A stretch of 48,656 bases of DNA from a virus. Lineage: Duplodnaviria; Heunggongvirae; Uroviricota; Caudoviricetes. Both the position numbers and the translations under genes were made by a program. A model generated the notes under the pieces. That model made no database searches, was not told the origin of the DNA, and was given only the letters and a program-made list of their open reading frames with translations. Below, piece by piece: positions 1 to 48,656 of the stretch. Each line of letters begins with the position of its first letter. Position 1 is the first letter of the stretch. The DNA is taken from IMG/VR virus record IMGVR_UViG_2534681762_000009, positions 1 through 48,656 of that record. One strand, given 5' to 3'.

Positions 1-1131
1 TCAAATGACCAGTTTTTTCCATTCCTTACCGCGTGCGTCGTTGTAAATATCGGTCATTTTTTGATTCGAATGGCCTAGCAAAATTTTGGTATCAACCCCC
101 TGCTCTCTGAACAATCGCTCTGATAAAGATCTCTGCTCATGGAAAGAGGGAGGGGTGCCATTAGCACGCCAGTTGTAATCCACAGAATCCCGGGCTTTTT
201 TAAATGCAACGGTTAATGTTGCTGGCTTAACCATCCCGCCGCGCTTAGCTGTCCCTTTCGCGTGATGGTGGTGCAATAGCCACGGACTAAGAACGCAATC
301 GCGGCAGGATGACACCACATCATCCAGGGTGAGATTTAATTTATCGCAACGCAGAGCCAGAGGGATGGCAATCCGGGTTCCTGTTTTTTGCTGTTCGACA
401 TGAAGATAACCATCCCGGATATCCGAAAATTGCATTTTGCAAATATCTGAAAGGCGCTGGCCTGTCATCAGTGCCAGCAGCATACCGCGCTGTAAAAAGT
501 AACCATCCTTTTCCGCTGCGTTATAAATCATCATCCACTCATCAAAAGTCAGTCGCTGTCTTGATATCCGCACCTGCGGTTTTTTTGCCGATTCTGCAGG
601 GTTAAAGCCTGGCGGGACATCGCCCGTTTGCTGAGCTTCCCGGAAAACATCGATCAGTACCTTCCTGAAAATTTGTCCCATTCTGTTATGTCCTCTGGCC
701 TTGTACTCTTCCAGTACTGATACCACATCTTTTACGGTTATGGCATCTAACGGTCTGGTGCCAAAACGTTCATCAAATACCCTGAGAGGGGCCGCTTTCT
801 GTTTCAGCGTGTTGAGTTTGATCTCGCCGTTTTCATATCTTTCCTGTTGAATTTTTCTGTAATTATTCAGAAAAATGGTAACGGTTGATGAACCGCCGGT
901 ATCACTAATAATTTTCTCCTGCAGACTGAGCATTTGTTCCATTTGCTGCCGGGCAAGACGGCTGTTCGCTTCTGCTGCAATAGTTTCTGCCAGTTTCTGG
1001 TCAATACTGCCGAGACCGTGATTTTTGCCTGTTATGGGATGCCTGTAACGCCAGTAAACTTTGTTATTTCTTTTGTCAAAATACGGAGATAATCCCGGAA
1101 CATTGGTTTTATATTTTCGCGGGCGCGCCAT
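1..1131 (-). CDS. int: Phage integrase, tyrosine recombinase family
   Basis: 376-aa ORF at prophage left end; C-terminal region has the conserved His/Arg and tyrosine (…LLGHSNQKMTDIYNDARG…) typical of lambda-type integrases; overlapped at its 5' end by a small xis-like ORF. Confidence 0.9.
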   Translation of the reverse strand: MARPRKYKTNVPGLSPYFDKRNNKVYWRYRHPITGKNHGLGSIDQKLAETIAAEANSRLARQQMEQMLSLQEKIISDTGGSSTVTIFLNNYRKIQQERYENGEIKLNTLKQKAAPLRVFDERFGTRPLDAITVKDVVSVLEEYKARGHNRMGQIFRKVLIDVFREAQQTGDVPPGFNPAESAKKPQVRISRQRLTFDEWMMIYNAAEKDGYFLQRGMLLALMTGQRLSDICKMQFSDIRDGYLHVEQQKTGTRIAIPLALRCDKLNLTLDDVVSSCRDCVLSPWLLHHHHAKGTAKRGGMVKPATLTVAFKKARDSVDYNWRANGTPPSFHEQRSLSERLFREQGVDTKILLGHSNQKMTDIYNDARGKEWKKLVI

Positions 1132-1357
1132 CTTCCAGTATCCTCTTCAAAGCAGGGTGATCTGTGGCGATCACCTCCGGCTTGTTTACCATTCCGACAA
1201 AGCGAGCTTGCGGATCCACTCGCCAGCGTCTTCCAACTTTTTTGGGGAGAGGAAATATCATTCCGGCTTTAGCGTATTTACTTAACGTACTCGGAGTTGG
1301 GACCGGTTCACTGAATTCCTCTTTTGCCCACTCAGTGAGCAGAATAAGTCTTGCCAT
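1109..1357 (-). CDS. xis: Excisionase-like DNA-binding protein
   Basis: 82-aa ORF immediately upstream of and overlapping int start by 23 nt, same strand; small basic protein; position equals lambda xis. Confidence 0.6.
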   Translation of the reverse strand: MARLILLTEWAKEEFSEPVPTPSTLSKYAKAGMIFPLPKKVGRRWRVDPQARFVGMVNKPEVIATDHPALKRILEDGAPAKI

Positions 1358-1421
1358 GAGCGTCGTTCGCTAATCATGGTCGCCGCCACTATAGCTGGTG
1401 GGCAACGACCGGGGTTGAACA

Positions 1422-2873
1422 TTAAAAATCAGCCTGATTCGGGATCAGTTTTTGCCAGATAACTGAAACGTATTTTGCCTGGTAACGGGCGTCATCAAGT
1501 GCATTATGGCGCTCACCTTCGAATGGAATAGCCGTTCTGGCATCGAAGTCTATGGCTTTCCCCAGCTCAACGATTGTGCGTACATCGCGATCGTTGTAGT
1601 AACGCCACGGGCAGGGGATCCCCTGCCGTTCGTATGAACGGCGCAAAATCGTGTTGTCGAAGTTGGCTCCATTTCCCCAGACCTGAACAAAAAATTCACC
1701 GGAGTTTTCGTCGATAAATTCCCGCAATTGTAACAGTGCATCATCTAACGGGATTTCATCGGTCATAATGGCAGACTGCGCTTCACGTGATTGCTTCAGC
1801 CACCTTTTAATGACGTCACGATCAATGACTCCGCCAGCAGTTTCCAGATCGATAGTCTTACTAAATTCCGGTCCCATATCTCCGGTTTGCGGATCGAAAA
1901 ATATTGCACCTATTGAGATAATCGGGGCATCAGGATTTTTTCCCATGGTTTCAAGGTCGATCATTAGATGGTCACACGTCCTGCTGGTGGATGTGATAAC
2001 GTGATGACCGTTCATCGTAATTAAGGGATCTGCCGTCTCGCCAGTTTCACTATCGCTGGCGTGATCCTGAGCGCTACCAGCATTCTCCTTGTGTGGATGT
2101 TCAGCGCCTTCCATTTCCTTCGGATCATTTTCCTGAACTTCAACCTGATTCTCTTCATCGAATGTTTCCTGGTATGTTGCGTCACCCATCACCGCGCCAC
2201 AATCAGGGCAGTTGCCGCCACCGCTTTGACCGCAGGCGGTGCAGACTTTTTCCACTTCCTGTTGCGCTACTGGCTCAGGTTGTTTCGTTTCTGGCTCGTT
2301 TTGTTGCGTATTTGGGCTGTTTTGTTCCGCTTTCTGGTCGTTCTGTTCCGATTCTTGCTGGTTCTGGTTTACAGAATCGCGGGTCTCAATCCCCTTTACC
2401 CATTTCGGATCATTCGGGTCGCTAATCCCTTCAACAAATTCTCCGCGAGAGGCAGCAAGCAACTTATCGGCGTCAGGCTGGCTGATATTGGCTGCCTGCA
2501 TAATTTTGTTTACTTCGTCAGCGGTAACTTTTACCGGCTCTGGTTGTGCGGTCGTGTCAGATGCACCAGTATTTTGTTGTGAACCTGAGTACGTGCCGTT
2601 TTTACGTGCGAAGTATTCCTCTTTTGTGATTTCCGTAGCTCCCAAGGCTAGTGCCTTATCCAGACCAGAAAGTTTGTTTGCGCGACCGTATTTTTCGCCA
2701 TCCTTGTCGGTGAAGAGGAAGTAGAACGGCCCCTCACGCTCTACAGATGGTTCGACTTCCACTTTGCATTCGGTTTTTTCGTTGCCCGGAATTGCCGTTT
2801 CCACTGCATCAGTTTCTGGTACTGGCGACGAGAGAGTATCAACAGCGCTCTGATTTGTTCCTTCATTCTTCAA
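1422..2873 (-). CDS. Exonuclease with C-terminal DEDDh (DnaQ-like) 3'-5' exonuclease domain; N-terminal Q/N/E-rich low-complexity region and CxxC…CxxC zinc ribbon
   Basis: C-terminal motifs MIDLETMG … H-x4-D ([11 protein letters not shown]) characteristic of DEDDh exonucleases; [16 protein letters not shown] zinc-ribbon; long uninterrupted ORF in early-left operon. Confidence 0.75.
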
Positions 2874-3894
2874 ACACGCCCTTTGTCGTCAGGTATTCAG
2901 TAATGTATTTGTTCAGTGCTACGGGATCTTTGTGAATGTCGATCGGACGCTCACGGACAAGGCCAAAAATAGTTTGGCGGTCGTAGCGAAGGGCATCAGG
3001 CTGTTTGCGCATTGATGCCGAGATACGCTTCCAGTCTTCGCGGTCGTTGTCGATAACTTCATTTTTTGCCCAGCGATGGATGCTGCCGTCAATGTTTCCG
3101 GCATCCACATCACCAGGCCAGAGAGCGTAGGCCAGTTCGTCATCCAGTGTTTTCCATGTCTGCTTGTATTCGCGATGAATGGCAGCAATGACCGGGCTGA
3201 TTTTTCCTGTTGAATTTTCAGTGTACTGTTGATTGGCTCTGGCGCGGGCGAGATCAACAACAGACGTGTATTTTCCGGTTTCCTTGCGTTCACCTTCGCG
3301 ACGTTTTTTCCAGATGCGCATCTCTGCCTGAATTTCGGGCCATTTAGCACCAGGAATACATTTATGCTTAACCCACCCAATGGCGTGCAACTTAAGCTCC
3401 GGATACATGGCGTTAACTTCTGGCATTTTCATCAACGCTTCAACGATATGTCCGTCGAATGTTGCCATGTCTTCCTGCAACAATTCCTGTGCGCTAATAA
3501 CCATATCAACGGTGATGTTTTCACATGTGTCGAACTTAACCATGACAGCGTTCTGTACTTCAGGGGCCAGCTTGTCAAAAGTGACGTTCATCGGATCGGA
3601 TTCAGTCTCAACCGGGACAAAAGAAGCAGACTCCTCATCCCAGCGGTTTTCCTGCATATATTCAGCATCCCATGAATCGAGGGCAGGGCGGGGTATGCCA
3701 GGTTTATCCTCGCAGACAATAAATTTATAAGCGCAGTCCTGAGCAGCCGGATAATGTTCCAGGAATTGCCAGTGAAATTTTGCTCGAGCACGGCGTTCGT
3801 CGCCAGCTTCAATGGCTGTGGCTACAGCCACAGCGCCTTCTTCCCTTGTTGCCAGTTCGTCAGGAATAGCGGCGCAAATAAAGACTTTACTCAT
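2863..3894 (-). CDS. Conserved prophage protein of unknown function (early-left operon)
   Basis: Long ORF (frame open to 3930); start chosen at Met with GAGG RBS 10 nt upstream (MSKVFICAA…); overlaps downstream exonuclease gene start by 11 nt suggesting translational coupling. Confidence 0.6.
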
Positions 3895-3986
3895 TTGTTT
3901 TAACCTCATGACAGATTTAAGGATGAACAAATCCCTGCCATTGCTGGCATATAAGAATGAAACCGGATATTTATTACGGAACTGTT

Positions 3987-4178
3987 TTAAAGACCTGCCG
4001 GGATTTCGATATTATCCTGGTGAATAACTTTATCGACCGGGTAACAGTTACCGGGAATTTTCTGTTCGGTTGCTGCAGTCATACACTCCTGCATTGTCCT
4101 GTGAACACTGACTGCAATATCAACTGGCTCTCCGGAAACAAGAAAAACTGTCAGAACAAGCACAAATGCTGAATTCAT
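3987..4178 (-). CDS. Small protein with N-terminal signal peptide (YdfD-like position downstream of dicB)
   Basis: 63-aa ORF from internal Met with AAAGGA RBS; hydrophobic N-terminus MNSAFVLVLTVFLVSG; start ATG overlaps dicB stop (ATGA). Confidence 0.5.
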   Translation of the reverse strand: MNSAFVLVLTVFLVSGEPVDIAVSVHRTMQECMTAATEQKIPGNCYPVDKVIHQDNIEIPAGL

Positions 4179-4363
4179 TGTGCACATCCTTTTGGCATCA
4201 GACGTAAACGAGCCAGCATTGAAACAATGCATATTTTATTTAATAGCTCCCGTTCTTGTTTTCTCTTGTTAATGGCATCTTCAGTAAATACTGGGTTACT
4301 GATAGTGACACCAATTTCAAAACAACCTTCAGACGTATTAACGTTTGGTAATAACGTTTTCAT
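4175..4363 (-). CDS. dicB: DicB-like cell-division inhibitor (62 aa)
   Basis: 62-aa ORF MKTLLPNVNTSEGCFEIGVTISNPVF… with GAGGA RBS; matches my recollection of Qin-prophage DicB and lies directly downstream of a DicF-like sRNA, as in the Qin dicB operon. Confidence 0.65.
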   Translation of the reverse strand: MKTLLPNVNTSEGCFEIGVTISNPVFTEDAINKRKQERELLNKICIVSMLARLRLMPKGCAQ

Positions 4364-4532
4364 TATCGCGTCCTCAACAATGAATTTTGTGATGCAGTGC
4401 CTGGTGCCTCCAGGTGACGTTAACCAGTTAACAATTAACGCCGGATACAGAGAATCCACCCATAACACTGTTTTTGGTTTTAACTGTTCCGCGTGCGCTC
4501 AGCCGCATTCACCACATCACAAAATTCACTTT

Positions 4533-4590
4533 AAAAAGGGCGGCAGAGCAGTCACGGAGTAAAACTGATACCGCCAAACGTCACCAGAAA
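4533..4590 (-). ncRNA. dicF: DicF-like small regulatory RNA (ftsZ-targeting antisense sRNA family)
   Basis: Minus-strand sequence reads TTTCTGGTGACGTTTGGCGGTATCAGTTTTACTCCGTGACTGCTCTGCCGCCCTTTTT, matching the DicF sRNA as I recall it, ending in a GC stem plus U-tract; located between ydfC-like ORF and dicB-like ORF in a ~380-nt non-coding stretch. Confidence 0.6.
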
Positions 4591-4849
4591 ATTGATAACA
4601 GAGGGCGTTGCAGCGGGGTTGTCACTTAAGCGTATGGTCAACCTGACAACCCGGTGTCCTCAACGGGGAAGGAATAACCCCGCCATACTTACCGCCGCGC
4701 CATTTTGCGGGTTGCCACAACCGGAAGCGCACGGTCGAATTAAATTTAACGACACCGTACAGTGAGACGAACTTCGCCGTGCGCTTTCGTGTTGTGTGCC
4801 TGCTTTTAACCACGTCAGGCGAGGTGGTATCCTTAAAATCACCACAGTT

Positions 4850-5425
4850 TTAAGGATTCATTAAGCAATGTCGCAACCACCAATAAATCCGCTTAAGAAC
4901 ATGAAAATTGATTACTGGTATAAAGCGCTTACAGTTGTTGGCGCTGCGTTGTTTGTCTTTAATGGAACGTCTTTTTTTGACAGATATCCCGTTGTTCCAT
5001 TGGGTTTTTTGTCCTCCGGCATCTTTTTTATTGGTTTGGGGGAGTGGATTAATCACCCTCTCAAAGTGAGATTTATTGGCCCTGGAGTTTGGACTCGTGG
5101 ATATAATCGTTCTTCGTGCGCACTCGGTATCATCTTCGACATACTTGGTTGTTTCCTGATTGTTACAGGAGTCGTCAAGTTCTTCTGATGTAAAACCGCA
5201 AATGGGGCACGTAACGGGAATTTTGAAAAGCGTTTCTCCGGGTTCCAGAACAAAATTTTCTGCGGTCTGATTTTGCTTCTCATATTTGTGCTCCGCGTCA
5301 TTGTGAGAGCACATTCTTATTCTGAGTGCCTGTTTAAACTCACTGAAGCTGAGAGCTTCTTCGCCTTCGGCAAGGCCTTCGAAGTATTCTTCGTAAGCCT
5401 TTTCCATGATTGTGTCGAAATCCAT
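4850..5425 (-). CDS. Qin-type early operon protein (YdfB/YdfC-like, possibly fused); contains CPICG zinc-finger-like motif
   Basis: ORF from Met (MDFDTIMEKAYEEYFEG…) with AGGTGA RBS; N-terminal half looks protein-like, C-terminal ~80 aa are basic/low-complexity and are fully overlapped by an antisense membrane-protein ORF, so true 3' end uncertain. Confidence 0.45.
   Translation of the reverse strand: MDFDTIMEKAYEEYFEGLAEGEEALSFSEFKQALRIRMCSHNDAEHKYEKQNQTAENFVLEPGETLFKIPVTCPICGFTSEELDDSCNNQETTKYVEDDTECARRTIISTSPNSRANKSHFERVINPLPQTNKKDAGGQKTQWNNGISVKKRRSIKDKQRSANNCKRFIPVINFHVLKRIYWWLRHCLMNP
4868..5188 (+). CDS. Candidate small inner-membrane protein (3 predicted TM helices) encoded antisense within the early-left operon
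   Basis: 106-aa ORF with three clean hydrophobic helices (ALTVVGAALFVFNG, LGFLSSGIFFIGLGEWI, ALGIIFDILGCFLIVTGVV); AAGGA upstream of ATG; opposite-strand membrane gene in this operon is reminiscent of sieB placement in Rac; may instead be an antisense artefact. Confidence 0.3.
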   Translation: MSQPPINPLKNMKIDYWYKALTVVGAALFVFNGTSFFDRYPVVPLGFLSSGIFFIGLGEWINHPLKVRFIGPGVWTRGYNRSSCALGIIFDILGCFLIVTGVVKFF

Positions 5426-5426
5426 A

Positions 5427-5582
5427 TCACTCACCTGAGTTTCTTTCCAGCCAGCGACGGGCACCATTTTCGGTTTTAAACGTTTTGCTTTTGGTATACG
5501 TCATTGCGGTGAACGTACCGTCCTGGTTGGGGAACACGCCACATACCAGAGATTCGCTGTTGCCAAGATTGATAGTATCCAT
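5427..5582 (-). CDS. YdfA-like small protein (51 aa), first gene of early-left operon
   Basis: 51-aa ORF from Met (MDTINLGNSESLVCGVFPNQDG…) with GAGG RBS; immediately downstream of left operator palindromes. Confidence 0.5.
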   Translation of the reverse strand: MDTINLGNSESLVCGVFPNQDGTFTAMTYTKSKTFKTENGARRWLERNSGE

Positions 5583-5767
5583 GCTGACCTCATTTCCCCT
5601 TAACGCCGGGGTAGCGGAACAAAAACCTGCTGCATAGTTATTAAAGTTGTACCCTGCCGTCATGTTCTTACGCCTCGGGCTGGCTACTTAACCCCTGACC
5701 ACTGCCTGGTAACTCGAAGTATTGCCCTGCATTCTGTGGAGCGGGGTGAGTTGGTATGAAAAGAAGG

Positions 5768-5805
5768 ATACCCATAGGTATTTAAAAAGTAAATACCCAT
5801 GGGTA
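5768..5805. promoter_or_regulatory. Left operator region (OL-like): two palindromes ATACCCATAGGTAT and TACCCATGGGTA
   Basis: Perfect 12-bp palindrome TACCCATGGGTA (5793-5804) and near-palindrome ATACCCATAGGTAT (5768-5781), same half-site family as sites between repressor and cro-like genes. Confidence 0.5.
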
Positions 5806-5847
5806 ACTTTTTGCGGTGTCTTAACTGGTGACTAGTTGTTTGGTGAG

Positions 5848-6267
5848 CTATGATGCGTTTTGTGCTTTCTTTTTACGGATTTCTTCGTAGATCATATTGT
5901 AATACTGTTTTTTCTCTTCAAGAGTTTTTAATAAGTTATCCGCTTCACTTTCTGGCAGTTCGTCTAAGAGATCTAAAAAAATACGTTGTCGTGGCGTTAG
6001 AACCCTTGTTTCATAACTGGAGGCTGTGTTCGTTGATGATGAAACGATACCATCCATCCATCCCCGGGGTAACCCAAAGGACTCTTCGATAATCTCCACC
6101 ATATCATCAGCGATCCGTTTTTTTCCCTTTTTCCCCTCTGGGTACAACATTCTTGATACATAAGAAGGCTCGCGCCCGATCTTTCTGGCCACGTTAACCG
6201 CTTTACCATCGCATTTCTCATCACGAATTTTGATGAGTTGCTGTCGTCTAAATTCATATTTGTCCAT
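5848..6267 (-). CDS. Prophage repressor (HTH; DicA/RacR/CI-like)
   Basis: 139-aa ORF with HTH segment (KAVNVARKIGREPSYVSRM), divergent from cro-like gene, flanked on both sides by related palindromic operators. Confidence 0.75.
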   Translation of the reverse strand: MDKYEFRRQQLIKIRDEKCDGKAVNVARKIGREPSYVSRMLYPEGKKGKKRIADDMVEIIEESFGLPRGWMDGIVSSSTNTASSYETRVLTPRQRIFLDLLDELPESEADNLLKTLEEKKQYYNMIYEEIRKKKAQNAS

Positions 6268-6302
6268 AGGTAAATAATAGATGCGATTACTGCAAGGTAA
6301 AC

Positions 6303-6343
6303 AACCTGTGGGTATTGACTTTTGTTTACCTGTAGGTATTCTT
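6303..6343. promoter_or_regulatory. Right operator/promoter region (OR/PR-like): ACCTGTGGGTAT and TACCTGTAGGTA palindromes overlapping TTGACT -35 and TATTCT -10
   Basis: Inverted repeats TACC-N4-GGTA at 6327-6338 and 6304-6315; TTGACT at 6315-6320 with a -10-like hexamer 16-17 bp downstream, ~25 nt upstream of cro-like start. Confidence 0.5.
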
Positions 6344-6367
6344 TGCTGTGTTTACTAAGGAGTAGCT

Positions 6368-6649
6368 ATGGAAGAATTAAGAATATTTCTCAATTCTCTT
6401 TCGTCAGATGAACAGCGTATGTTTGCATGCGAGTGTGGTACCAGCATCGGTTATCTAAGAAAGGCATTGAGTAAAGGTCAAGTGTTAGGGGCATCGTTAT
6501 GTGTCCTTATTGAGCGAGCCAGTAATGGTGAAGTTACACGTCAGCAACTAAGGCCTTTTGATTGGATGAATATTTGGCCCGAGCTGGAAGATACCAAAAC
6601 GTTAACACAACCACTTTCTAGGAGCTTGATTCATGAAAATCAAGCATGA
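6368..6649 (+). CDS. Cro-like/YdaS-like HTH protein
   Basis: 93-aa ORF, AAGGAG RBS, divergent from repressor; HTH-like segment (CGTSIGYLRKALSKGQ); resembles Rac ydaS position. Confidence 0.65.
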   Translation: MEELRIFLNSLSSDEQRMFACECGTSIGYLRKALSKGQVLGASLCVLIERASNGEVTRQQLRPFDWMNIWPELEDTKTLTQPLSRSLIHENQA

Positions 6650-7058
6650 ACACATCCGCATGGCGATGAATGCCTGGGCGCATCCGGACGGTGAAAAAGT
6701 TCCGGCAGCTGAAATAACCAGGGCTTATTTTGAACTGGGTATGACGTTCCCAGAACTGCATGACGACAGCCATCCGGAAGCCCTGGCTCGCAATACCCAG
6801 AAAATTTTCCGCTGGGTAGAGAAAGACACCCCTGATGCAGTTGAAAAAATTCAGGCGTTGTTACCAGCGATCGAAAAGGCAATGCCACCTTTGCTGGTGG
6901 CCAGAATGCGCAGCCACAGTTCAGCTTATTTTCGGGAGCTGGTGGAGACGCGGGAGCGACTGGTGAGAGACGCTGATGATTTTGTCGCAGTGGCAATCGC
7001 CGGTTTCAATCAGATGAACCGTGGTGGCCCGGCAGGAAATGCTGTGGCAGTGCATTGA
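6633..7058 (+). CDS. CII-like/YdaT-like protein
   Basis: 141-aa ORF overlapping the cro-like gene end by 17 nt; position of cII in the lambdoid map. Confidence 0.5.
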   Translation: MKIKHEHIRMAMNAWAHPDGEKVPAAEITRAYFELGMTFPELHDDSHPEALARNTQKIFRWVEKDTPDAVEKIQALLPAIEKAMPPLLVARMRSHSSAYFRELVETRERLVRDADDFVAVAIAGFNQMNRGGPAGNAVAVH

Positions 7059-7123
7059 GTGATAATAGCCATATCGAATCGCTTCCGGCAACTCGTGAGT
7101 AAAAAGATTCGGTATCAGAAGAG

Positions 7124-8200
7124 GTGAGTATGGCTAACGCCTGGCTCAGATTATGGCATGACATGCCAAATGACCCTAAGTGGCGAACAATTGCCAGGGT
7201 GTCAGGGCAGCCAATTGCAACAGTGATGGCAGTGTATATCCACCTCCTGGTGAGCGCGTCACGAAATGTCACGCGAGGTCACATTGATGTCACGACAGAA
7301 GATTTGGCAAGTGCGCTCGACGTGACAGAAGAGGTAATTGATTCAATTTTGCAGACGATGCAGGGGCGGGTACTTGATGGTGATTTAATCACTGGATGGG
7401 AAAAACGCCAGGTGCTTAAAGAGGACAACGGCAATATTTCGCAAACCGCAAAATCTCCTGCAGAGCGCAAGAGGGCGCAGCGAGAGAGGGAAAGAAAGCG
7501 GGAACAAAATGGCGATTGTCACGGCGCATCACGAAATGTCACGCACATGTCACGACGAGTCACGACATATAAAGATACAGATAAAGATACAGATCAAGAA
7601 GATCAAAACACTATGGTCCATGGCGTAAAAAACGCCACGAACCAGGCAGGGGATGTTCAGACCGTCAATCCTGGTCAGCCAGCAGGCACGATACCGGAAG
7701 CCGATTCAGCGTATGCGCTGAAAGCCGATTCGGGCGCTGTGCAGCAGGTGATGACCCAAAGGCCGGAACAATCACACCAACTGCAGCAGCCTGAAGCCGA
7801 TTCCGCCATTCAGCGGGAAGCCGATCGGGTAGTCCCGGAAAACACCGGGCTGTCTGTGGGACGAGTGGATTATCCGGATGTGTTCGAACAGGTCTGGCGG
7901 GAGTACCCGTTGCGTGCCGGAGCAAACCCGAAGAAATCCGCTTTCAGTGCCTGGAAGGCCAGATTACGCGAGGGGGTGCCACCAGAGGCCATGCTGGATG
8001 GCGTGAGGCGTTACGCAAGATACTTGGCGGCTACCGGGAAAACGGGAACGGAATTTGTTCAGCGAGCGACGACGTTTTTTGGACCGGACCGGAATTTTGA
8101 GAACCCCTGGTTGCTCCCGGTAAGCGGCACGAACAACCAGCGTTGTGTGAATCATATTTCTGAACCGGATAACGAAATTCCGCCGGGCTTCAGGGGGTAA
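7124..8200 (+). CDS. Replication initiation protein (O-like), origin iterons embedded in coding sequence
   Basis: 358-aa ORF with AAGAGG RBS; contains two clusters of GTCACG-type iterons followed by an AT-rich tract inside the gene, the lambdoid ori arrangement. Confidence 0.65.
   Translation: MSMANAWLRLWHDMPNDPKWRTIARVSGQPIATVMAVYIHLLVSASRNVTRGHIDVTTEDLASALDVTEEVIDSILQTMQGRVLDGDLITGWEKRQVLKEDNGNISQTAKSPAERKRAQRERERKREQNGDCHGASRNVTHMSRRVTTYKDTDKDTDQEDQNTMVHGVKNATNQAGDVQTVNPGQPAGTIPEADSAYALKADSGAVQQVMTQRPEQSHQLQQPEADSAIQREADRVVPENTGLSVGRVDYPDVFEQVWREYPLRAGANPKKSAFSAWKARLREGVPPEAMLDGVRRYARYLAATGKTGTEFVQRATTFFGPDRNFENPWLLPVSGTNNQRCVNHISEPDNEIPPGFRG
7259..7295. repeat. Iteron cluster 1 (4 x TCACG repeats; includes 16-bp TCACGAAATGTCACGC)
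   Basis: gtcacgaaatgtcacgcgaggtcacattgatgtcacgac; the 16-mer is repeated exactly at 7529-7544. Confidence 0.5.
7518..7610. repeat. Iteron cluster 2 (5 x (G/A)TCACG at ~10-bp spacing) plus AT-rich tract: putative ori
   Basis: gtcacggcgcatcacgaaatgtcacgcacatgtcacgacgagtcacgacat followed by ataaagatacagataaagatacagatcaagaagatcaaaaca. Confidence 0.55.
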
Positions 8201-8240
8201 GTGTTAATTTCTGGTCATGAGGTAATTTTCAGGAGGGCTT

Positions 8241-8663
8241 GTGGCAAAAGTTTTTACACAAGAAGAGCGGGAAAAAATTAAAGGGCAGGTTGTTGAACTC
8301 GTACGCCAGAGTGGGCGCGAGACGTTACGACAACTGGAAACTAAAACTGGGGCAACAAGATATCTGATGAGCGTTCTGGCCAGAGAGCTGGTTGCCAGTG
8401 GCGATGTATACAACTCTGGTTACGGGTTATTCCCGTCTGAACAGGCGCGTAAGGACTGGCAAAATGCCCGTAAAAAGCTCTCAAGGGCAAAGCTGAAGAA
8501 ACCATCTGCGGTTGATCCGGACCTTATCTGGTCATTACCTGACGGAGAAATACGTCGCTACGACAGGCGTCAGAACATAATCTGTCGCGAGTGCCGGAAG
8601 AGCGAAGTTATGCAGCGCATATTGTCGTTTTATCAGGGTAATTTTCAGAAGGTGCTGTTGTGA
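8241..8663 (+). CDS. Hypothetical protein in replication module (position of P/helicase loader but too small)
   Basis: 140-aa ORF, GTG start with GGAGGG RBS, immediately after O-like gene. Confidence 0.5.
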   Translation: MAKVFTQEEREKIKGQVVELVRQSGRETLRQLETKTGATRYLMSVLARELVASGDVYNSGYGLFPSEQARKDWQNARKKLSRAKLKKPSAVDPDLIWSLPDGEIRRYDRRQNIICRECRKSEVMQRILSFYQGNFQKVLL

Positions 8664-8768
8664 GCCAAATTAACAATCGGAACTTCGTGAAGAGAAAGCA
8701 TAATCCAAATCTGAATAATTAAGTTCAGCACTGTAAATAAAATTTAATCCTTAACTGGAGGTATATCT

Positions 8769-8981
8769 ATGTCAAATACACAGAAAATTATTAACACTGA
8801 AAAATATAACGAGTGGGTGAAAAAATTCTCTGAACAGATTTTTAAAATTACTGGCGACGAGAATGTGGCAAAAAATGAATTAGAACCGTGGACACCTGAA
8901 GGAAACGCACCAAATTATTGCTGGTGGGAAGTTGATCCGGTTGATGCTGCAAATGAAGCCATGAGTTACCACAACGATTAA
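8769..8981 (+). CDS. Small hypothetical protein (nin-like region)
   Basis: 70-aa ORF with GGAGG RBS; followed by a GAAA-tetraloop hairpin (8992-9007). Confidence 0.55.
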   Translation: MSNTQKIINTEKYNEWVKKFSEQIFKITGDENVAKNELEPWTPEGNAPNYCWWEVDPVDAANEAMSYHND

Positions 8982-9013
8982 TGTCGGGAGGCCGCCCGAA
9001 AGGGCGGTAAGAA

Positions 9014-9232
9014 ATGACTACATTATTCAGAAAAGAATATCCGCAAAAAAGTAGAGCGACAGAATTTTTGTTTCTCATTCTGTTTATCGTATTGATGATA
9101 CCGATATCCCCTCTAATTTTTGTCTGGGCAATCGGGAAAATAATTGAGCCAGTTACTGAATTGTATACCGACGTTGTATGGGCGTCGTTCAACACACTGC
9201 ACAATAAAATTAATCCGTATAAGGAAAACTGA
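9014..9232 (+). CDS. Small predicted membrane protein
   Basis: 72-aa ORF with one long hydrophobic segment (FLFLILFIVLMIPISPLIFVWAIG). Confidence 0.4.
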   Translation: MTTLFRKEYPQKSRATEFLFLILFIVLMIPISPLIFVWAIGKIIEPVTELYTDVVWASFNTLHNKINPYKEN

Positions 9233-9233
9233 T

Positions 9234-9497
9234 ATGGCAACTTTGACAAAAAAAGAACGGGCATGGTTGAACGAATTACAGGAAGTTCTTGATCGCTGTC
9301 CATCACCGAAAAAAATTGGCTTTTACACCATTGGCGATAAAAGCATTTACCTGTATGACCTACGCCGCATGGATGAAATCATGGAGGCTCTTGATAATCG
9401 TTCGTCGATGGATTGGTGTGTTGCTGTTCATGATATGAATGCAGGGTTTGATGAAAAGATTTTGTTCCCCTCATCAGTTGAAAGCACTGCGGGTTAA
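9234..9497 (+). CDS. Small hypothetical protein
   Basis: 88-aa ORF from ATG with AAGGA RBS (MATLTKKERAWLNEL…). Confidence 0.5.
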   Translation: MATLTKKERAWLNELQEVLDRCPSPKKIGFYTIGDKSIYLYDLRRMDEIMEALDNRSSMDWCVAVHDMNAGFDEKILFPSSVESTAG

Positions 9498-9507
9498 GGA
9501 GTAACAC

Positions 9508-9675
9508 ATGACCACTATTACCAAAGAACGTATTGAATTGTTCATTAAAAACCCGCTTGAAAACGGGCTTACCCGTGGTGAACAAATGGAACTGGCACGG
9601 ATTGCGCTGGCATCGCTGGAAGCAGAGCCGGTTGTGTTCTGGTTTGAAAAATATCAAGAAGGGGCTACGGCATGA
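9508..9675 (+). CDS. Small hypothetical protein (55 aa), paralogous N-terminus to the next gene
   Basis: Not in supplied ORF track (<60 aa); AAGGAG RBS; [12 protein letters not shown]… ; stop overlaps next start (ATGA). Confidence 0.45.
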
Positions 9676-10016
9676 CGACTTTTACCAGAGAGCAGTTAAT
9701 AGCTCACGCAGAGGAGACTATTGAAGCACAGAGACTGTGCATACCGGGCACAATCGACCATGACATCATCCGCACATATAAGATGGATATTGCTGTTCTG
9801 GAAATCGCACTGGTATCGCTGGCAGCAGAGCCAGCCGGTAAATTGCATGAATACAAACCAGTGGGATATCAGCGTCTGGTCGATGAGTTAACCATGCTGG
9901 TAAAGCAGTTAACCTGGCAACTGAGGAAAGCGAAGCCAGACTGCAAATTACCGGATAAGGCGATGAGTTATCTGGAGCGGAACGGACTGATAAGCGTGGA
10001 GGATATTTTACGATGA
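9672..10016 (+). CDS. Small hypothetical protein (114 aa)
   Basis: [15 protein letters not shown]… shares N-terminal pattern and IAL(A/V)SL(E/A)AEP segment with preceding ORF; ATGA-coupled to neighbours. Confidence 0.55.
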
Positions 10017-10096
10017 CCTGGCCTGAAGCATTAACAACGGTAGGAATTGCGATGGCGGTGGCGCTGGTGGTGTATTCGATTTGCCGCTGGGGATAA
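10013..10096 (+). CDS. Possible 27-aa membrane micro-protein
   Basis: [27 protein letters not shown]; ATGA-coupled to upstream gene; speculative. Confidence 0.3.
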
Positions 10097-10307
10097 AAAC
10101 GGTTTGCGGGAAAAGGAGAGTTAAGTAGAATTGCAGCGGGTGCTTGAGGCTATCTGTCTCAGGCATGAACACCAAAAGGCAGATAGAGAAAAGCCCCAGT
10201 TAACATTACGCGTCCGGCAAGACGCTTAACATTAATCTGAGGCCATATCTATGCTCTACACACGTAGGTTAGCCTCTTACGTGCCGAAAGGCAAGGAGAA
10301 GCAGGCT

Positions 10308-10463
10308 ATGAAGCAGCAAAAGGCGATGCTAATCGCCCTGATCGTCATCTGTTTAACCGTCATTGTGACGGCACTGGTAACGAGGAAAGACCTCTGCGAG
10401 GTACGAATCCGAACCGGCCAGACGGAGGTCGCTGTCTTCACAGCTTACGAACCTGAGGAGTAA
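10308..10463 (+). CDS. hok: Hok/Gef family type I toxin (small membrane toxin)
   Basis: MKQQKAMLIALIVICLTVIVTALVTRKDLCEVRIRTGQTEVAVFTAYEPEE: canonical Hok family sequence (TM helix + conserved C-terminal CEV/R…EVAAF-like motif); in-frame upstream extension from 10251 resembles a mok-like leader ORF. Confidence 0.8.
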   Translation: MKQQKAMLIALIVICLTVIVTALVTRKDLCEVRIRTGQTEVAVFTAYEPEE

Positions 10464-10532
10464 GAGACCTGGCGGGGGAGAAATCCCTCGCCACCTCTGA
10501 TGTGTCAGGCATCCTCAACGCACCCGCACTTA

Positions 10533-10560
10533 ACCCGCTTCGGCGGGTTTTGTTCTTTTT
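10533..10560 (+). terminator. Rho-independent terminator (copy 1 of AACCCGCTTCGGCGGGTTTTGTT)
   Basis: CCCGC-TTCG-GCGGG stem-loop followed by TTTTGTTCTTTTT. Confidence 0.6.
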
Positions 10561-10707
10561 GTGAAAAAAATTCCCTTAAAGGAGATTTTTTTAACTAAAA
10601 AGGTTTACTTTGCTTTCGTATATGGTAAATTTTAGGAATTAGAATTTAAGCGCCCATCAGGCTTGCGTTAGGCAAGTCTGCTAAATCAACAAATTGAGGA
10701 TAAAATC

Positions 10708-11067
10708 ATGGCACTCACTGAATTCGGTAAGGCCGTTAGAAAAGCGAGGATCGATACTGACAGTACTCTTCTGACTATGTCTCAAGAACTGGGCACTACG
10801 CCAGCGTTTCTTAGCGGTTTAGAAACTGGTAGCAAAAAAATACCTCTGAAGTGGGTTAAGAAGATTGATTCTTACTTCAAGGCCAAAGGTGTAGAAATTG
10901 AAGGGTTACAGGAGTTAGCGGCAGTTGCGAATGACTCAGTTCCAGTAAACGGTTTGTCTCAGCAACAGAAAATGCTTGTAGCGGGATTCGCTAAGTCGCA
11001 GTTTACGCCGGAACAGCTAAAGAGTTTTGCAGATTTATTGCAAAAGATTAATAACAATGAGGGGTAA
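10708..11067 (+). CDS. XRE-family HTH transcriptional regulator
   Basis: 119-aa ORF, GAGGA RBS; N-terminal HTH (LTMSQELGTTPAFLSGLETG); directly upstream of and nearly abutting a metallopeptidase gene. Confidence 0.8.
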   Translation: MALTEFGKAVRKARIDTDSTLLTMSQELGTTPAFLSGLETGSKKIPLKWVKKIDSYFKAKGVEIEGLQELAAVANDSVPVNGLSQQQKMLVAGFAKSQFTPEQLKSFADLLQKINNNEG

Positions 11068-11069
11068 TT

Positions 11070-11546
11070 ATGTATCAAATGAGAGGTAACAGGGTGTCAC
11101 CGATGCAAGAAGAAGAAATAGCCTACAGAGCTATAAACTTCTGTAATGCTATTGGTCTTACAGCCTCAAAGCGCAAAAGAAAGCGTTATGATATGTTCTT
11201 TGAAAGCCTGTCAATTTATGGGGTTACTCTTGACGTCAGGACCGACAAAGAGTGGGAGGCTCTGACGTATGATCTAACTATCGGACATTGTGACCCCGCT
11301 TCTCTAACAATTACGGTTCCCAATAAAATATATGTGAATGCTTGCCTTGGGGAAGAGCATGCACTTGCTGTTATCTTCCACGAGCTAGGTCATTTGCTTC
11401 TTGGACACAAAGCAGTTTTACACTTTTCAGTTAAAGAACCTACTCGTATTGAGGATGCAGAATGGCAGGCAGATACATTTGCGGATATCGTACTGGAAAC
11501 AATTGGCGTGAGAACACAACAGATGTCGTTCGATTTTTATATGTAA
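11070..11546 (+). CDS. ImmA/IrrE-family (COG2856-like) zinc metallopeptidase
   Basis: 158-aa ORF with HEXXH motif (IFHELGHLLLGH); 2-nt gap from XRE gene; GAGGGG RBS. Confidence 0.8.
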   Translation: MYQMRGNRVSPMQEEEIAYRAINFCNAIGLTASKRKRKRYDMFFESLSIYGVTLDVRTDKEWEALTYDLTIGHCDPASLTITVPNKIYVNACLGEEHALAVIFHELGHLLLGHKAVLHFSVKEPTRIEDAEWQADTFADIVLETIGVRTQQMSFDFYM

Positions 11547-11571
11547 AAGCCCTGCGCTAACAGGGCTTTTA
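11546..11571 (+). terminator. Rho-independent terminator
   Basis: AAAGCCCTG-cgctaa-CAGGGCTTTT immediately after the peptidase stop. Confidence 0.6.
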
Positions 11572-11713
11572 GGGACGGAAAGTGCGCTAACACATTCCGT
11601 AGTGTATGGAGATAATCCAATCACAACACTTTTTGTAGACAAGCGAAGTGTAGTGGTTCTCCCAACAAAGTGCAACCTGTGTGGATTCACAGGTGAGCAG
11701 GGAAAACGAAATC

Positions 11714-11863
11714 ATGGCAATGGGTACCTGTCGCAAATGTGGCTGTCCATGTGAGATCATTTTTCGCTACTCTGTGTGTGTAGATGGTGTAATGCGCCAC
11801 GCGAAAAAAGGGAAGCCTTTCCCGATCCCACTTTGCAGTTGTAGTGGCAAGCACGCAGCTTGA
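11714..11863 (+). CDS. Small cysteine-rich protein (49 aa; zinc-ribbon-like)
   Basis: MAMGTCRKCGCPCEIIFRYSVCVDGVMRHAKKGKPFPIPLCSCSGKHAA; 8 Cys in 49 aa; weak RBS. Confidence 0.4.
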   Translation: MAMGTCRKCGCPCEIIFRYSVCVDGVMRHAKKGKPFPIPLCSCSGKHAA

Positions 11864-11879
11864 TATTCAGTACTGACAA

Positions 11880-11908
11880 AACCCGCTTCGGCGGGTTTTG
11901 TTTTTTCT
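11880..11908 (+). terminator. Rho-independent terminator (copy 2 of AACCCGCTTCGGCGGGTTTTGTT)
   Basis: Same 23-bp stem-loop as at 10533, followed by TTTTTTC. Confidence 0.6.
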
Positions 11909-11978
11909 TGGCATTCAGGTTTACAATTCGCACGTCAGCCTGAACAACTGGCACCTGCTGCGCCAGCAGAGAAAGACG

Positions 11979-12257
11979 ATGGCGCACAATACCAAATCAC
12001 ACAATTCTGATAATTCAGCTGTCTTTGCCAGCAGGCACGGGCGGCGTTCCCGCACATTCAAATCTGATTGGTACCAGCATCCCCCATGTACTGAAGAACA
12101 AGCTGAATGGCTAATTCAGTGCTACCGCAGACACGGATACGAGATTAAGAAAGCCCTCAGCCTCGATTATCGTCACTGGATAATCTCCGTCAGGCTTCCT
12201 TACTCTGAACGCCCACCGCGTCCGTCCCGCACATTCCAGCAACGCATCTGGAGGTAA
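11979..12257 (+). CDS. Hypothetical protein (Rem-like position)
   Basis: 92-aa ORF from ATG (MAHNTKSHN…); stop abuts next gene start. Confidence 0.45.
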   Translation: MAHNTKSHNSDNSAVFASRHGRRSRTFKSDWYQHPPCTEEQAEWLIQCYRRHGYEIKKALSLDYRHWIISVRLPYSERPPRPSRTFQQRIWR

Positions 12258-12258
12258 C

Positions 12259-13305
12259 GTGCGGGTATTACTTCGACCTGTTCTGGTACCGGAACTCGGG
12301 CTGGTGATCGTTAAGCCGGGCCGTGAATCCATGCCGGTATTCCACAATACCCGGGTACTGGTGGAGCCGGAACCGAAAAGCATGCGTAATCTGTCGTCCG
12401 GGGTCGTTCCTGCCGTTCGCCAGCCGCTGGCGGAGGATAAATCATTACTGCCATTTTTCAGCGACGAACGAGTGATTCGTGCTGCTGGTGGCGCTGGCGC
12501 ATTGTCTGACTGGTTACTGCGCCATGTTAAATCCTGCCAGTGGCCACACGGCGATTATCACCACAGTGAAACCGTCATTCACCGTTATGGTACCGGCGCA
12601 ATGGTGTTGTGCTGGCACTGCGACAACCAGCTGCGCGACCAGACCTCCGAATCACTCGGGCAACTTGCTCACCAAAACCTGTCTGCATGGATGATTGACG
12701 TCATACGCCATGCAATGAATGGCTCGCAGGAACGGGAATTATCGCTGGCTGAATTATCCTGGTGGGCGGTCCGCAATCAGGTGGCGGACGCGCTACCGGA
12801 AGCGGTATTACGTCGTTCGCTGGGGTTGCGTGCGGAAAAAATCCGCTCAATGTACCGTGAAAGCGACATCGTACCGGGAGAGCAGACCGCCACCAGCATA
12901 CTGAAGCAGCGCACAAAAAATCTTGCGCCGCTGCCTCACGCCCACCAGCAAAACCCGCCACAGGAAGAGACGGTGGTCAGCATTGCCGTTGATCCTGAGT
13001 CTCCGGAATCTTTCATGAAACGACCTAAACGTCGCCGCTGGGTTAACGAGAAATACACACGCTGGGTGAAGACACAGCCGTGTGCGTGTTGTGGTAAGCC
13101 AGCCGACGATCCCCATCACCTGATTGGTCATGGTCAGGGCGGAATGGGGACAAAATCTCACGATATTTTCACGCTACCGCTGTGTCGGGAGCATCACAAC
13201 GAGCTTCATGCGGATCCTCTGGCGTTCGAAGAAAAGCATGGTTCTCAGGTTGATTTAATTTTTCGTTTTCTTGATCACGCCTTTGCAACTGGCGTGCTTG
13301 GGTAA
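12259..13305 (+). CDS. DUF968/YdfU-like protein with C-terminal HNH-like Cys/His motif
   Basis: 348-aa ORF, GTG start with GGAGG RBS; C-terminus CACCGKPADDPHHLIGHGQGGMGTKSHDIFTLPLCREHHNELH resembles HNH/zinc-binding nuclease motifs. Confidence 0.6.
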   Translation: MRVLLRPVLVPELGLVIVKPGRESMPVFHNTRVLVEPEPKSMRNLSSGVVPAVRQPLAEDKSLLPFFSDERVIRAAGGAGALSDWLLRHVKSCQWPHGDYHHSETVIHRYGTGAMVLCWHCDNQLRDQTSESLGQLAHQNLSAWMIDVIRHAMNGSQERELSLAELSWWAVRNQVADALPEAVLRRSLGLRAEKIRSMYRESDIVPGEQTATSILKQRTKNLAPLPHAHQQNPPQEETVVSIAVDPESPESFMKRPKRRRWVNEKYTRWVKTQPCACCGKPADDPHHLIGHGQGGMGTKSHDIFTLPLCREHHNELHADPLAFEEKHGSQVDLIFRFLDHAFATGVLG

Positions 13306-13317
13306 AAGAGGTGACTG

Positions 13318-13692
13318 ATGCTCATAGATTTGGTTTTACCTTACCCGCCGACGGTGAACACTTACTGGCGACGCCGTGGCAGCACATATTTTATCTCGGA
13401 GGAGGGAAAGCGTTATCGCCGGGCTGTGGCGCTTATTGTTCGCCAGCAGCGGCTGAAATTAAGCCTGTCCGGAAGGCTGGCGATAAAGGTGATTGCAGAG
13501 CCACCGGATAAGCGTCGTCGCGACCTGGACAATATTCTGAAAGCACCACTGGATGCGCTGACGCATGCCGGACTTCTCATAGACGACGAGCAGTTTGATG
13601 AAATCAATATTGTGCGCGGTCAGCGCGTTCCTGGGGGGCGGCTGGGCGTGAAGATTTACCCCATAATGCTTGAAGGGCAGGTCAAAAAATGA
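13318..13692 (+). CDS. rusA: RusA-family Holliday junction resolvase
   Basis: 124-aa ORF MLIDLVLPYPPTVNTYW…RRRDLDNILKAPLDALTHAGLLIDDEQ: canonical RusA motifs (PPSVN-like, D-x-DN catalytic acidic residues); AAGAGG RBS. Confidence 0.8.
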   Translation: MLIDLVLPYPPTVNTYWRRRGSTYFISEEGKRYRRAVALIVRQQRLKLSLSGRLAIKVIAEPPDKRRRDLDNILKAPLDALTHAGLLIDDEQFDEINIVRGQRVPGGRLGVKIYPIMLEGQVKK

Positions 13693-14510
13693 AACTGGAA
13701 GATTTACCGAAATACTACTCCCCAAAATCCCCCGGCCTGACTGATGCATCGGCCTCAACGTCGAAAGATGCGCTGAGTATCACTGATGTGATGGCCGCGC
13801 AGGGCATGACACAGAATCGGGCTGAGATGGGGTTTTCTGCGTTCCTTGGGAAAATGGGCATTAGTATGAATGACAGAGAGCGGGCAACAGAATTGCTGAC
13901 AGAATATGCACTCAGTCGGTGTGATCGCGTGGCGGCGTTAAGAAAACTCCCGGCAGAAATAAAACCGGCAGTGATGCGTATTATGGCTTCGTATGCGTTT
14001 GAAGATTATGCCCGCAGCGCGGCGAGCAAAAAACAGTGCTCCTGCTGTCACGGAAAAAAATTTATTGAAAGCGAGGTTTTTACAAACAAGATCCAGTATC
14101 CGGATGGTAAGCCGCCGGTATGGGCAAAGTGTACGAAAGGTGTGTATCCGTCTTACTGGGAAGAATGGAAAAAAGTCAGGGAGGTGGTAAAAGTTGCCTG
14201 TCCGGAGTGTGGCGGAAAGGGTGAGGTTTCCACCGCCTGTAAGGATTGCCGTGGGCGTGGTGTCGCCATTCATCGTGAAGAGTCGGTAAAACGTGGTATG
14301 CCTGTTATCAGAGACTGCCAGCGTTGTGGTGGTCGTGGCTGTGAAAGACTACCATCAACGGAGGCATTTAATGCCATATGCAAAGTGACGAGTGCTATCA
14401 CGCTTGATACGTGGAAAAAATCAGTGAAACGCTTTTACGATACGTTGGTGGTTCGGTTTGACATTGAAGAGGCATGGGCGGAGCGGCAGTTAAAGAGGGT
14501 AACGCGATAG
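13689..14510 (+). CDS. Late-gene antiterminator Q-like protein with CxxC-x-G-x-G zinc-finger repeats
   Basis: 273-aa ORF in the Q position (after rusA, before a short terminated transcript and the lysis/structural genes); repeated CxxCxGxG motifs (CPECGGKGE…CKDCRGRGV…CQRCGGRGC). Confidence 0.55.
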   Translation: MKLEDLPKYYSPKSPGLTDASASTSKDALSITDVMAAQGMTQNRAEMGFSAFLGKMGISMNDRERATELLTEYALSRCDRVAALRKLPAEIKPAVMRIMASYAFEDYARSAASKKQCSCCHGKKFIESEVFTNKIQYPDGKPPVWAKCTKGVYPSYWEEWKKVREVVKVACPECGGKGEVSTACKDCRGRGVAIHREESVKRGMPVIRDCQRCGGRGCERLPSTEAFNAICKVTSAITLDTWKKSVKRFYDTLVVRFDIEEAWAERQLKRVTR

Positions 14511-14591
14511 TGTTGTTGATTTTTCCCGAATCTGTGGTAAATTTGCTCTAACGATGGGCGTTTTATGCCTGACGTTAGAAGATTTTTTACA

Positions 14592-14615
14592 CCCCGCCGC
14601 CTGGCGGGTTTTTTA
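14592..14615 (+). terminator. Rho-independent terminator downstream of Q (tR'-like)
   Basis: CCCGCC-gcct-GGCGGG followed by TTTTTTAT, ~80 nt after Q stop. Confidence 0.5.
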
Positions 14616-14736
14616 TGACTGAAATCGCGTCAGTATAGTAAACGCGCTGGTGGCGGTGAATACCTGTCTTTCAGCTTGCTGGCTTTTTCGACAAGAGTTA
14701 TTGGTGTGTCACGTTAACCGGAAAAGGGAAAAAGAC

Positions 14737-14934
14737 ATGCTAAAACAGCAGGATATGACAGAAACCGCCAGAGTGGTGTTTAATGAATTAAGCGTTACCG
14801 AACCGGCGACAGTCGGGGAGATAGCGCAGAATACTTACCTTTCACGCGAACGCTGCCAGTTAATACTGACCCAGCTGGTTATGGCGGATCTGGCAGACTA
14901 TCAGTTCGGTTGTTACAGACGCCTTCCGCAGTGA
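14737..14934 (+). CDS. Small hypothetical protein (possible winged-helix)
   Basis: 65-aa ORF from ATG (MLKQQDMTETARVVFNELSV…) with GGGAAAAAG RBS-like; stop lies within a terminator hairpin. Confidence 0.4.
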   Translation: MLKQQDMTETARVVFNELSVTEPATVGEIAQNTYLSRERCQLILTQLVMADLADYQFGCYRRLPQ

Positions 14935-14948
14935 AGGCTTTTTTATTT
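14921..14948 (+). terminator. Rho-independent terminator
   Basis: GCCTTC-cgcagt-GAAGGC followed by TTTTTTATTT. Confidence 0.5.
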
Positions 14949-15084
14949 GTGGTAAATGGGCGGCTGGTGGGTGTTAGGGGCACCCACCAGCCATCTGCTC
15001 ATGCGTTGGGTTCACAAGCAAACCTCAGGCCCACTGCTTTGCGCAAAAGCAGAATGAGCCTATCAGAGACAGGCTTAATGATCC

Positions 15085-16134
15085 ATGCTTAATACTGTAA
15101 AAATATCCAGTTGTGAGTTAATCAACGCCGACTGCCTGGAATTTATCCGGTCGTTACCCGAAAATTCTGTTGACCTGATAGTCACGGACCCGCCGTACTT
15201 TAAAGTGAAGCCTGAGGGCTGGGATAACCAGTGGAAGGGCGACGATGATTACCTGAAGTGGCTGGACCAGTGTCTGGCGCAGTTCTGGCGGGTGCTGAAA
15301 CCTGCCGGAAGTCTTTACCTGTTCTGTGGTCATCGCCTGGCATCTGATATCGAAATCATGATGCGTGAACGCTTCAGTGTGCTGAACCATATTATCTGGG
15401 CGAAGCCGTCCGGACGCTGGAACGGATGCAACAAGGAAAGCCTGCGGGCGTATTTCCCCGCCACAGAGCGCATTCTGTTCGCGGAACATTATCAGGGGCC
15501 GTATCGTCCGAAAGATGCCGGGTATGCGGCGAAGGGCAGTGCACTGAAACAGCATGTGATGGCCCCGCTGATTTCTTACTTTCGTGATGCGCGCGCGGCC
15601 CTGGGGATAACGGCAAAACAGATTGCAGATGCCACAGGAAAGAAAAACATGGTGTCGCACTGGTTCAGTGCCAGTCAGTGGCAGCTACCGAACGAAAGCG
15701 ATTATCTGAAATTACAGTCGCTGTTTGCCCGGGTGGCAGAAGAGAAACATCAGCGCGGTGAACTGGAAAAGCCCCACCACCAGCTGGTGGATACGTATAC
15801 GTCACTGAACCGGCAGTATGTGGAGCTGCAGAGTGAATATAAGCATCTGCGGCGGTATTTTGGTGTGACGGCGCAGGTGCCGTACACGGATGTGTGGACA
15901 CATAAACCGGTGCAGTTCTATCCCGGGAAACATCCGTGCGAAAAACCGGCAGAAATGCTGCAGCAGATAATCAGCGCAAGCAGTCGTCCGGGTGACCTGG
16001 TTGCAGATTTTTTTATGGGCTCAGGTTCAACGGTAAAAGCGGCACTGGCGCTCGGGCGTCGTGCGATTGGCGTTGAGCTGGAGACCGGACGTTTTGAGCA
16101 GACAGTCAGGGAAGTTCAGGATTTAATCGTTTGA
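15085..16134 (+). CDS. Orphan DNA methyltransferase (N6-adenine/N4-cytosine class, DPPY motif)
   Basis: 349-aa ORF with catalytic DPPY (VTDPPYF) and C-terminal SAM-binding (FFMGSGST) motifs; no adjacent restriction endonuclease gene. Confidence 0.8.
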   Translation: MLNTVKISSCELINADCLEFIRSLPENSVDLIVTDPPYFKVKPEGWDNQWKGDDDYLKWLDQCLAQFWRVLKPAGSLYLFCGHRLASDIEIMMRERFSVLNHIIWAKPSGRWNGCNKESLRAYFPATERILFAEHYQGPYRPKDAGYAAKGSALKQHVMAPLISYFRDARAALGITAKQIADATGKKNMVSHWFSASQWQLPNESDYLKLQSLFARVAEEKHQRGELEKPHHQLVDTYTSLNRQYVELQSEYKHLRRYFGVTAQVPYTDVWTHKPVQFYPGKHPCEKPAEMLQQIISASSRPGDLVADFFMGSGSTVKAALALGRRAIGVELETGRFEQTVREVQDLIV

Positions 16135-16183
16135 AATGGATGAGATTGCAGAATTAATTACGCACCATTATTATTCTGCTCCC

Positions 16184-16259
16184 GGCCCTTTAGCTCAGTG
16201 GTGAGAGCGAGCGACTCATAATCGCCAGGTCGCTGGTTCAAATCCAGCAAGGGCCACCA
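16184..16259 (+). tRNA. tRNA with CAU anticodon (Ile2/lysidine-type, ileZ-like; could also be read as Met)
   Basis: Folded by hand: acceptor GGCCCTT/AAGGGCC, D-arm GCTC…GAGC, anticodon loop CTCATAA, T-arm GGTCGCTGGTTCAAATCCAGC, 3' ACCA; close to E. coli ileX-type sequence. Confidence 0.8.
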
Positions 16260-16268
16260 TATCACATA

Positions 16269-16345
16269 CCACCATTAGCTCATCGGGATAGAGCGCCAGC
16301 CTTCGAAGCTGGTTGCGCGGGGTTCGAGTTCTCGATGGCGGTCCA
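16269..16345 (+). tRNA. tRNA-Arg (anticodon UCG)
   Basis: Folded by hand: acceptor CCACCAT/ATGGCGG (one A-C mismatch), D-arm GCTC…GAGC, anticodon stem CCAGC/GCTGG with loop CTTCGAA, T-loop TTCGAGT, 3' TCCA. Confidence 0.7.
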
Positions 16346-16359
16346 TTTATCGGTATTCT

Positions 16360-16405
16360 GCGTTGTTAGCTCAGCCGGACAGAGCAATTGCCTTCTAAGC
16401 AGCTG
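16360..16405 (+). pseudogene. Truncated tRNA-Arg(UCU)-like remnant (5' half only)
   Basis: GCGTTGT-TA-GCTCAGCCGGACAGAGC-A-ATTGC-CTTCTAA-GCAGC matches tRNA 5' half and anticodon arm, but no canonical T-arm or complementary acceptor 3' strand downstream. Confidence 0.35.
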
Positions 16406-16769
16406 TGGTTGCACTCCTGTTGTTTCTGGTGGTGATGGTGGACTTCAGCAGCCGGATAATGTCGGTGCTGTCTGATGGTGTTTTGGTGGCGGGTGTGTGG
16501 TTGTTGCTTTCCCGTTGCTGAAAAAGAAAGCATCAGGCGATTAGCAGGGTATCAGTTACACGTTGAAATTTTTAAATACCTCACAATTCCACAGCTTGAT
16601 GATTGTCTGGCTGCCGGAGAATTTGTTAAAAATTACATCGCATGGTGAATCCCCCTGTGCGGAGGGGTAATCAGCGAGTAGGTATATGGGATAATCGCGG
16701 ATTCAGGTGCTGGTACTGAATTCACCGGGAGGCACCCGGCACCATGCAATGGCACATAGCGCCACTCTC

Positions 16770-16800
16770 CAGCCCCTCTCCGGAGGGGCTGTTTATATTG
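16770..16800 (+). terminator. Rho-independent terminator
   Basis: CAGCCCCTC-tccg-GAGGGGCTG followed by TTTATATTGATTTTG. Confidence 0.5.
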
Positions 16801-16825
16801 ATTTTGTCAGATGTGAGTAAACTCC

Positions 16826-17161
16826 TTATGGACTTTGTTGTTTTAGCCCATAAGGACATATTTGCAGAGTGCAACGGTTATTAAAGCATTCATTCAATAC
16901 GTTATCTGTATTTGTAGGGCATTCCTGGCTGTTTTTGATTAAATTCCAGAATGTTTTATTGAATGGTACTACGTTGTAAATGGTTACAGGTAGCACTTTG
17001 TTATTGAGCATGATGCCTGTGTGAGTCAGTGTAAATATACTTTCAGGAGGTAAGAAAGCATCCGATTGATACCAGATTATTAATTTTATTTTACTCCATA
17101 TGACTGAAAAAGATATTCCGCATGATGGCTGGATAACTGTATCAATCACAATCCACTTCAT
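16826..17161 (-). CDS. AT-rich hypothetical protein at the stx-equivalent locus (antisense to flanking genes)
   Basis: 111-aa ORF with AAGGAAA RBS 5 nt upstream of ATG; strongly AT-rich relative to flanks; C-terminal Cys cluster ([23 protein letters not shown]); no recognisable family from sequence alone. Confidence 0.45.
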
Positions 17162-17421
17162 TTAGTTTCCTTGTTTATGCCTTGCTGGTGATGTTCTGAA
17201 AAGTATAAATGATATTTTTGATTGTAAACCATAGAGCAGAATTATTTTTCTGATGTTGTTTATTGTTTATTTAAATGCAGGGTGGTTTATATCTCGTCTT
17301 GTAGTTTATCCATGCATATCTGCTTGATGATGAGGTTTTTATTTAAGGTATGGTTTTGTGTTTTTTCTGTATTACATGTCAGGTATTTTAAAGAATCATT
17401 TTTCAGATGGTGGAAAGAACC

Positions 17422-19278
17422 ATGGCATTTAAACACTATGATGTTGTCAGGGCGGCGTCGCCGTCAGATCTTGCGGAAAAGCTGACACATAAACTGAAAG
17501 AGGGCTGGCAGCCGTTTGGTAGTCCGGTGGCCATAACCCCTTATACCCTGATGCAGGCGATTGCAGCAGAAGGTGATGTGGTCGTCAGTGGTGCAACTGA
17601 GCCGGAGTGGTACTACGTCATCGTACTGGCCGGGCAATCCAATGCCATGGCTTACGGTGAAGGGCTTCCGCTTCCGGATTCATACGATGCGCCCCATCCG
17701 CGCATTAAGCAACTGGCCCGTCGTAACACAGTGACTCCCGGTGGTGAAGTATGCGTATTTAACGACATCATTCCTGCTGACCATTGTCTGCATGATGTTC
17801 AGGATATGAGTACGATTAATCATCCCCGGGCTGACCTGAGCAAAGGGCAGTACGGCTGTGTCGGACAGGGCTTACATATTGCCAAAAAACTGCTTCCGTA
17901 TATCCCTAATAACGCGGGGATCCTGCTGGTACCATGCTGTCGTGGTGGTTCGGCATTCACCCAGGGCACGGAGGGGACATTCAGCGAGTCCACGGGGGCC
18001 AGTCAGGATTCGGCTCGCTGGGGAGTGGGTAAGCCGTTATATCAGGATCTGCTTTTCCGCACGAAGGCAGCATTGCAGAAAAATCCGAAAAACGTTTTGC
18101 TGGCGATATGCTGGATGCAGGGGGAATTCGATATGACGAATGCCAGTTACGCCCAGCAGCCAGCAGCATTTCTTGCAATGGTACAGCAGTTCCGTGCTGA
18201 CCTTGCCGGGCTGGCGGCGCAGTGTCACGGTGGAAGTCCGGCATCAGTCCCCTGGATTTGTGGCGACACGACATACGCGTGGAAACAAGAACACGGTACG
18301 CAATATGAAGTGGTATATGGTGCATATAAAGGTAAAGAATCCCAGCAGATTTATTTTGTTCCCTTTATGACCGATGGTAGCGGAGTTAATACACCGACAA
18401 ACAACCCGTCAGAAGATCCTGATATTGCCGGGTCTGGTTATTACGGTTCGGCATCCCGAACGAACAAAAACTGGGTATCATCAAATCGCCCGACGCATTT
18501 CAGCTCATGGGCGCGTCGTGGCATTATTCCCGATCGTATGGCAACTGCTATTCTGAACGTAGCCGGTCGCACCTTAGCCTTCATTAGTGGTAAGGCACCG
18601 GAAATCAAACCCTCGCCCGGCGGCGACACTCCATCGGGGCCGTCTGATGGTGACACATCCGTTCGTACAGTCTCCCTGCTGCCGACAGCCGGAGAGGCTG
18701 CTGCGCAGGGCTGGACCATCACCGGCGGCAGTGTTGCGCTGGAAGATGGTGTGTTTAAGGTTACCAAGCAGAGCAATAAAACTTGGTCCCTGATGCATCC
18801 GGTGGATGACGCAGTCTCCCTGCTGACACGGGGTGGCAGACTGAGCTGTAAGTTTCGACTGTCAGGCGCACTGACCAACAACCAGTTCGGTCTGGGAATT
18901 TATCTGTATACCGATGTAGCGTTACCTGACGTCGTGGCGATGACCGGGACTGGTAACCCGTTCCTGATGTCGTTCTTCACCCAGACCACAGACGGCAAAC
19001 TGAATCTGATGCATCACAGGAAAGCAGGAAACACAAAGTTGGGCGAGTTCGGGAATTACAGTAACGACTGGCAGACGCTGGAGCTGGTGTTCACCGCCGG
19101 CAGTGCCACGGTTACTCCGAAACTGAATGGAGTGGCTGGCCCGGCATTCCAGGTCATAAAAGACAGTCTGACACTGGGGCTGAATGCGCTGACGCTGACG
19201 GATATTACCAAAAATGCAGCGTATGGCGTTGAGATAGAAAGTCTGGTGCTGGAGATAAATGCACCAGCATCATCATAA
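17422..19278 (+). CDS. NanS-p-like prophage esterase (DUF1737 + sialate O-acetylesterase-like domain)
   Basis: 618-aa ORF; N-terminal MAFKHYDVVRAASPSDLAEKL… and large conserved protein at the position occupied by nanS-p downstream of stx in Stx phages; assignment from recollection, not searched. Confidence 0.65.
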   Translation: MAFKHYDVVRAASPSDLAEKLTHKLKEGWQPFGSPVAITPYTLMQAIAAEGDVVVSGATEPEWYYVIVLAGQSNAMAYGEGLPLPDSYDAPHPRIKQLARRNTVTPGGEVCVFNDIIPADHCLHDVQDMSTINHPRADLSKGQYGCVGQGLHIAKKLLPYIPNNAGILLVPCCRGGSAFTQGTEGTFSESTGASQDSARWGVGKPLYQDLLFRTKAALQKNPKNVLLAICWMQGEFDMTNASYAQQPAAFLAMVQQFRADLAGLAAQCHGGSPASVPWICGDTTYAWKQEHGTQYEVVYGAYKGKESQQIYFVPFMTDGSGVNTPTNNPSEDPDIAGSGYYGSASRTNKNWVSSNRPTHFSSWARRGIIPDRMATAILNVAGRTLAFISGKAPEIKPSPGGDTPSGPSDGDTSVRTVSLLPTAGEAAAQGWTITGGSVALEDGVFKVTKQSNKTWSLMHPVDDAVSLLTRGGRLSCKFRLSGALTNNQFGLGIYLYTDVALPDVVAMTGTGNPFLMSFFTQTTDGKLNLMHHRKAGNTKLGEFGNYSNDWQTLELVFTAGSATVTPKLNGVAGPAFQVIKDSLTLGLNALTLTDITKNAAYGVEIESLVLEINAPASS

Positions 19279-19428
19279 AAAGTGAGCCAGTCAAATGGAA
19301 GGTATCGTTAAACTCACCGGTAGTGTCAGTGGGTCGTCTGAGATGCCTGCATGAGTTATCAGAGCCATCAGTACTTAACTGGTGGCTTTTTTTATTGTTG
19401 TCAGCTTCCGGATAACGGGAGACGGGGT

Positions 19429-19644
19429 ATGTACCAGATGGAAAAAATCACAACAGGTGTGTCATACACCACGTCAGCGGTGGGAACGGGCTACTGGTTC
19501 CTGCAGTTGCTGGACAGGGTTTCCCCGTCTCAGTGGGCGGCAATAGGCGTGCTGGGGAGTCTGCTGTTTGGGCTGCTGACATATCTGACTAACCTGTATT
19601 TCAAAATCAGAGAGGACCGTCGTAAGGCTGCACGGGGAGAGTAA
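19429..19644 (+). CDS. S: Holin (class with dual-start MYQM motif)
   Basis: 71-aa ORF from MYQM with GGAGA RBS; two TM segments and charged C-terminus ([13 protein letters not shown]); immediately upstream of lysis genes. Confidence 0.75.
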
Positions 19645-19648
19645 TTCA

Positions 19649-19963
19649 ATGACTCAAAACTATGAACTGATTGTGAAAGGGATCCGCAATTTTGAGAATA
19701 AAGTTACGGTAACTTTAGCGTTACGGGACAAAAAACGCTTTGACGGTGAAATTTTTGACCTGGACATCTCGCTGGACCGTGTTGAAGGTGCCGCGCTGGA
19801 GTTTTATGAGGCAGCAGCCAGAAGGAGCATCAGACAGGTCTTCATGGATGTTGCTGCCGGGTTATGTGAAGGGGACGAGCTGTTGCCAGAAACGCGCCCC
19901 TGTTCAGAGGCGCGGTATACCATAAAAATTAACAGTTCTGATAACTCGATTACGGGTTGTTAG
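19649..19963 (+). CDS. Hypothetical protein within lysis cassette
   Basis: 104-aa ORF between holin and endolysin. Confidence 0.55.
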   Translation: MTQNYELIVKGIRNFENKVTVTLALRDKKRFDGEIFDLDISLDRVEGAALEFYEAAARRSIRQVFMDVAAGLCEGDELLPETRPCSEARYTIKINSSDNSITGC

Positions 19964-20018
19964 CTTTTTGCAGTTGGCTTTCCAGTATCTTTCATTGGTA
20001 GCATCCTGATAAATATCC

Positions 20019-20552
20019 ATGAGCGCAAAAATCAAATACGGCCTGTCAGCTGCTGTTCTGGCGCTGATTGCTGCAGGCGCGTCTGCTCCTCAAATACTTG
20101 ACCAGTTTCTGGATGAAAAAGAGGGTAACCACACTACGGCATACCGCGATGGTTCCGGTATATGGACCATCTGTCGTGGTGCCACAATGGTGGATGGTAA
20201 GCCCGTCATACCGGGAATGAAGCTGTCGAAGGAAAAATGCGACCAGGTTAACGCTATTGAACGTGATAAGGCGCTGGCATGGGTGGAGCGCAATATTAAA
20301 GTACCACTGACCGAACCACAGAAAGCGGGTATAGCGTCATTCTGTCCCTATAACATTGGCCCCGGTAAGTGTTTCCCGTCGACGTTTTATAAGCGGCTGA
20401 ATGCCGGTGATCGTAAGGGCGCATGCGAGGCGATTCGCTGGTGGATAAAAGATGGTGGGCGCGATTGCCGCATACGTTCAAATAACTGCTATGGACAGGT
20501 TATTCGTCGTGACCAGGAAAGCGCATTAGCCTGTTGGGGGATAGATCAGTGA
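20019..20552 (+). CDS. R: Endolysin (lysozyme, glycoside hydrolase 24-like, SAR-type N-terminal signal-anchor)
   Basis: 177-aa ORF; hydrophobic N-terminus ([15 protein letters not shown]) followed by lysozyme catalytic E…D…T triad region ([23 protein letters not shown]). Confidence 0.85.
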
Positions 20553-21007
20553 GCAGAGTCGCAGCGATTATTTATACTCTGGTTATCTGCACCATCGTCT
20601 GCCTGTCATGGGCTGTTAATCATTACCGCGATAACGCCATTACCTACAAAGCCCAGCGCGACAAAAATGCCAGAGAACTGAAGCTGGCGAACGTGGTAAT
20701 TACTGACATGCAGATGCGTCAGCGTGATGTAGCAGAACTCGACGCCAGATACACAAAGGAGCTTGCTGATGCTAACGCGACTATCGAAAGTCTTCGTGCT
20801 GATGTTTCTGCTGGGCGTAAGCGCCTGCAAGTCGCCGCCACCTGTGCAAAGTCAACGACCGGAGCCAGCAGCATGGGCGATGGAGAAAGCCCAAGACTTA
20901 CAGCAGATGCTGAACTCAATTATTACCGTCTCCGAAGTGGAATCGACAAGATAACCGCTCAGGTCAACTACCTGCAGGAGTACATCAGGACGCAGTGCTT
21001 AAAATAA
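20549..21007 (+). CDS. Rz: Rz-like i-spanin
   Basis: GTG start overlapping R stop (GTGA); N-terminal TM ([20 protein letters not shown]) and coiled-coil-like periplasmic domain. Confidence 0.7.
20763..20954 (+). CDS. Rz1: Rz1-like o-spanin (lipoprotein) embedded in Rz in +1 frame
   Basis: ORF wholly inside Rz; lipobox LLGVSAC followed by proline-rich segment ([13 protein letters not shown]). Confidence 0.65.
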
Positions 21008-21045
21008 TTTTAATTTCACTGAAATTTAATACGTGACTTTCAGGA

Positions 21046-21075
21046 AAATGCCTCGCAGATGCGGGGCATTTTTGT
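21046..21075 (+). terminator. Rho-independent terminator after lysis cassette
   Basis: AAATGCCTCGC-agat-GCGGGGCATTT followed by TTGT. Confidence 0.55.
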
Positions 21076-21423
21076 ACAGGTATTTCACCGCGCACCGCAG
21101 CGCACTCAACCACGTCGAACCAAACCCTTTGGAATGAGCCTTTGAGTAGTCAGTTAGTGCTGGTGAGCCTTGACGGGCTGATCTCCTATGCAGCAAAGGT
21201 TCATCTCAAAGTAAGACGAACGCTATGACAAACCAAGATTCTATAGACCTATCTGATCTTCGTGGAATGGTCAGTTTTCCAGACAAAAGGTAATCACCAT
21301 AGTCGTATGGCTATGAATCTTGTTGCTGCAGATAAGCATTTTGTGATTGAAGTGGTCAAATCTCTCAAATGCAGTAAAATGCAGTGCGCTATAATTCAAT
21401 AACGGAGGGAGTAAGGAGAAGTC

Positions 21424-22044
21424 ATGAAAGATCAAGATGTTAGGTTCGCGGTGCATCATAAGCTTTTGAAAGAATCGCATTTAGATCCAGACTGCCTTGT
21501 GGTCGATGAATTTTCCATATCCCTTGGCGCCAGTAGAGCAGACATTGCTGTAATAAATGGTGTTATACACGGGTACGAGCTCAAAAGTGAATATGACTCT
21601 TTGGAGCGTTTGCCTCTTCAAATCAAGCATTATTCTTCTGTAATGGACAAGGTTACTCTTGTCGTAGCTGAGAAACACCTTGAGGGAGCATTAAAGTTAA
21701 TCCCAGGTTGGTGGGGCGTTAAAACGGTTTCTGTTGGGCCAAAAGGCGCCATTCTTATAAAGCACATGCGTGGAGAAAAGCTTAATCGAAACCATGACAC
21801 ATTGATGCTCGCTCAATTGCTTTGGAAAGATGAATGTATCGACGTACTTGAACGATGGGGCTATTCCAAAGGAATCAAAAGCAAGCCCCGATTTGAGTTA
21901 TGGAATATTATTGCGGAAAATATTCCAATAGCGAATCTCAGGCCTGAAGTCAGAACAGCCTTAAAGAAACGCGTAGGCTGGAAAGTTAAGGCTTGGCAGG
22001 CTGAGTCTGCGCCAACCAATAAAGCTGTCTCACGACTAACGTAA
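21424..22044 (+). CDS. Hypothetical protein with PD-(D/E)xK nuclease-like motif (AT-rich accessory gene)
   Basis: 206-aa ORF; very strong RBS (GGAGGGAGTAAGGAGAAGTC-ATG) and consensus TATAAT 28 nt upstream; motif RADIAVINGVIHGYELKS (D … E-x-K after a β-strand-like segment); AT-rich vs flanks. Confidence 0.6.
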   Translation: MKDQDVRFAVHHKLLKESHLDPDCLVVDEFSISLGASRADIAVINGVIHGYELKSEYDSLERLPLQIKHYSSVMDKVTLVVAEKHLEGALKLIPGWWGVKTVSVGPKGAILIKHMRGEKLNRNHDTLMLAQLLWKDECIDVLERWGYSKGIKSKPRFELWNIIAENIPIANLRPEVRTALKKRVGWKVKAWQAESAPTNKAVSRLT

Positions 22045-23053
22045 TATGGTGCGTATGTGCAACTTTACGCCATTCTTTAGAGCCGCCAGATTTGTTAGCG
22101 CCTAATGATCTTTGGTAAATGTAATCATCCCCCCAACTAAATTTGGAGCCAAAGACTTGATACTCTGGCGAACTAACAAGGGTAGTACATAAGTTTTTAG
22201 TTTGGCCCCATCCATTTCCTTTAACTGCGGTACCTTTTACAAAGATCCATGAGGTATCGTTCGAATATCTCACTGAGACATACTGAGACATGAAGCGTGG
22301 GTCTACGCTCGTAATGGTAGAGCTAGCGGTGGGATAATCACTAAAACTTGGCGTTCTTCCATTGCTAAAATTCTGTACTACGTACATCCAAAGATCGTAT
22401 TCATGGCGCGGAATATGATGAACTTGATGTTGCGGTATCCCTGCCTGTGATGCCGGGTATGCGGTTGAAGATAAAATCAAGTTTCTCCACGGAGCTTGGC
22501 CTGATAATGTGTTGACCATGCTTAATGCTTGTTGTTTTAAACTATCAGTTGCGTTTTGAATATCTCCAAAATCAATGATTACATCAATTAAACTAGGATG
22601 AATATTTAAGTGGTTAACCAGACTTGTGAATTGGTGCCATGTCTGGGGGGTGATAGACATAGCGAGCCCATTGATTAAGTTGCGTTGAACAGCATGTATA
22701 TAGTTTGTTGAATATGCGGGAGAAACAACAGGGATAATTTCCTTACCATTTACTCTAGCATCTTGGATACACATATCTAGAGGATGATGGCGGCTCGAAC
22801 CATGTTTATCTAAATATTTAACATCCAGCAAAACAGGACGATTGGCTTTCCAGGATGCCGCAAGGTTAATACCGAAGTCAGATAAGTAAGAACTCAAACT
22901 CTTCTTGTAGCATTCGTTTTCATAATCCCAGTCTATGTCTGGAATGGTAATGATCGGAGTAAAACCAGAGAGCGTAGTTTGATCTAAAAGCATCAGAGAT
23001 TCATATTCAGCAGGCTTCCATTTCAGCTGTGGATAATATTGATGTTGACTCAT
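21986..23053 (-). CDS. Hypothetical protein (355 aa), convergent partner of the nuclease-like gene
   Basis: AAGGAG RBS 5 nt upstream of ATG; 3' end overlaps the plus-strand partner by 59 nt; AT-rich; no family assignable from sequence alone. Confidence 0.6.
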   Translation of the reverse strand: MSQHQYYPQLKWKPAEYESLMLLDQTTLSGFTPIITIPDIDWDYENECYKKSLSSYLSDFGINLAASWKANRPVLLDVKYLDKHGSSRHHPLDMCIQDARVNGKEIIPVVSPAYSTNYIHAVQRNLINGLAMSITPQTWHQFTSLVNHLNIHPSLIDVIIDFGDIQNATDSLKQQALSMVNTLSGQAPWRNLILSSTAYPASQAGIPQHQVHHIPRHEYDLWMYVVQNFSNGRTPSFSDYPTASSTITSVDPRFMSQYVSVRYSNDTSWIFVKGTAVKGNGWGQTKNLCTTLVSSPEYQVFGSKFSWGDDYIYQRSLGANKSGGSKEWRKVAHTHHITLVVRQLYWLAQTQPAKP

Positions 23054-23276
23054 TAAAACTCCTTAAAATCTTTACTTATCCTAAGTATAGTGTTATGGCG
23101 TAACGCCAATTGTTTTTATACACTTGAAAACATTGGGAAAAGTTGAGCTATATCTAAATTTACAAAATTGGATGTTATAGAAATCGAGGTTTCAACTAGG
23201 CATGGAACTGCAAAATTTTTAATGCCTGCACGCGAAAGTCGTTGGCGGGTCCTTTCCGGTGATCCAGATCGTTACG

Positions 23277-23288
23277 GGGCGGCGACCT
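23277..23288. other. cos: cosN cohesive-end site (GGGCGGCGACCT) with cosB region downstream to Nu1
   Basis: Exact lambda cohesive end sequence GGGCGGCGACCT followed by CGCG…TTTTC…CTATTTATGA, as at the lambda left end, ~215 bp upstream of Nu1 start. Confidence 0.8.
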
Positions 23289-23504
23289 CGCGCGTTTTCA
23301 CTATTTATGAGATTTTTTGAGGGGGTGGTTGTTGTTTAATTGTTTGGTATATCTAATTGATAAGTAAGGTGAAAATAAAATAAATACAACAACCTTACGA
23401 TGTGTTTTGATGTCGCCAATGCGAAAAATGTCAATGATATCAAATGGTTTTGCAAAAACACATGGTTGTTGTTTCGCTTTTTATCGATGACTTATGGAGA
23501 GGAG

Positions 23505-24011
23505 ATGGCCTTTTTATTGAATAAAAGTGATATGGCCTCCTCCATCGGTATCTCTGTTCAGGCATTTGATAAATGGGGCGTTCCTCCTGTTGAACGTCGG
23601 GGGAGGGAAGTTTTATATGACGTTAAAACTGTACTGGAGATAGATCGCGAGCGGCGACAACACAATCAGAGAACACCTGATGACGGGGGAGAACTGGAGG
23701 AAAGGCTGCTTCGGGCCAGAGCTGAACTGACAGAAGAACAGGCTGTAGCTCAAAAACTTAAAAATCAGGTAACCGAAGGTAAGCTCATCGATTCAGACTT
23801 CTGCGTTTTCGCCCTCAGCAAACTGGCGATGGCATTGTCCAGTACGCTTGATTCCATTCCGTTATCCATGCAGCGACAGTTCCCGGATTTAACGCCACGT
23901 CATATTGACCATCTGAAAACCCTTATTGCAAAGGGCGCAAATCAGTGTGCGCGGGCAGGGGATAAATTACCGGATTTGCTGGATGAATATATCAGAGCAA
24001 CAACTGAATAA
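23505..24011 (+). CDS. nu1: Terminase small subunit (Nu1-like)
   Basis: Strong similarity by eye to lambda Nu1 (…FCVFALSKLAMALSSTLDSIPLSMQRQFPDLTPRHIDHLK…); GGAGAGGAG RBS; 3' end overlaps terminase large subunit start. Confidence 0.8.
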   Translation: MAFLLNKSDMASSIGISVQAFDKWGVPPVERRGREVLYDVKTVLEIDRERRQHNQRTPDDGGELEERLLRARAELTEEQAVAQKLKNQVTEGKLIDSDFCVFALSKLAMALSSTLDSIPLSMQRQFPDLTPRHIDHLKTLIAKGANQCARAGDKLPDLLDEYIRATTE

Positions 24012-25911
24012 TATGGTGGCCGCCGTTTCGGTTGCGCTGCAGCCTCTGGTCAGGGTTGTACCGATGGCGGCAGTTGAATGGGCTGACCAGTATTATTATC
24101 TGCCGAAAGAATCCTCATACGGTGACGGCGAATGGAAAACGCTGCCGTTCCAGATCGCCATCATGAACAGTATGGGGAATGATCAGATCCGCACTGTTAA
24201 TCTGATTAAATCTGCCCGTGTTGGCTATACAAAGATGTTGCTGGGAGTCGCCGGGTATTTTATTGAGCATAAATCCCGAAACAGTCTGCTTTTTCAGCCC
24301 ACGGATTCTGCCGCTGAAGATTTTATGAAGTCTCACGTGGAGGCGACGATTCGGGACGTGCCATGCCTGAAAGATCTTTCCCCGTGGCTGGGTCGTAAAC
24401 ATCGTGACAATACTCTCACGCTGAAACGCTTTTCATCGGGGGTGGGCTTCTGGTGCCTGGGTGGTGCGGCAGCAAAAAACTACCGTGAAAAATCCGTGGA
24501 CGTGGTCTGCTATGACGAACTTTCCTCGTTCGAGCCGGATGTCGAAAAAGAGGGCTCGCCAACCCTGCTGGGGGATAAGCGTATTGAGGGCTCGGTATGG
24601 CCAAAATCCATTCGCGGCTCGACGCCTAAAATAAAAGGCTCCTGCCAGATCGAAAAAGCGGCCAACGAGTCGGCGCATTTCATGCGTTTTTATGTGCCCT
24701 GCCCGCACTGTGGGGAGGCGCAGTATCTGAAATTTGGCGATGAGTCCACGCCTTTTGGGCTTAAATGGGAGAAGGACAGCCCCGAAAGCGTTTTCTACCT
24801 CTGTGAGCATCATGGCTGCGTGATCCATCAGTCTGAACTGGACCAGAGTAACGGGCGGTGGATCTGTGAAAACACGGGCATGTGGACCCGTGACGGTCTG
24901 ACGTTTTTCAGCGCTGCGGGTAATGAAATTCCGCCGCCGCGCTCCATCACTTTCCATATCTGGACGGCGTACAGTCCGTTCACCACCTGGGTACAGATTG
25001 TCTATGACTGGCTGGATGCACTGAAAGATCCCAACGGCCTGAAAACCTTTGTGAACACCACGCTGGGCGAGACCTGGGAAGAGGCTGTGGGCGAAAAACT
25101 CGATCACCAGGTACTGATGGATAAGGTTGTGCGTTACACGGCGGCGGTGCCTGCCCGGGTGGTTTATCTGACGGCGGGCATTGACTCGCAGCGAAACCGT
25201 TTTGAGATGTATGTCTGGGGATGGGCTCCGGGAGAGGAAGCCTTTCTGGTGGATAAAATCATCATTATGGGGCGTCCCGATGAGGAAGAGACGCTGTTAC
25301 GTGTGGATGCGGCGATCAACAAAAAATACCGCCATGCAGACGGAACCGAAATGACTATTTCCCGTGTCTGCTGGGACATCGGGGGGATCGATGGCGAAAT
25401 CGTTTATCAGAGGTCAAAAAAACACGGTGTTTTCCGGGTGCTGCCGGTAAAAGGCGCATCTGTCTATGGCAAGCCGGTGATCACCATGCCAAAAACCCGC
25501 AATCAGCGGGGCGTGTATCTGTGTGAAGTGGGGACGGACACCGCAAAAGAAATTCTCTATGCCCGTATGAAAGCCGATCCCACGCCTGCGGATGAAGCCA
25601 CGTCGTATGCCATCCGTTTTCCTGATGATCCGGAGATTTTTTCGCAGACAGAGGCGCAGCAACTGGTCGCGGAAGAGCTTGTGGAGAAGTGGGAAAAAGG
25701 AAAGATGCGTCTGCTGTGGGATAACAAAAAGCGGCGTAACGAAGCGCTGGACTGCCTGGTGTATGCCTACGCGGCATTACGTGTGTCCGTGCAACGCTGG
25801 CAGCTTGATCTGGCTGTACTGGCAAAATCCCGGGAAGAAGAGACGACCCGGCCAACCCTTAAAGAACTGGCAGCGAAGCTGTCCGGAGGAGTGAATGGTT
25901 ACAGTCGCTGA
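23983..25911 (+). CDS. A: Terminase large subunit (gpA-like)
   Basis: MNISEQQ… aligns along its length with lambda gpA (VEWADQYYYLPKES, KRFSSGVGFWCLGGAAAKNYREKSVD, VCWDIGGIDGEIVYQRSKKHG). Confidence 0.95.
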   Translation: MNISEQQLNNMVAAVSVALQPLVRVVPMAAVEWADQYYYLPKESSYGDGEWKTLPFQIAIMNSMGNDQIRTVNLIKSARVGYTKMLLGVAGYFIEHKSRNSLLFQPTDSAAEDFMKSHVEATIRDVPCLKDLSPWLGRKHRDNTLTLKRFSSGVGFWCLGGAAAKNYREKSVDVVCYDELSSFEPDVEKEGSPTLLGDKRIEGSVWPKSIRGSTPKIKGSCQIEKAANESAHFMRFYVPCPHCGEAQYLKFGDESTPFGLKWEKDSPESVFYLCEHHGCVIHQSELDQSNGRWICENTGMWTRDGLTFFSAAGNEIPPPRSITFHIWTAYSPFTTWVQIVYDWLDALKDPNGLKTFVNTTLGETWEEAVGEKLDHQVLMDKVVRYTAAVPARVVYLTAGIDSQRNRFEMYVWGWAPGEEAFLVDKIIIMGRPDEEETLLRVDAAINKKYRHADGTEMTISRVCWDIGGIDGEIVYQRSKKHGVFRVLPVKGASVYGKPVITMPKTRNQRGVYLCEVGTDTAKEILYARMKADPTPADEATSYAIRFPDDPEIFSQTEAQQLVAEELVEKWEKGKMRLLWDNKKRRNEALDCLVYAYAALRVSVQRWQLDLAVLAKSREEETTRPTLKELAAKLSGGVNGYSR

Positions 25912-26101
25912 ACTGCAGGCGCTGCGTCAGGCGCGCCTTGATTTATTAACCGGTAAACGGGTGGTGTCTGTCCAGAAAGATGGTCGCAGAATTGAATATA
26001 CGGCGGCTTCTCTGGATGAGCTTAACCGGGCGATCAATGATGCGGAGTCGGTACTGGGGACAACCCGGCGTCGCCGTCGTCCGCTGGGAGTGAGGTTATG
26101 A
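25895..26101 (+). CDS. W: Head-tail joining protein (gpW-like)
   Basis: 68-aa ORF similar to lambda W (LTGKRVVSVQKDGRRIEYTAAS). Confidence 0.85.
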   Translation: MVTVAELQALRQARLDLLTGKRVVSVQKDGRRIEYTAASLDELNRAINDAESVLGTTRRRRRPLGVRL

Positions 26102-27690
26102 AACGAACGCCTGTCCTGATTGATGTGAACGGCGTTCCGCTTCGTGAGAGTCTCAGCTACAACGGGGGCGGTGCAGGATTTGGCGGGCAAATGGCTGAGT
26201 GGTTGCCACCGGCGCAGAGTGCCGATGCGGCCCTGCTACCCGCGTTGCGTCTGGGGAATGCCCGGGCAGATGATCTGGTGCGCAATAACGGAATAGCGGC
26301 TAATGCGGTGGCTCTGCATAAGGATCACATTGTCGGGCATATGTTTCTGATCAGCTACCGTCCGAACTGGCGCTGGCTGGGGATGCGGGAGACCGCAGCA
26401 AAAAGCTTTGTCGATGAGGTGGAGGCGGCTTGGTCGGAATACGCCGAAGGGATGTTTGGCGAGATCGACGTGGAAGGAAAACGCACGTTCACGGAATTTA
26501 TCCGTGAAGGTGTGGGCGTTCATGCGTTTAACGGCGAAATCTTTGTGCAGCCGGTCTGGGATACGGAAACCACGCAGTTATTCCGTACGCGTTTTAAAGC
26601 CGTGAGTCCGAAACGGGTGGACACGCCTGGACACGGTATGGGGAACCGTTTTCTGCGGGCCGGTGTGGAGGTCGATCGATATGGCCGTGCCGTCGCGTAC
26701 CATATTTGTGAGGACGATTTTCCGTTCTCTGGTAGTGGACGATGGGAACGGATCCCGCGTGAACTTCCCACCGGGCGTCCGGCCATGCTGCATATTTTCG
26801 AGCCGGTGGAGGACGGGCAGACCCGTGGGGCTAATCAGTTTTACAGCGTCATGGAACGGCTGAAGATGCTCGATTCCCTGCAGGCAACACAGCTTCAGTC
26901 GGCCATAGTGAAGGCGATGTATGCAGCGACGATTGAAAGTGAACTTGATACCGAAAAGGCCTTTGAATATATCGCCGGTGCGCCGCAGGGGCAGAAGGAT
27001 AATCCGCTTATTAATATTCTGGATAAGTTCTCCACCTGGTATGACACGAATAGCGTGACGCTGGGCGGTGTCAAAATTCCGCACCTTTTCCCCGGTGATG
27101 ATCTGAAACTTCAGACCGCGCAGGATTCAGACAATGGATTTTCGGCGCTTGAACAGGCGCTGCTGCGGTATATCGCCGCCGGTCTTGGCGTTTCCTACGA
27201 ACAGTTGTCCCGTGATTACTCGAAGGTCAGTTATTCAAGTGCCCGCGCATCCGCCAATGAGTCGTGGCGCTATTTTATGGGGCGGCGAAAATTTATTGCG
27301 TCCCGGCTGGCCACGCAGATGTTTTCCTGCTGGCTGGAAGAGGCACTTCTTCGGGGGATTATTCGTCCGCCACGGGCACGTTTTGATTTTTATCAGGCGC
27401 GATCAGCCTGGTCACGGGCTGAGTGGATTGGAGCCGGAAGAATGGCCATTGACGGGCTCAAGGAGGTTCAGGAATCAGTGATGCGCATTGAGGCCGGACT
27501 GAGCACGTATGAGAAAGAGCTGGCGCTGATGGGCGAGGATTATCAGGACATTTTCCGCCAGCAGGTCAGGGAATCTGCAGAGCGGGAAAAAGCCGGACTC
27601 TCACGTCCGGTGTGGATAGCGCAGGCGTATCAGCAGCAGATAGCGGAGAGTCGCAGGCCGGAAGAGGAGACAACACCACGTGAGACGTAA
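26098..27690 (+). CDS. B: Portal protein (gpB-like)
   Basis: 530-aa ORF in portal position, lambda-B-like length and context. Confidence 0.9.
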   Translation: MKRTPVLIDVNGVPLRESLSYNGGGAGFGGQMAEWLPPAQSADAALLPALRLGNARADDLVRNNGIAANAVALHKDHIVGHMFLISYRPNWRWLGMRETAAKSFVDEVEAAWSEYAEGMFGEIDVEGKRTFTEFIREGVGVHAFNGEIFVQPVWDTETTQLFRTRFKAVSPKRVDTPGHGMGNRFLRAGVEVDRYGRAVAYHICEDDFPFSGSGRWERIPRELPTGRPAMLHIFEPVEDGQTRGANQFYSVMERLKMLDSLQATQLQSAIVKAMYAATIESELDTEKAFEYIAGAPQGQKDNPLINILDKFSTWYDTNSVTLGGVKIPHLFPGDDLKLQTAQDSDNGFSALEQALLRYIAAGLGVSYEQLSRDYSKVSYSSARASANESWRYFMGRRKFIASRLATQMFSCWLEEALLRGIIRPPRARFDFYQARSAWSRAEWIGAGRMAIDGLKEVQESVMRIEAGLSTYEKELALMGEDYQDIFRQQVRESAEREKAGLSRPVWIAQAYQQQIAESRRPEEETTPRET

Positions 27691-29185
27691 TCTTTCACAC
27701 ATTATTGCCGCAGCATTCAATGAACCGCTGCTTCTGGAGCCCGCCTATGCGCGGGTTTTCTTTTGCGCGCTCGGGCGCGAGATGGGGGCAGCAAGTCTTT
27801 CGGTACCACAACAACAGGTACAGCTTGATGCTCCCGGAATGCTGGCTGAAACGGACGAGTACATGGCCGGAGGTAAACGACCGGCCCGTGTTTACCGGGT
27901 GGTGAACGGTATTGCTGTACTGCCGGTGACCGGCACGCTGGTGCACCGGCTGGGCGGTATGCGGCCATTTTCCGGAATGACAGGCTATGACGGCATTGTC
28001 GCCTGTCTTCAGCAGGCAATGGCAGATAGCCAGGTGCGGGGCGTACTGCTGGACATTGACAGTCCGGGCGGGCAGGCCGCCGGCGCGTTTGACTGCGCTG
28101 ACATGATTTACCGCCTCCGTCAGCAGAAGCCGGTCTGGGCACTGTGCAATGACACGGCCTGTTCTGCAGCCATGCTGCTGGCGTCGGCCTGCTCCCGACG
28201 GCTGGTTACCCAGACATCCCGTATCGGCTCCATTGGCGTGATGATGAGCCATGTCAGCTATGCCGGTCATCTGGCGCAGGCCGGGGTGGATATCACGCTG
28301 ATTTATGCCGGGGCGCACAAGGTGGATGGCAATCAGTTTGAAGCCTTACCGGCAGAGGTGCGTCAGGACATGCAGCAGCGGGTTGATGCGGCGCACCGGA
28401 TGTTTGCCGAAAAAGTGGCGATGTATACGGGGCTGTCTGTGGAAGCTGTCACGGGGACAGAGGCTGCCGTTTTTGAAGGTCAGTCCGCTATTAAGACCGG
28501 ACTGGCGGATGAATTAATCAATGCGTCGGATGCCATCAGCGTGATGGCTGCGGCGCTGAACACTCATGATACAGGAGGCACTATGCCGCAATTAACTGCA
28601 ACGGAAGCTGCCGCGCAGGAGAACCAGCGAGTGATAGGGATCCTGACGTGTCAGGAAGCGAAAGGACGTGAACAGCTTGCCACGATGCTGGCAGGACAAC
28701 AGGGCATGAGCATTGAACAGGCCCGGGCGATTCTGGCCGCGGCGGCACCACAGCAGCCGGTGGCATCCGCGCAGAGTGAAGCCGATCGCATTATGGCGTG
28801 TGAAGAAGCGAACGGTCGTGAACAACTGGCGGCAACGCTGGCGGCGATGCCGGAGATGACGGTGGAAAAAGCCCGCCCGATCCTGGCTGCCTCACCGCAG
28901 GCGAATGCCGGGCCCTCACTTCGTGATCAGATCATGGCCCTGGATGAGGCAAAAGGGGCAGAAGCGCAGGCTGAAAAACTGGCGGCCTGCCCGGGAATGA
29001 CCGTGGAGAACGCCCGGGCTGTGCTGGCTGCGGGATCAGGTAAGGCCGAACCGGTCTCTGCATCCACAACCGCCCTGTTTGAACATTTCATGGCGAATCA
29101 TTCACCGGCAGCGGTGCGGGGTGGCGTGTCACAGACGTCAGCAGACGGTGATGCGGACGTGAAAATGCTCATGGCCATGCCATGA
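27680..29185 (+). CDS. C: Head maturation protease/scaffold (gpC-like, S49/ClpP-type) with C-terminal tandem repeats (Nu3-like region nested)
   Basis: 501-aa ORF after portal; three ~40-aa tandem repeats (…GREQLA…L A…M(S/T)(I/V)E(Q/K)AR(A/P)ILAA…) in C-terminal third. Confidence 0.8.
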   Translation: MRRNLSHIIAAAFNEPLLLEPAYARVFFCALGREMGAASLSVPQQQVQLDAPGMLAETDEYMAGGKRPARVYRVVNGIAVLPVTGTLVHRLGGMRPFSGMTGYDGIVACLQQAMADSQVRGVLLDIDSPGGQAAGAFDCADMIYRLRQQKPVWALCNDTACSAAMLLASACSRRLVTQTSRIGSIGVMMSHVSYAGHLAQAGVDITLIYAGAHKVDGNQFEALPAEVRQDMQQRVDAAHRMFAEKVAMYTGLSVEAVTGTEAAVFEGQSAIKTGLADELINASDAISVMAAALNTHDTGGTMPQLTATEAAAQENQRVIGILTCQEAKGREQLATMLAGQQGMSIEQARAILAAAAPQQPVASAQSEADRIMACEEANGREQLAATLAAMPEMTVEKARPILAASPQANAGPSLRDQIMALDEAKGAEAQAEKLAACPGMTVENARAVLAAGSGKAEPVSASTTALFEHFMANHSPAAVRGGVSQTSADGDADVKMLMAMP

Positions 29186-29221
29186 AGTCAGTGCTGACCA
29201 TCAATATGAGGTTTTAACAAA

Positions 29222-29569
29222 ATGGTGACGAAAACCATCACTGAACAGCGTGCGGAAGTACGTATTTTTGCCGGTAATGATCCGGCTCATACCGCCACAG
29301 GCAGCAGCGGGATTTCTTCTGCAACACCGGCTCTGACGCCCCTGATGCTGGATGAAGTCACCGGGAAACTGGTGGTCTGGGATGGACAGAAAGCCGGTAG
29401 TGCGGTTGGCATACTGGTACTGCCGCTTGAAGGCACAGAGACGGTGCTGACCTATTACAAGTCGGGGACCTTTGCGACGGAGGCAATCCGCTGGCCTGAC
29501 AGTGTGGATGAACACAAAAAGGCAAATGCCTTTGCCGGCACAGCCCTGAGTCACACGGCTCTGCCGTAA
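29222..29569 (+). CDS. D: Head decoration protein (gpD-like)
   Basis: Similarity to lambda D (DPAHTATG…TPLMLD…KLVVWDG…AVGIL…YYKSGTF). Confidence 0.9.
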   Translation: MVTKTITEQRAEVRIFAGNDPAHTATGSSGISSATPALTPLMLDEVTGKLVVWDGQKAGSAVGILVLPLEGTETVLTYYKSGTFATEAIRWPDSVDEHKKANAFAGTALSHTALP

Positions 29570-29626
29570 CACGTTATCAGGCCACCATGGCGGCCTGACT
29601 GATTTCTGAATGAAAGGAACTGATTT

Positions 29627-30655
29627 ATGGGATTGTTTACGACCCGCCAGTTACTCGGTTATACCGAACAAAAAGTGAAATTCCGTGCGCTGTTTCTGGA
29701 GCTGTTTTTCCGCCGTACGGTGAATTTCCACACCGAAGAGGTGATGCTGGACAAAATTACCGGAAAAACGCCGGTGGCGGCCTATGTCTCCCCGATCGTT
29801 GAAGGAAAAGTGCTTCGCCATCGCGGTGGTGAAACCCGCGTGTTACGTCCGGGCTACGTCAAGCCGAAACACGAATTTAATTACCAGCAGGCGGTTGAGC
29901 GCCTTCCTGGTGAAGATCCGGCTCAGCTGAACGACCCGGCCTACCGTCGTCTGCGTATCATTACCGATAACCTCAAACAGGAAGAGCACGCCATTGTCCA
30001 GGTGGAAGAAATGCAGGCGGTGAATGCCGTGCTGTATGGCAAATACACCATGGAAGGGGATCAGTTTGATACTGTCGAGGTGGATTTCGGGCGCTCTGAA
30101 GGAAATAACATTGAGCAGGCTGACGGTAAAAAATGGTCTGAGCAGGACCGTGATACGTTTGATCCGACGCATGATATTGACCTCTACTGCGATCAGGCCA
30201 GCGGCCTTGTGAATATCGCCATTATGGACGGTACGGTCTGGCGTCTGCTGAATGGCTTTAAGCTGTTCCGCGAAAAACTGGATACCCGTCGCGGCTCAAA
30301 TTCACAACTCGAAACGGCAGTGAAAGATCTGGGCGCAGTGGTGTCCTTCAAGGGGTATTACGGCGATCTGGCCATTGTGGTGGCGAAAACGTCTTATGTG
30401 GCAGAGGACGGTACCGAAAAACGTTATCTGCCGGAGGGCATGCTGGTGCTGGGGAATACGGCAGCAGAGGGCATTCGTTGCTATGGTGCCATTAAGGATG
30501 CACAGGCGTTGTCTGAAGGAGTGGTGGCTTCTTCCCGTTACCCGAAACACTGGCTGACCGTGGGCGATCCGTCCTGTGAATTCACCATGACGCAGTCCGC
30601 TCCGCTGATGGTGCTGCCGGATCCGGATGAGTTTGTGGTGGTACAGGTGAAATAA
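29627..30655 (+). CDS. E: Major capsid protein (gpE-like)
   Basis: Close similarity to lambda E throughout (YVSPIV, PGYVKPKHE, QVEEMQAVNAVLYGKYTM, TMTQSAPLMVLPDPDEFV). Confidence 0.95.
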   Translation: MGLFTTRQLLGYTEQKVKFRALFLELFFRRTVNFHTEEVMLDKITGKTPVAAYVSPIVEGKVLRHRGGETRVLRPGYVKPKHEFNYQQAVERLPGEDPAQLNDPAYRRLRIITDNLKQEEHAIVQVEEMQAVNAVLYGKYTMEGDQFDTVEVDFGRSEGNNIEQADGKKWSEQDRDTFDPTHDIDLYCDQASGLVNIAIMDGTVWRLLNGFKLFREKLDTRRGSNSQLETAVKDLGAVVSFKGYYGDLAIVVAKTSYVAEDGTEKRYLPEGMLVLGNTAAEGIRCYGAIKDAQALSEGVVASSRYPKHWLTVGDPSCEFTMTQSAPLMVLPDPDEFVVVQVK

Positions 30656-30663
30656 TCCGTGAG

Positions 30664-30692
30664 CGGGGGCGAAATGCCCCCGTGTCTTTTTT
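30664..30692 (+). terminator. Stem-loop with U-tract between E and FI (attenuator/terminator)
   Basis: CGGGGGC-gaaat-GCCCCCG followed by TGTCTTTTTTC. Confidence 0.45.
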
Positions 30693-30706
30693 CACAGGAG
30701 GCTGAG

Positions 30707-31090
30707 ATGGCAACAAAAGAAGAAAATCTGAATCGTCTTCGTCAACTGGCTGGCCTGCTGGGGCGCGAGGCGGATATGTCGGGGAGTGCTGCGGATATTG
30801 CTCAACGTGTGTCTGAGTGGGAAGAGGAGCTTGCTGTTTCCCCGGAGGGCATTATGCACTCTGATGAGAGCGGGGCTGATCAAAATCACACAGACGATGG
30901 TGAGCAGTTGAACAACACGGATGCTCCGGATGATGTTAAAGCCGTCCGGGTACGGAAGTGCCTGCAAGTAATGGGGTATTGCCCGGAGACAGGTCGTCCC
31001 GTTGAGCTGGCGTTACGGGGTATGCGTGTTCTGGTGCCATCATCACTGGCAACGGCCATGATACAGCACGGAACGGCTGAATATGCGTGA
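30707..31090 (+). CDS. DNA packaging protein FI-like
   Basis: 127-aa ORF from ATG with GGAGG RBS, position between E and FII. Confidence 0.65.
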   Translation: MATKEENLNRLRQLAGLLGREADMSGSAADIAQRVSEWEEELAVSPEGIMHSDESGADQNHTDDGEQLNNTDAPDDVKAVRVRKCLQVMGYCPETGRPVELALRGMRVLVPSSLATAMIQHGTAEYA

Positions 31091-31436
31091 TTTTCAGAAT
31101 GCCTTTGATGCTGCCCTCGCCGGGGTAGACAGTACGATCGTTGAAGTGATGGGGCTCTGTGCGCAGTTCACCTCGGGGGCACAGTGTGGCAGCGAAGTTC
31201 AGGGGGTTTTTGATGATCCGGAGTCGCTGGGGTTTGCCGGTGGCGGGGTCCGTATTGAAGGAAGCAGCCCGTCATTATTTGTGCGGACGGATACGGTTCG
31301 TGCCGTGCGGCGTGGTGACACGCTGACCATTAATGGTGAGATATTCTGGGTGGATCGTGTTTCTCCGGATGACGGGGGCAGCTGTTATCTCTGGCTCAAC
31401 CGTGGTCAACCACCCGCAGTTAACCGGCGACGATAA
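31083..31436 (+). CDS. Head-tail connector FII-like
   Basis: Similarity to lambda FII (GVFDDPES…GVRIEGSSPSLFVRTD…RRGDTLTI…FWVDRVSPDDGGSC.LWL.RG.PPAVNRRR). Confidence 0.85.
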   Translation: MRDFQNAFDAALAGVDSTIVEVMGLCAQFTSGAQCGSEVQGVFDDPESLGFAGGGVRIEGSSPSLFVRTDTVRAVRRGDTLTINGEIFWVDRVSPDDGGSCYLWLNRGQPPAVNRRR

Positions 31437-31451
31437 ACGCAGGGTGAAATT

Positions 31452-31985
31452 ATGGCGATAAAAGGGCTTGATCAGGCGATTGACAATCTGAGCCGGGTTC
31501 GTAAAAACGCCATTCCGGCGGCTTCAGCAATGGCCATTAACCGCGTGGCCACAACGGCGATTAATCAGTCTTCATCACAGGTTGCCCGGGAGACAAAGGT
31601 TCGCCGGAAACTGGTAAAGGAACGGTCCAGACTGAAACGGGCGACGGTCAGAAATCCGAATGCCAAAATTATCGTTAACCGCGGTGATCTCCCTGTGATT
31701 AAGCTGGGGATCAGGATGCTGGGGCGTCGCCCGAACAGCATACTTAAAGCCGGTCAGCATCGGTATCAGCGGGCATTTATTCAGCGATTAAAAAATGGTC
31801 GCTGGCATGTCATGCAGCGTGTGGCCGGGAAAAACCGTTACCCCATTGATGTGGTGAAAATCCCGATGGCGGCCCCACTGAAACAGGCATTTGATGAGAA
31901 TGTTGACCGTATCCGGCGTGAACGCCTGCCTAAAGAACTGGCATACGCGCTGAAACAACAACTGAGGATTGCAATAAAACGATGA
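31452..31985 (+). CDS. Z: Tail completion protein Z-like
   Basis: 177-aa ORF in Z position. Confidence 0.8.
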   Translation: MAIKGLDQAIDNLSRVRKNAIPAASAMAINRVATTAINQSSSQVARETKVRRKLVKERSRLKRATVRNPNAKIIVNRGDLPVIKLGIRMLGRRPNSILKAGQHRYQRAFIQRLKNGRWHVMQRVAGKNRYPIDVVKIPMAAPLKQAFDENVDRIRRERLPKELAYALKQQLRIAIKR

Positions 31986-32377
31986 AACACACTGACATTC
32001 GTGCCGCAGTGCTGGATGCACTCGAGCAGCATGAACACGGGGCGACGCTGTTTGATGGTCGCCCCGTTGTTTTTGACGAAGAGGATTTTCCTGCGATCGC
32101 GGTTTATCTGACGGATGCAGAGTATACCGGTGAAGAGCTGGATGCAGATACCTGGCGGGCCACGCTGCATATTGAGGTGTTTTTACCGGCACAGGTACCG
32201 GATTCAGAGCTTGATCAGTGGATGGAAAGCCGGATTTACCCGGCGATGACCGCGATCCCGGCACTGGCAGGACTGATTACCACGATGGTTACGCAGGGCT
32301 ATGAGTATCGTCGTGATGACGATATGGCGTTATGGAGTTCTGCAGATCTGACTTATTCCATTACATACGAGATGTGA
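31982..32377 (+). CDS. U: Tail terminator U-like
   Basis: 131-aa ORF in U position, ATGA-coupled to Z. Confidence 0.8.
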
Positions 32378-32384
32378 GGACGAT

Positions 32385-33137
32385 ATGGCAACACCAAATC
32401 CCCTAGAGCCGGTAAAAGGTGCCGGTACCACTCTGTGGGTTTACAACGGCAAGGGTGATGCTTATGCAAACCCGTTGTCAGACGATGACTGGCAGCGACT
32501 GGCTAAGGTGAAGGATCTGACGCCGGGCGAGATGACGGCAGAATCCTACGATGATAACTACCTGGATGATGAAGACGCGGACTGGACCGCGACCGGGCAG
32601 GGGCAGAAATCTGCAGGTGATACCAGTTTTACGCTGGCCTGGAAACCGGGAGAGGAAGGCCAGAAAGGGCTTATAGGCTGGTTTGAAAGCGGCGATGTCC
32701 GGGCCTATAAAATCCGTTTTCCGAATGGCACGGTGGATGTGTTTCGTGGCTGGGTCAGCAGTATCGGTAAGGCCGTGACGGCGAAAGAAGTGATCACCCG
32801 CACGGTGAAAGTCACTAACGTGGGTAAACCTTCTGTAGCGGAAGAACGCAGCAAAATTACGCCGGTCAGTGCGATTAAGGTGACGCCGACATCCGGTACG
32901 GTGGCAAAAGGGAAAACAACCACCCTGACGGTTTCTTTTGAGCCGGAAAGTGCAACCGACAAGACGTTCAGAGCGGTTTCCGCCGATCCGTCGAAAGCCA
33001 CCATTAGTGTGAAAGATATGACAATTACGGTAAACGGCGTGGCGACAGGTAAGGTGCAGATCCCTGTGGTGAGCGGAAATGGTCAGTTCGCCGCAGTGGC
33101 TGAAGTCACCGTTACTGAAGCGGGCGCTGCAGGGTAA
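32385..33137 (+). CDS. V: Major tail protein V-like with C-terminal Ig-like domain
   Basis: 250-aa ORF; C-terminal T/V/K-rich β-rich region ([31 protein letters not shown]). Confidence 0.9.
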
Positions 33138-33150
33138 ACGGAGGTAATAC

Positions 33151-33582
33151 ATGTTTCTGAAAACAGAACAATTTGAATATAACGGTGTGTCTGTCACGCT
33201 TTCCGAATTGTCTGCGCTGCAGCGTATCGAGCATCTTGCCCTCCTGAAACGGCGTGCAGAACAGGCAGAATCCTGCGGCAACCTGCAGGTAAGCGTGGAA
33301 GATCTCGTCAGAACCGGCGCGTTTCTGGTGGCGATGTCCCTGTGGCATAACCATCCACAGAAAACGCAGTCACCGTCAATGAATGAGGCCGTGATGAAGA
33401 TAGAGCAGGAAGTGCTCACCACCTGGCCTGCCGATGCCATTGCCCGGGCGGAAGACGTGGTGTTGTGCCTGTCCGGGATGATCGAAGCTGTTCGTCCGGA
33501 TACTGATATTACTGAAGTGGCGAAAAATAACACGCTGACTGATGATGATTTTTCTGCGGGAAAGTCTTCGACGGCGAGCTGA
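33151..33582 (+). CDS. G: Tail assembly chaperone G-like
   Basis: 143-aa ORF; contains slippery heptamer G-GGA-AAG near 3' end. Confidence 0.85.
   Translation: MFLKTEQFEYNGVSVTLSELSALQRIEHLALLKRRAEQAESCGNLQVSVEDLVRTGAFLVAMSLWHNHPQKTQSPSMNEAVMKIEQEVLTTWPADAIARAEDVVLCLSGMIEAVRPDTDITEVAKNNTLTDDDFSAGKSSTAS
33558..33564 (+). promoter_or_regulatory. Programmed -1 ribosomal frameshift slippery site (G GGA AAG) for G-T fusion
   Basis: GGGAAAG in zero frame as G-GGA-AAG; the -1 frame from this point is continuous with the T-like ORF at 33609-34022. Confidence 0.7.
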
Positions 33583-33608
33583 ACTTTGCCCTCAGACTGG
33601 CGCGTGAG

Positions 33609-34022
33609 ATGGGGAGACCCGACTGGCGCGCCATGCTTGCCGGGATGACATCCACCGAATATGCCGACTGGCACCGTTTTTACCGCACGCATTATTTTCA
33701 GGATACCCAGCTGGATATGCATTTTTCCGGGCTGACGTACGCTGTACTCAGCCTGTTTTTTTGCGATCCGGATATGCATCCCTCTGATTTCAGTCTGCTT
33801 GTCCCCCGGCATGAGGAAGAGCAGGTGGAGAGGCCGGATGAGGACAAAATGCTGATGCAGAAAGCGGCAGGACTTGCCGGAGGCGTCCGGTTCGGTGGGG
33901 ACGGAGGGCGCGATATTTTATCGTCTGCGGATGTGGCGGATGTCATGGTGGATGATGCCGCATTAATGATGGCTTCAGCGGGGATTCCGGGAGGTGTGAG
34001 ATATGTCCCAGCCGGTTGGTGA
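33609..34022 (+). CDS. T: T-like extension of tail assembly chaperone (expressed as G-T frameshift fusion)
   Basis: ORF in -1 frame relative to G, in frame with shifted reading from slippery site; overlaps H start. Confidence 0.75.
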   Translation: MGRPDWRAMLAGMTSTEYADWHRFYRTHYFQDTQLDMHFSGLTYAVLSLFFCDPDMHPSDFSLLVPRHEEEQVERPDEDKMLMQKAAGLAGGVRFGGDGGRDILSSADVADVMVDDAALMMASAGIPGGVRYVPAGW

Positions 34023-36576
34023 TCTTGTTATTGACCTTAGTCTGGATGCTGTCCGTTTCGATGAGCAGATGAGCCGGGTAAGGCGTCATTTTTCAGGTCT
34101 GGATACCGACGCCAGAAAAACCGCCAGTGCTGTTGAACAGGGCCTGAGCCGCCAGGCGCTGGCTGCACAAAAAGCCGGGATTTCCGTCGGGCAGTATAAA
34201 GCGGCCATGCGAACCCTGCCCGCACAGTTTACGGATATCGCCACGCAGCTTGCAGGTGGTCAGAATCCCTGGCTGATCCTGCTGCAACAGGGCGGTCAGG
34301 TGAAGGACTCCTTCGGCGGGATGATCCCCATGTTCAGGGGGCTTGCCGGTGCGATCACCCTGCCGATGGTCGGGGTCACCTCGCTGGCGGTGGCGACAGG
34401 TGCGCTGGTGTACGCCTGGTACCAGGGAGATTCCACGCTTTCAGCGTTTAATAAAACCCTGGTTCTTTCCGGTAATCAGTCCGGACTGACTGCCGATCGT
34501 ATGCTGACTCTCTCAAGAGCCGGGCAGGCAGCAGGGCTGACGTTTAACCAGGCGAGAGAGTCACTGGCAGCCCTGGTGAATGCCGGTGTGCGTGGTGGTG
34601 AACAGTTTGATGCCATCAACCAGAGTGTCGCGCGTTTTGCGTCTGCATCCGGTGTGGAGGTGGATAAAGTCGCTGAAGCCTTCGGGAAGCTGACCACTGA
34701 CCCGACGTCGGGACTGATGGCGATGGCGCGCCAGTTCCGTAACGTGACGGCAGAGCAGATTGCGTATGTTGCACAGCTGCAGCGTTCCGGAGACGAGGCC
34801 GGGGCATTGCAGGCGGCGAACGATATCGCCACGAAAGGCTTTGATGAGCAGACCCGTCGCCTGAAAGAAAACATGGGAACACTGGAGACCTGGGCGGATA
34901 AAACAGGGAAGGCATTCAAATCGATGTGGGATGCCATTCTGGATATCGGTCGTCCTGAATCCTCAGCGGATATGCTCGCCAGTGCGCAGAAGGCATTTGA
35001 TGAGGCGGATAAAAAATGGCAGTGGTACCAGAGCCGGAGCCAGCGCCGGGGAAAGACCTCCTCTTTTCGTGCGAACCTTCAGGGGGCATGGGATGACCGG
35101 GAAAATGCCCGTCTGGGTCTGGCAGCGGCCACGCTGCAGTCGGATATGGAAAAAGCCGGTGAACTGGCGGCAAGGGACCGGGCTGAGCGTGAGGCGTCAC
35201 AGCTGAAGTATACCGGAGAGGCGCAGAAGGCGTATGAGCGCCTGCAGACGCCACTGGAGAAATATACCGCCCGTCAGAAAGAGCTGAATAAGGCCCTGAA
35301 AGACGGAAAAATCCTGCAGGCGGATTACAACACGCTGATGGCGTCGGCAAAAAAGGATTATGAATCGACGCTGAAAAAGCCGTCAGGTGTGAAGGTGTCT
35401 GCCGGTGAGCGCCAGGAAGACCGGGCGCATGCAGCCATGCTGGCGCTTGAAACCGAGCTCAGGACGCTGGAAAAACACAGCGGTGTGAATGAGAAAATCA
35501 GCCAGCAGCGCCGGGATTTATGGGAAGCGGAAAATCAGTATGTGGTCCTGAAAGAGGCCGCCACGAAACGGCAGTTATCTGAGCAGGAAAAATCCCTGCT
35601 GGCTCATGAGAAAGAGACGCTGGAGTACAAACGCCAGCTGGCTGAGCTGGGAGACAAGATTGAACACCAGAAGCGGCTGAATGAGCTGGCACAGCAGGCG
35701 GCGCGGTTTGAACAGCAGCAGAGCGCGAAGCAGGCGGCAATCAGCGCAAAAGCCCGCGGCCTCACTGACCGTCAGGCGCAGCGGGAGTCGGAAGAGCAGC
35801 GCCTTCGTGAGGTGTACGGTGATAATCCGGTTGCGCTGGCGAAGGCCACATCTGCACTGAAGAACACCTGGTCTGCGGAGGAGCAGCTTCGTGGAAGCTG
35901 GATGGCCGGGATGAAGTCCGGCTGGGGCGAGTGGGCGGAAAGTGCGACGGACAGTATGTCGCAGGTAAAAAGTGCAGCCACGCAGACCTTTGACGGTATT
36001 GCACAGAATATGGCAGCGATGCTGACCGGCAGCGAACAGAACTGGCGTGGTTTCACCCGTTCTGTGCTGTCCATGCTGACAGAGATTTTTCTGAAGCAGG
36101 CGATGGTGGGGATAGTCGGGAGTATCGGCAGCGCCATTGGCGGGGCTGTTGGTGGCGGCGCATCCGCGTCAGGCGGTACAGCCATTCAGGCTGCGGCGGC
36201 GAACTTCCATTTCGCGACCGGGGGATTTACGGGGACGGGGGGTAAATATGAACCTGCGGGGATTGTTCATCGCGGGGAGTTTGTCTTCACGAAGGAGGCG
36301 ACCAGCCGGATTGGTGTCGGCAATCTGTACCGCCTGATGCGGGGCTATGCGGAAGGTGGTTATGTCGGCGGTGCCGGAAGTCCGGCGCAGATGCGGCGGG
36401 CGGAAGGCATTAATTTTAATCAGAACAATCACGTGGTGATTCAGAACGACGGCCCCAACGGGCGGGCAGGGCCGCAGCTGATGAAAGCGGTGTATGAGAT
36501 GGCCCGCAAGGGGGCACAGGATGAACTCCGGCTGCAGTTGCGTGATGGCGGTATGTTATCAGGGAGCGGTGGATGA
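34003..36576 (+). CDS. H: Tail tape measure protein (gpH-like)
   Basis: 857-aa ORF, coiled-coil rich, Gly-rich C-terminal region (GSIGSAIGGAVGGGASASGGTAIQ). Confidence 0.9.
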   Translation: MSQPVGDLVIDLSLDAVRFDEQMSRVRRHFSGLDTDARKTASAVEQGLSRQALAAQKAGISVGQYKAAMRTLPAQFTDIATQLAGGQNPWLILLQQGGQVKDSFGGMIPMFRGLAGAITLPMVGVTSLAVATGALVYAWYQGDSTLSAFNKTLVLSGNQSGLTADRMLTLSRAGQAAGLTFNQARESLAALVNAGVRGGEQFDAINQSVARFASASGVEVDKVAEAFGKLTTDPTSGLMAMARQFRNVTAEQIAYVAQLQRSGDEAGALQAANDIATKGFDEQTRRLKENMGTLETWADKTGKAFKSMWDAILDIGRPESSADMLASAQKAFDEADKKWQWYQSRSQRRGKTSSFRANLQGAWDDRENARLGLAAATLQSDMEKAGELAARDRAEREASQLKYTGEAQKAYERLQTPLEKYTARQKELNKALKDGKILQADYNTLMASAKKDYESTLKKPSGVKVSAGERQEDRAHAAMLALETELRTLEKHSGVNEKISQQRRDLWEAENQYVVLKEAATKRQLSEQEKSLLAHEKETLEYKRQLAELGDKIEHQKRLNELAQQAARFEQQQSAKQAAISAKARGLTDRQAQRESEEQRLREVYGDNPVALAKATSALKNTWSAEEQLRGSWMAGMKSGWGEWAESATDSMSQVKSAATQTFDGIAQNMAAMLTGSEQNWRGFTRSVLSMLTEIFLKQAMVGIVGSIGSAIGGAVGGGASASGGTAIQAAAANFHFATGGFTGTGGKYEPAGIVHRGEFVFTKEATSRIGVGNLYRLMRGYAEGGYVGGAGSPAQMRRAEGINFNQNNHVVIQNDGPNGRAGPQLMKAVYEMARKGAQDELRLQLRDGGMLSGSGG

Positions 36577-36902
36577 AAACCTTTCGCTGGAAAGTGAAGC
36601 CGGATATGGAGGTGAACTCGCAGCCATCGGTGCGTGAAGTGCGTTTTGGTGACGGGTACTCACAGCGTATGGCGGCAGGGCTGAATGCTGACCTGAAAAC
36701 ATACAGGGTGACGCTTTCCGTGACCCGGGAGGAGGCCCGGCATCTGGAAGCGTTCCTGGCAGAGCACGGTGGCTGGAAGGCATTTTTGTGGAAGCCACCC
36801 TATGCATACCGGCAGATAAAGGTGACCTGTGCCGGGTGGTCTGCGCGGGTCGGGATGTTGCGCGTTGAGTTCAGCGCGGAGTTTAAGCAGGTGGTGAACT
36901 GA
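36573..36902 (+). CDS. M: Minor tail protein M-like
   Basis: 109-aa ORF ATGA-coupled to H. Confidence 0.85.
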   Translation: MKTFRWKVKPDMEVNSQPSVREVRFGDGYSQRMAAGLNADLKTYRVTLSVTREEARHLEAFLAEHGGWKAFLWKPPYAYRQIKVTCAGWSARVGMLRVEFSAEFKQVVN

Positions 36903-37600
36903 TGCAGGATATTCGCGAAGAAAGTCTGAACGAGTCGGTTAAGTCAGAGCAGTCACCGCGGGTGGTACTCTGGGAAATCGACCTGACGGTACAGGGTGGT
37001 GAGCGGTATTTTTTCTGTAATGAGCTGAATGAAAAAGGGGAGCCGGTCACCTGGCAGGGGCGTAAGTATGAGGCATACCCGATTGACGGCAGCGGCTTTG
37101 AGATGAACGGCCGGGGCAGCAGTGCCAGACCGTCGCTGACGGTGTCCAATCTGTTCGGTCTGGTCACCGGGATGGCGGAAGACCTGCAGAGTCTGGTGGG
37201 GGCCACGGTGGTCCGCCGCCGGGTGTATGCCCGTTTTCTGGATGCGGTGAATTTCGTTGCGGGCAATCCGGAGGCGGACCCGGAGCAGGAGCTGAGTGAC
37301 CGCTGGGTGGTGGAGCAGATGTCGCAGCTGACAGCCATGACGGCCTCGTTTGTGCTGGCTACACCGACCGAGACGGACGGGGCGCTGTTTCCCGGTCGCA
37401 TCATGCTGGCGAACACCTGTATGTGGGATTACCGGGGAGATGAATGCGGGTATAACGGTCCTGCGGTGGCGGATGAGTTCGACAACCCCACCACGGATAT
37501 CCGTAAGGACAGATGCAGCAAGTGCATGCGCGGGTGTGAACTGCGCAGGAATGTCGGCAATTTTGGCGGTTTCCTTTCCATTAATAAACTTTCGCAGTAA
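36902..37600 (+). CDS. L: Minor tail protein L-like (Cys cluster at C-terminus)
   Basis: 232-aa ORF; C-terminal CMWDYRGDECGY…CSKCMRGC. Confidence 0.9.
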   Translation: MQDIREESLNESVKSEQSPRVVLWEIDLTVQGGERYFFCNELNEKGEPVTWQGRKYEAYPIDGSGFEMNGRGSSARPSLTVSNLFGLVTGMAEDLQSLVGATVVRRRVYARFLDAVNFVAGNPEADPEQELSDRWVVEQMSQLTAMTASFVLATPTETDGALFPGRIMLANTCMWDYRGDECGYNGPAVADEFDNPTTDIRKDRCSKCMRGCELRRNVGNFGGFLSINKLSQ

Positions 37601-37610
37601 ATCCCGGTTT

Positions 37611-38354
37611 ATGACACAGACTGAATCAGCGATTCTGGCGCATGCCCGGCGGTGTGCGCCTGCGGAGTCGTGCGGCTTCGTGATAAGCACGCCGGAGGGG
37701 GAGTGGTATATCCCTTGTGTGAATATTTCTGCAGAGCCGGAGGCGTATTTTCGTATCGCACCGGAAGACTGGCTGCGGGCAGAGATGCAGGGGGAGATTG
37801 TGGCACTGGTCCACAGTCATCCTGGTGGGCTGCCCTGGCTGAGCGAGGCTGACCGGCGGCTGCAGATAAAAAGCGCACTGCCCTGGTGGCTGGTCTGCCG
37901 GGGTGACATTCACAAATTCCGCTGCGTGCCGCACCTGACGGGACGGCGCTTTGAGCACGGGGTGACGGACTGTTACACCCTGTTCCGGGATGCATACCAT
38001 CTGGCGGGGACTGAAATGCCGGATTTTCATCGCGAGGATGACTGGTGGCGCCACGGTCAGAACCTTTACCTGGACAATATGGCGGTCACCGGCTTTTACC
38101 GGGTGCCCCTGTCCTCTGCACAGGCGGGCGATATTCTGCTGTGCTGCTTTGGTGCTTCGGTACCGAACCATGCCGCCATTTACTGCGGCAACGGTGAGCT
38201 GCTTCACCATCTGCCTGAACAACTGAGTAAACGGGAGAGGTATTCCGAAAAATGGCAACGACGAACGCATTCTGTCTGGCGTCACCGCCACTGGCACGCA
38301 TCTGCCTTCACGGGGATTTGCAACGATTTGGCCGCCGCCTCAGCCTGTATGTGA
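37611..38354 (+). CDS. K: Tail assembly protein K-like (JAB/MPN + NlpC/P60-like)
   Basis: ORF from ATG at 37611 (MTQTESAILAHARRC…); HSHP JAMM-like motif (ALVHSHPGG) and Cys/His peptidase-like C-terminal half. Confidence 0.8.
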   Translation: MTQTESAILAHARRCAPAESCGFVISTPEGEWYIPCVNISAEPEAYFRIAPEDWLRAEMQGEIVALVHSHPGGLPWLSEADRRLQIKSALPWWLVCRGDIHKFRCVPHLTGRRFEHGVTDCYTLFRDAYHLAGTEMPDFHREDDWWRHGQNLYLDNMAVTGFYRVPLSSAQAGDILLCCFGASVPNHAAIYCGNGELLHHLPEQLSKRERYSEKWQRRTHSVWRHRHWHASAFTGICNDLAAASACM

Positions 38355-38932
38355 ACACGGCAGCGGAAGCCATTCGCGCCCTGTCGATGCAGATGCCGGG
38401 CTTTCGCCGTCAGATGAACGAAGGCTGGTACCAGATACGTATTGCCGGTGATGACACGGCACCGGAGGCGGTGTATGCCCGTCTTCACGAACAGCTGGGT
38501 GAGGGAACGGTCATCCACATTGTGCCGCGACTGGCCGGGGCCGGAAAGGGTGGACTGCAGATTGTGCTGGGGGCGGCAGCCATCGTGGGCTCTTTCTTCA
38601 CGGCCGGAGGCTCGATGGCGTTATGGGGTACAGCCCTGAGTGCCGGTGGTTTTTCTGCCACCACGATGCTGTTTTCACTGGGTGCCAGCATGATACTGGG
38701 CGGAGTGGCCCAGATGCTGGCCCCGAAGGCAAAAACACCGGATTACCGCGCAACGGATAACGGCAGACAGAACACGTACTTTTCCTCGCTGGATAACATG
38801 ATTGCCCAGGGGAACCCGATGCCGGTGCCTTACGGGGAAATGCTGGTTGGCTCCCGCCGTATATCCCAGGACATCAGCACCCGTGATGAAGGCGGGGGCG
38901 GAAAGGTCGTGGTTATCGGGCGGCAGGGGTAA
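38252..38932 (+). CDS. I: Tail assembly protein I-like
   Basis: 226-aa ORF (true start may be internal); hydrophobic Gly-rich middle region; precedes J. Confidence 0.75.
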   Translation: MATTNAFCLASPPLARICLHGDLQRFGRRLSLYVNTAAEAIRALSMQMPGFRRQMNEGWYQIRIAGDDTAPEAVYARLHEQLGEGTVIHIVPRLAGAGKGGLQIVLGAAAIVGSFFTAGGSMALWGTALSAGGFSATTMLFSLGASMILGGVAQMLAPKAKTPDYRATDNGRQNTYFSSLDNMIAQGNPMPVPYGEMLVGSRRISQDISTRDEGGGGKVVVIGRQG

Positions 38933-39144
38933 AAAGAATAAAAAAATCCCGCAGTGATCGCGGACAGGAACTGCGGGAGAGTTACGAAGATTAAGTGTAA
39001 GGAATTATTCTTATATCACGACAAAAAAATTAACGCAGAGAAATTATACGCGCCACAGTCAGTGTGTGAAAATGTGAAGATATTCAGAATTTTTATGCCA
39101 TTACCGGTTTTAACCAACAGGATTATCGGTGGGCATGAAAGAAA

Positions 39145-39171
39145 ACCCCGGTATCTGCTGATACCGGGGTT
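39145..39171. other. Strong 11-bp-stem hairpin in I-J intergenic insert
   Basis: AACCCCGGTAT-ctgctg-ATACCGGGGTT flanked by pyrimidine/T-rich sequence on both strands. Confidence 0.4.
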
Positions 39172-39275
39172 TCTCTTTAGCATGGCAGAAATGTGTTTCA
39201 TGCTTTTCGGGCGAAGGATATCCGACTTCTGTACGGAATGGCAAGTGGCGGTTAATTTATTCAGGGGAAGGCTGT

Positions 39276-42200
39276 ATGGGAAAAGGTGGCGGTAAGGCAC
39301 ACACGCCTCGTGAGGCGAAGGATAATCTCAAATCCACGCAGATGATGAGTGTGATTGATGCGATTGGTGAGGGACCGATAGAAGGTCCGGTGAAGGGACT
39401 GCAGAGTATTCTGGTGAACAAAACCCCGCTGACGGACACGGACGGTAATCCCGTGATACACGGTGTGACCGCGGTCTGGCGTGCCGGGGAGCAGGAGCAG
39501 ACACCACCGGAAGGCTTTGAGTCCTCCGGAGCTGAAACCGGACTGGGCGTGGAAGTGACGAAGGCAAAACCGGTGACGCGCACCATTACGTCCGCGAACA
39601 TTGACCGCCTGCGGGTTACCTTCGGGGTGCAGTCACTGGTGGAGACCACCTCAAAGGGTGACCGTAACCCGGCAACCGTCCGCCTGCTGATTCAGTTACA
39701 GCGTAACGGTAACTGGGTGACAGAAAAGGACGTCACCATTAACGGCAAGACCACCTCACAGTTCCTGGCCTCGGTGATTCTGGATAATCTGCCTCCCCGG
39801 CCCTTTAACATCCGGATGGTCAGGGAGACGGCGGACAGCACCACGGACCAGCTGCAGAATAAGACGCTGTGGTCGTCATACACCGAAATCATCGATGTGA
39901 AACAGTGCTACCCGAACACGGCCATTGTGGGGCTGCAGGTGGATGCGGAGCAGTTCGGCGGCCAGCAGATGACGGTGAACTACCATATCCGCGGTCGTAT
40001 CATCCAGGTGCCGTCAAACTATGACCCGGAAAAACGCACGTACAGTGGTATCTGGGACGGCAGTCTGAAACCGGCATACAGCAACAACCCGGCCTGGTGC
40101 CTGTGGGACATGCTGACTCACCCGCGCTACGGCATGGGAAAACGTCTGGGGGCGGCGGATGTGGACAAGTGGGCGCTGTATGCCATCGGGCAGTACTGCG
40201 ATCAGACGGTCCCGGATGGTTTCGGGGGGACCGAGCCGCGGATGACCTTTAATGCGTACCTGGCACAACAGCGTAAGGCGTGGGACGTTCTCAGTGATTT
40301 CTGCTCTGCGATGCGCTGTATGCCGGTATGGAACGGTCAGACGCTGACGTTCGTTCAGGACCGCCCGTCGGATGTGGTGTGGCCGTACACCAACAGCGAT
40401 GTGGTGGTGGATGATAACGGCGTGGGATTCCGCTACAGCTTCAGTGCCCTGAAGGACCGGCACACGGCGGTGGAGGTGAATTACACCGACCCGCAGAACG
40501 GCTGGCAGACCTCCACGGAACTGGTGGAAGACCCGGAAGCCATACTGCGCTACGGACGCAACCTGCTGAAGATGGACGCGTTCGGCTGTACCAGCCGCGG
40601 TCAGGCCCACCGTGCCGGACTGTGGGTGATAAAGACCGAACTGCTGGAAACGCAGACGGTGGATTTCACGCTCGGGTCTCAGGGGCTGCGGCACACACCC
40701 GGTGACATCATTGAAATCTGTGATAACGACTATGCCGGGACCCTGACCGGCGGACGTGTCCTGTCCATTGATGCTGCCACCCGCACCCTGACGCTGGACC
40801 GTGAAGTGACACTTCCGGAGACCGGTGCCGCCACGGTGAACCTGATTAACGGCAGCGGTAAGCCAGTGAGTGTGGACATCACCGAACACCCCGCGCCGGA
40901 CCGGATACAGGTCAGTACCCTGCCTGATGGTGTGGAGACATACGGGGTGTGGGGACTCTCCCTGCCGTCACTGCGCCGTCGCCTGTTCCGCTGTGTCTCC
41001 GTCCGGGAAAACACGGACGGCACCTTTGCCATCACGGCGGTGCAGCACGTACCGGAAAAAGAAGCCATCGTGGATAACGGTGCCCGCTTTGAGCCGCAGT
41101 CAGGTTCCCTGAACAGCGTCATCCCACCGGCAGTGCAGCACCTGACGGTGGAGGTGAGCGCAGCTGACGGCCAGTATCTGGCGCAGGCGAAATGGGACAC
41201 GCCGCGGGTGGTGAAGGGTGTGCGCTTCAGTCTGCGCCTGACCAGTGGTAAGGGAACGGATGCCAGACTGGTGACCACCGCCATCACCGCAGACACGGAG
41301 CACCGTTTCAGCGGCCTGCCGCTCGGGGAATACACCCTGACGGTGCGGGGGATAAACAGCTATGGCCAGCAGGGTGAACCTGCCACCACCACCTTCCGGA
41401 TTGCCGCACCGGCAGCACCGTCGCGGATTGAGCTGACGCCGGGCTATTTTCAGATAACCGCCACGCCGCATCTTGCCGTTTATGACCCGACGGTACAGTT
41501 TGAGTTCTGGTTCTCGGAAAAGCGGATTGCGGATATCAGGCAGGTTGAAACCGCAGCCCGCTATCTTGGCTCGGCGCTGTACTGGATAGCTGCCAGTATC
41601 AATATCAAACCGGGCCATGATTATTATTTTTATATCCGCAGTGTGAATACTGTTGGCAAATCGGCATTCGTGGAGGCTGTCGGTCGGGCGAGCGATGATG
41701 CGGAAGGTTACCTGGATTTTTTCAAAGGAGAAATCGGGAAAACACATCTGGCCCAGGAGCTGTGGACGCAGATTGATAACGGTCAGCTTGCGCCGGACCT
41801 GGCTGAAATCAGGACGTCCATTACGAATGTCAGCAATGAAATCACGCAGACCGTCAATAAAAAACTGGAAAATCAGAGTGCGGCAATCCAGCAGATACAG
41901 AAAGTTCAGGTTGATACAAATAATAACCTGAACAGCATGTGGGCCGTGAAACTGCAGCAGATGCAGGACGGACGCCTTTATATTGCGGGTATCGGTGCCG
42001 GTATTGAGAATACGCCAGCAGGAATGCAGAGTCAGGTGCTGCTGGCGGCAGACAGGATTGCGATGATTAATCCTGCGAATGGCAACACAAAGCCGATGTT
42101 TGTTGGTCAGGGCGATCAGATATTTATGAATGAAGTGTTCCTGAAATATCTGACGGCTCCCACCATTACCAGCGGCGGTAATCCTCCGGCATTTTCCCTG

Positions 42201-42749
42201 ACACCGGACGGGCGGCTGACGGCGAAAAATGCCGATATCAGCGGTAACGTGAATGCGAACTCCGGGACGCTCAACAACGTCACGATTAACGAGAACTGTC
42301 GGGTTCTGGGAAAATTGTCCGCGAACCAGATTGAAGGCGATCTCGTTAAAACAGTGGGCAAAGCTTTCCCCCGGGACTCCCGTGCACCGGAGCGGTGGCC
42401 ATCAGGAACCATTACCGTCAGGGTTTATGACGATCAGCCGTTTGACCGGCAGATTGTTATTCCGGCGGTGGCATTCAGCGGCGCTAAACATGAGAAAGAG
42501 CATACTGATATTTACTCCTCATGCCGTCTGATAGTGCGGAAAAACGGTGCTGAAATTTATAACCGTACTGCGCTGGATAATACGCTGATTTACAGTGGTG
42601 TTATTGATATGCCTGCCGGTCACGGTCACATGACACTGGAGTTTTCGGTGTCAGCATGGCTGGTAAATAACTGGTATCCCACAGCAAGTATCAGCGATTT
42701 GCTGGTTGTGGTGATGAAGAAAGCCACTGCAGGCATCACGATTAGCTGA
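39276..42749 (+). CDS. J: Central tail fibre/host specificity protein J-like
   Basis: 1157-aa ORF after I; lambda-J-like length and position. Confidence 0.95.
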
Positions 42750-42767
42750 ATTTTATAACCCAGATAC

Positions 42768-42794
42768 GGGCGCCAGAAATGGCGCCTTTTTTAT
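42768..42794 (+). terminator. Rho-independent terminator after J
   Basis: GGGCGCC-agaaat-GGCGCC followed by TTTTTTATTG. Confidence 0.6.
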
Positions 42795-42816
42795 TGTAGA
42801 AAAGCGAGAGGTAATT

Positions 42817-43416
42817 ATGCGTAAATTATGTGCTGTTATTTTGTCCGCAGTAGTCTGGCAGGTCGCCGCTGCTACGCCAGCGAGTGCAGCAGAACATCAG
42901 TCCACGCTGAGCGCGGGGTATCTCCATGCCTCGACGAACGTTCCCGGTAGTGATGATCTGAACGGGATTAACGTGAAATACCGTTATGAGTTTACGGACG
43001 CGCTGGGGCTGATTACGTCCTTCAGTTATGCCAATGCTGAGGATGAGCAAAAAACGCGCTACAGCGATACCCGCTGGCATGAAGATTCCGTGCGTAACCG
43101 CTGGTTCAGCGTGATGGCGGGGCCGTCTGTACGCGTGAATGAATGGTTCAGCGCGTATTCGATGGCGGGTGTGGCTTACAGCCGTGTGTCGACTTTCTCC
43201 GGGGATTATCTCCGCGTAACTGACAACAAGGGGAAAACGCACGATGTGCTGACCGGAAGTGATGACGGTCGCCACAGCAACACGTCTCTGGCGTGGGGGG
43301 CTGGCGTGCAGTTTAACCCGACCGAATCCGTGACCATTGACCTTGCTTATGAAGGTTCCGGTAGTGGCGACTGGCGATCGGATGCATTTATTGTTGGTAT
43401 CGGATACCGTTTCTGA
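42817..43416 (+). CDS. lom: Outer membrane β-barrel protein Lom (Ail/Lom family)
   Basis: 199-aa ORF with signal peptide (MRKLCAVILSAVVWQVAAATPASA) and C-terminal aromatic residue (…GIGYRF) typical of OMP barrels; Lom position after J. Confidence 0.9.
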   Translation: MRKLCAVILSAVVWQVAAATPASAAEHQSTLSAGYLHASTNVPGSDDLNGINVKYRYEFTDALGLITSFSYANAEDEQKTRYSDTRWHEDSVRNRWFSVMAGPSVRVNEWFSAYSMAGVAYSRVSTFSGDYLRVTDNKGKTHDVLTGSDDGRHSNTSLAWGAGVQFNPTESVTIDLAYEGSGSGDWRSDAFIVGIGYRF

Positions 43417-43521
43417 CAACAGACGCCGATTTATCTTCTGTAAATATTGTTATGATACGCAGGTTCATCCACCTTATGGGGTGAACTGCGTTTGAGGAAA
43501 CGTAAAGTTACACTGTCCTGA

Positions 43522-43556
43522 AGCCCGTGGCGTCACTGCTGCGGGCTTTTTTTATT
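43522..43556 (+). terminator. Rho-independent terminator after lom
   Basis: AGCCCG-loop-CGGGCT followed by TTTTTTTATT. Confidence 0.55.
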
Positions 43557-43567
43557 GGTGGAAAAGT

Positions 43568-46500
43568 ATGACAGTAAAAATTTCTGGCGTGCTTAAAGAT
43601 GGCACAGGAAAACCAGTACAGAACTGCACCATTGTGCTGAAGGCCAGACGAACCAGCAGCACGGTGGTGGTGAACACGGTGGCCTCTGAAAATCCGGATG
43701 AAGCCGGACGTTACAGCATGGATGTTGAGCATGGTCAGTACAGCGTCACCCTGCTGGTTGAAGGTTTTCCGCCTTCACATGCCGGGACCATTACCGTCTA
43801 TGAAGGTTCCAGACCAGGTACGCTGAATGATTTTCTCGGTGCCATGACGGAGGATGATGTCCGACCGGAGGCACTGCGCCGCTTTGAGCAGATGGTGGAA
43901 GAAGTGTCACGTAACGCCTCCGCGGTTGCACAGAATACGGCAGCCGCGAAAAAATCAGCCAGCGATGCCAGTGCATCAGCCAGCGAGGCGGTAACTCATG
44001 CAACCGATGCTGCAGCCTCAGCACGTGCCGCCAGCACGTCAGCCGGACAGGCCGCGTCGTCGGCTCAGTCAGCGTCTTCCAGCGCAGGAACGGCATCGAC
44101 AAAGGCCCGTGAAGCAGCAAAAAGTGCTGCTGCTGCAGAGTCATCAAAAAGCGCGGCAGCTACCAGCGCCAGTGCCGCGAAAACGTCAGAAACGAATGCC
44201 GCAGCATCACAAAAATCGGCAGCCACTTCTGCATCCACAGCGACCACGAAGGCGTCAGAAGCTGCCACCTCGGCACGGGGTGCGGCGGCCTCAAAAGAGG
44301 CAGCGAAATCTTCAGAAACGAATGCATCATCAAGTGCCAGTAGTGCAGCTTCCTCGGCAACGGCGGCAGGAAATTCCGCGAAGGCGGCAAAGACGTCCGA
44401 GACGAACGCCAGGTCTTCTGAAACGGCAGCGGGACAGAGTGCCTCAGCTGCGGCAGGCTCAAAAACAGCGGCTGCATCATCTGCCAGTGCCGCGTCAACA
44501 AGTGCCGGGCAGGCCTCAGCCAGTGCCACCGCCGCCGGAAAATCGGCAGAAAGCGCCGCATCATCCGCTTCAACAGCCACAACGAAGGCTGGCAAAGCCA
44601 CTGAACAGGCCAGTGCAGCAGCAAGGTCTGCTTCCGCAGCGAAGACATCCGAGACGAACGCGAAAGCGTCGGAAACCAGCGCAGAATCCTCAAAAACGGC
44701 TGCCGCATCGTCCGCCAGTTCGGCGGCGTCATCGGCATCATCGGCGTCAGCTTCAAAAGATGAGGCGACCAGACAGGCGTCAGCAGCGAAGGGCAGCGCC
44801 ACGACAGCATCCACGAAGGCGACAGAGGCAGCTGGCAGTGCGACGGCGGCAGCACAGAGCAAAAGTACGGCGGAATCCGCGGCAACGCGCGCCGAGACAG
44901 CGGCAAAACGGGCAGAGGATATTGCATCCGCCGTGGCGCTTGAGGATGCAAGTACGACGAAAAAGGGGATAGTACAGCTCAGCAGTGCGACCAACAGCAC
45001 ATCTGAAACGCTTGCCGCGACACCGAAGGCAGTTAAAGCAGCGAATGACAATGCGAATGGCAGGGTACCATCTAACCGAAAAGTTAACGGGAAAGCACTG
45101 ACTGCGGATATAACATTAACACCGAAAGATATTGGCACTTTAAATTCAGTAACGATCTCTTTCTCTGGCGGGGCAGGGTGGTTCAAACTGGCAACGGTTA
45201 CCATGCCACAAGCGAGTTCCATCGTTTACATCGCATTGATTGGTGGCGCTGGTTACAACGTCGGCTCCCCACAGCAGGCAGGCATTTCAGAACTGGTTCT
45301 ACGAGCAGGCAATGGAAAGCCCAAAGGGATTACCGGAGCTTTGTGGAAGCGTACAGCCGTCGGATTAACGAATTTCGCCTGGATCAACACATCCGGCGAT
45401 ACATATGATATTTACGTTGAGATTGGCAATTATGCGACGAGTGTAAATATCCATTGGGATTGTACTACAAATGCGTCAGTTTCTATTTATACCTCGCCAA
45501 CATATTCAGCGAGTAAGCCTTCCAGCGTTACCGGTGGTGTTGTTTATACGATGTATAGCTCACATCAGAAACCTACACCATCAGATATTGGAGCGCTGCC
45601 AACGACTGGAGGGACTATTTCAGGTCCGTTGTCTGTTACTGATGGGATCACCGGGGCACTGAAGGGGAACGCCGATACCGCGACGAAACTTGCGGCAGCC
45701 CCAAAAATTAACGGTGTTAAGTTTGATGGCTCGGCGGATATTAACCTCACGTCGGAAAATATTGGTGCATTTGCCCGACGTTCGACGGGGGCTTATGCGG
45801 ATTCGGATGGAGCCGTTCCCTGGAATGCCGAATCAGGCGCTTACAATGTCACCCGCTCTGGCGACAGCTATATTCTGGTTAACTTCTATACCGGAGTCGG
45901 AAGTTGCCGGACCCTGCAGATGAAGGCGCATTACAGAAATCGTGGTCTGTTCTACCGTTCTTCAAGAGACGGTTATGGTTTTGAGGAAGACTGGGCAGAA
46001 GTTTATACCTCGAAAAATCTTCCACCAGAAAGCTACCCAGTTGGCGCACCAATCCCGTGGCCATCAGATACCGTTCCGTCTGGTTATGCCCTGATGCAGG
46101 GGCAGACTTTTAACAAATCTGCCTAGCCGAAACTTGCAGCCGCTTATCCGTCAGGCGTGATCCCTGATATGCGTGGCTGGACGATTAAGGGCAAACCTGC
46201 CAGTGGTCGGGCCGTATTGTCTCAGGAACAGGACGGCATTAAATCGCATACCCACAGCGCCAGCGCATCCAGTACGGATTTGGGGACGAAAACCACATCG
46301 TCGTTTGATTACGGCACTAAATCCACGAATAACACCGGGGCGCATACGCACAGTCTGAGTGGCTCTACGGGGTCTGCCGGTGTTCATACTCATGGTAATG
46401 GTATTCGTTGGCCAGGAGGCGGCGGTTCTGCGTTAGCATTTTATGATGGCGGTGGGTTCACTTATGTCCAGAATTCACAGTATCAAGTAAGCCCGGGGAC

Positions 46501-46738
46501 TTCTTCCTATAGATCGTATTATCAACGTATTCAGACACAGTCAGCAGGTGCTCATACCCACTCGCTGTCTGGTACTGCAGCAAGTTCTGGCGCACATGCA
46601 CATACTGTAGGTATTGGTGCGCATACGCACTCCGTTGCGATTGGTTCACATGGACACACCATCACCGTTAACGCTGCGGGTAACGCGGAAAACACCGTCA
46701 AAAACATCGCATTTAACTATATTGTGAGGCTTGCATAA
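43568..46738 (+). pseudogene. stf: Side tail fibre (Stf-like) interrupted by in-frame amber codon at 46124-46126
   Basis: 852-aa ORF ends …[12 protein letters not shown]; reading continues in the same frame as [28 protein letters not shown]… through the His-rich C-terminal domain to 46738; the C-terminal domain ORF begins only with a GTG 31 nt after the stop. Confidence 0.7.
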
Positions 46739-47322
46739 TGGCATTCAGAATGAGTGAACAAGCACGGACCATAAAAATTTATAATCTGCTGGCCGGAACT
46801 AATGAATTTATTGGTGAAGGTGACGCATATATTCCGCCTCATACAGGTCTGCCAGCAAACAGTACCGATATTGCACCGCCAGATATTCCGGCTGGCTTTG
46901 TGGCTGTTTTCAACAGTGATGAGGCATCGTGGCATCTCGTTGAAGATCATCGGGGTAAAACGGTTTATGACGTAGCTTCCGGCGACGCGTTATTTATTTC
47001 TGAACTCGGCTTATTACCGGAAAATGTTACCTGGTTATCGCCGGAAGGGGAGTTTCAGAAGTGGAACGGCACAACCTGGGTGAAAGATGCAGAAGCAGAA
47101 AAACTGTTCCGGATCCGGGAGGCGGAAGAAACAAAAAACAACCTGATGCAGGTAGCCAGTGAGCATATTGCGCCGCTTCAGGATGCTGCAGATCTGGAAA
47201 TTGCAACGGAGGAAGAAACCTCATTGCTGGAAGCCTGGAAAAAGTATCGGGTGTTGCTGAACCGTGTTGATACATCAACTGCACCTGATATTGAGTGGCC
47301 TACGAACCCTGTCAGGGAGTAA
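46738..47322 (+). CDS. tfa: Tail fibre assembly protein (Tfa-like)
   Basis: 194-aa ORF ATGA-like coupled to stf end; typical Tfa N-terminus ([17 protein letters not shown]…). Confidence 0.85.
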
Positions 47323-47376
47323 TCATTGGGATTATGCCGCAGCACGTCTTAAGCAAGAACGTGCTGCGGTTGGATG

Positions 47377-48045
47377 CTATTTTTTCCCTGAAGCGGAAAA
47401 CATTACTACAGTACCTTGAACCTTGGTTTTAACATTCTCGAAATGCTCTGAGAGTATATGTGTTAAGCCTTCTTCGGAATCTTTTGTGTTTGAAAAGATG
47501 CCTTTCTGATTGTAAATGCGCATCAGTTTTTGACCGAAGCTATTGTGCACAACTCCATCGCCAAGAATTGTGGCTCCGTATAGAGTTCCATCGTCAGTTA
47601 AGGCCTGCGCCGCATTGCGTATTACACAGCTTTTTGTAGATATATTTCCAGGCAGGCAGTGAAGAAGGTAAAACATGGAAATGGAATCAAATTGACCATG
47701 TAACGCCGCGGGATAAGGTTCAAAAACATCATGGCTAATTTTATGTTTAATTTTTGATTCCCCAGCCCTTGTAGATGCCGCGTTCAGGCTAGCTTCGTTC
47801 AAATCCATTAAAGATATCAGACTACTCTCAGGTACGTGAGTAAGGTAAAACCCAGTTCCAACACCAATATCCAGATGGTTGTTACCTACATGTTCCAGAA
47901 AGTGTGGAAGAAGGTGTTCCTTTGTAGGACATCCCCATGCAAGCCGATTTGATACTCCCAAAACCCACCAGTCATAAAGCTTTAGGGTAAGTGGTGTGTA
48001 AATTTTAGCCCCATCATCTGTGTTTTTTTTCATTGATTTCACCAT
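47377..48045 (-). CDS. Class I SAM-dependent methyltransferase (cargo gene)
   Basis: 222-aa ORF with Rossmann motif I (LDIGVGTGFY) and acidic residue at end of β2 (LMDLNEASL); opposite strand to tail genes; AT-rich; bracketed by duplicated tfa 3' sequences. Confidence 0.75.
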   Translation of the reverse strand: MVKSMKKNTDDGAKIYTPLTLKLYDWWVLGVSNRLAWGCPTKEHLLPHFLEHVGNNHLDIGVGTGFYLTHVPESSLISLMDLNEASLNAASTRAGESKIKHKISHDVFEPYPAALHGQFDSISMFYLLHCLPGNISTKSCVIRNAAQALTDDGTLYGATILGDGVVHNSFGQKLMRIYNQKGIFSNTKDSEEGLTHILSEHFENVKTKVQGTVVMFSASGKK

Positions 48046-48101
48046 GTTATAGTTTTATTTGTGAATTAAATCAATTATGGCGATGAATTACAAGGGGTTA
48101 A

Positions 48102-48371
48102 ATGCTGCCGCAGCATAGCGATATTGAAATAGCCTGGTATGCTTCGATACAGCAGGAGCCGAATGGCTGGAAGACCGTCACCACACAGTTCTACATCCAG
48201 GAATTCAGTGAGTATATTGCGCCACTGCAGGATGCTGTAGATCTGGAAATCGCAACGGAGGAAGAAAGATCGTTGCTGGAGGCATGGAATAAATATCGGG
48301 TATTGTTGAATCGTGTTGATACATCAACTGCACCTGATATTGAGTGGCCTGCAAATCCTGTCAGGGAGTAA
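48102..48371 (+). CDS. Second Tfa-like C-terminal domain protein (possibly truncated paralogue)
   Basis: 89-aa ORF whose C-terminal 60 aa are near-identical to Tfa C-terminus (IAPLQDA(A/V)DLEIATEEE…[15 protein letters not shown](T/A)NPVRE). Confidence 0.55.
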
Positions 48372-48374
48372 TCA

Positions 48375-48656
48375 TTGGGATTATGCCGCAGACACGTCGT
48401 ATGCAGGAACGTGCTGCGGTTAGTTTGTGAGCTTTCGATAGTGGTTGTTATTTTTGCCCTTATTTGTTCCGGAGGCCATGGTTCAATGGTCCGTCTGCCC
48501 CCTGTGGTGATGTCAGCAAAATCAGCCACTGCGCGAACCACAATAGCCCGGGAAGATGCTGAAGATCACCAGGTAAAGCTATCAGCGCAGAAACTGGAAG
48601 AACTGCTCGCATCAATGGTTAAGGATGAGGTTGATCGCAATGATGGGATTTATTGA
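48375..48656 (+). CDS. Hypothetical ORF at window end
   Basis: 93-aa ORF ending with stop at 48654-48656; no recognisable motifs; real start uncertain. Confidence 0.2.
   Translation: MGLCRRHVVCRNVLRLVCELSIVVVIFALICSGGHGSMVRLPPVVMSAKSATARTTIAREDAEDHQVKLSAQKLEELLASMVKDEVDRNDGIY

Follow-up and report, generated by a model that had tools for sequence, protein, structure and literature searches.

Background

The locus analysed here has its closest described relatives in two defence systems tested in E. coli. The first is gop-beta-cII of the phage satellite P4 (Ghisotti 1990, as cited by Rousset et al. 2022, PMC9122126), which the latter authors showed to give protection from lambda and P1, and through which orf184, a phage accessory gene, triggers cell death (bioRxiv 10.1101/2023.04.06.535777); the system is listed in both DefenseFinder and PADLOC, as gop_beta_cll. 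The second is PD-lambda-2, made up of a HigB-like protein A, an Xre-HTH/M78-peptidase protein B and a beta-like protein C, in which PD-lambda-2C is required for defence and which is defined, as published, without a cII-like gene (Vassallo et al. 2022, PMC9519451). The protein families concerned, sce7726/PF26915 and PF14350, are catalogue entries with no assigned function. Our literature searches on sce7725, sce7726, PF14350 and the follow-up of gop-beta-cII found nothing mechanistic, and no paper was found on a two-gene, gop-less form of beta/cII. Here we describe such a form in a Caudoviricetes sequence of 48,656 nt (IMG/VR record IMGVR_UViG_2534681762_000009), the whole of which is referred to as the window.

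Organization of the locus

The cassette extends from about 21339 to 23165 (about 1.8 kb) and consists of two genes, both with ATG starts: one codes for a cII-like protein of 206 aa (21424..22044, + strand), the other for a beta-family protein of 355 aa (21986..23053, − strand). The two ORF ends form an antiparallel 3′ overlap of 59 nt that is coding on both strands (21986..22044). The left edge of the variable slot is the intrinsic terminator after the Rz/Rz1 lysis genes (21044..21075, + strand), a strong hairpin with a 13-bp stem followed by a U run (−20.2 kcal/mol, z −5.8). To the right lie the lambda cosN 12-mer GGGCGGCGACCT, a sequence match at 23277..23288 (+ strand), and, downstream of it, the gene for the terminase small subunit (ORF 23400-24011), a context read together with the PGAP annotation of a near-identical prophage. 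Over the interval 21200-23000 the GC content is 0.40-0.43; the lysis genes have 0.49-0.52, and the genes for terminase and head 0.50-0.57. A preliminary description of the DNA had reported the two convergent ORFs, the length of their overlap, their AT-richness relative to the flanking phage genes and their placement between the Rz/Rz1 terminator and cosN, and all of these were borne out.

Both ORFs are real genes, with HMM E-values of 2e-54 and 8e-56. The cassette is under strong purifying selection (dN/dS 0.04-0.08 for its genes, compared with orthologues from five other genera), on which ground we rejected the possibility that it is a decaying remnant.

The cII-like and beta proteins

The 206-aa protein is a member of the sce7726/Phage_P4_cII family. 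Precisely, it matches NCBIfam NF033832 (sce7726) over residues 1-183 with 184.1 bits, against a cut-off of 70, and PF26915 (Phage_P4_cII) is the precomputed Pfam domain on 120 of the 120 homologues listed out of 314. The structure model places a restriction-endonuclease-like alpha/beta core, with confidence, in an N-terminal PD-(D/E)xK nuclease domain (about residues 1-120, including E29, D40, E52 and K54). The C-terminal domain (about 126-185) is helical and basic, and residues 192-206 form a disordered tail. The fold is thus confidently modelled, and nuclease activity is predicted from it. Such a fold had been suggested for this protein on the basis of a D...E-x-K arrangement, and the model agrees with the suggestion; the motif RADIAVINGVIHGYELKS was found as described, and E29...D40...E52-x-K54 proved invariant in 42-43 homologues, P4 cII included, down to 24% identity. 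Through the loss of a stop codon, the protein of the window has 16 residues more than its nearest relatives. MmcB-like/SPO1766 (PDB 3dnx), the Can2 nuclease domain, NucS and the type II restriction enzymes are PD-(D/E)xK nucleases too, but the cII-like protein has no detectable sequence similarity to them and differs by a further, helical domain at the C-terminus and by its obligate partner, a TIM barrel. At the sequence level, no relatives of solved structure were found for either the cII-like or the beta protein.

The 355-aa partner had been called unknown, which did not hold: it is a member of the Pfam Beta_protein family (PF14350), that of P4 beta, with 190.3 bits against a gathering threshold of 27 over residues 6-342 of 355 and a BLASTP alignment to P4 beta that spans the full length. 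It is a stand-alone protein with the predicted structure of a generic TIM barrel, in which many charged residues are invariant (E16, K51, D77, H90, D157, R190, R216, D239, R253, R262, R329, K330, H335 and H336). We rejected a specific enzyme role deduced from the fold, since the matches were only to generic TIM barrels; in particular, the likeness to DpdA/TGT is no better than for many unrelated barrels. The best 150 of about 3,769 representatives showed no domain fusion that could serve as a functional clue, no DNA-binding or HTH domain is present in the barrel, and neither Pfam nor NCBIfam gave a methyltransferase match.

Conservation of the pair and of its overlap

In 77 of 80 genome loci, which come from many phyla, the beta gene lies directly downstream of cII and convergent with it, and the pair is present in 45 of 46 viral loci anchored on beta; the pair is a conserved unit whose linkage is near-obligate. 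Across loci, the pairwise identities of one protein correlate with those of the other, with a Pearson coefficient of 0.82 overall and 0.52 among distant pairs. Of 75 genome loci with homologous cassettes, 73 have genes that overlap at their 3′ ends, by a median of 53 nt; all these overlap lengths are 2 mod 3, that is, the relative reading frame is fixed. Overlaps of the same frame class occur in 44 of 45 viral loci and in 33 of 33 PD-lambda-2-like loci. The convergent overlap characterises the family and is not a peculiarity of this locus. Folding detected no stable RNA structure in the overlap or its flanks, where Rfam gave no match to a known RNA family either.

Comparison with catalogued systems

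Compared with P4, the beta proteins are both 355 aa long and share 22% identity over their full length, while the cII-like protein is 27% identical to P4 cII and has the same E/D/ExK residues. In both cases the convergent beta/cII pair stands beside cos, with the beta side toward cos, and is accessory cargo of a temperate element, here a lambdoid prophage and there the P4 satellite. The differences are that P4 has a third gene, gop, which lies between cos and beta, directly upstream of beta in one operon with it, and which the window lacks, that P4 cII is extended by about 60 aa at its C-terminus, and that the P4 genes do not overlap but are separated by a 27-nt gap with an annotated terminator. 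With the PADLOC models of this system, the window gave E 3.3e-10 for 'beta' and E 3.8e-31 for 'cll', the two genes being convergent; the locus therefore has beta and a convergent cII of gop-beta-cII, without the gop toxin gene.

We searched for a third gene in several ways, and rejected its presence in the window in either the gop-like or the PD-lambda-2A/B-like form. There is no − strand ORF of at least 20 aa between beta and cos, where gop would be upstream of beta, and no small flanking ORF matches any PADLOC model, for which P4 Gop served as a positive control (4.8e-70). A phmmer search with Gop gave no matches in 93 loci, and gop is absent from all 80 genome loci. Likewise, no ORF for a HigB-like A or an Xre-HTH/Peptidase_M78 B was found in 23054-23400, and the PD-Lambda-2_B model does recognise B elsewhere (E 1.8e-150).

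The beta protein of the window fits the PD-Lambda-2_C models of PADLOC (E 4.1e-32 and 1.7e-25) better than the P4 'beta' model. In PD-lambda-2, a cII-like gene converges on C and overlaps it, as in the window, in 33 of 47 metagenomic loci anchored on PD-lambda-2B; this gene is thus found in about 70% of PD-lambda-2-like loci and is not detectable in about 30%, from which it follows that beta can work without it. The A and B genes have no counterpart in the window. We presume that PADLOC-type system rules would not class the locus as a complete known system.

The pairing of sce7726 (NF033832) with a beta/sce7725-type neighbour, as NCBIfam gives it, is what the window contains. A catalogued cassette of about 200 and 350 aa had been tentatively mentioned in the preliminary description; it is real, and corresponds to this NCBIfam sce7726 plus beta (sce7725-type) family. 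In fact, PGAP already annotates the locus as sce7726 plus beta family in 126 E. coli genomes.

Upstream regions

The conserved 5′ region of the cII-like gene (21339..21423, + strand) contains promoter-like elements, a direct repeat and an RBS. A promoter scan gave TGGTCA (21353-21358) and TAAAAT (21375-21380), separated by 16 nt, and a perfect TATAAT lies at 21390-21395; promoter activity here is putative. The direct repeat AAATGCAGT occurs at 21367-21375 and 21377-21385, with a period of 10; shuffling the 120 nt upstream 200 times gave no tandem repeat as long. Both the TATAAT and the tandem repeat preceding it had been noted before and were confirmed. The AAATGCAGT block is conserved within the subfamily of the window and confined to it, and as a family-wide regulatory feature we rejected it; a significant tandem repeat of any kind is found in 5 of 77 upstream regions. 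The block TAAATGCAGTAAAATGCnGTGCGCTATAAT, also upstream of the cII-like gene, is nearly invariant in six sequences that are about 76% identical overall. With blastn, the left boundary of homology with the cassettes of Edwardsiella, Klebsiella, Cronobacter, Pantoea and Pectobacterium falls at 21332-21367.

Near-consensus ribosome binding sites had been claimed for both genes and both are present, AAGGAG standing 5 nt before the ATG on either strand; only the start coordinate of the + strand string GGAGGGAGTAAGGAG needed correction, to 21404-21418 from 21405-21419. The beta site is at 23064-23059, within the 5′ region of beta (23054..23165, − strand), with which the mobile cassette ends on the right. 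Besides the RBS, this region has two blocks that alignment shows to be kept across genera, namely TATAAA at 23120-23115, preceded by TTTTCAAGTG, and TTTAGATATAGCTCAA at 23158-23143. The promoter scan found no canonical sigma-70 promoter for beta on the − strand, and conservation points to a candidate promoter in this region. The palindrome TGGCGTAACGCCA (TGGCGT-A-ACGCCA) exists at 23096..23108 as reported, but its reading as an operator did not stand. Its folding energy is −6.1 kcal/mol (z −0.84), matched by 30 of 200 shuffles, and its conservation does not extend to orthologous cassettes in other genera; being weak and not conserved, it is probably not an operator, and at most a terminator-like hairpin, a weak one on the + strand with ATTGTTTTTA after it. 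Such a hairpin is the only terminator signal of the cassette itself.

Distribution

The cassette is present at ≥99% identity in 126 of 5426 complete E. coli genomes. The interval between the lysis genes and cos had been proposed as an accessory-gene slot, and comparison of related prophages showed it to be variable: the cassette is missing from most of them, and the Rz-cos slot is filled by KilA-N, TrkG or Rha+HNH instead. On this distribution we rejected the idea that the cassette is core phage machinery, and its universal conservation, which had been named as an observation that would speak against a defence cargo, is not the case. Elsewhere, beta/cII pairs occur in prophages, satellites and islands. 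They adjoin a cI-like repressor in Acinetobacter prophages, lie in P4-like primase islands, and stand beside hok (hok/mok) in Rac-SA53 and near BrnT and an integrase in Gordonia phages. Their occurrence is not limited to phages, a chromosomal island of Cronobacter being one example. In one locus a kinase-like ORF may be a further partner of beta.

Morons are accessory genes inserted in phage genomes and expressed independently. The atypical GC content of the cassette (0.40-0.43 against 0.50-0.57) and its patchy occurrence agree with the base composition and presence pattern of such inserts.

Proposed function and alternative explanations

On balance we favour, by a modest degree of confidence that covers both parts together, the reading that the cassette is a self-contained, horizontally mobile two-gene moron of a lambdoid prophage and that it protects the lysogen from other phages. 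Protection would come about through abortive infection or through superinfection exclusion; the nuclease would be the effector and beta the sensor or guard, a proposal which we consider slightly better than even. What makes a defence role plausible is the homology of both proteins to components of the tested gop-beta-cII and PD-lambda-2. The reading also draws on the nuclease fold with its invariant motif, the linkage and co-variation of the two proteins, the mobile elements on which the pair is typically found, the low GC content, the variable slot, the low dN/dS and the conserved blocks upstream of both genes. The cII-like PD-(D/E)xK protein would be the nuclease effector and the beta TIM barrel its obligate partner, restraining it until a phage-derived trigger appears; this guard role is modelled on that of P4 beta toward the Gop toxin and would fit the requirement for PD-lambda-2C. 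Each gene would be expressed from its own conserved upstream region and, since the genes converge, the mRNAs would be complementary at their 3′ ends, so that expression could be coupled. We infer the effector identity of the nuclease, the part of beta as sensor or inhibitor, a physical complex of the two and the antisense coupling. The effector was assigned by elimination, because the toxic proteins of the tested relatives, Gop and the Xre-M78 peptidase PD-lambda-2B, are absent here.

Several observations run against this reading: in both tested relatives the known toxic component is another protein (Gop or PD-lambda-2B), about 30% of the PD-lambda-2-like loci have no detectable cII-like gene, the fold of beta, with matches to generic TIM barrels only, offers no functional lead, the scan gave no canonical sigma-70 promoter for beta, and PADLOC-type rules would presumably not count the locus as a complete known system. 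A wider and clearly more speculative proposal is that the two genes by themselves make up an immune module of ancient origin, self-sufficient and present across bacterial phyla, the functional core of both gop-beta-cII and PD-lambda-2, to which Gop and HigB/Xre-peptidase would be lineage-specific additions. Its mechanism would then be an undescribed one, a TIM-barrel enzyme or sensor gating a nuclease, and the fixed-frame overlap would have been kept since complementary transcripts set the guard:effector ratio.

The beta protein is common to both tested E. coli systems, and what is widespread and conserved is the combination of beta with a PD-(D/E)xK nuclease, without the known toxin of either system. 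The window holds the minimal form, conserved upstream regions included, in an easily cloned 1.8-kb fragment, which could reveal whether the pair suffices for immunity, which protein is the effector and what a TIM barrel does in phage defence. Rule-based defence finders probably overlook such loci because they require a third gene. If active, the cassette would add to the cases in which lambdoid prophages have a defence slot beside cos, in parallel with the hotspot of P4.

We regard as unlikely that the pair is an addiction or stabilisation module, in which a nuclease toxin and beta, as an enzymatic or binding antitoxin, would stabilise the mobile element and phage defence would be incidental. 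P4 beta does neutralise a toxin and has been described as part of a toxin-antitoxin-like pair, the many kinds of mobile element that carry beta/cII and its position beside hok/mok and BrnT loci in two phages would suit such a module, and so would the tight linkage and co-variation of the two proteins; however, the tested relatives do confer phage resistance, and toxicity of the cII-like protein is putative. The architecture is also unlike that of a classical type II toxin-antitoxin system, that is, two small co-transcribed genes with a DNA-binding antitoxin: the genes, of 206 and 355 aa, are convergent and not co-transcribed, and the 'antitoxin' would be a 355-aa TIM barrel with no HTH or other DNA-binding domain.

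Less probable again is a logic of restriction-modification, with beta modifying DNA or the nucleotide pool, as TIM barrels do in DpdA/TGT transglycosylases, and the PD-(D/E)xK protein cutting unmarked DNA; beta is a TIM barrel and not the Rossmann-fold methyltransferase that a type II system has as partner. We give equally little weight to a function for the phage itself, either lysogeny modulation, as the historical P4 name cII would have it, or DNA processing in lytic growth, against which the cassette is missing from most related prophages, occurs outside phages as in Cronobacter and varies in position among phages, and so is not part of a conserved phage pathway. As to orientation, the cII-like gene runs in the direction of late transcription, to which beta is antisense.

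Two convergent genes between the lysis genes and cos

The two ORFs lie where the preliminary description had placed them, at 21424-22044 on the plus strand (206 aa, hereafter the cII-like gene) and 21986-23053 on the minus strand (355 aa, hereafter beta), and the reported overlap of their convergent 3' ends is indeed of 59 nt (window 21986-22044). They are situated between the strong terminator closing the Rz region (21044-21075; -20.2 kcal/mol, z -5.8) and the lambda cosN 12-mer (23277-23288), in a lambdoid prophage having the prophage order, from integrase to tail fibre, and representing a mosaic relative of the ompW-adjacent prophage in E. coli E7476. The pair is AT-rich relative to the flanking phage genes, as claimed, with a GC content of 0.40-0.43 versus 0.49-0.52 for the lysis genes and 0.50-0.57 for the terminase and head genes, and the near-consensus RBS of both ORFs consist of an AAGGAG Shine-Dalgarno sequence 5 nt ahead of the ATG. 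Both ORFs are genuine genes; their dN/dS values against the orthologues of Edwardsiella, Klebsiella, Cronobacter, Pantoea and Pectobacterium are 0.04-0.08, and their profile E-values are 2e-54 and 8e-56.

Family assignment

The 355-aa protein, previously considered an unknown partner, belongs to the P4 beta family. Pfam Beta_protein (PF14350) matches its residues 6-342 with an E-value of 8e-56, and P4 beta, also 355 aa in length, aligns with it end to end at 22% identity; further matches were obtained with phrog_9159 and with the PADLOC models PD-Lambda-2_C (E 4e-32) and 'beta' (E 3e-10). The family comprises ~3,769 representatives at 50% clustering, and almost all of the 150 best of these are stand-alone proteins of ~340-420 aa. 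The many invariant charged residues of beta point to an enzyme or a ligand-binding protein.

The 206-aa protein is a full-length member of NCBIfam sce7726 (184 bits versus a cut-off of 70) and is matched by the PADLOC 'cll' model (E 3.8e-31) and by phrog_984; PF26915 'Phage_P4_cII' is a precomputed Pfam domain on its homologues, and its identity with P4 cII is 27% (E 3e-19). The D...E-x-K arrangement described for it is upheld by D40, E52 and K54 which, with E29 and other residues, are invariant in 43 sequences, P4 cII included. Its length is due to a changed stop codon: the TAG of the closest relatives (e.g. 5563-5573 of L014, a genome-contig locus) is TGG in the window (21991-22044), so that the protein has 206 aa instead of 190 and the overlap 59 nt instead of 11; the added 16-residue tail is disordered in the structure model. 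The GenBank record of the Gordonia phage DumpsterDude does not annotate its cII-like ORF (L098, 5001-5615), which shares 43% identity with the 206-aa protein over 203 residues, and in its place has a 71-aa gene 32 on the opposite strand.

On these comparisons we assign the cassette to the beta/cII family with very high confidence. It is a gop-less, lambdoid, cos-adjacent variant, already catalogued and automatically annotated.

Conservation of the pair

We kept 80 genome loci, out of 381 confirmed, anchored on cII and belonging to Proteobacteria, Firmicutes, Myxococcota, Acidobacteria, Melainabacteria, CPR and other phyla. Beta was directly downstream and convergent in 77 of them, and of the three others two are cut off by the end of the contig. 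Conversely, 45 of the 46 viral loci anchored on beta have a convergent cII-like gene, the lone exception having a truncated beta. For the third anchor, the B gene of PD-lambda-2 (Xre/M78-peptidase), we considered 56 metagenome contigs with enough downstream sequence: beta was directly downstream in 48 and, among the 47 with beta and room beyond it, a convergent cII-like gene was present in 33 (70%; e.g. L149 5151-6807, L161 5224-6889) and missing in about 30%. A PD-lambda-2B-like gene was upstream of beta in 14 of the 77 cII-anchored loci. From the three anchors it results that beta is found with different partners: with cII in nearly all cases, with Gop in P4, and with genes A and B in PD-lambda-2. 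Beta and cII as a minimal pair form the commonest arrangement; moreover, the published three-gene system often has a fourth, unlisted partner, of which we found no mention in the papers searched. From locus to locus, the pairwise identities of beta are correlated with those of cII, with a Pearson coefficient of 0.82 overall and of 0.52 for distant pairs. In L020 (Xenorhabdus koppenhoeferi, ~5560-5800) a plus-strand ORF takes the place of beta after the cII-like gene; its translation contains HRDLKPANIL, a protein-kinase-like motif, and it may be an alternative partner.

The 3' overlap, listed in the preliminary description among the features of this locus, is a family trait, and that reading is corrected here. 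Overlapping 3' ends were found in 73/75 genome loci (11-158 nt, median 53), 44/45 viral loci and 33/33 PD-lambda-2-like loci, and the overlap length was 2 mod 3 in every overlapping locus (73/73, 44/44 and 33/33, respectively), hence the relative phase of the two reading frames is fixed. With HMM positions as anchors, most lineages have the same distance between the two conserved C-termini, and the helix after the invariant HH of beta is encoded opposite the R-x-x-W-R end of cII; in the subfamily of the window this distance is longer by 39 nt (13 codons), with the phase kept. No stable RNA fold and no Rfam match were obtained for the overlap region. The overlap is a deeply conserved antiparallel dual-coding segment across bacterial phyla. 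In our reading, descent and dual coding hold this constraint in place, and the two mRNAs may in addition be coupled as antisense partners. We found no mention of this fixed-frame overlap in the papers searched.

Relation to tested systems and putative function

In P4 the order is cos, gop (133 aa), beta (355 aa), cII (264 aa, converging on beta) and int. The convergent layout, with beta facing cos, is common to P4 and the window, whereas gop is absent from the window and, as an exception in the family, P4 cII and beta do not overlap, being separated by a 27-nt gap with an annotated terminator. No minus-strand ORF of at least 20 aa was found between beta and cos in the window, no PADLOC model matched the small ORFs flanking the cassette (positive control, P4 Gop, 4.8e-70), and no Gop homologue was present in the 93 loci examined.

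Cloned with its native promoter, gop-beta-cII protects against lambda and P1, and Gop without beta is toxic (PMC9122126); the phage accessory gene orf184 triggers cell death through this system (bioRxiv 10.1101/2023.04.06.535777). In PD-lambda-2 the toxic Xre-peptidase B is neutralised by the HigB-like A, and the beta-like C is needed for defence (PMC9519451). Our literature search returned nothing on the two-gene form, nor on how beta or cII work.

The cassette is best read as a prophage-borne module for anti-phage defence or abortive infection, a reading to which we give slightly better than an even chance. In its favour are the two tested systems to which the pair is homologous, a catalytic motif that is intact, the close linkage of the genes, their occurrence on mobile elements, and the two known roles of beta, i.e. 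restraining a toxin (P4) and being needed for defence (PD-lambda-2). The effector would be the cII-like PD-(D/E)xK protein, with beta acting as guard or sensor; we have lower confidence in these roles than in the overall function. The alternatives are an addiction module, a modification-dependent restriction-like system, or a function for the phage itself. The preliminary observation is confirmed and its defence interpretation supported, with corrections on the partner, the palindrome and the overlap. Rule-based defence finders probably miss this cassette; its value is that a defence core about which little is understood is available here in a minimal form that can be cloned.

Distribution and insertion slot

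Of 5426 complete E. coli genomes, 126 carry the 2.2-kb region at ≥99% identity; the PGAP names of its products there, 'sce7726 family protein' and 'beta family protein', account for the ~200-aa/~350-aa pair mentioned in the preliminary description. No sequenced phage of the phage collection carries the region at the DNA level. One of the 126 genomes (E. coli CUVET17-972, NZ_CP115370.1 2716888-2720424) has an IS2 insertion inside it that splits the match in two.

That the locus is an accessory-gene slot agrees with prophages having related lysis genes, in which it holds a KilA-N gene and an IS, trkG, or Rha and HNH. Between the Rz terminator and the cassette, the stretch 21076-21338 is 77-84% identical in other prophages and in phage IdasGreatGrand, whose annotation places it within an anti-repressor gene. 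Its part 21076-21230 is common to the window and the prophages just mentioned, ahead of their cargo gene. Since a KilA-N-type cargo gene comes next in those elements, the cassette appears to have displaced an earlier insert. Elsewhere, beta/cII occurs on mobile elements, namely in a Cronobacter chromosomal islet, in P4-like primase islands of Enterobacteriaceae, beside the repressor in Acinetobacter prophages, beside hok in phage Rac-SA53, and between the lysis genes and integrase, near BrnT, in Gordonia phages.

Boundaries and upstream signals

By blastn, the cassette is homologous to its orthologues in five other genera from ~21339 to ~23073, with further conserved blocks out to ~23165 in the alignment. 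Ahead of the cII-like gene, TAAATGCAGTAAAATGCnGTGCGCTATAAT hardly varies among sequences ~76% identical elsewhere; it includes both the perfect TATAAT already noticed and a promoter-like site, TGGTCA-16-TAAAAT. Ahead of beta, the conserved blocks are TTTAGATATAGCTCAA and TTTTCAnnnGTATAAA, and the promoter scan scored no canonical sigma-70 site there. The palindrome at 23096-23108, proposed as a regulatory element of beta, has a weak fold and is not conserved in the orthologous cassettes, and we do not retain it as an operator. Together with ATTGTTTTTA it scores as a weak terminator-like site (23096-23118, plus strand) just past the 5' end of beta; if this site works, cII-like transcripts would be antisense to the whole of beta and end before cos.

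What the first reader, a model, noticed from the sequence alone, without database searches (positions are those of the whole stretch)
46100..46160. Side tail fibre gene split by an in-frame amber (TAG) codon
The stf ORF ends …CAGACTTTTAACAAATCTGCC-TAG and the same reading frame continues without interruption as CCGAAACTTGCAGCCGCTTATCCGTCAGGCGTGATCCCTGATATGCGTGGCTGG ([22 protein letters not shown]…) for another 193 codons, including the His-rich C-terminal receptor-binding domain followed by tfa. Intact homologues carry a Tyr codon at this position as I recall them, so a single TAT/TAC to TAG change would explain it. Either the prophage makes side-fibre-less particles, or full-length fibre depends on amber suppression or readthrough.
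Basis: seen in the sequence. Interest (0 to 1): 0.55.

Follow-up and report, generated by a model that had tools for sequence, protein, structure and literature searches.

The report
Nonsense-mutated prophage side tail fibre gene
A lambda-like prophage of E. coli carries a real single-base change that turns a conserved tyrosine codon of its side tail fibre gene into a stop codon, an ordinary loss-of-function mutation of a dispensable gene, much like the one in laboratory phage lambda.

Summary
The stf reading frame (ATG 43568) has one in-frame TAG at 46124-46126. It has 852 sense codons before it and 203 after it (not 193), and ends in TAATG overlapping tfa. The closest intact allele, in E. 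coli 55989 (1056 aa), has TAC (Tyr) there and differs at only 3 of 3174 nt, so the lesion is a single C-to-G change at 46126. Tyr is found in 120/120 close protein clusters, in 130 of the 137 diverse representatives that cover the site, and in T4 gp37. The stop sits inside the Pfam tail-collar domain, so one gene is broken rather than two genes being natural.

No stop allele occurs in 5,426 complete E. coli genomes, the GTDB representative genomes, IMG/VR or the JGI metagenome contigs. A second, independently deposited draft assembly does carry the same TAG, with 4 SNPs over 11.2 kb, so this is a real lineage allele and not a sequencing error. The window encodes no amber suppressor tRNA, and no other gene is split by TAG.

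The most likely outcome is no functional side fibres, with J-dependent infection unaffected, as in lambda PaPa. Functional readthrough or suppression is unsupported but cannot be excluded without the host genome. The finding is ordinary and of low interest.

The parts
43568..46126 (+). 5' part of stf: 852 sense codons plus the premature TAG. It contains the virion-attachment domain (PF08400, aa 1-134), a long Ala/Ser-rich shaft, a gp37_C-like region and the first ~26 positions of the collar domain.
   Evidence: ORF list and translation. Pfam PF08400 at 4.3e-70; Collar fragment 21.3 bits, below the 24-bit cut-off. Same ATG as the annotated 55989 CDS.
46124..46126 (+). Amber codon TAG replacing Tyr853 (TAC in intact alleles). 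The mutated base is G at 46126 (C in homologues), and the +4 base is C.
   Evidence: window TAG, 55989 TAC. (allele counts). (same TAG in GCA_002462765.1).
46043..46186 (+). Phage tail collar domain (PF07484), residues 826-873 of the repaired protein, cut in two by the stop.
   Evidence: Truncated piece: sub-threshold.
46127..46738 (+). 3' part of stf: 203 sense codons plus TAA. It encodes the rest of the collar, the HxH-rich needle and the receptor-binding tip homologous to T4 gp37. It is no longer translated from the stf start.
   Evidence: Translation. PDB 2XGF gp37 at E 5.5e-83 over query residues 81-316. PF03335 repeats. Zero nucleotide differences from 55989 downstream of the TAG within stf.
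46738..47322 (+). tfa, the tail fibre assembly chaperone (194 aa). It is intact, and its ATG overlaps the stf stop (TAATG).
   Evidence: PF02413 Caudo_TAP at 4.8e-44. Overlap read directly. Annotated as tail fiber assembly protein WP_000885567.1 in 55989.

Best explanation
This is a genuine, recent nonsense mutation (TAC Tyr853 to TAG, C-to-G at 46126) in the side tail fibre gene stf of a lambda-like prophage. The prophage lies at the ompW/yciE locus of an E. coli lineage represented by at least two sequenced isolates. Translation from the stf ATG ends inside the collar domain. The 852-aa product keeps the N-terminal tail-attachment domain and the shaft but lacks the C-terminal 203 residues: the rest of the collar, the His-rich needle and the receptor-binding tip. 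By inference from lambda PaPa, whose C-terminally disrupted Stf is absent from virions, and from the C-terminal, chaperone-assisted trimerisation of gp37-type fibres, no functional side fibres are made. If the prophage can still be induced, its particles would adsorb through J only, more slowly but still infectively. Shown here: the lesion, its singleton or lineage status, Tyr conservation, domain disruption, and the lack of a suppressor tRNA in the window. Inferred: the fibre-less phenotype, and neutrality or a mild advantage of the loss.
For: One in-frame TAG, 852 + 203 codons. The 55989 allele is intact with TAC and has only 3 nt differences in 3174 nt; the other two are one synonymous change and one V/A change. 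The 81-mer with TAG has 0 full-length exact matches in 5,426 complete E. coli genomes, while with TAC 68 records match exactly. The 26-nt context has 0 TAR and 85 TAY matches in IMG/VR. There are 0 in JGI metagenome contigs and 0 in the GTDB representatives. Tyr is present in 120/120 close cluster representatives. Among the representatives clustered at 50% identity, 130 have Tyr, 5 credibly aligned ones have N, C or T, 2 non-Tyr calls are spurious local alignments, and 13 do not cover the site. T4 gp37 2XGF also has Tyr. The collar domain spans the stop. The same TAG occurs in a second assembly, NKEQ01000039.1, which differs from the window at 4 of 11,205 nt. The window is identical to AQEJ01000008.1. 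The only tRNAs in the window are Met(cat) and Arg(tcg). No other gene is split by an in-frame stop. Literature: the lambda PaPa stf frameshift prevents side-fibre synthesis; the fibres speed adsorption 10-30x but do not change plaque counts (PMC12617516). Stf and Tfa are not detected in lambda PaPa virions by mass spectrometry (PMC10721106). Loss-of-function stf mutants are readily selected in structured environments, in 19 of 21 isolates (PMC2762979).
Against: No expression or particle data exist, so the fibre-less phenotype rests on analogy. The +4 base is C, not the read-through-reducing U (PMC5289835), so some leaky full-length product is possible. The host genome outside the window could not be scanned for an amber suppressor. 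The two assemblies could be the same strain sequenced twice; that would still verify the base but would not show spread through a lineage.
Confidence: 0.86

Rival explanations
1. The TAG is a sequencing or assembly error in a draft genome, and the real base at 46126 is C, so stf is intact.
For: The window comes from a draft WGS assembly, GCA_000355115.2. The allele is absent from all complete genomes and from the other collections searched. A second apparent lesion in the same assembly, a +1 A insertion in the exonuclease gene, was found only in this assembly.
Against: A separately deposited assembly, GCA_002462765.1, has the same TAG. Its contig has a different length (33 kb against 733 kb) and it shows 4 SNPs against the window over 11.2 kb. 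The same sequence context is read as TAC in 68 complete-genome records, so this is not a systematic context error. Substitution errors are rare in consensus assemblies (general knowledge).
Confidence: 0.03
2. Full-length Stf is still made at a useful level. This could happen through an amber suppressor tRNA elsewhere in the host, or through near-cognate readthrough of UAG-C. The allele would then be a leaky or conditional one that tunes fibre number, rather than a null. A supF-type tRNA-Tyr would restore the exact wild-type protein.
For: The downstream 203 codons are completely undegraded, with 0 differences from 55989. The +4 base is C rather than the read-through-reducing U. tfa is intact. 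The allele has persisted long enough to be seen in two assemblies.
Against: The stop is not conserved in any other homologue. The window has no tRNA with a CUA anticodon. No other gene in the window carries an internal TAG. The lack of downstream decay is fully explained by the mutation being recent: only 4 differences from 55989 across 43.5-48.7 kb. Read-through at UAG is reported as less frequent than at UGA (PMC5289835), and basal UAG readthrough in wild-type E. coli is low (my recollection, not quantified here). Each virion needs 12 full-length chains for four trimeric fibres (PMC12617516).
Confidence: 0.07
3. Two genes are the natural state: a shaft protein ending at ...NKSA and a separate tip protein that starts downstream (GTG 46157 or ATG 46169) and joins it non-covalently.
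For: Gene callers in both draft assemblies called a 189-aa downstream product from ATG 46169. One database protein, P0180, ends exactly at ...DKSA.
Against: P0180 is an artefact of a 419-nt contig end, not a stop. Every homologue that covers the site reads through it with a sense codon. The break lies inside a single Pfam domain and inside the contiguous gp37 crystal-structure chain. The nearest allele differs by one base and is a single 1056-aa CDS.
Confidence: 0.01

Closest known systems
Phage lambda PaPa stf frameshift (orf-401 / orf-314) versus Ur-lambda stf (Hendrix and Duda 1992; cited through PMC12617516, PMC10721106 and PMC2762979)
   Same: In both, a lambda-type stf gene is interrupted upstream of the gp37-like C-terminal receptor-binding region while tfa stays intact downstream. 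The expected result is particles without side fibres that still infect through J. The window's stf 3' region matches lambda orf-314/orf-194 at 89.7% nucleotide identity.
   Different: The lesion here is a base substitution giving an amber codon, not a 1-nt deletion frameshift. It lies later in the gene (codon 853 of 1056, inside the collar domain). The gene is longer (1056 aa against 774 aa in Ur-lambda, the latter from my recollection). It occurs in prophages of sequenced E. coli isolates rather than in a laboratory phage stock.
Intact allele: E. coli 55989 prophage tail fibre WP_000216491.1 (NC_011748.1 1452905-1456075)
   Same: Same gene at the same chromosomal locus (prophage next to yciE/yciF and an ompW remnant), with the same start and stop. 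3171 of 3174 nt are identical.
   Different: It has TAC (Tyr) at codon 853, so the CDS is uninterrupted. There is one synonymous difference (E112) and one missense difference (A142 in 55989, V142 here).
T4 long tail fibre tip gp37, C-terminal fragment (PDB 2XGF)
   Same: The region from 32 residues before the stop to the C-terminus aligns to the solved gp37 chain with E 5.5e-83. The alignment includes the motif GQTF(D/N)KSAYPKLA with the same Tyr, the HxH repeats and the ...[11 protein letters not shown] end.
   Different: gp37 belongs to a myovirus long tail fibre and is attached through gp36. Here the domain is the tip of a siphovirus side fibre with a PF08400 N-terminal anchor. The central tip segment (query residues about 207-255) is divergent.
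Classical conditional amber mutants of phages (for example lambda Sam7, T4 amber mutants), from general knowledge
   Same: A TAG nonsense codon in a phage gene, whose function would return in supE/supF-type hosts. A Tyr-inserting suppressor would regenerate the wild-type protein.
   Different: This one was not selected in the laboratory, it lies in a non-essential gene, and there is no evidence that the host carries a suppressor.

Membership tests
Lambda-type side tail fibre Stf | N-terminal 'prophage tail fibre N-terminal' domain (PF08400) that anchors the fibre on the tail | tested here: met
   PF08400 at 4.3e-70, residues 1-134, full profile length.
Lambda-type side tail fibre Stf | C-terminal collar plus a gp37-like HxH needle and tip | tested here: met
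   It is present but split by the stop. Collar scores 47.7 bits when repaired. 2XGF gp37 matches at E 5.5e-83.
Lambda-type side tail fibre Stf | Position downstream of J and lom, followed by the chaperone gene tfa | tested here: met
   J at 39276-42749, Ail/Lom at 42817-43416, stf from 43568, tfa at 46738-47322.
Lambda-type side tail fibre Stf | A single uninterrupted reading frame giving a full-length fibre protein | tested here: not met
   TAG at codon 853. So this is a disrupted allele (pseudogene) of the family, not a functional member.
Pseudogene by recent nonsense mutation | One-base difference from an intact orthologue at a conserved sense codon | tested here: met
   TAC in 55989, TAG here. 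Tyr in 120/120 close representatives and in 130 of the 137 diverse representatives that cover the site.
Pseudogene by recent nonsense mutation | The allele is rare and confined to one lineage | tested here: met
   0 in 5,426 complete genomes, GTDB representatives, IMG/VR and JGI metagenome contigs. Present in only 2 draft assemblies.
Pseudogene by recent nonsense mutation | The base call is real, not an error | tested here: met
   The same TAG appears in the independently deposited assembly GCA_002462765.1. Raw reads themselves could not be inspected.
Programmed stop-codon readthrough or recoding | The stop codon is conserved among homologues | tested here: not met
   No other homologue has a stop at this codon.
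Programmed stop-codon readthrough or recoding | A dedicated suppressor tRNA or a stimulatory signal carried by the element | tested here: not met
   The window has only tRNA-Met(cat) and tRNA-Arg(tcg). The flanking sequence is identical to ordinary TAC alleles, so no signal has evolved specifically here.
Programmed stop-codon readthrough or recoding | Readthrough product detected | not testable with these tools
   This needs mass spectrometry or a western blot of induced lysates.
Lambda PaPa-like fibre-less phage | Virions lack side fibres but remain infectious through J | not testable with these tools
   Inferred only. The late genes from Nu1 to J have normal lengths and domains. Inducibility is unknown.

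The most novel reading that the evidence does not exclude
The amber allele is not a null but a maintained leaky allele. Low-level UAG-C readthrough, or a host amber suppressor, would yield a minority of full-length Stf. Induced particles would then be a mixture of fibre-less and few-fibred virions, a bet-hedging of adsorption rate between structured and well-mixed environments.
Probability: 0.03. Interest if true: 0.5.

Novelty: new member of a known kind. Interest (0 to 1): 0.12.

Why it matters
It matters little beyond annotation. The two pieces should be annotated as one stf pseudogene (internal stop). They should not be called as two genes, nor, as in the existing gene calls, as an antisense ORF plus fragments. 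The case is a natural counterpart of the lambda PaPa lesion. It fits experimental evidence that loss of side fibres is easily selected and harmless to infectivity. For anyone using this prophage's Stf tip for host-range engineering, the coding information is intact and one base (G46126C) restores it.

Tried and rejected
1. Exact look-up of the full 852-aa truncated product and of the 193-aa GTG ORF found nothing. The stf 5' part was not called as a gene in the source assembly, and the tip fragment was called from ATG 46169 rather than GTG 46157. Look-ups with the products as actually called (397, 191 and 189 aa) succeeded.

2. P0180, a 140-aa protein ending exactly at ...DKSA, looked like an independent stop at the same codon. 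It is the end of a 419-nt contig, so it was rejected.

3. The one record at 99% identity or more in the TAG 81-mer search is not among the full-length hits, whose best identity is 98.8%. I took it to be a partial match and did not inspect it.

4. A literature search for the assembly and WGS accessions found no paper, so the strain identities remain unknown.

5. A search for a quantitative UAG-C readthrough figure in E. coli yielded only qualitative statements.

6. I tested whether the amber codon was part of a wider pattern, such as several amber-split genes or a phage-borne suppressor. No such pattern exists.

7. I considered structure prediction and RNA-structure analysis of the stop context. 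I did not run them, because the flanking sequence is identical to ordinary sense alleles.

Full report
**1. Observation**

The quoted sequence is present as described. The window reads ...CAG ACT TTT AAC AAA TCT GCC TAG CCG AAA CTT GCA GCC..., with TAG at 46124-46126.

- Translating 43568-46741 in one frame gives 852 sense codons, a single stop, and then 203 further sense codons: [22 protein letters not shown] ... [11 protein letters not shown], ending in TAA.
The uninterrupted frame after the stop is 203 codons.
- The final TAA (46736-46738) overlaps the ATG of the next gene as TAATG.
- A six-frame scan for stops flanked by at least 90 open codons on each side shows 876 and 203 open codons around this TAG. 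It is the only such split on the + strand that lies within a gene; the other two + strand cases (30653, 31434) are stops at or beside the boundary of adjacent late genes.

**2. What the gene is**

- The 5' piece carries the prophage tail-fibre N-terminal domain PF08400 (4.3e-70, residues 1-134). It ends in a sub-threshold fragment of the tail collar domain PF07484 (21.3 bits against a 24-bit cut-off, profile positions 1-26 of 57).
- The 3' piece carries PF03335 fibre repeats. It is followed by an intact tail fibre assembly gene (PF02413, 4.8e-44).
- With the stop replaced by Tyr, the collar domain is recovered whole: 47.7 bits over residues 826-873, with the stop at 853.
- The stretch from 32 residues before the stop to the C-terminus aligns to the crystallised tip of T4 gp37 (PDB 2XGF) with E 5.5e-83. 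That alignment includes the motif GQTF(D/N)KSAYPKLA.
- Upstream lie J (1157 aa) and an Ail/Lom protein. Further upstream the lambda-type late genes from Nu1 to I have normal sizes and domains.
- The window starts at a lambda-type integrase.
- The early region has a transcriptional regulator (not shown to be the repressor), a CII-like activator, a replication initiator and a Q-like antiterminator.

This is therefore the stf-tfa module of a lambda-like prophage.

**3. What homologues carry at this codon**

- The best full-length match, E. coli 55989, annotates one intact 3171-nt CDS (WP_000216491.1, 1056 aa) with the same start.
- Across the 3174 nt of stf it differs from the window at three positions: 43903 (synonymous, E112), 43992 (V142 here, A142 in 55989) and 46126. 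At 46126 the window has G and 55989 has C, so TAG here corresponds to TAC, Tyr853.
- From 43.5 kb to the window end, only four differences separate the two sequences. None lies downstream of the TAG within stf.
- An 81-nt query centred on the codon finds no full-length exact match in 5,426 complete E. coli genomes when it carries TAG; the best hits are 98.8%, one mismatch. When it carries TAC, 68 records match exactly.
- A degenerate 26-nt context with TAR has 0 matches in IMG/VR and 0 in the JGI metagenome contigs. The TAY control has 85 matches in IMG/VR.
- The 41-mer with TAG has 0 matches in the GTDB species representatives.
- At the protein level, all 120 of the best 90%-identity cluster representatives have Tyr.
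- Among the 150 best 50%-identity representatives, 130 have Tyr. Five credibly aligned ones have N, C or T. Two further non-Tyr calls come from spurious local alignments. Thirteen do not cover the site, and none has a stop.
- One protein, P0180, ends exactly at ...DKSA, but it is the end of a 419-nt contig.

Homologues therefore do not support two natural genes.

**4. Is the base real?**

- The window is identical to AQEJ01000008.1 of the draft assembly GCA_000355115.2, with 0 differences over 15,381 nt.
- Look-ups with the products as called in that assembly also found a second assembly, GCA_002462765.1. Its contig NKEQ01000039.1 is 33 kb, against 733 kb for the first.
- That contig carries the same TAG. 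It differs from the window at 4 of 11,205 nt: 37823, 41350 (G692A in J), 41786 and 44728.
- The same substitution in two separately deposited assemblies makes an error very unlikely, especially as the same context is read as TAC in 68 complete-genome records.
- I could not inspect raw reads. I also could not establish whether the two assemblies are different isolates or one strain sequenced twice.

**5. Mechanism**

*Shown.* Translation from the stf start ends inside the collar domain. The product keeps the attachment domain and shaft but lacks the rest of the collar, the His-rich needle and the receptor-binding tip.

*Inferred.* No functional side fibres are made. The inference rests on three published results.
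[quoted passage not shown] The fibres speed adsorption 10-30 fold but do not change plaque numbers (PMC12617516).
- Neither Stf nor Tfa is detected by mass spectrometry in lambda PaPa virions, although its N-terminal fragment is encoded (PMC10721106).
- Loss-of-function stf mutations arose in 19 of 21 phage isolates selected in a biofilm-like environment. [quoted passage not shown]

Loss of Stf is thus tolerated and sometimes favoured. The complete lack of decay downstream of the TAG is explained by how recent the mutation is.

**6. Suppression or readthrough**

- The window encodes only tRNA-Met(cat) and tRNA-Arg(tcg). No other gene has an internal TAG.
- The flanks are identical to ordinary sense alleles, so nothing suggests an evolved recoding signal.
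- The +4 base is C rather than the read-through-reducing U, and UAG is intermediate in leakiness (PMC5289835). A trace of full-length protein cannot be excluded.
- Each virion needs 12 full-length chains for four trimers.
- The host genome outside the window could not be scanned for suppressors.

I put functional suppression or readthrough at about 7%, sequencing error at about 3%, and two natural genes at about 1%.

**7. Comparison with what is known, and novelty**

- The closest precedent is lambda PaPa against Ur-lambda. The consequence is the same. The lesion type differs (nonsense, not frameshift), as do its position and setting.
- The intact counterpart is the 55989 allele.
- The gene meets every defining feature of the Stf family except an uninterrupted frame. 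It is best filed as an stf pseudogene with an internal stop.
- It fails the tests for programmed readthrough, since the stop is not conserved and no suppressor is carried.
- This is a new instance of a known kind of event, and interest is low (0.12).

**8. Side observations**

- The prophage's RecE-like exonuclease is also broken. A one-base insertion near 2867 separates it into two ORFs, where strain 300709 has an intact 823-aa gene. This hints at general decay. I found the exact fragment only in the AQEJ assembly, so an error there is not excluded.
- Gene calls in both draft assemblies include a 385-aa antisense ORF inside the Ala/Ser-rich stf shaft and miss the true 5' part of stf.

Noticed in passing
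window 1422-3930 (- strand), junction near 2867: The RecE-like exonuclease is split into two overlapping ORFs: 3930..2863 matches phrog_2082 positions 1-343, and 2873..1422 matches positions 342-823. The cause is a one-base A insertion (GAAGAATGA here, GAAG-ATGA in the comparison) relative to the intact 823-aa CDS of E. coli 300709. This may be a second inactivating lesion in the prophage, or an assembly error. The exact 343-aa fragment was found only on the AQEJ contig.
   Followed up: partly
window 44065-45222 (- strand): A 385-aa antisense ORF lies inside the Ala/Ser-rich repetitive shaft region of stf. It was called as a gene in both draft assemblies, while the true 5' part of stf was not called. 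It is a likely spurious gene call caused by low-complexity sequence together with the premature stop.
   Followed up: partly
window 21986-23053 (- strand): A 355-aa protein matches the full length of Pfam PF14350 'Beta_protein' (8.3e-56). It is encoded opposite to the late operon, between the region upstream of the terminase genes and Nu1, so it looks like an inserted accessory gene of unknown role.
   Followed up: no
window 16184-16345 (+ strand): Two tRNA genes, tRNA-Met(cat) and tRNA-Arg(tcg), lie downstream of the Q-like antiterminator (13689-14510) and a DNA methyltransferase (15085-16134). Neither is an amber suppressor.
   Followed up: yes
window 47377-48371: Downstream of tfa lie a class I SAM-dependent methyltransferase on the - strand (47377-48045) and an 89-aa C-terminal Tfa remnant (48102-48371). 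The same arrangement is annotated in E. coli 55989 next to an ompW remnant and yciE/yciF, which marks the prophage's right end.
   Followed up: partly
L002 (NZ_CP025903.1 1548418-1552641): In E. coli 300709 a 4224-nt CDS annotated as 'terminase gpA endonuclease subunit' runs into the 3' part of stf. This looks like a large deletion that fused gpA to stf in frame, leaving a prophage remnant that keeps the intact TAC allele of the fibre tip.
   Followed up: no
window 43520-43549 (+ strand): A strong terminator-like hairpin (13-pair stem followed by a T run) lies between lom and the stf start. This suggests that stf-tfa expression depends on Q-antiterminated late transcription.
   Followed up: no
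L009 (JBTITZ010000229.1, 419 nt): A draft-assembly contig ends exactly at the codon before the conserved Tyr, which mimics a truncated protein ending ...DKSA. In the representative search, many proteins' best-matching stretch begins at P0001 residues about 107, 134 or 175-181, near the collar region. This suggests the region is a recurrent mosaic or recombination junction.
   Followed up: partly

Follow-up and report, generated by a model that had tools for sequence, protein, structure and literature searches.

The window analysed here, the whole 48,656-nucleotide stretch of IMG/VR virus record IMGVR_UViG_2534681762_000009, carries near its right end a leftward methyltransferase gene that lies between two direct repeats of the 3′ end of tfa. 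The features of this region are as follows.

46738..47322, plus strand: tfa, full-length tail fibre assembly gene of 194 aa, last gene of the late operon (Pfam Caudo_TAP, E=4.8e-44)
47146..47371, plus strand: direct repeat copy A, the last 177 bp of tfa and 49 bp downstream, including hairpin A
47336..47370, no strand assigned: hairpin A, between the convergent stops of tfa and the methyltransferase gene, probable terminator for both
47377..48045, minus strand: class I SAM-dependent methyltransferase, ybcY homologue, intact ORF of 222 aa with a probable start at ATG 48033 (218 aa)
48046..48101, minus strand: AT-rich spacer (27% GC) with two overlapping sigma-70-like promoters predicted for the methyltransferase by promoter scan
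48102..48371, plus strand: tfa′ (tfaX-like), relic of a second tfa, 89 aa, covering Caudo_TAP profile positions 75-130 of 131 only
48195..48421, plus strand: direct repeat copy B, including the degenerate hairpin B (48385-48420)
48468..48656, plus strand: second tail-fibre-related relic (DUF4376 fragment), running off the end of the window

The tfa gene is equal in length to lambda orf-194 and also matches PHROG 105 ('tail fiber assembly', E=3.5e-99). Repeat search, MAFFT and BLAST agreed in pairing copy A with copy B, which BLAST aligned at 88.5% identity over 227 columns with 25 mismatches and 1 gap (E=5e-82); the core from 47152 to 47371 differs from copy B at 24 of 220 positions and by one indel. 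The direct repeat of the tfa 3′ end described in the original prediction is therefore real on self-alignment, but its length is ~225 bp rather than ~250 bp, it extends 49 bp and not ~75 bp beyond the tfa stop codon at 47322, and its copies have diverged by ~11%, which exceeds the "few mismatches" that had been noted. Copy A ends abruptly just 3′ of the hairpin GCTGCGGTT. Perfect identity between the copies extends to 20 bp or more in only two runs, one of 39 bp (47263-47301) and one of ~35 bp (47308-47342). Neither terminal inverted repeats nor short target duplications were found at the cassette by the repeat search.

The second, shorter tfa-like ORF that had been proposed to the right of the methyltransferase gene is present, but it is a truncated, decaying relic rather than a functional gene. 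Its Tfa-like part is confined to the C-terminal ~56 residues and thus covers only part of the Caudo_TAP profile, its homologues are annotated by NCBI as a partial pseudogene, and its N-terminal 43 aa occur only in fragments of 23-71 aa. No full-length Tfa with this N-terminal segment was found in 50,697 phage records or in a set of 5.8 billion proteins. The 3′ end of tfa′ depends on context, with unrelated sequence following 'RVDTS' in PhiR26_1, 2G7b, Turner and O157; tfaX of K-12 contains an internal stop, and tfa′ is absent from UPEC 26-1. It nevertheless forms an uninterrupted frame of 89 codons whose ATG has AAGGGG five bases to its 5′ side, it belongs to a PHROG family of its own (2341, E=4e-61), and its base differences from tfa comprise 11 in synonymous and 7 in non-synonymous codons, features that would be expected if tfa′ were a functional gene, encoding a miniature chaperone of the tail fibre or an additional assembly factor, and if the cassette as a whole served tail-fibre biogenesis. 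We consider such a function very improbable, since the synonymous bias may predate truncation, the many short variants with differing ends lack a full-length parent in the sets searched, the -10 element predicted on the plus strand overlaps the ATG, and lambda and near-isogenic prophages do without tfa′. Farther to the right, residues 34-93 of the ORF at 48375-48656 match PHROG 7703/1141 'tail fiber protein', and the corresponding relic of strain 55989 is annotated by NCBI as 'DUF4376, internal stop, missing N-terminus'; in related genomes it is followed by an ompW′ attachment-site remnant. The right-hand repeat would represent the 3′ leftover of an older tfa, remaining after an exchange of tail-fibre or cargo modules between phages.

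Between the repeats, the reverse-strand, AT-rich class I methyltransferase gene with an LDIGVGTG motif that had been read from the DNA is borne out by an intact ORF, by Pfam matches and by a GC content of 41.1%, below the values of stf (54.1%), tfa (47.7%) and the window as a whole (51.3%). Its true start is probably ATG 48033, which is preceded by GGTGA, because all 25 aligned homologues begin at the fifth residue of the 222-aa ORF. Across 26 homologues, 61 alignment columns are invariant, among them motif I (L58-D59-I-G61-V-G63-T-G65) and D81, so that the protein has both the GxGxG that follows strand 1 and the acidic residue that ends strand 2 and contacts the SAM ribose in class I enzymes. 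A confident structural model shows the seven-stranded alpha/beta Rossmann fold, with the 218 aa accounted for by this core and a single N-terminal helix. By fold and motifs, then, the encoded protein is a class I SAM-dependent methyltransferase, whose SAM binding and methyl transfer are predicted. Classification with profile models returned only the generic class I Pfam families Methyltransf_12/23/25/11, all above gathering thresholds; no family-specific model reached its cut-off, the NCBIfam matches scoring 16-18 bits against cut-offs of 175-390. A conserved N-terminal motif, YDWWVL..SN..AW.C.T, is specific to the ybcY-type family.

The cassette appears to be equipped with its own expression signals. 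Hairpin A is probably a terminator for both tfa and the methyltransferase gene, a consensus-level prediction that draws on its folding energy of -28.5 kcal/mol (z=-4.5) on the plus strand and -25.4 kcal/mol (z=-4.3) on the minus strand, where it is stable but lacks a good U-tract. In an alignment with lambda and Turner, lambda retains a homologous hairpin with compensatory changes in the stem, and in phage Turner the hairpin stays beside the methyltransferase gene though no tfa sequence adjoins it, as at a module boundary. Hairpin B has a 1-nt insertion and a weaker fold (-22.1 kcal/mol, z=-1.3). In the spacer, the predicted methyltransferase promoters are TTAACC-16-CATAAT (48101..48074) and TTGATT-17-TATAAC (48074..48046), the latter leaving almost no leader ahead of ATG 48033, and ATGGCG-15-TTAAAT is found on the plus strand; these promoter-like matches are of consensus level and no commoner than in shuffled sequence. 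The same hexamers occur in the ybcY<>tfaX spacer of K-12, to which RpoD holoenzyme bound in vitro during genomic SELEX and which is also listed as an H-NS site (PMC3946193). The methyltransferase gene would be transcribed leftward, convergent with the late operon. A sigma-70 promoter of its own, located in the spacer and likely damped by H-NS, would probably drive it, and the transcript would end at the hairpin that the gene has in common with tfa. Possession of its own promoter and terminator hairpin would make expression in the lysogen independent of phage development.

An equivalent arrangement, tfaD-ybcY-tfaX, is found in the DLP12 prophage of K-12. Gene order and orientation are the same, and the DNA is ~97% identical over a stretch that starts at the tfa 3′ end, spans the methyltransferase gene and reaches into tfa′. 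In DLP12, however, all three are pseudogenes, through loss of the N-terminus in tfaD, a frameshift in ybcY and the internal stop in tfaX, and appY and ompT come next, whereas in the window tfa and the methyltransferase gene are intact and are followed by the DUF4376 relic and the ompW attachment site. The cassette is common and already annotated as ybcY/tfaX in K-12, and finding it here is ordinary and largely a matter of what is known. Literature searches found no functional study of ybcY/tfaX; mentions comprised an in vitro promoter/H-NS listing, a knockout without phenotype under Hha toxicity, and incidental deletions.

Of 5426 complete E. coli genomes, 3836 contain the methyltransferase DNA; at least 80% of 46700-48656 (tfa, the methyltransferase gene and most of tfa′) was matched in 1113 genomes. 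Strain 55989 carries the gene, as do the viable phages PhiR26_1, PhiR29/30, 2G7b, ev243, Turner and Kati; it is missing from lambda and from several phages that have the same tfa. The original prediction of an exchangeable cargo slot behind the tail-fibre genes agrees with the contents of this position in relatives, which hold ea47, a catalase together with ferritin-like genes, a DNA invertase, or ompT and an alpha/beta hydrolase. A family universally tied to tail-fibre biogenesis, which would have spoken against that prediction, is not what was found: lambda and a prophage 99.4% identical to the window lack the gene, and homologues exist in non-phage chromosomal contexts. Those at 56-65% identity are monocistronic genes of Salmonella, Enterobacter and Yersinia with unrelated, non-phage surroundings. 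Relatives at 64-79% identity have cargo of prophages or islands around them, for instance SodC, effectors, CDT and PerC. Because more distant members of the family stand alone on the chromosomes of Enterobacterales, the gene was probably taken from a bacterial chromosome by an ancestral phage, and the 98.8-100% identity of the module across very different prophages suggests that it has spread recently.

The moron concept arose from comparative genomics of HK97 and HK022, and lambda lom and bor are examples. Like lambdoid morons, the methyltransferase gene is an extra gene present in some collinear phages (55989, PhiR26_1) and absent from others at the same position (lambda and the 99.4%-identical prophage), with promoter- and terminator-like signals, a base composition that deviates from that of neighbouring phage genes, and a place at a module boundary. 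It is unusual among them in being bracketed by ~225-bp direct repeats of the neighbouring gene, and its expression in the lysogen is inferred. Lambda itself has the 194-aa tfa, the homologous hairpin and then leftward non-essential genes, but these are ea47/ea31/ea59 in place of the methyltransferase gene, and there is no second tfa fragment. We propose that the cargo is a self-contained unit of promoter, methyltransferase gene and terminator hairpin, situated behind the tail-fibre genes of an ompW-integrated lambdoid prophage, and that as a moron with a host-type gene it is gained or lost by homologous recombination between the tfa and tfa′ repeats, an explanation to which, as a whole, we assign a probability of about 0.7.

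Support for the recombinational part of this explanation comes from genomes that lack the cassette. Using a 560-nt junction query, adopted because a longer first query was confounded by the joining of nearby pieces, the predicted 'empty' junction was found as a single piece in 20 of 5426 complete E. coli genomes; counts of filled and empty alleles are approximate, because the search joins nearby pieces. The prophage of strain 190693 occupies the same ompW/yciE/trp site, matches 6.47 kb of the J-lom-stf-tfa part of the window at 99.4% identity, and differs only in lacking the cassette, the missing segment being exactly 1050 bp. All seven empty alleles sampled are chimeras with A-type sequence on the left and B-type sequence on the right; six switch within 47262-47302, and EFF60 switches within 47307-47342. 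These intervals coincide with the only two long runs of perfect identity, in support of the view, already offered in the original prediction, that the repeats mediate gain and loss of the cassette. Since tfa and the tfa′ relic have ~225 bp in common in direct orientation, RecA-type recombination between the repeats could remove or install a 1050-bp unit consisting of the methyltransferase gene and one repeat. A query for the reciprocal tandem-duplication junction (B left, A right) gave top matches that were all two joined pieces of the normal arrangement. Some of the 'B-type' bases in the empty alleles may be common tfa polymorphisms.

The direction of the polymorphism is ambiguous, inasmuch as gain by a Campbell-type event or a double crossover gives the same A-left/B-right pattern as loss. 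The empty state may accordingly be ancestral, a single or double crossover within the 3′ end of tfa having brought in the cassette on one occasion from another, co-resident lambdoid prophage, as opposed to repeated loss through intrachromosomal deletion. The 39-bp run does contain the switch of six of the seven sampled empty alleles. Alleles without the cassette are spread over several prophage backgrounds, with ompW and the Rac site beside uspF/ompN as their two chromosomal locations, and the near identity of the module across prophages would also fit a single gain. This alternative appears the less probable, although a serious one, given that EFF60 switches in the other run, that filled alleles outnumber empty ones by ~40 to 1 for the same right flank, and that the near-isogenic pair differs by the cassette only. 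It concerns direction alone, because either way the mechanism is homologous exchange in the repeat.

Tail-fibre regions of many phages contain invertible segments with duplicated tfa/U genes, and the corresponding region of phage Turner encodes a DNA invertase, which makes a site-specific or transposable element, whether an invertible segment or an insertion sequence, worth weighing. The invertible segments Mu G, P1 C and e14 P resemble the cassette in having a duplicated tail-fibre-assembly sequence behind the tail-fibre gene, and the C-terminal part of tfa′ aligns with P1 U and SfMu Tfa. They differ from it in their inverted repeats, their Gin/Cin/Pin invertases and their outcome, which is host-range switching; the window has direct repeats with no adjacent serine invertase recognised, and what results is the loss or gain of cargo. 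A family-library search that covered a minority of the ORFs in 43000-48656 recognised no recombinase-like ORF, its only family matches being to the methyltransferase gene, tfa and tfa′, and the inverted repeats and target duplications of a transposon were likewise not found. In addition, the junctions of empty alleles vary in position inside the repeat, as expected of homologous rather than site-specific recombination. An invertible segment or transposon was rejected on these grounds and is effectively refuted.

As had been anticipated, the substrate of the enzyme cannot be deduced from sequence, though its structural neighbours point to small-molecule or lipid enzymes. Among solved structures, juvenile-hormone acid O-methyltransferase gave the best sequence match (profile E=4e-6), the top sequence and Foldseek matches are small-molecule or lipid methyltransferases, and the nearest structural analogues of the same size include the phospholipid N-methyltransferase PmtA and carboxyl O-methyltransferases. 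These best matches, which comprise the insect JHAMT, bacterial PmtA, BelI/CysG, NodS and RebM, have the core fold and the GxGxG SAM motif in common with the window protein, but only 12-21% identity to it. Action on a macromolecule such as tRNA or rRNA, protein, or phage or host DNA, for example in anti-restriction or modification of translation, is unlikely. The (D/N/S)PP(Y/F/W) motif, including DPPY/NPPY, is absent from the 222-aa sequence, the model shows no extension for recognising a target or binding RNA, none of the 50-60 structural neighbours listed was noticed to be a named DNA methyltransferase, and PADLOC gave only a marginal mad2 match below significance (E=0.009). Furthermore, a related, partly deleted ompW-site prophage in strain 300709 has a separate annotated DNA methyltransferase beside Q. 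The target is most likely a host small molecule or lipid, and not DNA or the tail fibre, judging from fold, motifs and homologue contexts; in the homologue neighbourhoods no conserved operon partner was found, the neighbours varying in every genus. The ybcY-type gene probably has neither a tail-fibre nor a DNA-modification function.

A more specific possibility, which we put forward only tentatively, is that the ybcY-type enzyme is a lysogenic-conversion factor that methylates an envelope lipid or small metabolite of the host and so alters the surface or physiology of the lysogen, favouring gut colonisation or resistance to other phages. Lysogenic conversion would explain why an intact copy at 98-100% identity is found in ~70% of E. 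coli genomes, and why the gene travels with ompT, sodC, effector and toxin cargo; if the target is truly in the envelope, one more widespread lysogenic-conversion function would be added to those known. Our analysis places a very common, uncharacterised prophage gene of E. coli as a host-type moron that probably encodes a small-molecule or lipid methyltransferase. Its practical value is modest. The locus also offers a natural example of conserved gene ends and terminator hairpins acting as recombination joints in lambdoid phages, with a 1050-bp cargo present or absent in near-isogenic prophages and crossovers confined to the two runs long enough for RecA-type exchange.

Several annotation artefacts at this locus can be flagged, namely the tfaX-type 'genes', a 45-aa 'nucleocapsid/hypothetical protein' ORF that runs across the hairpin, and the Rfam sRNA model RF02111 'IS009'. 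The last matched the copy A region at 47081-47279 with 225.7 bits (gathering threshold 117) and the copy B region with 112.5 bits. It was rejected as an sRNA, both matches reflecting tfa coding homology because they lie within the tfa coding sequence; lambda orf-194 and K-12 tfaD are also matched by this model.

The cassette lies at the far right of a prophage integrated at ompW, where lambda has its b region: the window runs from an integrase gene via the head and tail genes as far as J, lom, stf and tfa, and strains such as E. coli 55989 carry this sequence as a lambdoid prophage, beyond which come a DUF4376 pseudogene and a truncated ompW, followed by yciE and the trp operon. The features are as follows:

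1-1131, minus strand: integrase gene, the first of the window
46738-47322, plus strand: tfa, 194 aa (Pfam Caudo_TAP, E=5e-44)
47146-47371, plus strand: copy A of the repeat, the last 177 bp of tfa and 49 bp downstream
47336-47370, within the 49 bp of copy A: hairpin A (folding: -28.5 kcal/mol, z=-4.5)
47377-48045, minus strand: methyltransferase ORF, intact, with SAM motif LDIGVGTG and a Pfam match
directly upstream of the methyltransferase, minus strand: AT-rich spacer of 56 bp with two predicted, overlapping sigma-70-like promoters
48195-48421, plus strand: copy B, the 3′ part of the 89-codon ORF tfa′, then a degenerate hairpin

The original prediction of direct repeats of the tfa 3′ end was confirmed on recomputation by a repeat search, MAFFT and BLAST, all of which pair 47146-47371 with 48195-48421 over 227 columns with 25 mismatches and one gap (88.5% identity, E=5e-82). 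Its description was correct in kind and slightly generous in detail (a length of about 250 bp, a reach of about 75 bp rather than 49 beyond the stop codon, and "a few mismatches"). Homology between the copies breaks off sharply just past the hairpin; the degenerate hairpin on the copy B side carries a 1-nt insertion.

A junction query composed of unique tfa sequence, one repeat and the unique right flank was searched in 5426 genomes, and the predicted empty junction was found as a single contiguous match in 20 of them; about 816 combine the methyltransferase and tfa′ with this right flank. The empty allele lies in a prophage at ompW/yciE/trp in EFF60, 190693, NMBU-W13E19, PigCaeca_2, EC15 and "10", and at the Rac site in rl0044. 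The segment is polymorphic among related prophages: that of strain 190693, which matches the window at 99.4% identity along the 6.47 kb of J-lom-stf-tfa, runs from tfa directly into the right flank and lacks exactly the 1050-bp unit of methyltransferase plus one repeat. Thirty-three sites tell copy A from copy B, and, read from left to right, all seven empty alleles sampled change from A-type to B-type, the switch falling within 47262-47302 in six and within 47307-47342 in EFF60. In E. coli, RecA-dependent recombination requires about 25 or more perfectly matched base pairs, and these intervals coincide with the only two runs of perfect identity that reach 20 bp between copy A and copy B (39 bp at 47263-47301 and about 35 bp at 47308-47342). 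Such a pattern marks homologous exchange inside the repeat, in no fewer than two independent events; some isolated B-type bases in the empty alleles probably reflect ordinary tfa polymorphism. For the near-isogenic pair of 190693 and the window, intrachromosomal deletion is the simplest reading. Had the cassette instead been acquired, through crossover with a second lambdoid prophage resident in the cell, the A-left, B-right pattern would look no different, and we regard this as a possible but less likely origin. For the reciprocal tandem-duplication junction, every top match consisted of two joined pieces of the normal arrangement. The suggestion that the repeats mediate gain or loss by homologous recombination was borne out as to exchange, which may have run in either direction. 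Since the repeats are direct and no invertase was recognised in 43000-48656, the cassette differs from the invertible tail-fibre segments of the Gin/Cin/Pin type, and that reading was rejected, as was a transposon. Repeat-bounded presence and absence, with crossovers in two long identity runs, makes a tidy illustration of modular phage evolution.

The cassette is already known as an annotated object, being the same entity as ybcY/tfaX of K-12, and occurs in the majority of E. coli genomes: methyltransferase DNA (47372-48100) was found at 95% identity or more in 3836 of 5426 complete genomes, and at least 80% of 46700-48656 (tfa, methyltransferase and most of tfa′) in 1113. In DLP12 of K-12 the segment reads tfaD-ybcY-tfaX, all three pseudogenes, followed by appY and ompT. 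Viable phages that carry it include PhiR26_1, PhiR29_1/2, PhiR30_1, 2G7b, ev243, PhiR49_1, Turner and Kati, one of them already annotated "putative uncharacterized protein YbcY". The module shared across contexts opens where hairpin A begins (about 47331-47337) and closes within tfa′ at 48326, and both flanks vary. The left flank may be full tfa, 170 bp of residual tfa that follow another fibre module (2G7b), a cargo block of catalase and ferritin-like genes (O157:H7) or unrelated sequence downstream of a DNA invertase (Turner); the right flank may be the DUF4376 relic, an alpha/beta hydrolase with ompT, IS66, appY, or ompT directly. Because the shared module starts at the hairpin while the left flank varies, hairpin A is as much a part of the methyltransferase unit as it is of tfa. 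The 194-aa tfa also occurs in lambda, together with a homologous hairpin whose stem shows compensatory changes, but there ea47 follows at once and the cassette is missing. These differences agree with the proposed exchangeable cargo slot after the tail fibre, and absence from lambda and the 190693 prophage argues that the methyltransferase is not universal here as a part of tail-fibre biogenesis. In seven diverse contexts its ORF is unbroken, at 98.8-100% identity, and a frameshift occurs only in K-12.

In O157:H7 FRIK2455 (L017 1295-3508), a four-gene stress cargo (manganese catalase, two ferritin-like genes of the yciE/yciF type and a general stress protein) lies between tfa and the methyltransferase; because it resembles the chromosomal yciE-yciF-yciG flanking the ompW attachment site, it may have been picked up by imprecise excision. 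In PhiR26_1, 2G7b and Turner, an alpha/beta hydrolase of about 465-494 aa and an omptin of the ompT type come after the module, ahead of the integrase or the record end. Since viable phages carry these genes after methyltransferase-tfa′, the "chromosomal" ompT region of K-12 looks like the b region of this phage type.

The predicted AT-rich class I methyltransferase on the opposite strand is present as described, except that its product is probably 218 aa, from the ATG at 48033, rather than 222 aa, because 25 of 25 aligned homologues begin at the fifth codon, which GGTGA precedes. GC content is 41% in the gene and 27% in its upstream spacer, against 54% in stf and 51% in the window. A search of 5.8 billion proteins returned 2296 relatives. 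Homologues of 56-65% identity (Salmonella, Enterobacter, Yersinia) are single genes in non-phage neighbourhoods, across which no common partner gene was found, and relatives of 64-79% (Salmonella, Citrobacter, E. albertii) lie amid prophage or island cargo (PerC, SodC, DinI, SopA, OspG-like kinases, CdtA); the phage gene therefore looks like a captured host-type gene now travelling with conversion cargo. The family is under strong constraint, with 61 invariant columns among 26 aligned sequences, including the family-specific N-terminal motif YDWWVL..SN..AW.C.T.

Predicted fold and motifs assign the enzyme to class I of the SAM-dependent methyltransferases. Only generic class I Pfam models match above threshold, the PADLOC match is marginal, the PHROG family has no assigned function, and no paper assigning a function to ybcY was found. 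A DNA methyltransferase was considered and rejected, the sequence having no DPPY/NPPY motif and the predicted structure no extra domain. A small molecule or lipid is the class of substrate that we favour, at roughly 60%; a less likely possibility is that this widespread enzyme performs a true lysogenic-conversion function on an envelope lipid or metabolite.

The gene and the late operon converge, their stop codons being separated by hairpin A. The minus-strand promoters predicted in the spacer are TTAACC-16-CATAAT and TTGATT-17-TATAAC, the latter being the exact pair that a genomic SELEX study lists for the ybcY<>tfaX spacer of K-12; that spacer was bound in vitro by RpoD holoenzyme and is also marked there as a site for H-NS (PMC3946193). 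A promoter and terminator, both predicted, the gene, deviant GC and absence from close relatives are classic features of a moron (an autonomous phage cargo transcription unit), and the cassette qualifies on comparative and compositional grounds. We infer that the methyltransferase is expressed in the lysogen. The 45-codon plus-strand ORF 47295-47432, which spans the tfa stop codon, the hairpin and the methyltransferase 3′ end, is labelled "hypothetical protein" in RefSeq and "nucleocapsid protein" in K-12 derivatives, and is almost certainly a spurious gene call.

The tfa′ ORF (48102-48371) is a relic of a second tfa and not a gene. Its match to the Tfa profile is confined to the C-terminal 56 positions, the N-terminal two-thirds being absent, and its first 43 residues recur only in fragments of 23-71 aa; searches of the protein set and phage records found no full-length Tfa that carries them. 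Its end differs by genome: in PhiR26_1, 2G7b, Turner and O157, AT-rich unrelated sequence follows "RVDTS", K-12 has an internal stop, and in UPEC 26-1 tfa′ is absent altogether. Because the -10 element of the plus-strand promoter predicted for tfaX covers the tfa′ ATG, translation from that start is doubtful. Differences from tfa are 11 synonymous against 7 non-synonymous, an excess that can predate the truncation. The Rfam model RF02111 ("IS009") aligns to 48125-48328 (+, 112.5 bits), suggesting that diverged tfa homology reaches about 70 bp upstream of the obvious repeat, in keeping with a truncated, diverged tfa. The model also matches the tfa coding sequence at 47081-47279 (+, 225.7 bits; gathering 117), the K-12 tfaD pseudogene and lambda orf-194 (L002:3710-3908, L005:3382-3580), and appears to describe the 3′ third of tfa rather than an sRNA.

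Behind tfa′, the plus-strand ORF 48375-48656, which runs past the window end, matches tail-fibre PHROGs (7703/1141) only in its C-terminal 60 residues (34-93) and is labelled by NCBI as a DUF4376 gene, partial and interrupted by an internal stop; thus, two successive tail-fibre-related relics lie downstream of functional tfa. Such stacking suggests serial replacement of the tail-fibre module. In related genomes the DUF4376 relic precedes the truncated ompW attachment-site remnant.

In stf, a TAC to TAG nonsense change at 46124-46126 splits the gene into an 852-aa ORF (43568-46126) and a 193-aa tail ORF (46157-46738). The codon is TAC in 55989, 190693 and 300709, with one 1056-aa ORF in 55989 and 190693, and the window prophage probably lacks a complete side fibre, recalling the stf frameshift of laboratory lambda. 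In the homologous prophage of strain 300709 (L025 40919-45142), an internal deletion fuses the terminase large subunit to the tail-fibre gene, the fusion being annotated as one 4.2-kb "terminase gpA endonuclease subunit", and the tfa-methyltransferase-tfa′ end is intact.
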